This document shows, piece by piece, positions 1 to 27,939 of a stretch of 27,939 nt of DNA. The stretch is from a virus (lineage: Duplodnaviria > Caudoviricetes): the IMG/VR virus record IMGVR_UViG_3300020172_001350, positions 1 through 27,939 of that record. The stretch is one strand, 5' to 3'. Every line of letters starts with the position of its first letter. Within the stretch, counting starts at the first letter, position 1. A program made the translations under genes and the position numbers. The notes under the pieces are model-generated. The model worked only from the letters and a program-made list of their open reading frames with translations. It made no database searches and was not told the origin of the DNA.

Positions 1-179
1 ACGTATGAAGCGCTTGCCTTGCCCATTACAGCCTTCTTGAGAGCGGCTGTCATTCCGTCTGCCTTGATACGATCGATTGTTGCCTGTGATACCTTTATTG
101 GTGCAGCCTTTGGCTTATTTGCTGGTGCTGCATAGTTGCGGTAGCCTGACGCCTGTCCGCTTCCTGTCATTCTTGCCAT
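1..179 (-). CDS. Small basic hypothetical protein, runs off the left edge (MARMTGSGQASGYRNYAAPANKPKAAPIKVSQATIDRIKADGMTAALKKAV...)
   Basis: Translated by hand. ATG at 179 preceded by AAGAAAGGT (SD-like); open to the window edge; same strand as the late operon. Confidence 0.7.
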   Translation of the reverse strand, partial: MARMTGSGQASGYRNYAAPANKPKAAPIKVSQATIDRIKADGMTAALKKAVMGKASASY

Positions 180-245
180 TTTGTTACCTTTCTTAGGTTT
201 GCCCGCCTCGGATAAAGCGATAGCAATTGATTGTTTCTTGTCTTA
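180..245 (-). pseudogene. Possible remnant of a small phage protein gene (DKKQSIAIALSEAGKPKKGNK)
   Basis: In frame with the ATG at 179 but bounded upstream by TAA (245-243) with no start codon. The KQ(A/S)IAIALSEAG motif resembles a recurrent family of small basic phage proteins (from memory). Confidence 0.35.
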
Positions 246-290
246 CTTTCTTGGGTAACTTACTGTTGCAGCACCCTAGAAATCTTTTTG

Positions 291-557
291 TTAGTTAGTG
301 TAACCGTTTGGCCAAGTACCAGTACGCTTAGCCTCAGCCTGACGCCTTTTGAGAAGTTCGGCTTCTGCTTTCTTCTGTTGCTGTTGCCAAGTTGAGTTTG
401 AAGTAACCTTTGGCTTAGCCGTAGCGGTAGCCTTTGGTGTTGGCTTTACCTTACCAAGATCTCTAAGACCAACAGTACTTCCATTTGGAAGAACAAGTAT
501 TGGACCAGTGTTCTTTGGCTTAGGTGAAGGCGTAGCCTTCTTCTTCATACCTGGCAT
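291..557 (-). CDS. Small Lys/Pro/Thr-rich basic hypothetical protein (88 aa)
   Basis: ORF track; 2-bp gap to the upstream ORF; operon strand. Confidence 0.75.
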   Translation of the reverse strand: MPGMKKKATPSPKPKNTGPILVLPNGSTVGLRDLGKVKPTPKATATAKPKVTSNSTWQQQQKKAEAELLKRRQAEAKRTGTWPNGYTN

Positions 558-559
558 AA

Positions 560-814
560 TTACATTGCTCGCTTGCGTTTTACGTTAGCAATCTTCTTGA
601 CTGATGTAGCCTTATTATTTCCAGCAGCCTTTGGGTTCAAATACCCTGATGATCTGTTAGTAAAACCAGTTGTGTTATTCAACTTAGGAAGTGCCCCACC
701 AATTGCAAATCCTCGTTCTGGCTTCTTTGGTGTTGCCTTCTTAGCGACTGTTCGTTTTACAGTTGCTTTAGGTACTGCTTGTGCAAATGATCCGATTTTG
801 AATTCTTTAGCCAT
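560..814 (-). CDS. Small Lys-rich basic hypothetical protein (84 aa)
   Basis: ORF track; GAGGT SD upstream of the ATG; 1-bp gap from the upstream ORF. Confidence 0.75.
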   Translation of the reverse strand: MAKEFKIGSFAQAVPKATVKRTVAKKATPKKPERGFAIGGALPKLNNTTGFTNRSSGYLNPKAAGNNKATSVKKIANVKRKRAM

Positions 815-815
815 A

Positions 816-971
816 TTACTTACCTCGCTTGTTGTTAAAGATACCGCGCTTTACGATCTTCTTTTTTGCAGACTTTTTGGCTACTTTCTTGCCAGTCTTC
901 TTGGCTTCCATCTTGGCCATAGCCATTCCTTTTGCTGTGTATGGGAATTCTTTCTTTCCTACTTTTGGCAT
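816..971 (-). CDS. Small Lys-rich protein, 51 aa (MPKVGKKEFPYTAKGMAMAKMEAKKTGKKVAKKSAKKKIVKRGIFNNKRGK); missing from the ORF track
   Basis: Translated by hand. TAATG stop/start overlap with the upstream ORF; fills the 815-971 gap exactly. Confidence 0.8.
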   Translation of the reverse strand: MPKVGKKEFPYTAKGMAMAKMEAKKTGKKVAKKSAKKKIVKRGIFNNKRGK

Positions 972-1408
972 TATACTGCTCCCACTTCCTTGAGTTTGGA
1001 TACTGTTTTCTTCTGGATTATCTTAGAGTCGACCATGGTATTGGCGTCATATGCCGCTCCTAAGGCCTCAGAGGCCCTTCTGGCCTCCTGAATAGCCTTT
1101 GTGCTAGTTCCAGCAGGTTGAATCCCCTCAGCCCGTGCAGAGCGGTAAGCATTCAATTCGCCTTCCCATTTCTTGTTGCTCATAGACTTGGCGCTGTGGG
1201 CATCCCCAGTACTTAACTGGAGTCCTGCAGCCTTGCACCCGAAGCAGGCATCTGGACCGCCACAGGTGCTATGGTCAATAACAACATCTTGTGATGCAAA
1301 TGGAACTGGGGAAGTCTCGTCACAGTTCAGGCATCCATACTTTGTAGCCTTAAAATCGTGAGTATCAGTGAATCCCCATTCAAGTACCTTGCTGATATGT
1401 TCACACAT
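971..1408 (-). CDS. Hypothetical protein with Cys/His metal-binding-like motifs (CxH, CLNC, CGGPDACFGC)
   Basis: 145-aa ORF abutting both neighbours. Confidence 0.75.
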   Translation of the reverse strand: MCEHISKVLEWGFTDTHDFKATKYGCLNCDETSPVPFASQDVVIDHSTCGGPDACFGCKAAGLQLSTGDAHSAKSMSNKKWEGELNAYRSARAEGIQPAGTSTKAIQEARRASEALGAAYDANTMVDSKIIQKKTVSKLKEVGAV

Positions 1409-1660
1409 TTATACTGTCTCCACTGTGTATCCTGCGGCCTCTAGGCCAGCCTTCTCGCCTGCGCTAACGTCATAAGTCATCCCACCTAAGTAGAATGCCT
1501 CTGCCTCTTCTATCTCTTCACTAGAAGGGTTTCTGACCTCATAATATTCCCCATCAACTTTAATAACGCTAACCCCACGTGTAAGGCGATAGCGACTAAA
1601 AAGCGGTCCTTCACCAGCAGGGCCTTCACTAATTGTTGGTGTTGTAAATCTGTATGTCAT
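1409..1660 (-). CDS. Hypothetical acidic protein immediately downstream of the capsid gene
   Basis: 83-aa ORF with strong AGGAGGT SD. Confidence 0.8.
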   Translation of the reverse strand: MTYRFTTPTISEGPAGEGPLFSRYRLTRGVSVIKVDGEYYEVRNPSSEEIEEAEAFYLGGMTYDVSAGEKAGLEAAGYTVETV

Positions 1661-1683
1661 GCGACCTCCTAAGTCGTTTTACT

Positions 1684-1711
1684 GATGAGTAGGGGTTGCC
1701 CCCTACCCACC
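1684..1711 (-). terminator. Stem-loop after the major capsid gene (terminator/attenuator or 3' stabiliser)
   Basis: Minus strand GGTGGGTAGGGG-GCAA-CCCCTACTCATC: 12-bp stem with G-U pairs and a GNRA loop, 16 nt after the stop codon; no U-tract. Confidence 0.6.
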
Positions 1712-1727
1712 CGTCTAATTACTTAGA

Positions 1728-2915
1728 TTATGGACGAACTGATGAAGCGGTCTCGATGCGGTATAGCGCCTCTTGACGGAAGATAGACCAGTTGATCATA
1801 CCGTGCCAGCCGACTGGGCGGAAACGGTTCAACTTGTCTACAACGTTACCAAACTCAATGCCTGGTTCCTTCCATACTGCCTCAGCAAGTGCTTGCTGTC
1901 CGAGTACGTAAGTGTTGTAAACGCGAGCCTTAGGTGTAACTGTAAGTGTGTTTGTTCCAACAGTTCCTGAGTTAGCGACAGACACTGTAAATGTAGTGTT
2001 TGTAGCGCCAACTTCAATTGCTGTAATCAAAGCACCAGATCCTACGTTAGTACCTGAGATAGCATCGCCAACCTCAGCAAGACCACCGAATGCAGCGTTG
2101 GCTGCAACGATAGTAAATGCACCTGATGCACCGCTTACTGCAGAAGCAGTAGCAAGTGCTGTTAGAGCACCACCTGAGATTGAGTTAGTCATGCGTGGTG
2201 TCTCGATGAAACGGACACCTTCCCATGCGCCGAGTTCTCCTGCAAGGAGTGGCCCAACGTTCTGGTACTCATGTGGTGTACGCCAGATGTTGTTTCCTGT
2301 CTCTGTACGGAGATCATGTGAAACTTCTGGGTGGATGTATGAAACATACATTCCGCCACGGGTTAGGACGTTTGCAGCGCGTAACTTTGTTACTGCGTAA
2401 CGTACGTCGCGTCCCTTGAATGTGTCTGATGCAACAATTGTGCTCTTAGCAGCAGTTGTTGAAAGCGAACCAGCAGACTCACGGATGACGTTTGTACCTG
2501 CATCTAGAACAGCGGCAATACCGTTGTCTAGTGTTGTTGCCATGTTGAACGCAACTGCGTTAGCAATCCATGGATCAACATCTGAAAGTGACATAAGTGC
2601 CAACTTGCGTGTTGGAAGTACGACGCGACCTAGTTCTTGCTGTGTAACATCAAGAGTTGTGGTCGCTGGTAGTGCTACTGCATCTGGATCTACAGTTTCA
2701 GCGAGTGTTGCACCAGCGATTGTGGTGTCAGCAATATCGTTGTAGAACTGGAAACGGATTGAAGAACCGTCGTGAGTTGGGTTTCCGATCTTCTTGTCTG
2801 CGATTGCGCGGAACTGTGGTGTTGAACGTAAGTTGAGTTCGATCAACTTGTCGTACGCCATGGTTACAAGATTGGAACCTAACCCAGAGGTTGTGGTTGA
2901 AAAGACATCAGGCAT
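1728..2915 (-). CDS. Major capsid protein (HK97 fold, N4-gp56/podovirus-like)
   Basis: 395 aa, directly after the scaffold, strong AGAAAGGAG SD. Motifs YVSYIHPEVSHDLR, GELGAWEGVRFIETP and DKLNRFRPVGW are typical of this capsid group. Confidence 0.9.
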   Translation of the reverse strand: MPDVFSTTTSGLGSNLVTMAYDKLIELNLRSTPQFRAIADKKIGNPTHDGSSIRFQFYNDIADTTIAGATLAETVDPDAVALPATTTLDVTQQELGRVVLPTRKLALMSLSDVDPWIANAVAFNMATTLDNGIAAVLDAGTNVIRESAGSLSTTAAKSTIVASDTFKGRDVRYAVTKLRAANVLTRGGMYVSYIHPEVSHDLRTETGNNIWRTPHEYQNVGPLLAGELGAWEGVRFIETPRMTNSISGGALTALATASAVSGASGAFTIVAANAAFGGLAEVGDAISGTNVGSGALITAIEVGATNTTFTVSVANSGTVGTNTLTVTPKARVYNTYVLGQQALAEAVWKEPGIEFGNVVDKLNRFRPVGWHGMINWSIFRQEALYRIETASSVRP

Positions 2916-2948
2916 TTGCTGATATCTCCTTTCTGGTTAGTTTGCGGT

Positions 2949-3428
2949 TTATTGACCGCTGAGAATTGTTAGGATTTCTTCCTCAGAAGATGCATTCGCT
3001 AGGCGATTTGCAATATCATCCGAAGCCCCTGGTGCTTCTGCATTAGTCAGCAGATTGTTCATCTTCTGTATTGAAGCGATATCTTCTTGAGATACCTTTG
3101 GAGCGTCCTGTTGAATACCGAACACGTCGGCATACTGGTCGATCCATGCGGAAATTGCTTCCTCGCTTGCTTCGATATCATTTGGAACAAATGCTGCGAT
3201 CTTTGCGTTGACTCCACGGGATGTAAAAACATCTTTTAGAATCCGCTCTTTCTGAGTCTTACTCAGTTCTCCTAGGTTGCTCTCTAGTTCTTTTGCTCTA
3301 CGTTGCTCGGCCTTTAGCGCTTTGCGGAGTTTCTTTACTAGATCGGTATCGTTGTCGTATGTCGGGGTGTAATCCTCGTCATCTTCGTCGTCGATGTCCC
3401 AGTTGATGTTGTCGCGGTTGTTGCTCAT
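2949..3428 (-). CDS. Capsid scaffolding protein (likely start MSNNRD at 3428)
   Basis: Acidic N-terminus, coiled-coil (DLVKKLRKALKAEQRRAKELE), C-terminal helix; immediately upstream of the capsid gene; AAGGGAGAGG SD before ATG 3428. Confidence 0.8.
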   Translation of the reverse strand: MSNNRDNINWDIDDEDDEDYTPTYDNDTDLVKKLRKALKAEQRRAKELESNLGELSKTQKERILKDVFTSRGVNAKIAAFVPNDIEASEEAISAWIDQYADVFGIQQDAPKVSQEDIASIQKMNNLLTNAEAPGASDDIANRLANASSEEEILTILSGQ

Positions 3429-3456
3429 AGCAACCTCTCCCTTGTTAGTAGTTGGC

Positions 3457-3537
3457 GTACGCCTCAAGATTGGAAGGGGATCCAAGTTGGCTCGTACTAT
3501 CGGTCTTATACACCACTGGGGCCGATAGGTCCAGTGG
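3457..3537 (-). promoter_or_regulatory. Structured RNA leader of the scaffold/capsid genes (predicted H-type pseudoknot plus hairpin)
   Basis: Stem 1 CCACUGG/CCAGUGG (3537-3531 / 3519-3513). Its loop CUAUCGG (3528-3522) is perfectly complementary to CCGAUAG (3503-3497). Downstream stems GUACG/CGUAC and UUGGA/UCCAA. Confidence 0.55.
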
Positions 3538-3544
3538 AATTCTT

Positions 3545-4849
3545 TTATACTATTCCGAGTGCGGAAGTTGTTCCTAGAGAACCACCTGAACCACGGCTAG
3601 CACCAATAGTGCCTGACCTGCGCTGGAAGGCAAGTTCTTCTTGCTCTTTACGGCGCTTGCGTAATTCAGAGGCTGTTCCCTTAAACTGCTCTTCTTCTAG
3701 TTGGGTCTGAATCGCTTTTTGATCGATTCCAACACCATAAATCTGTTCTAGTTTTGTAAGTGGCTGGAGAGTCTGAGCAATGGTTTCAAATCCTTGTGCA
3801 GCCGTTGCCTCTGCGTCTGCAACACCACTTGTAGTAGCAGCGAGTTGCTTAATACGGGCTGCATCAAATGTGATTCCAGACTCTGCTCTCTTGAGAGCCT
3901 GCTTACCAAATGCTGCTGTCTTAGCGTTGATCTCGAACTGTTCCTGACCGATCTTAGGATCAAGGTAGAAATCAGCAAGATCTTCTGTGTTATTGATAAA
4001 GCCTAGAGCCTTGAGTGTCTTAACTTCATTAGGGTCAGCCTCAAGTGTCTTGAGTGCTGCTGTAGCAAAACGCTGATCTAGGTCTGTAATACGCACACCA
4101 TTGGCTACATACTGCTCTAGTGATGCGCGCTCAGCAAATTTAGAACTACGTCCATAACGAGATACTAGGCTCTTGACGCCAAGTGAGAACTCCATGAGTT
4201 CTTTTGGTGTAGGAGTAAAGCGAGGATCTCCCTTATAGTTCTCTTTGAGAGATGTGAACTCAGCGTAGAAAGGAGATGCTAATTTAATACCATTCTTGGT
4301 GGTATATTCCTTGTTGTTGTACAAAATCTCAATAGCATTCGGCATTTCCATGTCATCATTCATAAGAGATTCAACAAAGTTAATTGAACTATCAATGATT
4401 GAATCAGGGAAGTTAAGTTGCTTTAGTCTTGCCTTAATCAACTGTGATGCGTTAGTTGGCGCTGATGTTGCTACAGTCTTATTGCCGCCGCCAAGATTAG
4501 ATCCTGCAGTGATTTGATTAAACAAGTCTGCACGAGCAGCACTTGTATCTGCTGGCTTAGGTCCTTGGAGCACAAGGCCACCGGTGCTTACACTTGTTCC
4601 AGCCTTAGGACCAGATGTATAAACTTCTTCCACGAGACCTTGGTTGTTAAATATAAAAGCAGTCTCAGCAGGAACGGGAATTGCTGTTGGTCCTACAAAT
4701 CCAGCCTGTCCTGGTTGCTTTGTCTGTGCAGGCATCTTGATTGCTGGCTTGAATCCAGGGATTATATTTGGGTTTGCAACCTTTGCTAATGCTGCCTGTG
4801 CTTTCTTAAGGTCTGCTGCCGCTTTTGCTAGTTGTGCTTTAGTTGCCAT
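3545..4849 (-). CDS. Probable internal virion (ejection) protein, 434 aa
   Basis: Ala/Gln-rich, helical-looking, no Cys, Gly-rich C-terminus; one of three consecutive large ORFs in the structural module. Function inferred from context. Confidence 0.6.
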   Translation of the reverse strand: MATKAQLAKAAADLKKAQAALAKVANPNIIPGFKPAIKMPAQTKQPGQAGFVGPTAIPVPAETAFIFNNQGLVEEVYTSGPKAGTSVSTGGLVLQGPKPADTSAARADLFNQITAGSNLGGGNKTVATSAPTNASQLIKARLKQLNFPDSIIDSSINFVESLMNDDMEMPNAIEILYNNKEYTTKNGIKLASPFYAEFTSLKENYKGDPRFTPTPKELMEFSLGVKSLVSRYGRSSKFAERASLEQYVANGVRITDLDQRFATAALKTLEADPNEVKTLKALGFINNTEDLADFYLDPKIGQEQFEINAKTAAFGKQALKRAESGITFDAARIKQLAATTSGVADAEATAAQGFETIAQTLQPLTKLEQIYGVGIDQKAIQTQLEEEQFKGTASELRKRRKEQEELAFQRRSGTIGASRGSGGSLGTTSALGIV

Positions 4850-6018
4850 TACTTGAGCCCCTGTTCAAATGCATCTGCGATATCCATAGCACGGTTCTTG
4901 CCGTAGGCGCTAGTTGCAAACTCTGGTTGCTTTCTCGCCCACTTCTCGATTTCGATAGCGTTGGCTGTGCGGATGTTAGTTCCATCGTTATAGTTAACAA
5001 GTTCCTTGATACGTGGATCGTTATATGCAATACTTGTGCCTAGGTATGAGTTAATAGCCTGTGAGATAGGTGCAGCAATAGTTCTAATATCTGTACCAGC
5101 GCCAAGAATGTCTGCTGCTCCTGGGTGCATCTTTGCAGCAACCATGCGTACTGACTGCAATTTAGCGTCAATCTTCTGCTTGTACATCTCAGGATCACCA
5201 GTTCCAATTGCATTTGCTGCGAATGTGGTTAGTTCTTCTAGAGGTGGTACTGGAATTAGGTTATCTTCGTAGACTCTTTTTAGGTCACTAATGATAGTAG
5301 AAACACGACCAGACTCTTCTTTGCCTGTAATCTTGTAGTTATTTTTGAGGAACTTAGCGATAAACTGTTGCTGTTCCTGTTCTGTGAATCCCATACCCTG
5401 TGTAACTGTCTTGCTTCTTGCAGCAGTAGATGTATCTGTACCAGATGTGGAACGTGTGGTTGTGGTTTCAGCCAACTGGCGCTGTGCCTCTGCAGCGTAG
5501 CGAGTCTTAAAATTCTCGATCTGCTTGTTGTTAGGCATTACACCAAAAGCGCCATAGTATGCCTTAGATAGGATACTCTCAGCATCTGTCTTATCGATCA
5601 ATGTGAGGGCTGTAGATACTTCTTTAGAGAACTTAGGACCTGTTGATGAAGAAGCATAGGGGCTTTGAGCCTGTTTATTTACCCATTCTATCCAGTCAAT
5701 ACCATCAAGATATGATAACTTATAGACTTCTTTCATAGCAGCAATATCTTGTGTATCAGACATACCTAAAACACCAGTAGACTTAGACATACCCATCTTA
5801 CGGACAATAGCCTGGAAGTATGCATAATCTGACATGCCTGCCTTAATAGTGCTTTTATTCTTTAGCGCATCGAATTCTGCTGCTGCTGATTGTGCAAAGT
5901 TTTCAGTCTGCTGTGACCAAGCCTTAAAATAAACGCTTCCCTCAGAACGGATATAAGCGGCAGCCTTCTGTTCAGGTGTCTGTTGTGTACCTGTTGCTGG
6001 ACCTGATTGGTAAACCAC
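4849..6018 (-). CDS. Probable internal virion (ejection) protein, 389 aa
   Basis: GTG start with AGGAG SD; TAATG coupling to the downstream ORF; helical composition. Function inferred from context. Confidence 0.6.
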   Translation of the reverse strand: MVYQSGPATGTQQTPEQKAAAYIRSEGSVYFKAWSQQTENFAQSAAAEFDALKNKSTIKAGMSDYAYFQAIVRKMGMSKSTGVLGMSDTQDIAAMKEVYKLSYLDGIDWIEWVNKQAQSPYASSSTGPKFSKEVSTALTLIDKTDAESILSKAYYGAFGVMPNNKQIENFKTRYAAEAQRQLAETTTTRSTSGTDTSTAARSKTVTQGMGFTEQEQQQFIAKFLKNNYKITGKEESGRVSTIISDLKRVYEDNLIPVPPLEELTTFAANAIGTGDPEMYKQKIDAKLQSVRMVAAKMHPGAADILGAGTDIRTIAAPISQAINSYLGTSIAYNDPRIKELVNYNDGTNIRTANAIEIEKWARKQPEFATSAYGKNRAMDIADAFEQGLK

Positions 6019-6019
6019 T

Positions 6020-9000
6020 TTATTCTCCTGACTTCTTCAAAAGATTTGCAAATACAGAGTAATACATGCGCGAGAATGCAGGGTTACGCATCATTAAGTC
6101 AGTACCTAATCTTTCTAGTTCTTCACGGTATTTAGTATTTAGCCAGAATGAACTGCCCAAATCTGGTGTTGGAGTATTACGATCATTCTGTAATGTTGTA
6201 ATCTTTTCAATGTATGAGTCATAGAACTCGGAAGCCTCTTCAAATACAGGTGAATCCTTGAATGCTGGGTTCTTGAGAGCCTCACCAATTGCTGTAGCGC
6301 GCTTTTCTTGGCGTCCTGTAATGATGGTTGAGGCTGGCTTTCCACCGTATAACTTGTTAAGTTCAACAACTTGCTTGGTGTACCAGATATCAGAGTAACC
6401 ATTGGCTGCTTGTTCTTCTGAAATCTGAGATAGTTCCATGTTGTAGACTAGATCCTCAGCGGCTGATTCTAACTCTTCTGGAGATAGTTTCTCACGACGT
6501 GCGGAGGCAATCTGCCACTGGTAGTAGGACATAGCCGCTTCTCCACCAGGGAAGAAATAAGGGACAATATCTGCATCGCGTGTAGCATATTGTGCTACAA
6601 TCTTAGGGTTTTTATTCAAGAAAGACCAGGCATCTTCTGTACCTGTTACAGACTTTGTAGAACCGCTGATTATGACTAGAAGATTCTGCCAGCCATAACG
6701 ATCTGCAAACTGCTTTCTGGCTTCTTCAAAGTTACCAGGGTTCTCTTTTGAGATATCATCCCACTGCTTGTACAACTGTGTAGATGAAATAAAGTTAAAT
6801 TTACCTTCATCGGTTTTAATCTTATTAAAGATTTCTTTAGAAGGGGTAGCAGGTGCTACGCTCTGGAAGAATGCAGACATTAAACCTGTCCAACGACTCA
6901 TGCTTTGTGCATCATTAAACAACTCGTTACGGGCTGTATCATTAGCGAATGGGTTGTCGCCATACTTTCCAGTAGATGCTAAGTATCCAGCCCAGTCTTT
7001 TGTCTCACGTTCAACCATTGCAGAGTCATTAATAAGAAATAAGAAACTCTTATTAAGCCATGCAGGAAGTACTAGACCGCTGATTGCTCCAGCACCTGAT
7101 GCACCTGGCTCACCGAATGGGAAGATAATGTCGCGCATAAAGTCCCATTGAGGACCGAATGCCTGCGATTTACCACTTGCTAGATATGCAATCTGTGCTA
7201 CAGGCCCAAGTCCTGGCATTCCAGGGTTAACAGAGCCAAATGCAAGGTTAAGCGACTGAACTGGTGCAGTTAGTTGCAATGCATCCTTAGCGCCGGTATC
7301 GCCAATCGCCATACCTGCAAATGCACCAAATAGATCACCAGATAGAGGATAACGGAAGCGTTGCTTACCAAAATCATCCTTATAGAAGAAACCTTGTCCT
7401 TCTTCGTACTTAGTGTTAGTTAAATCGTAGATTGCAGATGATCCTGGCTGGGTTAGCGCCTGATATGCTTTACCAAACTTATAAATCTGGCGTGGATTCT
7501 GTGCTGTTAACTTAGTCCATGACTTAATCGTGTTAAAGTGTGCCTGGATAAATGGGAACAATAGACGTAATCTATTTGCTGAGTCAAGTTGACGTGAAGC
7601 ATCATAGAATAGATCTCTTGTATACTCACCAGCCATGCGGGCTGCAGTAACGTGAACGTCATTGTAGGACATTAACTGTGGAATATTAGGATTATTCTGA
7701 CGTTTTCTAATTTCTTTGTTGATAACACGTAGCGCTTCATGGCGCTTTCCTACTGGAATACGCTTACCTGCAGGTGTACGTACTGTAATACCACTAAGAG
7801 TCTTACCAGCCTGCTTTTGCAGTTTCAACAAGTCCTCTAGACCCATAGAAGGCGCATAGCGACCAATGTGATCCCAGTATGACATTCTAAACTCAGGACC
7901 GTAGGCTCCGATATTTTCAACTTTTGCTGCTAAAGTAAAGAACCCATCAACTGAATTTCTTAGAATAGATGGGTTTGCACTCATCCATGCTTTTGTGTCG
8001 GAGAAGATGGCAACTGCGTCAGTCATTTCCTCACGAGGGAATAGACGCTCTAGTTGTTCCCTGAATACCTTCTCTGCAGCACGACCTTCTTCAATTGACT
8101 GTGAGTTCTTGAAGCGTGGCATACGAATAACTTCGTCACCTGTTGCTGTCGGAACTCTAACAACTCCGTTGGCAAGCAATTCACGGATATAAAGTCCACG
8201 TTGTCCTGAACCCATCAATCCTTTGAGTGCTGTTTCGTAAGATCCTGTTGATTTAGGATCAAATAGCCAGTTTCTGATACCTTCTGGATTTAGGTTAGCC
8301 TTGCTGAATGGCTCTTCTGGATTCTTCAAGAATATTCTATCGAAATCCGAACCGCCTGTACCGCGTTGATTCTTAGAGAAAGAAGCCTCTAGAATTTCTT
8401 TGAGTAAATTTGTTCGTTCTTGTCCGTTAATCATGATTGGGCGATCATTAATAAGATCGTCGACTAACTTTGCCTGCAACTGTGGTGTATCTGCACGTGC
8501 TACAAGTGGCATCATCTCATCTAGATTAAAACGAGCAAGTGTTGTTGCAAATGCAGGATAGAAGTTTTCATCTGCATAGTCAACTGTGCGATACCACTTG
8601 CCTAGCAATCTTGTCTTTGCATCGACTGAACGTAGATCTCCTGCCGATACCTTACGGCCCATAAAGGTTAAGTACTCATCCATTGCATCTGTGAGCAACT
8701 TAGCGGCTTGTGGATCCTTAAATGAGTTATCGAGAATATCATCGCCATACTTTTCAAAATGCGTAAGCAATCTCTGCATAGCGTTACCTTTTGGATTTGC
8801 ATACATCATCGCGCTAAACCCAAGTGGGTGGGTCAATAGTGTTTCGTGTCCTGATAAGAACATGCGGAACTGCATCTCACCTACGTTACGAGTGATATAT
8901 GAAATACGGAATGCTAGTTGAGCAGTTCTCCATTGATCACCAAATTCAGTAATAAATTGAGCCGCTGCGTTATCTCCGCCAATGTCACGTTTAAGTACAC

Positions 9001-11890
9001 TATACTTTTTAATAGCCTTAACGATTGGCCTTGTATCTGGTAGTCGAACTACGTCATCGACAAATTGGTGTAGGTATACAGCGCCATCGAGTGTAATTTC
9101 TTCTCCTGCGCCAATCATAACGCCAACATGCTGTCCTTCTGAAAGGAGTGTGTTTGCATATGCCTTGTGAAGAACCATCTCTTCGCCTGAAAGGCTAAGT
9201 TCTTTACCAAGAATCTCTTTAAGTTCTTTGCTTCCTGGTGCTACTCTATCAATAATATCGTCATGTGATGCCCTTATAGCATCATCAATAATCTTAGCGC
9301 GAATTGCATTAACACTGTTTCCAGTTTCTGCGTTTGCGGCTACAAGTTTATTAATTGTATCGTCGATAAGTGCAGGTGAAATTCTTGCAGTGCCCATCCA
9401 CTCAGCAACTCCCTTTGTGAGACGATCTAGATCGTTTAGAGGGAGAACTTGGGAGCGTGAGTGCATTTTTGTAAGCGCTCTTTCCATTCTTTCAACCATC
9501 ATAAGAGCCTTGCCATTAGGAGGCATTACGCTCTTGATAACAGGAATATTGCCTTCGGCAATTGTTTGAGCACGAAGTGATAGGCTACGAGCAATTCTTG
9601 GATCTGCTGTAGGTGATGCAAGTTGTCTGCGTAGAATCGTAAGTACTTCATCTGCTGATTTAGCATCTGTAAGCAGTCTAACAATTTCCATATCCAATTT
9701 GTTGTTGAATAAACGAGATACTCTAGCGGCGCTAGTTTCTTTAGCGACAATATCTGCTACTACAGCAAATCGCTTACCTAGCAAGAATTCATTTACCTTA
9801 CTAAGATTTTCCGAAATCGGACCACCGATACGCTCAATGAGGCCAGACTCTGCTGAGATGAGTTCTTGGTAGTAACGGTTTCTTCCGATTTCTACTTCAA
9901 GATCCATCAAAGTGCCTAGACGGCCATATTCAGGATTGTTAATAATCTCTTTAAGAAGATCTGGATCACGCTCAACGTATTCACGTATAGCAGAGATCTC
10001 TGCAGCCTTAGTATCAAGTGTATCTACATCACGCACTGCTGCGTCACGGGCTACTCTTGCGCGCTCTACTGCTTGCTCTGCTGAACGAATTGCACTTGGT
10101 GCATCTAGTACGGTTCCAGCAACTCTGCTATCTGCTAACAGACTGCTAACGCTAACTGATTTAGCAGCCAAAGCGTCTAGGCTTGTGATTGCAATTCCAC
10201 CAGTTCTGCCATAGATAGCACGAACATTTGAGAAACCATCTGCTTGCCAGACCTTTTTGATTGCATCTGTAGCCAAAGCCATAGCATGTTCGTTTTTGGT
10301 AATTGCTACCTTTGCTAGAAGTGTTGCTAGATTCTCTCCAGCACCACCGTTAAACATAAGATCATCAATGAATGCCTTAACATCTAGTGTTTTAAGTGCT
10401 TCAATTGTTTCTTTAGGAAGATTAGGGTTGTTTTTAAGATTTTCAATTTCATCAAATAGACTTCCACGACGAGCAACTTCTTCGGCCACGTCTGCCTTGA
10501 GAAGTGTTGAGTAGTCTGTGGCAAGATCGACAATCTTTAGATCGGATTTTGCTGCACTTACTACGAATTCTTCTAGTCCCTGAGCAGCAACAGTAATCTT
10601 TCCTGCTTCTGGTAGTTCATCAAGCATGAACGCGCCAGGGAAACCCTTGCCTATGTTAGAGAAGTCACCAGAAAGTTGTGATAGAGCCTGAATGACTTCA
10701 TCTTGCTTTCCAGAAATGATGGTATCTCCAAGAAATCTAGCAATCTGTGGATCTGCAAGTTGAGGAAGATCTCTTTTAGTTGCTTCTACTACTGAGTTAT
10801 AGTAACTTTCGTTTTGTAGTTTTTGTGCTTCTTTGAAAGAACGCTCTGCTTGAAGAAGTTCTTCATCTCTTGTCATGTAGGTGTTCTTAATATCGCGGCG
10901 GATTGTTTGAAGTTCCGTCTCACGCGCCCTCATGAGTTCCTTTTCTTCCTTGGTAGGATTCAAGATACTCTTGGCTTTTGCAACATCGTCTGCAAGTTTT
11001 TGTTCTTGAACTGCTATTGCTTTAACTGCTGCAAGTTCTTTTCCACCCTTGAGTGCAGCAGCACCCTTAGCAAGTGGTCCAACACCGACAGTAAGGTAGG
11101 TTAGTGGATCTGAGGCAACGTTAATTACTGCGTCAATAACTCCAGATGCTGTTTTGTAAAAATCACTGTTAGGATCAAAACCGATTGTAGAAAGAGTTCC
11201 ACGACCAATGGTAAATGACTTTCCATTTACACGGCCAAAAGCCTGCATAGACTTTGCTTGGTTCTTTCCTACACGTGAGTTAGGGTCAAGGAAGAATCCA
11301 GAACCTGTACTAACTCCGCCACCATCGGCTACGTCACGAATCAATGCGCCAAGTTGAGTAGACTTACCGCTCAGACTGAATGGATTCAAGGCGTCAACTA
11401 AACGTCCGCCAGATCCTTCTTCGCCTTGAAGTGCCCCATACATGTCTCTGACTACTCTTGTTGTATATTCATAAGGGCTACGGGCTGTAATAAAAGCCGT
11501 ACGTACCACACCCTTTGTAAATCCATAAGCAGTGTCTTTAATTGAAGAAAGAATATTTTTGTCTTTTGCAGTTACAGATGGAAGATCTTTAACCATTGTT
11601 GCTGCACGGATAGCCTTTTGAATGCCGTCCATAGAGGTAACTTTATCGATACCAGGAGTATCTGCATTTGCTCCAGCCTTAACTAGGCCAACAACAACTT
11701 CCTTTGATAGGAAGGGATACTTAGATACAATAGAATTAAAGTTAGAAAATTCAGAGCCATCAAGCGTAGCCATCTGCTGATTTATGATACGCGTGAGCAT
11801 GTCATTGTCTCTGTTAGCAAAAATGGACGCGTTCTTCTTACTTTGAGTAGAAGTTGGCTCGTATATTCCTAGATCAATTTCTGAGGCCAC
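6020..11890 (-). CDS. Very large probable internal virion / DNA-ejection protein, 1956 aa
   Basis: Uninterrupted 5.9-kb ORF in the structural module; Ala/Leu-rich; segment VIDAVINVASDPLTYLTVGVG resembles podovirus core proteins; no catalytic motif recognised. Confidence 0.65.
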   Translation of the reverse strand: MASEIDLGIYEPTSTQSKKNASIFANRDNDMLTRIINQQMATLDGSEFSNFNSIVSKYPFLSKEVVVGLVKAGANADTPGIDKVTSMDGIQKAIRAATMVKDLPSVTAKDKNILSSIKDTAYGFTKGVVRTAFITARSPYEYTTRVVRDMYGALQGEEGSGGRLVDALNPFSLSGKSTQLGALIRDVADGGGVSTGSGFFLDPNSRVGKNQAKSMQAFGRVNGKSFTIGRGTLSTIGFDPNSDFYKTASGVIDAVINVASDPLTYLTVGVGPLAKGAAALKGGKELAAVKAIAVQEQKLADDVAKAKSILNPTKEEKELMRARETELQTIRRDIKNTYMTRDEELLQAERSFKEAQKLQNESYYNSVVEATKRDLPQLADPQIARFLGDTIISGKQDEVIQALSQLSGDFSNIGKGFPGAFMLDELPEAGKITVAAQGLEEFVVSAAKSDLKIVDLATDYSTLLKADVAEEVARRGSLFDEIENLKNNPNLPKETIEALKTLDVKAFIDDLMFNGGAGENLATLLAKVAITKNEHAMALATDAIKKVWQADGFSNVRAIYGRTGGIAITSLDALAAKSVSVSSLLADSRVAGTVLDAPSAIRSAEQAVERARVARDAAVRDVDTLDTKAAEISAIREYVERDPDLLKEIINNPEYGRLGTLMDLEVEIGRNRYYQELISAESGLIERIGGPISENLSKVNEFLLGKRFAVVADIVAKETSAARVSRLFNNKLDMEIVRLLTDAKSADEVLTILRRQLASPTADPRIARSLSLRAQTIAEGNIPVIKSVMPPNGKALMMVERMERALTKMHSRSQVLPLNDLDRLTKGVAEWMGTARISPALIDDTINKLVAANAETGNSVNAIRAKIIDDAIRASHDDIIDRVAPGSKELKEILGKELSLSGEEMVLHKAYANTLLSEGQHVGVMIGAGEEITLDGAVYLHQFVDDVVRLPDTRPIVKAIKKYSVLKRDIGGDNAAAQFITEFGDQWRTAQLAFRISYITRNVGEMQFRMFLSGHETLLTHPLGFSAMMYANPKGNAMQRLLTHFEKYGDDILDNSFKDPQAAKLLTDAMDEYLTFMGRKVSAGDLRSVDAKTRLLGKWYRTVDYADENFYPAFATTLARFNLDEMMPLVARADTPQLQAKLVDDLINDRPIMINGQERTNLLKEILEASFSKNQRGTGGSDFDRIFLKNPEEPFSKANLNPEGIRNWLFDPKSTGSYETALKGLMGSGQRGLYIRELLANGVVRVPTATGDEVIRMPRFKNSQSIEEGRAAEKVFREQLERLFPREEMTDAVAIFSDTKAWMSANPSILRNSVDGFFTLAAKVENIGAYGPEFRMSYWDHIGRYAPSMGLEDLLKLQKQAGKTLSGITVRTPAGKRIPVGKRHEALRVINKEIRKRQNNPNIPQLMSYNDVHVTAARMAGEYTRDLFYDASRQLDSANRLRLLFPFIQAHFNTIKSWTKLTAQNPRQIYKFGKAYQALTQPGSSAIYDLTNTKYEEGQGFFYKDDFGKQRFRYPLSGDLFGAFAGMAIGDTGAKDALQLTAPVQSLNLAFGSVNPGMPGLGPVAQIAYLASGKSQAFGPQWDFMRDIIFPFGEPGASGAGAISGLVLPAWLNKSFLFLINDSAMVERETKDWAGYLASTGKYGDNPFANDTARNELFNDAQSMSRWTGLMSAFFQSVAPATPSKEIFNKIKTDEGKFNFISSTQLYKQWDDISKENPGNFEEARKQFADRYGWQNLLVIISGSTKSVTGTEDAWSFLNKNPKIVAQYATRDADIVPYFFPGGEAAMSYYQWQIASARREKLSPEELESAAEDLVYNMELSQISEEQAANGYSDIWYTKQVVELNKLYGGKPASTIITGRQEKRATAIGEALKNPAFKDSPVFEEASEFYDSYIEKITTLQNDRNTPTPDLGSSFWLNTKYREELERLGTDLMMRNPAFSRMYYSVFANLLKKSGE

Positions 11891-12316
11891 TTAGTATAGG
11901 CCTTCTTCATTGTAGGCTTCAACGTAGCGACGTAATTCAGGTGTGGGGTACATTCTGTACATAGCACGAACAAGAATTGCACCAGGGTCAGATGACTGGT
12001 AGTTAGCCATAAGTTCATCTGGAGTAGCGCCTGCTGTGTTACCACCAGCGCCATCAGTGAACGGCTTATCTTGACTACCAGGAGCAAAGGCTCCAGTTAC
12101 TTGAACTGCAGGACGTGGTGCTGGTTGTGCGCTAACCGCACTTGCTGTTGGTGCTGTAGAAGCGCCAGATGCAATACTCTGCATCTCTGCGCGATCTCCA
12201 TATGCACCGCCAGAAGCATTTTGGATCTTGGCGTTGCGCTGAATTTTTTGGACCATGCCACGGTCAGTACGCTTAGCGTTCTTTCCGACTCCTGATACAG
12301 GTGCAATATTCGACAT
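11891..12316 (-). CDS. Hypothetical structural-module protein (141 aa, Ala/Pro/Gly-rich)
   Basis: Abuts both neighbours; GAGGA SD. Confidence 0.75.
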   Translation of the reverse strand: MSNIAPVSGVGKNAKRTDRGMVQKIQRNAKIQNASGGAYGDRAEMQSIASGASTAPTASAVSAQPAPRPAVQVTGAFAPGSQDKPFTDGAGGNTAGATPDELMANYQSSDPGAILVRAMYRMYPTPELRRYVEAYNEEGLY

Positions 12317-12318
12317 TT

Positions 12319-12573
12319 TTAGTCCTCATCTTCATCATCAATATACTCGAGTGGATCCATCTTGTTCGGCATGCCAACATCTGGCAACATCCAATCTGGC
12401 CATGAACTGCGATCCATCATGACTGTCATGCATACGTCTGTAGGAAAACCTGCGACGCGTAGTGCTTTGTAGTACTCGTTCATTGCAATGCAATAGAGTT
12501 CTAGTCTTGAATAAGACTCATCGCGTACAGTCTTTACTGCTGCCTTCTTGACTGGTTTCTTACGCGCTGTCAT
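12319..12573 (-). CDS. Hypothetical protein (84 aa; basic N-terminus, acidic C-terminus)
   Basis: AGGAGGAG SD at the end of the portal gene; 1-bp gap. Confidence 0.75.
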   Translation of the reverse strand: MTARKKPVKKAAVKTVRDESYSRLELYCIAMNEYYKALRVAGFPTDVCMTVMMDRSSWPDWMLPDVGMPNKMDPLEYIDDEDED

Positions 12574-12574
12574 C

Positions 12575-14320
12575 TTATGCTCCTCCTAGACGTCCTAATA
12601 TGCTTGCTAAATCTTGTGGGGCTGCTTCTTGTTGAGGGACTCCACCAGAAGGTTGTCCAGGAGCGGCTGGGGATTGGGGAGCCTGCTCAACTGGGCCTTG
12701 TGTGCCTGGTGGAGCCATCTCTGGCTGTGCTGGTTGTTCAGGCTGTTGAGGCGGCGTGAACACTGCCAACGCAGCATCCTGTATGTTTTCTCCCCTAGTG
12801 ATGCGATCAATCACATCGGCAATGTTCTTAATAAGCGGTGAAGGATCTTGTCCTTGTGCAGCCATTGCAGGAATTGCTTGTGCAGTTGCTGTAATAGCCT
12901 GAGTAAGATTTTCTTGCATTTTTTCTACAGTAATGCGTGTTTCTTCCATGGTTGTATTAACATTCCATGGTAGTTCTCGACGGATAAAGTCTTTGGATAC
13001 AAGGTCTGCACCTAGTGCTTGTAGTGAGAAGATCAATGCACGTGAAGGGTCTAATCCAGCCATCAAGCCATAACGAACTTCAATAGAAGTGTCGCCATTT
13101 ATGTCCTTGCTTGGCGTGTACTTTAACTCGTACGGCGTACCCTGTGCTGTTCCTCTAACGCTCTTTTCCTTGTCGAAAAGAACTTCGTCCATCTCAAACG
13201 CTAATTGGATGACATCTTCCAACACCTCAGCAAGGATGGTTTGACCAGCCTTAATCTGAGAGTCGAAAGCACCAAGTAACGCCTGGACACCTTGACCAGT
13301 AATAATACTAGCGTCAATGTTTCCAGTTCTACCCTCAGGATATCGAGCACCAAGTCGTAATTCTGATTGGAGTGCTGATTGCTCCTGAAAAGCAGCAGCG
13401 GGAATATCCAAACGGACACGCCCGACACCTTGTGGTTGAGTTGTACGGATAACTGCATCAGGACCCATAGGAAGGTCTAATACATCGCTAGGTACAACAA
13501 GTGGCGCTTGGATTGACTTTTCAGCCGCTTCCATTGCCAAGTTAGCGAAACGTGCGCGAGCCATCTGTACATAGATCACGTCATCAAACTGACCGCGTGG
13601 TTCATCATCAATGCCAGGACGACGTGCAATACGCACTGTCATCTTGCCAAGAGGATTCTTTACGGTGCTAAGAATTAAATTATTATTGTTTGGTAGATAT
13701 AGAACTGTCTGGTCTTTATCCATGTACTTGATAAGTTCGATATCGTTGCCTGTGTTCTCACCAAAGCGACCAAGGATGGTGGCTGCAAACTCTGGGAACT
13801 CATGTGCAAGTTCGTTAGATGTCTTCTTGTAGCGCTTAGCATATGCTACGCAACGTCCAAAACGATCAAACTCTGGGTAAGATCCCATTGGATCTTCAAC
13901 ACGGATGAAAGGAATCTCTCCATCGAAGTCTGGCTCTACGTGGATAGGCAAGAATCCATATGAGAAGTACCAGTCTGCTCCCCAGTACATCTGTGACTGG
14001 AGGCGTGAATGTGCAACATAGTTGTTGGCAATCATTGCTCGCTTATCAGCAAACTTACGTGCCTTGGCATCTGTAACCTTGACAGCACCACAGTTAAATG
14101 ATGGGAGTGGGGCTAAAACTTCTGCAAGATCGCGGGCTGCAACGTCAATAAAGTTAGCAACCATTGAGTGAGGTAGTCCCTCAGGGAACATATCTGGAAA
14201 GATGCTAGCGATCTGACCCTTGCGAACAGCCTGAATTTGGGCCATACGAAAGTCACGATCAGAATGCAAGCGCTTGAGATTATCAACGCGCTTAGCGATT
14301 CTTTCAATATCTAATGCCAT
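12575..14320 (-). CDS. Portal protein
   Basis: 581 aa directly downstream of the terminase; size, helical core and Pro/Gln-rich C-terminal tail typical of podovirus-type portals. Confidence 0.85.
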   Translation of the reverse strand: MALDIERIAKRVDNLKRLHSDRDFRMAQIQAVRKGQIASIFPDMFPEGLPHSMVANFIDVAARDLAEVLAPLPSFNCGAVKVTDAKARKFADKRAMIANNYVAHSRLQSQMYWGADWYFSYGFLPIHVEPDFDGEIPFIRVEDPMGSYPEFDRFGRCVAYAKRYKKTSNELAHEFPEFAATILGRFGENTGNDIELIKYMDKDQTVLYLPNNNNLILSTVKNPLGKMTVRIARRPGIDDEPRGQFDDVIYVQMARARFANLAMEAAEKSIQAPLVVPSDVLDLPMGPDAVIRTTQPQGVGRVRLDIPAAAFQEQSALQSELRLGARYPEGRTGNIDASIITGQGVQALLGAFDSQIKAGQTILAEVLEDVIQLAFEMDEVLFDKEKSVRGTAQGTPYELKYTPSKDINGDTSIEVRYGLMAGLDPSRALIFSLQALGADLVSKDFIRRELPWNVNTTMEETRITVEKMQENLTQAITATAQAIPAMAAQGQDPSPLIKNIADVIDRITRGENIQDAALAVFTPPQQPEQPAQPEMAPPGTQGPVEQAPQSPAAPGQPSGGVPQQEAAPQDLASILGRLGGA

Positions 14321-14322
14321 CG

Positions 14323-16197
14323 TTATTCCTGTTCCTCACCAAACTCATAGTCGTTGACATTGAGTACATAGCGTTCTTGTTGTTGTTTACGAGTTGCCCA
14401 CTTGTTGGGTATATGGCTCTGATTGGTTCTTCCGATTGAGATCACTTCTTTGGCGCGTAGTTCACAGAACCAGAGCGCCATCACACAGTCGGTCTTGCCT
14501 TTAGTATTAGGCTCCCAGGTTATTAATTGCTGGATCAGAGCCTTAATGCCCTCAGAACCTTCCACTGCTGGGAGTTCCATGAGGTTGTCGTTATTAAATG
14601 TTGTGCCACGCATAGTCCCAAAGAGACCTGACATAGCGGCTACACCAAACTGTGTATCCCATTTGTTCTTGCCAGTGAACTGACTCGAGAAGCGAACTCC
14701 TGTAGAGGCTAGGTACTGACGCAGATCATCATCTAAAGCGTATGCTTTTTGATGAGCGTTGGTTTCAATTCTTAATTCTTGTGGTCTATACTTCTCAACC
14801 CAGTCTTGAATTAACTTCTGGATCTTCTGTGGGGTAGGATCAAACATATTTTCGACATCAAGGATATACCTTTTGCGACTATAGCGATCTACTGTGATAA
14901 CCACTGCTGCTGTATTACCAGTCATAGCAGGGTCTAGGCCCATGATGGTGTACCAAGAACCCTTCTCAGAAGGATGTCCAGCGCTACCAGCCTTTAGCGG
15001 GCCACGCTTTCGCATCCTATTGATCGAACCTTGTACACAGACAGGGGCAAATATTGAGTCTTCTTGTACGTCTTGCTGCTGATATACCAGCGCCCAGGCA
15101 CTAGGACTGACTTCACTACGCCTGCGGAACAATGCGCCGCCGTCCCACTTGGGGTAAAGGCCGTCCTCATCTGGAACAATATCTTCATCTGAGCCTTCCC
15201 ATGGGATATGTGCCTTAGGCCACAGGGTAACCCAGTTCTCTGGCTTATCTGCGAACTCAAGTACTGCTGGCATTGATAGATACGTGAACGGTGACTTGCC
15301 ACCTGTCCAGTGTTCAGGGTTTCTAATCTCTCGATAGAGGTCGTTAGCGGCGATACGTGTGCCTACGATGAGCAACTTACCGTTATCACCCAGACGGGTG
15401 ACTACATCTCGCTGGAGCCAGAGGAGTTGCTTCTCCCACTCATGCGCGTTTGAAGTCGTAACAACGTCGTCCAGGATGATGAGGTTGGAACGGGCGCCAG
15501 TAATCTGGCCACCAATTCCGAGCGCCTGCACCGTCGGATCCTTTTCGGTAGAATCACGAGAAAGGTAAATGCGATCAGCCTTCCAAGTATCCGCATCCTC
15601 TTTCCAGCCTCCTGCAGATCCATAGACTGCCTGTAGTTTCGACCAGCGCTCGTGGCTTAGCCGTTGCTTGATCGAGTAAAGATATTCTTTAGCGCGTTCC
15701 TGAGTCTTGGAAACGATGGTGATCTTGATATTAGGATCCATGGCAATTCGGTAGACACAGTAGTTGACCGTGATGACCGTAGACTTGGCATGCTCTGGGG
15801 GAACGTTGATAAGCAGACGCTTCTTAGATGCAGGGTCATAGACCATCGACGGGTGAATGTAGGAAGGTTCTCTTCCCTCAAGCACGTCAATCCATGACCT
15901 GTGATGTGGAAAGATCGGCGAGTCAAGAAACTCACGGCTGAACTCCTCAAAGCCAATTTTGAACTTGGCATCCCCTGAAACTATACTTAAAGTCTTTTCG
16001 CCCTCTTCTCGGGCTTTTTCAAGTTCCTTCATAAAGGCAGCGTCTTTGCGCCAGTCCTTCATGACATCTGGCTTACGTTCAGCCCTTGCTAATGCATCTG
16101 TAATATCTAGCCCTTGGCGGACAAAATCTAAAACCTTTGCCTTTGCCTCTCGCAGGGCAACCACATTGTGGTGCTCTTTACCGCCTTTGGCAGCCAT
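14323..16197 (-). CDS. terL: Terminase large subunit with N-terminal HTH-like extension
   Basis: Walker A variant NVPPEHAKST, Walker B LIILDD, motif IVGTR, RNase H-like nuclease GLDPA and C-terminal TDCVMALW; AGAGGAG SD. Confidence 0.93.
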   Translation of the reverse strand: MAAKGGKEHHNVVALREAKAKVLDFVRQGLDITDALARAERKPDVMKDWRKDAAFMKELEKAREEGEKTLSIVSGDAKFKIGFEEFSREFLDSPIFPHHRSWIDVLEGREPSYIHPSMVYDPASKKRLLINVPPEHAKSTVITVNYCVYRIAMDPNIKITIVSKTQERAKEYLYSIKQRLSHERWSKLQAVYGSAGGWKEDADTWKADRIYLSRDSTEKDPTVQALGIGGQITGARSNLIILDDVVTTSNAHEWEKQLLWLQRDVVTRLGDNGKLLIVGTRIAANDLYREIRNPEHWTGGKSPFTYLSMPAVLEFADKPENWVTLWPKAHIPWEGSDEDIVPDEDGLYPKWDGGALFRRRSEVSPSAWALVYQQQDVQEDSIFAPVCVQGSINRMRKRGPLKAGSAGHPSEKGSWYTIMGLDPAMTGNTAAVVITVDRYSRKRYILDVENMFDPTPQKIQKLIQDWVEKYRPQELRIETNAHQKAYALDDDLRQYLASTGVRFSSQFTGKNKWDTQFGVAAMSGLFGTMRGTTFNNDNLMELPAVEGSEGIKALIQQLITWEPNTKGKTDCVMALWFCELRAKEVISIGRTNQSHIPNKWATRKQQQERYVLNVNDYEFGEEQE

Positions 16198-16244
16198 GAT
16201 AACTCCTCTATTAAACCCCTGATTAAAAATCCCCTTTATCGCTC

Positions 16245-16644
16245 GGCTTGCTTAGGCAAGCCTCGCTAACCCCTGGGTTCGTGGCTGGCATCAAGCCAGC
16301 CTTTGGGCTGTCTTAGCCACCCACTCACATCAAGATAGACTCACTCTGTAGGAGTCGTTCGTCTATATATACTAACCCGTTCAAAACGGGAATCCGAACG
16401 CTACATATTAGCAAATGTGATGTACTTCACTAACTTAGTATACTAAAACGGACATTTCCCCCGTAAATACTGGAAAAATAATTTAATGCGATAGTGTATA
16501 TCCGCGGCGAAGCCGCGTTAAAGCACTGGGGTCGCGTTAGCGACACAGTGCGTAGCCACGCGTGGCGCTTGAACGCGTGCCCCGCCGGCGAGGCGCGGGT
16601 GCAGGGCAGAGCCCTGCGTCTTTTAAAGAGTGCGCCGAAGGCGC
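16245..16644. repeat. Cluster of short inverted repeats/hairpins in the divergent control region
   Basis: GGCTTGC-ttag-GCAAGCC (16245-16262), GGCTGGC-atcaa-GCCAGCC (16283-16301), CCCGTT-caa-AACGGG (16376-16390), TTAGTATACTAA (16435-16446), CGCGGC-gaa-GCCGCG (16503-16517), GCCACGCGTGGC (16555-16566), GCAGGGC-aga-GCCCTGC (16601-16617), GCGCC-gaa-GGCGC (16632-16644). Confidence 0.85.
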
Positions 16645-16652
16645 GCTATTAA

Positions 16653-16688
16653 CCCCGAGCGAAGCGAGGGCCCCGAGCGAAGCGAGGG
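16653..16688 (+). repeat. Perfect tandem duplication of the 18-mer CCCCGAGCGAAGCGAGGG
   Basis: Copies at 16653-16670 and 16671-16688. Confidence 0.95.
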
Positions 16689-16696
16689 CGATTTTT

Positions 16697-16712
16697 TCGA
16701 ACGGGCGTTCGA
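16697..16712. promoter_or_regulatory. Candidate LexA (SOS) box, actinobacterial consensus
   Basis: TCGAAC-GGGC-GTTCGA matches TCGAAC-N4-GTTCGA exactly. Confidence 0.5.
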
Positions 16713-16877
16713 GTGGAAAGGGTGCGCGGTTTGTGTTGGTGGACTGTCTGGCCGAGGGGTCTAGGGCTTGGGCTGGCTGGCTGGCTCGGGCTTCGAGGGT
16801 CTGGCCTTTGGCCTTCGAGGGGATGAGATCGAGGGGAAGGGGTGAGGGCTGACTCGAGGGCGCTCGATGGTGAGGGG

Positions 16878-16894
16878 TGCAGGATTATCCTGCA
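16878..16894. repeat. 17-bp palindrome, copy 1 (TGCAGGATTATCCTGCA)
   Basis: Perfect inverted repeat about 45 bp upstream of the predicted -35 of the first early promoter. Confidence 0.95.
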
Positions 16895-16939
16895 TCAGAT
16901 CGGGGGCAGAAGGTGGCCGAGATTGGGGGGCTGAGGTCG

Positions 16940-17000
16940 TTGCAATAAGGGGCGAGCCATGAGACGATTCTCCTATCAGATCGGGAAAGGATCCCGACTG
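16940..17000 (+). promoter_or_regulatory. Predicted sigma-70/SigA-type early promoter P1 with 5' leader hairpin
   Basis: TTGCAA (16940-16945), 17-bp spacer, GACGAT (16963-16968) with TG at the extended -10 position; hairpin CAG-A-TCGGGA-aagga-TCCCGA-CTG (16977-17000) near the expected start site. Confidence 0.5.
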
Positions 17001-17015
17001 AGAAAGGGAAAAAAA

Positions 17016-17672
17016 ATGTCAGCAAAATCAGCAACAACAAGCAAGGCCAAAAAGTCAGTGTCTGGCACTGTTAATTCATCACTAGATCAGATTTCAGATG
17101 TTCTCGTGAGCGAGTTCTCAAAAGTGATCGGTGGCTCGCTTCCTGCCGAGTTCAAGGTGTTCGAGAAGGCGGTCAAGATGATCGAGGCCAAGAAGGTCGG
17201 GTATCGTGGAATTGCAAAGTCAATCGAGAAGGCCAACGAGGTCGGCGCGCTTCCAACGATTAAGCCAAGCCACGCGCAGGATTTCGTGAGCGCGAGCCAG
17301 ATTCGCACCCTCGAGGGTGGCGCGACTCAATCGCTGAAAGTTCTGCTGAACACTGCGATTCAAGCGCGTAAGTATTTCAACGGCAAAGACGGCAAGATGC
17401 CACTGGCCGAGGCGCTCGATTTCGTGGCGTCTTTCGATGATCTCAAGGCTTCGATTCCGTCTCAAGGCGAGCAGAAGGCCAAGCGCTCAGCGCGTACCGA
17501 GGGCGATAAGGTCGAGAAGGCTCCGAGCATCGAGGCGCTCATTAAGGCGCTCGGATCAGAATTGAAGAAGAAGCCAGTTCTGAAAGGTCAAGCGCTCAAG
17601 GATGCCGAGGCCGTTGCGTTCCTACTGGCTCAAGCGCTCGAGCGCTCACGCGTAACTCTCAAGGTCGCCTAG
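17016..17672 (+). CDS. First plus-strand (probably early) gene; basic Lys/Ala-rich hypothetical protein, 218 aa
   Basis: ATG 17016 after GAAAGGGA SD (ORF-track start at 16959 is probably too long); has its own predicted promoter and terminator. Confidence 0.8.
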   Translation: MSAKSATTSKAKKSVSGTVNSSLDQISDVLVSEFSKVIGGSLPAEFKVFEKAVKMIEAKKVGYRGIAKSIEKANEVGALPTIKPSHAQDFVSASQIRTLEGGATQSLKVLLNTAIQARKYFNGKDGKMPLAEALDFVASFDDLKASIPSQGEQKAKRSARTEGDKVEKAPSIEALIKALGSELKKKPVLKGQALKDAEAVAFLLAQALERSRVTLKVA

Positions 17673-17686
17673 TCCGACCCGAGCCG

Positions 17687-17717
17687 ACCCCCTACCCTTT
17701 CGAGGGTGGGGGGTTTT
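17687..17717 (+). terminator. Intrinsic terminator
   Basis: CCCCCTACCCT-TTCG-AGGGTGGGGG stem with UUCG loop followed by TTTT. Confidence 0.85.
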
Positions 17718-17781
17718 CTCATGCCTCGATTCTGGCGCGCCAGATCGAGCGCGCCCAGCCCTCGCGCTCGAGGCCGCGAAA

Positions 17782-17865
17782 AGTTTGTGTCGGGTATAGG
17801 ACACTCATAGTCGGTTCGATCTTAGTTTGTGTCGGCGGTAGGTCACTCATAGTCGGCCTGATCTT
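17782..17865 (+). repeat. Tandem imperfect 42-bp direct repeat (2 copies)
   Basis: AGTTTGTGTCGGgtaTAGGaCACTCATAGTCGGttcGATCTT and AGTTTGTGTCGGcggTAGGtCACTCATAGTCGGcctGATCTT; 35/42 identical by manual alignment. Confidence 0.9.
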
Positions 17866-17878
17866 GCATGTTAGGTGC

Positions 17879-17936
17879 TAGACATAAGGCTTGACCTATG
17901 CGATAATTATCCTACTGGGGCAAAGTCTGCCTTAGT
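17879..17936 (+). promoter_or_regulatory. Predicted sigma-70/SigA-type early promoter P2 with 5' leader hairpin
   Basis: TAGACA (17879-17884), 17-bp spacer, GATAAT (17902-17907) with extended TG; hairpin ACTGGGGCA-aagtc-TGCCTTAGT (17914-17936) at the expected start site. Confidence 0.55.
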
Positions 17937-17944
17937 TCACCAAG

Positions 17945-17961
17945 TGCAGGATAATCCTGCA
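17945..17961. repeat. 17-bp palindrome, copy 2 (TGCAGGATAATCCTGCA)
   Basis: Between the P2 leader hairpin and the SD of the next gene. Confidence 0.95.
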
Positions 17962-17973
17962 GTCAGGAAGATC

Positions 17974-18126
17974 ATGATAACTCTAACCTCATGGGATCTA
18001 GTGGCGCTCACTATCGCGCTCACTTCATCCCTAATCGTAATCATCACCACCGCAGTTGCTAACCACCGACTCACCGAGTCACGCGATTACTGGCGCGACC
18101 AGTACCACAACCTCACGAACTGGTAA
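17974..18126 (+). CDS. Small single-pass membrane protein (50 aa)
   Basis: ATG 17974 after AGGAAG; hydrophobic stretch LVALTIALTSSLIVIITTAVA. Confidence 0.7.
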   Translation: MITLTSWDLVALTIALTSSLIVIITTAVANHRLTESRDYWRDQYHNLTNW

Positions 18127-18127
18127 G

Positions 18128-18144
18128 TGCAGGATAATCCTGCA
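18128..18144. repeat. 17-bp palindrome, copy 3
   Basis: Starts 1 bp after the TAA stop at 18126; extends to the 19-bp GTGCAGGATAATCCTGCAC. Confidence 0.95.
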
Positions 18145-18166
18145 CCGAGAAACGAAAGGATGAAGA

Positions 18167-19630
18167 ATGACTCTAACCCTAGATGATGTAGTCACCTGCA
18201 ATACATGGGGCTATGTCTCAACTGGTAGATGCGGCAACTGTCGCACTTACCAAGAACTATATGTAATCTCGATCATGAAAGACTCTCAAGAAGTGTGCGT
18301 GAACTGCCTCATGGCTAACCTTCGAGAAGTCTATCGCTACGGCGATATACTCACCGAGGAAGCACTCTACGCCGTCAGAGATAGCCGTCCTCGTCCAGAG
18401 GCCGACACTATCACTTGCTACTCATGCGAAGGCGTGAGTGACGGCACGACTGATCTAGTCGCTACATGGAACGGCAACGGGGAAGAAGTGTATGTCCACG
18501 ATAACTCGGACTGCTCCAAGTGGTGCGAGCGTTGTAGCACTCAGCATCCACGATATAACTGGCGCGTAGGTAGTTTCTATGCTGGTGATCTAGTCTTTCA
18601 GAACTTCGAGAAGATATTCGGTCAAGAGTGTTGCCAGAAGTGCCAAGAAGAACTCTTTGCCGATGCTGGTGGCTCGGATAATTTCTTCCACTGTCCAGCA
18701 TGTGAGAGCATGGAGATCCTAGACGATAGCGCCTACTTCAACGGCACTCGATACTGCGAGTCATGCTACGACAACTGTGTCTATACATGCGACGACTGTG
18801 GCGATCAGTATTGGGACGGCGACGGGCATCATTGCGAGGAAGATGGGTCTCACCTCATCAACTCGTACTCGTACAAGCCTCGCCCGTATTTCTTCGGCAC
18901 TGCTACCTATCACATGGGCTTCGAGTTAGAAGTCGAGTCTGACGGCAACTCCATCAGAGATGGTGCAGAAGTCGTGAGCAACGCTCTCGGTGAGCGTATC
19001 TATCTCAAAGAGGACGGCTCTCTCAATCAAGGCTTCGAGATCGTCACTCATCCCCACTCACTCGATGAGTACCAGCAGAAGTTCGATTGGTCGGCACTGC
19101 GACAACTTCGCAGGCTCGGCTTCCGTTCATGGGATACCAGTACATGCGGCCTGCATGTCCACGTATCACGCACTGCCTTCGGCTTCGCTCACAAGCGATC
19201 AGATATCGTCAAGGTTCAGGCTCATGAGTTACGCTTCATGAAACTGATCTACGACAATGATCGCCAGATCAGTAGGCTGGCCGGCCGTACCTCATCCTTT
19301 GCAACCTTCGAGGATAAGGGTCGCCTAGTTAGCAAGGTCAAGCATGGCAACCAAGAAAATGGTCGCTATTCTGCAATCAACTCCGAGAACTCGGAGACTC
19401 TCGAGGTTCGAGTGTTCAGAGGATCGCTCAAGCCTGAGCGTGTACTCATGGCACTAGAACTCGTTCAGTGTGCTGTCGAGTACACTCGCAACCTACATGT
19501 GAGCGCCAGTAATAAGGCTCTCTCATGGATGATGTTCACTCGGTATGTCGCAGACAATACCTCAACCTATCCGCACCTATTCACAGCCATGGAGAAGTCC
19601 TTCATGTCTGATTCAGTCCAAGAAAACTAA
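18167..19630 (+). CDS. Putative amidoligase (COOH-NH2 ligase, Amidoligase_2-like) with N-terminal Cys-rich Zn-ribbon repeats
   Basis: Motifs GFELEVE, KEDGSL..GFEIVTHP, TCGLHVHVS, RYSAIN, TLEVRVFRGSL; about eight CxxC pairs in the first ~225 aa; GAAAGGA SD. Confidence 0.88.
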   Translation: MTLTLDDVVTCNTWGYVSTGRCGNCRTYQELYVISIMKDSQEVCVNCLMANLREVYRYGDILTEEALYAVRDSRPRPEADTITCYSCEGVSDGTTDLVATWNGNGEEVYVHDNSDCSKWCERCSTQHPRYNWRVGSFYAGDLVFQNFEKIFGQECCQKCQEELFADAGGSDNFFHCPACESMEILDDSAYFNGTRYCESCYDNCVYTCDDCGDQYWDGDGHHCEEDGSHLINSYSYKPRPYFFGTATYHMGFELEVESDGNSIRDGAEVVSNALGERIYLKEDGSLNQGFEIVTHPHSLDEYQQKFDWSALRQLRRLGFRSWDTSTCGLHVHVSRTAFGFAHKRSDIVKVQAHELRFMKLIYDNDRQISRLAGRTSSFATFEDKGRLVSKVKHGNQENGRYSAINSENSETLEVRVFRGSLKPERVLMALELVQCAVEYTRNLHVSASNKALSWMMFTRYVADNTSTYPHLFTAMEKSFMSDSVQEN

Positions 19631-19631
19631 G

Positions 19632-19648
19632 TGCAGGATAATCCTGCA
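19632..19648. repeat. 17-bp palindrome, copy 4
   Basis: Starts 1 bp after the amidoligase TAA stop, inside the 35-bp gap before the amidotransferase. Confidence 0.95.
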
Positions 19649-19665
19649 GAAAAGAGATATGTAAA

Positions 19666-20508
19666 ATGTGTATGCTATGTGTAATTCCACCAAACGTAAT
19701 TCCCTCACGAGACAAGTTAGAAAACTCTGCTCTCAACAATCCTCATGGCTTCGGCTTCGCTATCGTAATTCCTAGCGAGAACCGCATCCATGTAGAACGC
19801 ACCATGAACGCCGATACATCCATCAAGCGCTTCCTCGAGATGCGTGGCAAGTATCCAGAAGGCTATGCCATGTGGCATGCACGATTCGCTACGCATGGCA
19901 CGACCACTGTGGACAACTGCCATCCATTCCAAGTAGGCGTGGGTAATCAACTCACCTACCTTGCACACAATGGCGTACTGCCGATCATTGAGCCTAAGGG
20001 TGATGATCGTAGTGATACGCGTATCTTTGCTGAGGATCTACTGCCTGCAATCGGTGGGGTTACTGCCCTAGATAACCCACAAGTGTCCAACCTCATTGAG
20101 GATTTCACTAATGGTTCCAAGGTATGTATTCTCACTGTAGATCCACGCGCTGAGTATCAGTGCTATCTGTATCACGCTGAGAAGGGCAAGAAGGATGAGT
20201 CAGGGGTCTGGTGGTCTAACGATTCCTGCTATCTCGACACCTACTCAGGTGCATGGAAGTCAGTCAACCCTTTAGACTTTGGCCTCGGCTTCGGCGGTTA
20301 CTCCGACGATAAGGATGTAAAGTGGCGCGAGTGTACTGTCTGCGAAACCTATGTAGATGAGGCCATGATCGAGGACTGGGATGATCACTACTGCATGGCA
20401 TGTGGATCATGCTACGACTGCAACACTTACCTTACCGACTGCCTGTGCTATCAGGGCAAGGGTAAGACATGGGCTGCCAACGGCAAGGAAGGTGGGTGGC
20501 AACTATGA
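19666..20508 (+). CDS. Class II (Ntn) glutamine amidotransferase with C-terminal Cys-rich tail
   Basis: N-terminal nucleophile Cys2 (MCML), NPHGFG, HARFATHG, NCHPF, AHNG and SDT motifs; C-terminal CTVC / CMACGSCYDC / CLC. Confidence 0.9.
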   Translation: MCMLCVIPPNVIPSRDKLENSALNNPHGFGFAIVIPSENRIHVERTMNADTSIKRFLEMRGKYPEGYAMWHARFATHGTTTVDNCHPFQVGVGNQLTYLAHNGVLPIIEPKGDDRSDTRIFAEDLLPAIGGVTALDNPQVSNLIEDFTNGSKVCILTVDPRAEYQCYLYHAEKGKKDESGVWWSNDSCYLDTYSGAWKSVNPLDFGLGFGGYSDDKDVKWRECTVCETYVDEAMIEDWDDHYCMACGSCYDCNTYLTDCLCYQGKGKTWAANGKEGGWQL

Positions 20509-20693
20509 GCAAGAAGCGTAAGCCAGTACCGCCTACCCCGTACTATCTAGGGGTACGCGCTGAACTATTCCTGCATGACGCCGAACAAGCGTTACGGGAA
20601 GGCAACAAGGAACGCCATGCTCAACTGATGCTCAGAGCCACTGAGTATCAGCGCATGGCTGGTCAACTACCAATGGAAGGTAACAATGGATAA
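20505..20693 (+). CDS. Hypothetical protein (62 aa, MSKKRKPVPPTPYY...)
   Basis: ATGA overlap with the amidotransferase stop supports a start at 20505. Confidence 0.7.
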   Translation: MSKKRKPVPPTPYYLGVRAELFLHDAEQALREGNKERHAQLMLRATEYQRMAGQLPMEGNNG

Positions 20694-20838
20694 ATACAAG
20701 GAAGCCCTGTGCTCTAAGTGCACCATGCCCATCATGGTCTTAGCGCACGACATGAGCGCAGGGTTTTATTGCCAACAATGTGCATGGGATAAAGTGGGCA
20801 CTGCAGGATTATCCTGCGGTCTAGCGGTGAGCAAGTGA
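20686..20838 (+). CDS. Small Zn-finger-like protein (50 aa, CSKC...CQQC); missing from the ORF track
   Basis: Translated by hand; GGAAGG SD; its stop overlaps the whiB GTG start (GTGA). Confidence 0.65.
   Translation: MDKYKEALCSKCTMPIMVLAHDMSAGFYCQQCAWDKVGTAGLSCGLAVSK
20802..20818. repeat. 17-bp palindrome, copy 5 (TGCAGGATTATCCTGCG, one terminal mismatch)
   Basis: Ends 16 bp upstream of the whiB start, inside the 3' end of the preceding small ORF. Confidence 0.9.
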
Positions 20839-21164
20839 CCGAGCATCACTTTCCTTTGTTCAATAACCCAGCGCTGTGTGCTGAGGTTGACCCCGAGATC
20901 TGGTTTCCAGAAGAAGGTGGCAACTCTAAGTACAAGACTCCTGCTGCGGTATATGCCAAGCAACTATGCAAGGCATGTCCAGCGATGCAAGAGTGTCGAG
21001 ATTATGCTCTAAAATATACTGGCCTGTTCGGTATATGGGGCGGTCTTGATCCAAGTGAACGCAGAGAGATACAAAAAACACTCAATATAGTCCCGATACA
21101 TGTGCTGAATACTACTCCAGCCATGCATGAGGGATTTACGGAAGGAAAACGAATAGATGGATAA
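20835..21164 (+). CDS. whiB: WhiB-family Fe-S transcriptional regulator
   Basis: Four conserved Cys (CAEVDPEIWFP...CKACPAMQEC) and the GIWGG turn; the family is characteristic of Actinobacteria and their phages. Confidence 0.95.
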   Translation: MTEHHFPLFNNPALCAEVDPEIWFPEEGGNSKYKTPAAVYAKQLCKACPAMQECRDYALKYTGLFGIWGGLDPSERREIQKTLNIVPIHVLNTTPAMHEGFTEGKRIDG

Positions 21165-21276
21165 AGATGAGATAGATTACTTCGCCATGACCATAAGGGA
21201 ATCCCTAAGCCTTATGTTTTGGACATCATTCGCAACCCTACTAGCGGTAGGGGCTATCTTAGCCCTTGCCTTATGA
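21157..21276 (+). CDS. Small membrane protein (39 aa, MDKDEIDYFAMTIRESLSLMFWTSFATLLAVGAILALAL); missing from the ORF track
   Basis: Translated by hand; overlaps the whiB stop; hydrophobic C-terminal half. Confidence 0.6.
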   Translation: MDKDEIDYFAMTIRESLSLMFWTSFATLLAVGAILALAL

Positions 21277-21286
21277 AAGGAATATC

Positions 21287-21466
21287 ATGCAAGTCTATCA
21301 AGATGAAGTAATGCGAGTCGCTGGATACATTGTTCAAGTGAGCGATGAGGACGGCAACGGAACATGGTCGTATGGAATGTTCGATGGATATGATGAGGCA
21401 TACGCGTTTATTGACGGCATGCTTTACTCAGTGATCGAGCCTGTCTATAAGCCAGTGAAACACTGA
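21287..21466 (+). CDS. Small acidic hypothetical protein (59 aa)
   Basis: ATG 21287 after GAAAGGA SD. Confidence 0.7.
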   Translation: MQVYQDEVMRVAGYIVQVSDEDGNGTWSYGMFDGYDEAYAFIDGMLYSVIEPVYKPVKH

Positions 21467-21468
21467 CC

Positions 21469-21591
21469 ATGCAAGTCGACGACCCTATCGCCAGAGGCGA
21501 TGATGAAGTATGTGACTCATGTAATCTAAAGGTCGCATATTGTGAGTGTTATGAGCCTGATGAAATCTTTGCAGAATACTACGGCGACTAG
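21469..21591 (+). CDS. Small acidic Cys-rich protein (40 aa, CDSC...CEC); missing from the ORF track
   Basis: Translated by hand; starts 2 bp after the previous stop and ends just before palindrome copy 6. Confidence 0.55.
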   Translation: MQVDDPIARGDDEVCDSCNLKVAYCECYEPDEIFAEYYGD

Positions 21592-21594
21592 CAC

Positions 21595-21611
21595 TGCAGG
21601 ATAATCCTGCA
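21595..21611. repeat. 17-bp palindrome, copy 6
   Basis: 3 bp after the last plus-strand stop and 3 bp before the terminator. Confidence 0.95.
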
Positions 21612-21614
21612 CTA

Positions 21615-21646
21615 GCCCCTCACGCACCCAGCGTGGGGGGTTTTTT
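21615..21646 (+). terminator. Intrinsic terminator closing the plus-strand module
   Basis: CCCCTCACGC-accca-GCGTGGGGGG followed by TTTTTT, at the convergence point of the two modules. Confidence 0.85.
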
Positions 21647-21786
21647 CATGCCTTCGTTTTGTGCCATCCATCGCCAGTCTTATGCTGGCACACGCACCCT
21701 GTACACTGGTCATGTAGACCAATAGCAAGATAAGTCTCACCTAACTTATTCGCCATGCCACCAGCGCGACACTTATCGCAGATCAC
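21646..21786 (-). CDS. Small Cys/His Zn-binding-like protein (46 aa, CDKC...HDQCTGCVCQH); missing from the ORF track
   Basis: Translated by hand; GTGA overlap with the upstream stop and GAGGA SD; its stop abuts the terminator. Confidence 0.65.
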   Translation of the reverse strand: MICDKCRAGGMANKLGETYLAIGLHDQCTGCVCQHKTGDGWHKTKA

Positions 21787-22088
21787 TCGGTGACTTCCTC
21801 AGCGGGCGCGGAAAAGGTTTGTGTTGGATTAGGATATTCATTGTCGTTTTTATCTTTCTCCATCAGCGGTGCGAATAAGTCAGAGGCATGAACGGCCTCA
21901 ACATACTGCTCGAAGTAACTTATCATCATGTAAAGATGAGTAGTAAGTTCGCCAAACGCATTGTCGATATTATTTAATGATTTAATAAACTTCGGATCCT
22001 GCTTCTTCACCCAAGTCTGATTCTCCAATTGGGTCTGTATGCTCAGGAGATTCTCCTTGAGATTCTTGAAGTCTGTTGGCTGCGTCAT
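21783..22088 (-). CDS. Hypothetical helical protein (101 aa, start MTQPTD)
   Basis: ATG 22088 with AGAGGA SD; overlaps the sigma gene 3' end. Confidence 0.6.
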   Translation of the reverse strand: MTQPTDFKNLKENLLSIQTQLENQTWVKKQDPKFIKSLNNIDNAFGELTTHLYMMISYFEQYVEAVHASDLFAPLMEKDKNDNEYPNPTQTFSAPAEEVTE

Positions 22089-22707
22089 TTGTTTCCTCTT
22101 CTGTGTAGTCGCGTTCCTTGCGTGGCTTACTGCCACCTAGGAAATTAATCAAATTGTTTAGTGCTCTGTTAACTCTCATACGTGCTGCATCTTCTGTGAT
22201 AGCCAGTTCCTTAGCAAAGGTTCTGTTATCGCACCCATCGCCGTAACGTAGAAATATAATACTCTTCTGCTCAGTGGTAAGTTTATCAAGTCCCCACTCA
22301 ATGTCGGCCATCATAGCAAACCAGTTGCCTCCCTCAGAGGCTACCTTCTTACCTGATACAAAACCTAGTTCAGCCATCGCTGGTGCTACTACATCACCTC
22401 TGATGACTGCTGGCAGTAGTGCCTCAACAAGTTCTTTGTCGTAGTAGTAGTTGTCCTCTACACGATAACCACCTATCTGCGCCTTCTGCTTCTGGCAGTA
22501 ATCCTTAGCAGCGTTACGCAGTGACCTAGCAATAAGTTTTATAGACTGCTTGCCTTCTAAATCTTCCCAGACCTTGACCTTGTTAGGGTGCTCAAGAAAC
22601 CACACCCATAACTCTTGACGAACATCATCAGCATCAACAATCTTGTATTTACGAGCGAATTCGTAAGCAATAGCACTCACAATTCCATCGTATCTTTCTA
22701 TCACCAT
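21982..22707 (-). CDS. Phage RNA polymerase sigma factor (sigma-70 family, ECF-like regions 2 and 4)
   Basis: Region 2-like DADDVRQELWVWFLE and RNAAKDY; region 4 HTH LDKLTTEQKSIIFLRYG...FAKELAITEDAARMRVNRALNNL. Confidence 0.85.
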   Translation of the reverse strand: MVIERYDGIVSAIAYEFARKYKIVDADDVRQELWVWFLEHPNKVKVWEDLEGKQSIKLIARSLRNAAKDYCQKQKAQIGGYRVEDNYYYDKELVEALLPAVIRGDVVAPAMAELGFVSGKKVASEGGNWFAMMADIEWGLDKLTTEQKSIIFLRYGDGCDNRTFAKELAITEDAARMRVNRALNNLINFLGGSKPRKERDYTEEETNDAANRLQESQGESPEHTDPIGESDLGEEAGSEVY

Positions 22708-23441
22708 TTGAATGTTTTACCATCCACTGTGAATGAGTTGTTGATAATAGGAACAAGTTGTGGGGTTACATTCTTCCCGTCTACATGCAAGATACCAAAG
22801 CCTTGTTGCCATGTGAATAGCCCTGCCTTGATGTATTTTGCATTACGATAATCCATAAGGTTTCCGAGTTCCATACCCCAGATAGTCTTAGGCTTACCAC
22901 CACGATAGGTTTGAGTCTGATGTGTTAGACCCATGCGATGCGTGTGACCACAGACAACGCTCATACCTGAGCGCTTTGCTAAGCCCAACGCAGTGGCTCC
23001 AGCCGTAGGCTGTACGTTTCCTTCATCACCATGCATGAGTAGCCAGCCTGGGGCTAGTTCATACGGATCAGTGTGATACTTGATCTCAAGTTCATTGAGT
23101 CCAAGAAAGTTCTCTAGTTGCAACTCAGGAAGACCAAGCAATCCTGGTGCTCGCATAGCAACTGTATTAAATAATCTATCTGTATGGTTGCTACGTACCA
23201 TGTGCTCAACGGTTAAGTCATAGAGCACTTGACGAGTGAGGTCTCGGTCACGTCCAATAGAGCGTTCAAACTCTAGTTCAGTTCCCTTACTCCACTTCGA
23301 GATCGTCTGCATATCCATCTCATCACCGCAGGATACTACAGTTTCAGGTTGATACCATTGAATGAACTTAGCCACTGCCTTCGTGGCTTCTACATCGTGA
23401 TATGGAACTTGAAGATCGGAGATGCAAACGATATTTTTCAT
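22701..23441 (-). CDS. Calcineurin-like metallophosphoesterase
   Basis: Motifs SDLQ, GDEMD, SNH, MHGD and GHTHR. Confidence 0.88.
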   Translation of the reverse strand: MKNIVCISDLQVPYHDVEATKAVAKFIQWYQPETVVSCGDEMDMQTISKWSKGTELEFERSIGRDRDLTRQVLYDLTVEHMVRSNHTDRLFNTVAMRAPGLLGLPELQLENFLGLNELEIKYHTDPYELAPGWLLMHGDEGNVQPTAGATALGLAKRSGMSVVCGHTHRMGLTHQTQTYRGGKPKTIWGMELGNLMDYRNAKYIKAGLFTWQQGFGILHVDGKNVTPQLVPIINNSFTVDGKTFKW

Positions 23442-23773
23442 GTCTTCTTTGTCGCTTTCTTCTTGGTTGTTTTCTTAGCGCGACGCTTGTTTTCTAGCCC
23501 AACGTTCTTACTCTTAGAGATAGTACGAAGGTTAGAAATTCTATCATCGCCTGCTCTACCACCGTTGTTCTTGTGATCTACTTCTGTTCCTCTGGGTAGT
23601 GTTTTTCCTGTGGCCTTTTCGTAATCAACTCGAGCCTTATTGCTAGAAGTTGTAACCACTTTACCATCTTTAGTCCGTTTCTTAATCACATAGATTGGTC
23701 GTCCACCGTTTTGTTCGCTACCTTTGTAAGGTCCGAAGATACGCTTGATTGTTTTTTTGATTGACTTTTTCAT
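23438..23773 (-). CDS. HNH endonuclease-like protein with basic tails
   Basis: EVDHKNN...DDRISNLRTISKSKN motif; ATGA overlaps at both ends. Confidence 0.75.
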   Translation of the reverse strand: MKKSIKKTIKRIFGPYKGSEQNGGRPIYVIKKRTKDGKVVTTSSNKARVDYEKATGKTLPRGTEVDHKNNGGRAGDDRISNLRTISKSKNVGLENKRRAKKTTKKKATKKT

Positions 23774-24153
23774 TCTGCTGGCCATTTACCTTTCAGTACC
23801 ATTAGTGCGATGATTGAATAGTTGGCTAAGTCAGCAAAGGAATCCTCAAGTGATTCATTCTGTGCATCCTTGCCAGTATCGATGAGATTGTTGATACGTG
23901 CTACCTTGTCCCACATACGAACACGGAGGCCATTGAGTGGGCCTCCAGGACTTTGTGAGATATTCTTTGGGCCGTAGTCGGCATGTTTCTTGATGAGCAG
24001 GTTAGTGAGTGCATCACTGATCTCCCAGATGTCTAACTCAAATTGGTTAGGCTCAGGTATATCAAAAGCATACTCAGTTACCTTCTGCGGTGGCTCCCAC
24101 TTGTAATCATGGGCAACCATGTCTCTTACACTAAGTCGTTTAATCTTTTTCAT
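23770..24153 (-). CDS. Nucleotide-modification-associated domain 1 (Nmad1/DUF1599-like, MazG/dUTPase-like helical fold)
   Basis: KKHADYG...RMWDKVARINNL...ESLEDSFADLANYSII pattern. Confidence 0.8.
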   Translation of the reverse strand: MKKIKRLSVRDMVAHDYKWEPPQKVTEYAFDIPEPNQFELDIWEISDALTNLLIKKHADYGPKNISQSPGGPLNGLRVRMWDKVARINNLIDTGKDAQNESLEDSFADLANYSIIALMVLKGKWPAE

Positions 24154-24496
24154 CTCCGTCTTTCTTAAGTAGTCTTTCTAGGTCGCTCATCATCTCATTC
24201 ATCTCAGAGGCTACTACTGCCTCTTCAACAAATTCTTCTAGGTCTCCCTCACTTGCATTGACCATCATGAGGGTTGCATCTTGCACGATACTCCATGCAT
24301 CATCGAGATCACCCTTGTTGACGGTCTCGTTGAGGAGGCTCAAAAACGTATATAAATCAAAGGAAAAACGCTTATTTAGGCGTACTTGCCAACCAAATTC
24401 GATGCCACAGTGATCCATAAACTCAAAGATATCTGCCGTTGCAAACGAGCACTTATCTTCACATCTAAACACGCCGTTCTTATCAGGCATTAACAT
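24140..24496 (-). CDS. Hypothetical protein with N-terminal C-x3-C...H-C metal-binding-like motif
   Basis: 118-aa ORF coupled to both neighbours. Confidence 0.7.
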   Translation of the reverse strand: MLMPDKNGVFRCEDKCSFATADIFEFMDHCGIEFGWQVRLNKRFSFDLYTFLSLLNETVNKGDLDDAWSIVQDATLMMVNASEGDLEEFVEEAVVASEMNEMMSDLERLLKKDGDEKD

Positions 24497-25116
24497 TAGG
24501 CACTCGCAATCTTCTGTTGGAAATATTCTACACCATTTGTCCGATATATGCTGTTTACATCCTCGCCCTCGGGCATGTTGACAATGGTCAGGTTAGGTAA
24601 CTCCTTAGCCAAAGACTTGCCAAAGTCAGCACCAGCGCTATCCCCATCAGCAAATAGAAATACTCTGTCGAAGTCCGAGAGAAGTCTGGTGTAATGCTTC
24701 TTCCAGTTGTTCACTCCAGGGACCCCCACCGCAGGTATCCCGCAAACTGTATCAAGTGTGATCGTGTCAATCTCACCTTCACAGATAGAAATGTATGAGG
24801 ACGCTTTGAAAAACGCACCCACGTTGTAGAGATGCGTCGTCGCCCCGCTGATCCCCATGTACTTTGGCTCTGAGTGGTCCATGGCCCTGAATCGAAGGTC
24901 AACCACCCCCGAACGTGTAAGATACGGAATCGCCAAGCGATTGACATAGGCTTCATGACCCGTGAGCGGCTCTAGCACGACGCCCAAGCGCATCTTCTGG
25001 GCCTGCTCCAGAGTTATACCCCGTTCTGCGAGGTAGTCCTCCGCTTCGTGTAATGCGCTGTGGTAGAACTTTGCCGCTCTGGTCAAAGATTCCCTTTGCA
25101 AGTGTGACTGCTTCAC
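24496..25116 (-). CDS. DNA primase, catalytic TOPRIM subunit
   Basis: ICEGEIDTIT and FADGDSAG TOPRIM motifs, RLAIPY; likely GTG start at 25116 with AAGGAG SD. Confidence 0.88.
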   Translation of the reverse strand: MKQSHLQRESLTRAAKFYHSALHEAEDYLAERGITLEQAQKMRLGVVLEPLTGHEAYVNRLAIPYLTRSGVVDLRFRAMDHSEPKYMGISGATTHLYNVGAFFKASSYISICEGEIDTITLDTVCGIPAVGVPGVNNWKKHYTRLLSDFDRVFLFADGDSAGADFGKSLAKELPNLTIVNMPEGEDVNSIYRTNGVEYFQQKIASA

Positions 25117-25333
25117 GAAAGTTAACTCCTTCTTTTTGCATAATGATAGCATACGCATCGCCTTTGTACTGGCAACCATGACACTTAAAGATGTTGTCCT
25201 TTAGGTTAACTGCAGCAGATGCATGTGAATCATCGTGGAAGGGACACTTTAGTTTAGCCCATCCACCACGGGTAGGAACCCGAGCACCGTAGTACTCGAG
25301 AATTGTTGTTATATCTGGCTTCTCAGAGTTCAT
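24953..25333 (-). CDS. DNA primase, CHC2 zinc-finger subunit
   Basis: CPFHDD...FKCHGC..KGD motif. Confidence 0.88.
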   Translation of the reverse strand: MNSEKPDITTILEYYGARVPTRGGWAKLKCPFHDDSHASAAVNLKDNIFKCHGCQYKGDAYAIIMQKEGVNFREAVTLAKGIFDQSGKVLPQRITRSGGLPRRTGYNSGAGPEDALGRRARAAHGS

Positions 25334-25466
25334 CTTCCGTGAAAGCCCTCACTGTAATTTTTCCGTCTTTAATGGAAACCTTATTCAGCAATACTGCTTT
25401 AGCAAGTATATCAATCCAGCCAAGTTCGTTCCAACCTGTAGATTCATTGAGTTGATCTATGTTCAT
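25323..25466 (-). CDS. Hypothetical protein (47 aa, start MNIDQL)
   Basis: ATGA overlap with the resolvase stop; fills the gap to the primase Zn finger gene. Confidence 0.6.
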   Translation of the reverse strand: MNIDQLNESTGWNELGWIDILAKAVLLNKVSIKDGKITVRAFTEDEL

Positions 25467-25804
25467 TTGTCCATCGCCTTCTTTAGTAAATCTAAATACA
25501 CTGACCCAGGCATTGTAGCATACCAATCGGCAGGAGATGATTTACCTTTGCGCTTGTGCCATACGACACCAGTCCATGCCTTAGCATGAATCATCTCAAC
25601 TCGTAACTCTTCTAGCCAACCAGAGAGAGCCATCTTTGCATGGTCTTTAACTTCAATGCACACACCATTAACACCAGCGATATCGCCCTTATCTTCTTGC
25701 GCCCCTGCTAAACGCCTTTCAGCGTATGGGAATCCGTTCTCAATCAGATAAGCAACGATATCTCTTTCGGCCTTAGATCCCTTGGCCTTTGCTGGGTTGC
25801 TCAT
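25463..25804 (-). CDS. Holliday junction resolvase (Hjc-like PD-(D/E)XK)
   Basis: KAKGSKAER...GDI...IEVK pattern. Confidence 0.82.
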   Translation of the reverse strand: MSNPAKAKGSKAERDIVAYLIENGFPYAERRLAGAQEDKGDIAGVNGVCIEVKDHAKMALSGWLEELRVEMIHAKAWTGVVWHKRKGKSSPADWYATMPGSVYLDLLKKAMDK

Positions 25805-26235
25805 TAGTACCAGCCATGTTTCTTGTGGAACTTCAACGCCTTGGTAGGCGTGCCATAGCGGTGCTTAATATATTTCAATCCAAGATCAATCTGCTTCACT
25901 AATGGAGTCTTGGGATCCATCTTGAGCAGTTGAGGTATGCCATAGGCAGTGGAGCGAGGATTGTCTGCTGTGTAATCCCAGCGTGACTCGATGTACCATA
26001 GTTCATCTAAAGCCCTCCACTCCTTAATGCTATTGAACTGTGCCATGACCTTAATCTTGCCAACTTCTTTTGCGATCAACTTCATTTCTCTCATCGCTGG
26101 ATTCGCACAACGATAAACAATCTCTTCTTCAATCTGAATAATCTTCTTTTGCAAAGTAAGAGCACCCACAGTATGGGGCAGTGTACCCACAAAGACCACA
26201 AAAATCATCAAGAGTACGTATGTTTTTAGTTTCAT
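25804..26235 (-). CDS. Secreted or membrane-anchored lytic transglycosylase (SLT/lysozyme-like, actinobacterial type)
   Basis: Hydrophobic N-terminus; catalytic ES motif (IESRW), AYGIPQ, QIDLGLKYIKHRYG and C-terminal GWY. Confidence 0.85.
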   Translation of the reverse strand: MKLKTYVLLMIFVVFVGTLPHTVGALTLQKKIIQIEEEIVYRCANPAMREMKLIAKEVGKIKVMAQFNSIKEWRALDELWYIESRWDYTADNPRSTAYGIPQLLKMDPKTPLVKQIDLGLKYIKHRYGTPTKALKFHKKHGWY

Positions 26236-26237
26236 TT

Positions 26238-26438
26238 TTACTCCTCTGTTGGGGCGGTTGCCTGTGTTCCACAGTCAGCGCACTCCATATCTAGAAAGTA
26301 CATTCCTATCGTACCATCTGCTTCAAATGTTACTTTAAGATTCCAAACGAAACACCCACATACGCATACAGTGGTGGGTTCACCTCTGATATCCATAGCC
26401 CTTGAGTAGTCAGGTTTCAAATCATTGATGTGCTTCAT
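26238..26438 (-). CDS. Small Zn-ribbon protein (CVCG...CADCG)
   Basis: 66-aa ORF coupled to the helicase stop. Confidence 0.75.
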   Translation of the reverse strand: MKHINDLKPDYSRAMDIRGEPTTVCVCGCFVWNLKVTFEADGTIGMYFLDMECADCGTQATAPTEE

Positions 26439-27226
26439 TGTACCCGTTCAGGTATGTCTGAGACACCCATAAATTCGGGATTGAACTGCAACCAAAAAGC
26501 CGTATCCCCAGTTGGATCTGCCTTACCATAGCGGTTCTTAACGGGTGCTACCGCGAGGTAGCCTGGTGCGTTAGTTCCCACTGTACAGATAAGTGCAGGC
26601 AACTGTGCCACCATGCCCTGCAAAGCAGAGCGAGGTTGGCATGGGTTCCCCGTATACGACTCTTTGGTATGATGCAGTATCAATACCGCAGCGTTGGTAT
26701 CTCTTGCAAGATACTTCAACTCTTTGATTGTAGAACGCATGTTCGCAAACTCTTCTCCCCCATCATTGGAGATATCCATAAGGTTATCAACAACTATGAG
26801 AGTCGGCGAACAGCCCCATAATTCCTCGAATGCTTCTACCTCTTGATCGAGATCTGCCAGCGTTGGTGCTGACTCAAATGACCAGAAGATGTGCCCCGAG
26901 GAATCATTAATTGTTTTACGACTACCATCAATATCTTCGTTGAGCATGTGCTCAGCATCAGACTGGGACTTGCTAGTAATCATAGATAGCAGACGCATAG
27001 CCATTGTGTGAGCGTTTGTGTCGGCTGATACATACAAGGTAGGAACTTTAGCCCGTAGCGCAATAGCCAAGGCCAAGGTCGACTTACCAGCACCAGGAGT
27101 GCCAGCAATCATCGAGACTTCGGATCGGCGAATAACTACTTTGTTGGCATCGAACGTGCGGAACACTGATGGTAATGGTTCACCACCGATGTCCTTTCCA
27201 CCAACTGCACGGGCTAGGGTTCTCAT
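26435..27226 (-). CDS. DnaB/RecA-fold ATPase (helicase C-terminal domain only)
   Basis: Walker A GTPGAGKST, Walker B LIVVDNL, LHH and KNRYG arginine finger. Confidence 0.88.
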   Translation of the reverse strand: MRTLARAVGGKDIGGEPLPSVFRTFDANKVVIRRSEVSMIAGTPGAGKSTLALAIALRAKVPTLYVSADTNAHTMAMRLLSMITSKSQSDAEHMLNEDIDGSRKTINDSSGHIFWSFESAPTLADLDQEVEAFEELWGCSPTLIVVDNLMDISNDGGEEFANMRSTIKELKYLARDTNAAVLILHHTKESYTGNPCQPRSALQGMVAQLPALICTVGTNAPGYLAVAPVKNRYGKADPTGDTAFWLQFNPEFMGVSDIPERVQ

Positions 27227-27229
27227 AAC

Positions 27230-27652
27230 TTAGAATGCACTCCATTCAGAATCGTGTCGGCGTACCCATACTGGTTCGCACTGATCTGGTGTTCCCTTAG
27301 GTGAAGGACACATGTATGCCTTCCATGGACCCTTTGCACCTGCACCTGTTCGCTTGGTCATTACACCATGTGAGCAGGTCTTAGATGATGGTCCAAGGTT
27401 ACCAGCATTTGTTGGGTGTGCAGTATGAACTGCCTCAGCGCCTGGAAAGGCTGCTGCGATGTTCTGAACTGCTTGAACACCATTGTTAGGTGCTCCTGAT
27501 AGAGACTGCGCCATAATCTTGAGTACATCTTGTGACTCTTCGATACCGACAGCACTCTCTAGTGCTTCACAGAAACCAACGTAGGTCTCTGATGCTACCA
27601 CGAAGATACGTCCATCGGGTAGTTTACTGCTGACTTGGAAGTTACCAGTCAT
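27230..27652 (-). CDS. Hypothetical protein with C-terminal CxHG...C...C domain, as seen in actinophage replication modules
   Basis: CSHGVM...WKAYMCP...QCEPVW; GAAAAGGAG SD. Confidence 0.7.
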   Translation of the reverse strand: MTGNFQVSSKLPDGRIFVVASETYVGFCEALESAVGIEESQDVLKIMAQSLSGAPNNGVQAVQNIAAAFPGAEAVHTAHPTNAGNLGPSSKTCSHGVMTKRTGAGAKGPWKAYMCPSPKGTPDQCEPVWVRRHDSEWSAF

Positions 27653-27939
27653 TTGTTATCTCCTTTTCTTGTTGAGTGAAGAAACTTGCATGAGGATATC
27701 ACACCACATCTGCCACAGTTTGAGAAGTTGGGCAGGAAGATCGTATTCTTTCTAGCGATATCAAAGGTGTTGAGTATGTCCTCGACACGCTCTGCGTGTA
27801 AAAATTCTAGGTTCCATTGTGAGACTGTACCAGTACGTGCATCCCAGAAACCTGCCCTATCGACAGTAATCCCATGCTTACCCAATGCCCATGCATACAC
27901 TGCAAGTTGCAAAGGATGCTTCTGGGATGACGCACCAGT
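27649..27939 (-). CDS. PD-(D/E)XK (RecB/Cas4-like) exonuclease, C-terminal part; start lies outside the window
   Basis: Frame open to the right edge: TG...LQLAVYAWAL (QxxxY motif) and C-terminal CGRC.....C cluster. Confidence 0.78.
   Translation of the reverse strand, partial: TGASSQKHPLQLAVYAWALGKHGITVDRAGFWDARTGTVSQWNLEFLHAERVEDILNTFDIARKNTIFLPNFSNCGRCGVISSCKFLHSTRKGDNK

Follow-up and report, generated by a model that had tools for sequence, protein, structure and literature searches.

A predicted two-pseudoknot RNA leader is conserved upstream of the scaffold and capsid genes of freshwater and soil actinophages

The window, by which we mean the whole stretch of 27,939 nucleotides that was analyzed, is a 27.9-kb virus record of a tailed phage and is roughly 68% complete. 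It encodes a terminase, a portal, a capsid protein, a WhiB factor and a sigma factor. The WhiB gene points to an actinobacterial host, and the nearest cultured relatives of the capsid protein, with 40 to 50% identity, belong to Streptomyces phages of the Beephvirinae. The phage was classed as a freshwater (lake) actinophage, and the RNA element described here belongs to actinobacterial podoviruses. The leader element and the genes around it lie on the minus strand. The major capsid protein (395 amino acids; 1728..2915) matched phrog_1357 with an E value of 5.6e-60. Directly before its gene lies a gene for a protein of 159 amino acids (2949..3428; ATG at 3428), which is likely to be the head scaffolding protein on the basis of its position and of weak profile and fold matches. 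All 62 aligned homologues of this protein matched phrog_7813, with weak matches to the scaffold family phrog_648 in 17 and to Pfam PF14265 in 15 of the 62, and PF06810 was matched by one member at an E value of 0.1. The best fold match was a scaffolding protein at an E value of 0.035, none being under 0.001, and the fold model had a low global confidence (pTM, 0.36). A Leu34-Arg35 pair was invariant in the homologues. Upstream of the scaffold gene is a gene for a 434-amino-acid protein (3545..4849; phrog_8424).

A strong hairpin (1669..1726) was detected after the capsid stop codon, with a z score of −5.56 and a count of 0 in 200 shuffles. It has a GNRA cap within an outer stem, and the outer 3' arm reaches the Shine-Dalgarno (SD) sequence of the next gene. 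The outer stem was nearly invariant in close freshwater relatives and was not kept in soil members; strong stems were also present after the capsid gene in the homologues inspected, and the annotation of phage Abafar places a putative terminator at the corresponding hairpin. It is likely that this hairpin forms the 3' boundary of a scaffold-capsid mRNA, as a terminator or a protective stem, and it may additionally damp the next gene.

The leader element (3429..3544) fills the 116-base gap between the stop codon of the 434-amino-acid gene (3545) and the scaffold ATG (3428); the corresponding gap was 109 to 130 nt in 101 freshwater homologues. Model R1 matched the window at the element only (112 bits; next-best score, 11). 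Its first stem, P1 (3511..3539), starts 7 nt after the upstream stop codon and pairs 3537-3531 with 3519-3513, and its loop carries the 5' strand of an H-type pseudoknot helix, PK1. P1 gains a further, basal pair with the G of a conserved GUA (3511-3509); this pair was C-G in 90 and U-G in 13 of 118 aligned copies. PK1 (3500..3525) pairs 3525-3522 with 3503-3500 and adds C3521-G3505 across a bulged A3504; this last column was C-G in 106 copies, U-A in 7, A-U in 1, another combination in 2 and a gap in 2 (n = 118). A second hairpin, P3/P4 (3457..3497), follows. P3 pairs 3497-3493 with 3461-3457, and P4 contains a conserved AG bulge (3492-3491), a CCA (3490-3488) opposite UGAGG (3466-3462) and a variable upper stem (3487-3481 with 3474-3467) that ends in a C-rich, anti-SD-like loop (3474..3480). 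This loop is the 5' strand of a second predicted pseudoknot, PK2. Its 3' strand, AAGGGAG (3437..3443), overlaps the SD sequence GGAG (3440-3437), which lies 8 nt before the ATG. P3 is separated from the SD by an A/C-rich single-stranded linker (3444..3456) that is long in the freshwater clade and short in most soil members.

Across 164 parsed homologues (28 of 192 rows were left out of the spacing analysis as parse failures), the spacing from SD to start was 4 to 10 nt and the end of PK1 was 64 to 83 nt upstream of the start codon. The two linkers of the element traded length, with a Spearman coefficient of −0.69 over the 164, although rho was −0.06 within soil members. The element is a conserved leader of the scaffold-capsid mRNA with a predicted fold of two pseudoknots.

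A sequence-only reading of the window had described two perfect interleaved 7-bp helices (3537-3531 with 3519-3513 and 3528-3522 with 3503-3497) and a nested hairpin (GUACG, 3497-3493, with CGUAC, 3461-3457, and UUGGA, 3485-3481, with UCCAA, 3474-3470), and all of these were found on the minus strand. Dinucleotide shuffling of the 116-base gap gave two interleaved perfect 7-bp helices in 9 of 20,000 cases, and shuffling of the whole window did so in 8 of 40, so that the pattern is only moderately rare. Nested folding of 3400-3580 was unremarkable (z score, −1.14). The pattern in a single sequence was modest evidence, and the proof of the fold came from covariation.

A search with the capsid protein yielded 80 loci. 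The whole element was present in 69 of these and a part of it, at the contig end, in 3; the remaining 8 started too near the capsid gene to contain it. These loci and others from pattern scans, 154 in total, gave an alignment of 118 distinct copies with a mean identity of 62%. Selection was by hairpin motifs and an acidic downstream open reading frame; P1 and PK1 thus stayed outside the selection, which in the pattern-scan rows did include the C loop and some of P3/P4. The predicted pairs held in 90.6% of cases over 27 pairs, as compared to 74.0% for shuffles and 31 to 38% for slid registers (n = 118), and a ranking of column pairs by mutual information had helix pairs in all of the first ten places. 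P1 was paired in 86% of cases, with two-sided changes in 7 of 9 pair columns. P3 and lower P4 were 99.8% paired and had 4 pairs with two-sided changes, in columns that fall partly within the search pattern. G-U combinations outnumbered A-C combinations in the helix columns by 137 to 20, which places the fold on the mRNA strand.

The four core pairs of PK1 were paired in all 118 copies. Changes in these pairs, all four of them variable, were counted on a tree of the scaffold proteins (79 rows common to the alignment); the pairs had 9, 2, 10 and 3 changes, and 24 of 24 were two-sided. In contrast, the outer three pairs of the 7-bp helix did not covary on the tree (changes of the 5' side, 3' side and joint state of 4/13/17, 27/0/27 and 8/0/8), and G3497 belongs to P3. 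The knot helix was therefore redrawn as 4 bp plus one pair across the bulged A. The interleaved H-type knot of the sequence-only reading was thus upheld by compensatory changes in homologues, but its second helix was not conserved at the 7 bp described. As judged from these changes, the element is real and conserved.

Out-of-sample evidence was obtained with a pattern that lacked the PK1 5' strand and loop. In a metagenome sample, 93 of 116 distinct matches had the predicted PK1 complement upstream. These 93 comprised all 77 matches with a downstream scaffold gene and 16 that were cut short on the 3' side; the other 23 comprised 22 with neither complement nor scaffold and 1 cut on the 5' side. 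Of 114 matches in a viral sample, 106 had both knot and scaffold, and truncation affected the 3' side of 5 and the 5' side of 3. The original proposal of an RNA that acts in cis on the scaffold gene agreed with the presence of the knot in 77 of 77 and 106 of 106 scaffold-linked matches with an intact 5' side in these unbiased samples; occurrence before unrelated genes was tested with the freshwater-type pattern.

The suggestion that the hairpin loop (CCCUU, 3478-3474) pairs with the SD region (AAGGG, 3443-3439) also gained support. Three loop/SD states were present in a scaffold tree of 144 rows, namely, CCCC with GGG(A/U)G in 115, CCCUA with UAGGAG in 27 and CCUC with GAGAG in 2. The second count consists of 26 rows assigned by pattern and one locus (L252) that was scored as "other" but had the same sequence on reading. 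The loop changed four times, the SD changed four times and all four changes were joint, with a mismatched combination in none of the rows. The loop-SD helix, which covers the GG of the SD, is short; 90 of 147 freshwater members have 3 bp, and 30 of 44 soil members have 5 bp. Covariation of helix length beyond this core was weak in soil members (P = 0.039) and was not detected in freshwater members (P = 0.71); in the freshwater clade, the position adjacent to the core was nonetheless paired more often than in permutations (48 of 122 versus 38.8). A competing helix, in which the P3 3' strand would pair with bases just ahead of the ATG, was not adopted; its signal was weak in freshwater members (P = 0.008, from a test that was not tree aware) and absent in soil members (P = 0.89).

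Streptomyces phages and 80 soil-type loci had the same order of parts before a scaffold homologue, i.e., P1, PK1 with a bulged base, GUA, the AG bulge, a C-rich loop and the SD, and the AGC and UGG anchors of P3/P4 were kept in both the freshwater and soil clades. The link to the scaffold gene was strict and was kept despite an identity of only 17 to 25% between the soil-clade scaffolds and that of the window. A model built from freshwater copies alone matched 13 soil-type loci at the site with E values below 0.01, among 54 sources, and a second-round model matched 13 further loci among 42 sources. The models gave no match to the cultured Streptomyces records themselves, these phages being assigned by position, by an anchored parser and by model matches in near relatives, and three distant N4-like capsid loci gave no match to model R2. 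For one pattern, approximately 2,100 IMG/VR stretches were estimated, and the full-length sampled matches were all true; the element is abundant in lake actinophages. In genome collections, only two loci were found, both on phage-like contigs with a capsid gene and the full element in metagenome bins. These bins (L411 and L412) were labelled Clavibacter and Methylococcus and likely reflect phage contigs binned with unrelated genomes rather than host evidence.

The sequence upstream of the element differed between the clades. Soil members had a tRNA or tRNA-like arm directly upstream, where a loose pattern detected a T-loop in 42 of 44 and a strict one in 41, whereas a T-arm was present upstream of the element in 0 of 148 freshwater members. 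The first pair of P1 fell at tRNA position 74 to 77 in all 41 soil members with a T-loop and at position 75 in 35 of these (31 with the G of GUA). Positions 73 to 76 read ACCG in 23 and ACCA in 10. Because 52 of 179 junctions within these arrays have position 75 or 76 as the start of the following tRNA, P1 is phased to the start position of a next tRNA and the element occupies the slot of such a tRNA. Maturation of the tRNA would then leave the knot at the very 5' end of the mRNA.

Arrays of up to 22 tRNA genes separate an upstream gene from the scaffold gene in Streptomyces phage Immanuel3 (384-2332 of its locus) and in further loci (L203-L290). Many genes of these arrays abut, with 1 to 5 nt from the discriminator to the next tRNA, and most have a C at position 74. 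No tRNA arrays were found in the clade of the window. Seven loci (L245, L250, L253, L254, L263, L277 and L289) had a T-arm-like hairpin before P1; ARAGORN, with which all of these except L253 were scanned, called no tRNA there, and the hairpins are suggested to be tRNAs that have degenerated, or tRNA-like remnants, whose phase with the element has been kept. In freshwater members, P1 was preceded by an A/U-rich run and then C residues. Mycobacterial RNase E cuts just 5' of C, according to passages of PMC10641625.

Eight RNA-library runs were available as contigs, which cannot map ends. One RNA contig of 1,790 nt matched 1732-3521 end to end with no loose end, and a contig from a second study stopped at 3524, again with no loose end. 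In two runs of a third study, the RNA contig of a relative ran through the element and approximately 1.3 kb further upstream. The contig ends at 3521 and 3524 are a weak hint of a 5' end near the knot, and the through-running contig indicates that uncut or DNA-derived molecules exist. None of the eight runs covered the upstream gene at 80% likeness, but this gene is less conserved, so its lack of coverage is uninformative. There was no excess of sigma-70-like promoters near the element (4 found versus 4.0 expected in 1500-5000); the phage encodes a sigma factor and may use a promoter of its own.

Translation into the scaffold gene from upstream, by readthrough or −1 frameshifting, was rejected. 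The scaffold frame was random relative to the stop codon of the upstream gene across homologues (40/27/34 in the three frames) and was open back to this stop in 11 of 101. The distance from the stop to the knot was 15 to 25 nt among homologues. The scaffold frame of the window is open through the whole element (2949-3485), so gene callers can extend the protein to 169 to 178 amino acids. As the open frame is not conserved (11 of 101), a 178-amino-acid version from a TTG (3485) inside the RNA element and the 169- to 178-amino-acid database versions are likely mis-starts, the ATG at 3428 being the true start.

Comparison with Rfam 15 gave 0 matches at the gathering score in the window and, to an E value of 10, nothing over the element in the window or in 16 homologous loci. 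An Rfam check had been proposed with the sequence-only reading and found no family for the element; the unmatched families included GP20-a, GP20-b, Mu-gpT-DE, HDV-like ribozymes and riboswitches. GP20-a (RF02991), GP20-b (RF03003) and six further candidate RNAs precede GP20 genes, as described in section 2.5 of PMC10690425. The GP20 gene family is now Phage_scaffold (PF06810) in Pfam. Like the GP20 leaders, the element is a structured RNA of approximately 70 to 110 nt directly before a phage scaffold-family gene; structured RNA lies within 25 nt of the scaffold start and includes the SD. Unlike GP20-a and GP20-b, which gave no model match to an E value of 10, it precedes phrog_7813 and occurs in phages of actinobacterial hosts. 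The six further candidates were set beside the element by description only.

Literature searches found the motif undescribed, with the model archives of PMC10690425 and the supplement of PMC5737381 not readable. Term searches of the main texts of PMC5737381, PMC11109978 and bioRxiv 2026.09.22.753630 did not find the motif, three text files of the PMC10690425 supplements lacked six short motifs and a fourth lacked the contig-id stems and domain name. The motif may be an unnamed candidate of PMC10690425 or PMC5737381. The literature searched also returned nothing on a class of phage RNAs that activate translation. Structured RNAs before GP20-type scaffold genes and pseudoknot operators are known kinds, and this element is uncatalogued in Rfam.

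A closer parallel in layout was provided by the T4 gene 32 mRNA. Passages of PMC3014915 describe an RNase E cut at −71 and a pseudoknot at −67, which nucleates binding of gp32, the product of the gene itself; this message is the most stable T4 mRNA. The element likewise has a conserved H-type pseudoknot, a feature of autogenous operators, approximately 70 nt before the start codon with single-stranded sequence after it. The cut a few bases 5' of the knot, the stable message and the self-control of gene 32 are properties that we infer for the element. In contrast to gene 32, the element has a second, bulged hairpin between the knot and the start that pairs with the SD, and the downstream gene encodes a scaffold rather than a protein that binds single-stranded DNA; no sequence relation was found. 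The order of scaffold gene before coat gene is shared with P22, in which the scaffold N-terminus has been implicated in autoregulation and feedback by free scaffold through it proposed (passages of bioRxiv 2022.12.13.520362), but no homology is shown to the P22 protein or RNA.

Taken together, the comparisons favor a mechanism like that of T4 gene 32, to which we assign a probability of roughly 0.45, in which a processed, knot-capped scaffold-capsid mRNA has its SD knot held shut by free scaffold on the bulged helix. A host nuclease would cut just 5' of P1, this cut being tRNA 3'-end processing in soil phages and, in lake phages, falling within the A/U-rich run that precedes the C residues, and PK1 would be left at the 5' end as the shield of a stable message. 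Free scaffold would bind the conserved bulged helix and hold the loop-SD knot shut. When scaffold is in excess over coat protein, translation of scaffold would fall, and uptake of scaffold by procapsids would allow it to recover. By this analogy, the element likely limits the amount of scaffold protein made. Covariation supports the fold, the loop-SD pairing and the place before the scaffold gene, and the cutting, binding and direction of control are the conjectural steps of this scheme. The AG bulge and UGG, invariant in both clades, look like a recognition site. The scaffolds are far more diverged than the RNA, which would fit a host partner as well as scaffold.

Matching of scaffold to coat protein in P22 is known genetically, and no defined RNA structure for it was found in the literature searched. 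The present element is a candidate operator that is compact, covaries well and comes with compensatory variants from nature, and its occurrence in cultured Streptomyces phages makes it directly testable. It also suggests that a phage tRNA array may act as a punctuation mark that defines the capsid mRNA, which would be a use of phage tRNA genes beyond decoding.

An unlikely reading, modelled on tisB, dispenses with a phage protein; PK1 and the A/C-rich linker would recruit S1 and the 30S subunit, which opens the SD knot, and processing would switch translation on. PMC7708055 and PMC11228461 describe 5' pseudoknots in tisB +42 and timP, far upstream of a sequestered ribosome site and, for tisB, on a processed mRNA. 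The 5' pseudoknot, single-stranded linker and sequestered SD of this precedent are all present in the element, and the trade in linker length keeps PK1 64 to 83 nt from the start. However, this trade-off is a between-clade effect, and the invariant bulged helix and the exclusive link to a single gene are left unexplained by standby binding. In tisB and timP, activation by the knot goes through S1 standby and is under the control of an antisense RNA; for the element, no antisense partner was seen.

It is rather unlikely that the element is a ligand-free stability device and fixed damper, with PK1 blocking 5' decay of the cut mRNA and the SD knot lowering scaffold output relative to capsid by a constant factor. 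The phasing with tRNAs, the contig ends and the strong hairpin after the capsid gene fit such a device, as does an SD helix whose weakness would let it breathe. On the other hand, a weaker SD could give constant damping, and a recognition site, which the invariant AG bulge and UGG resemble, would have no role in it.

An improbable variant makes the first knot the processing element itself, as a new self-cleaving ribozyme or a mimic of a tRNA read by RNase P. It would sit in the slot of a next tRNA, mature the tRNA 3' end, release the capsid message, be retained in the tRNA-less lake phages and be coupled to the SD-pairing switch. It is quite improbable that the element belongs to an undescribed class of self-cleaving ribozymes and, by a cut at its 5' end, frees both tRNA and capsid message. 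In HDV-like ribozymes, a P3-L3 hairpin separates the 5' strand of P2 from the 3' strand of P1, and there is in addition a P1.1. At the corresponding place, from the 5' strand of PK1 to the 3' strand of P1, the predicted folds have 0 to 3 nt, leaving no room for the hairpin, so an HDV or theta ribozyme was rejected; the fold did not support self-cleavage, for which a test had been proposed with the sequence-only reading, by an HDV-like ribozyme. No Rfam ribozyme matched to an E value of 10, and within the same arrays, internal tRNA junctions that lack such an element are just as tight. On the other side, the element has several invariant unpaired bases, its upstream context varies (tRNA or stop codon) and in soil phages (T-loop in 41 or 42 of 44) it adjoins a tRNA 3' end. 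Theta ribozymes beside phage tRNAs, as described in passages of PMC10879173, are likewise pseudoknotted RNAs that start at a tRNA 3' end, a feature confined here to the soil clade; a J4/2 cytosine is a feature of HDV-like and theta ribozymes in the same source. Unlike these RNAs of gut phages, the element of soil and lake actinophages lacks the HDV topology and runs into an SD-pairing hairpin.

A small-molecule riboswitch that controls the SD through pseudoknot formation is highly improbable, for although the loop-SD pseudoknot and the invariant bulge present here are of a type common in translational riboswitches, the element always precedes a structural gene of these phages, the two genome-collection loci are phage-like contigs and no Rfam riboswitch matched.

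Two observations were made elsewhere in the window. The primase appears as two overlapping open reading frames on the minus strand (24496-25333), a zinc-finger part (24953-25333) and a Toprim part (24496-25179), which may represent a split gene or a recoding site. On the plus strand, beside WhiB, two adjoining genes at 18167-20508 resemble those of an amidoligase and of a class II glutamine amidotransferase.
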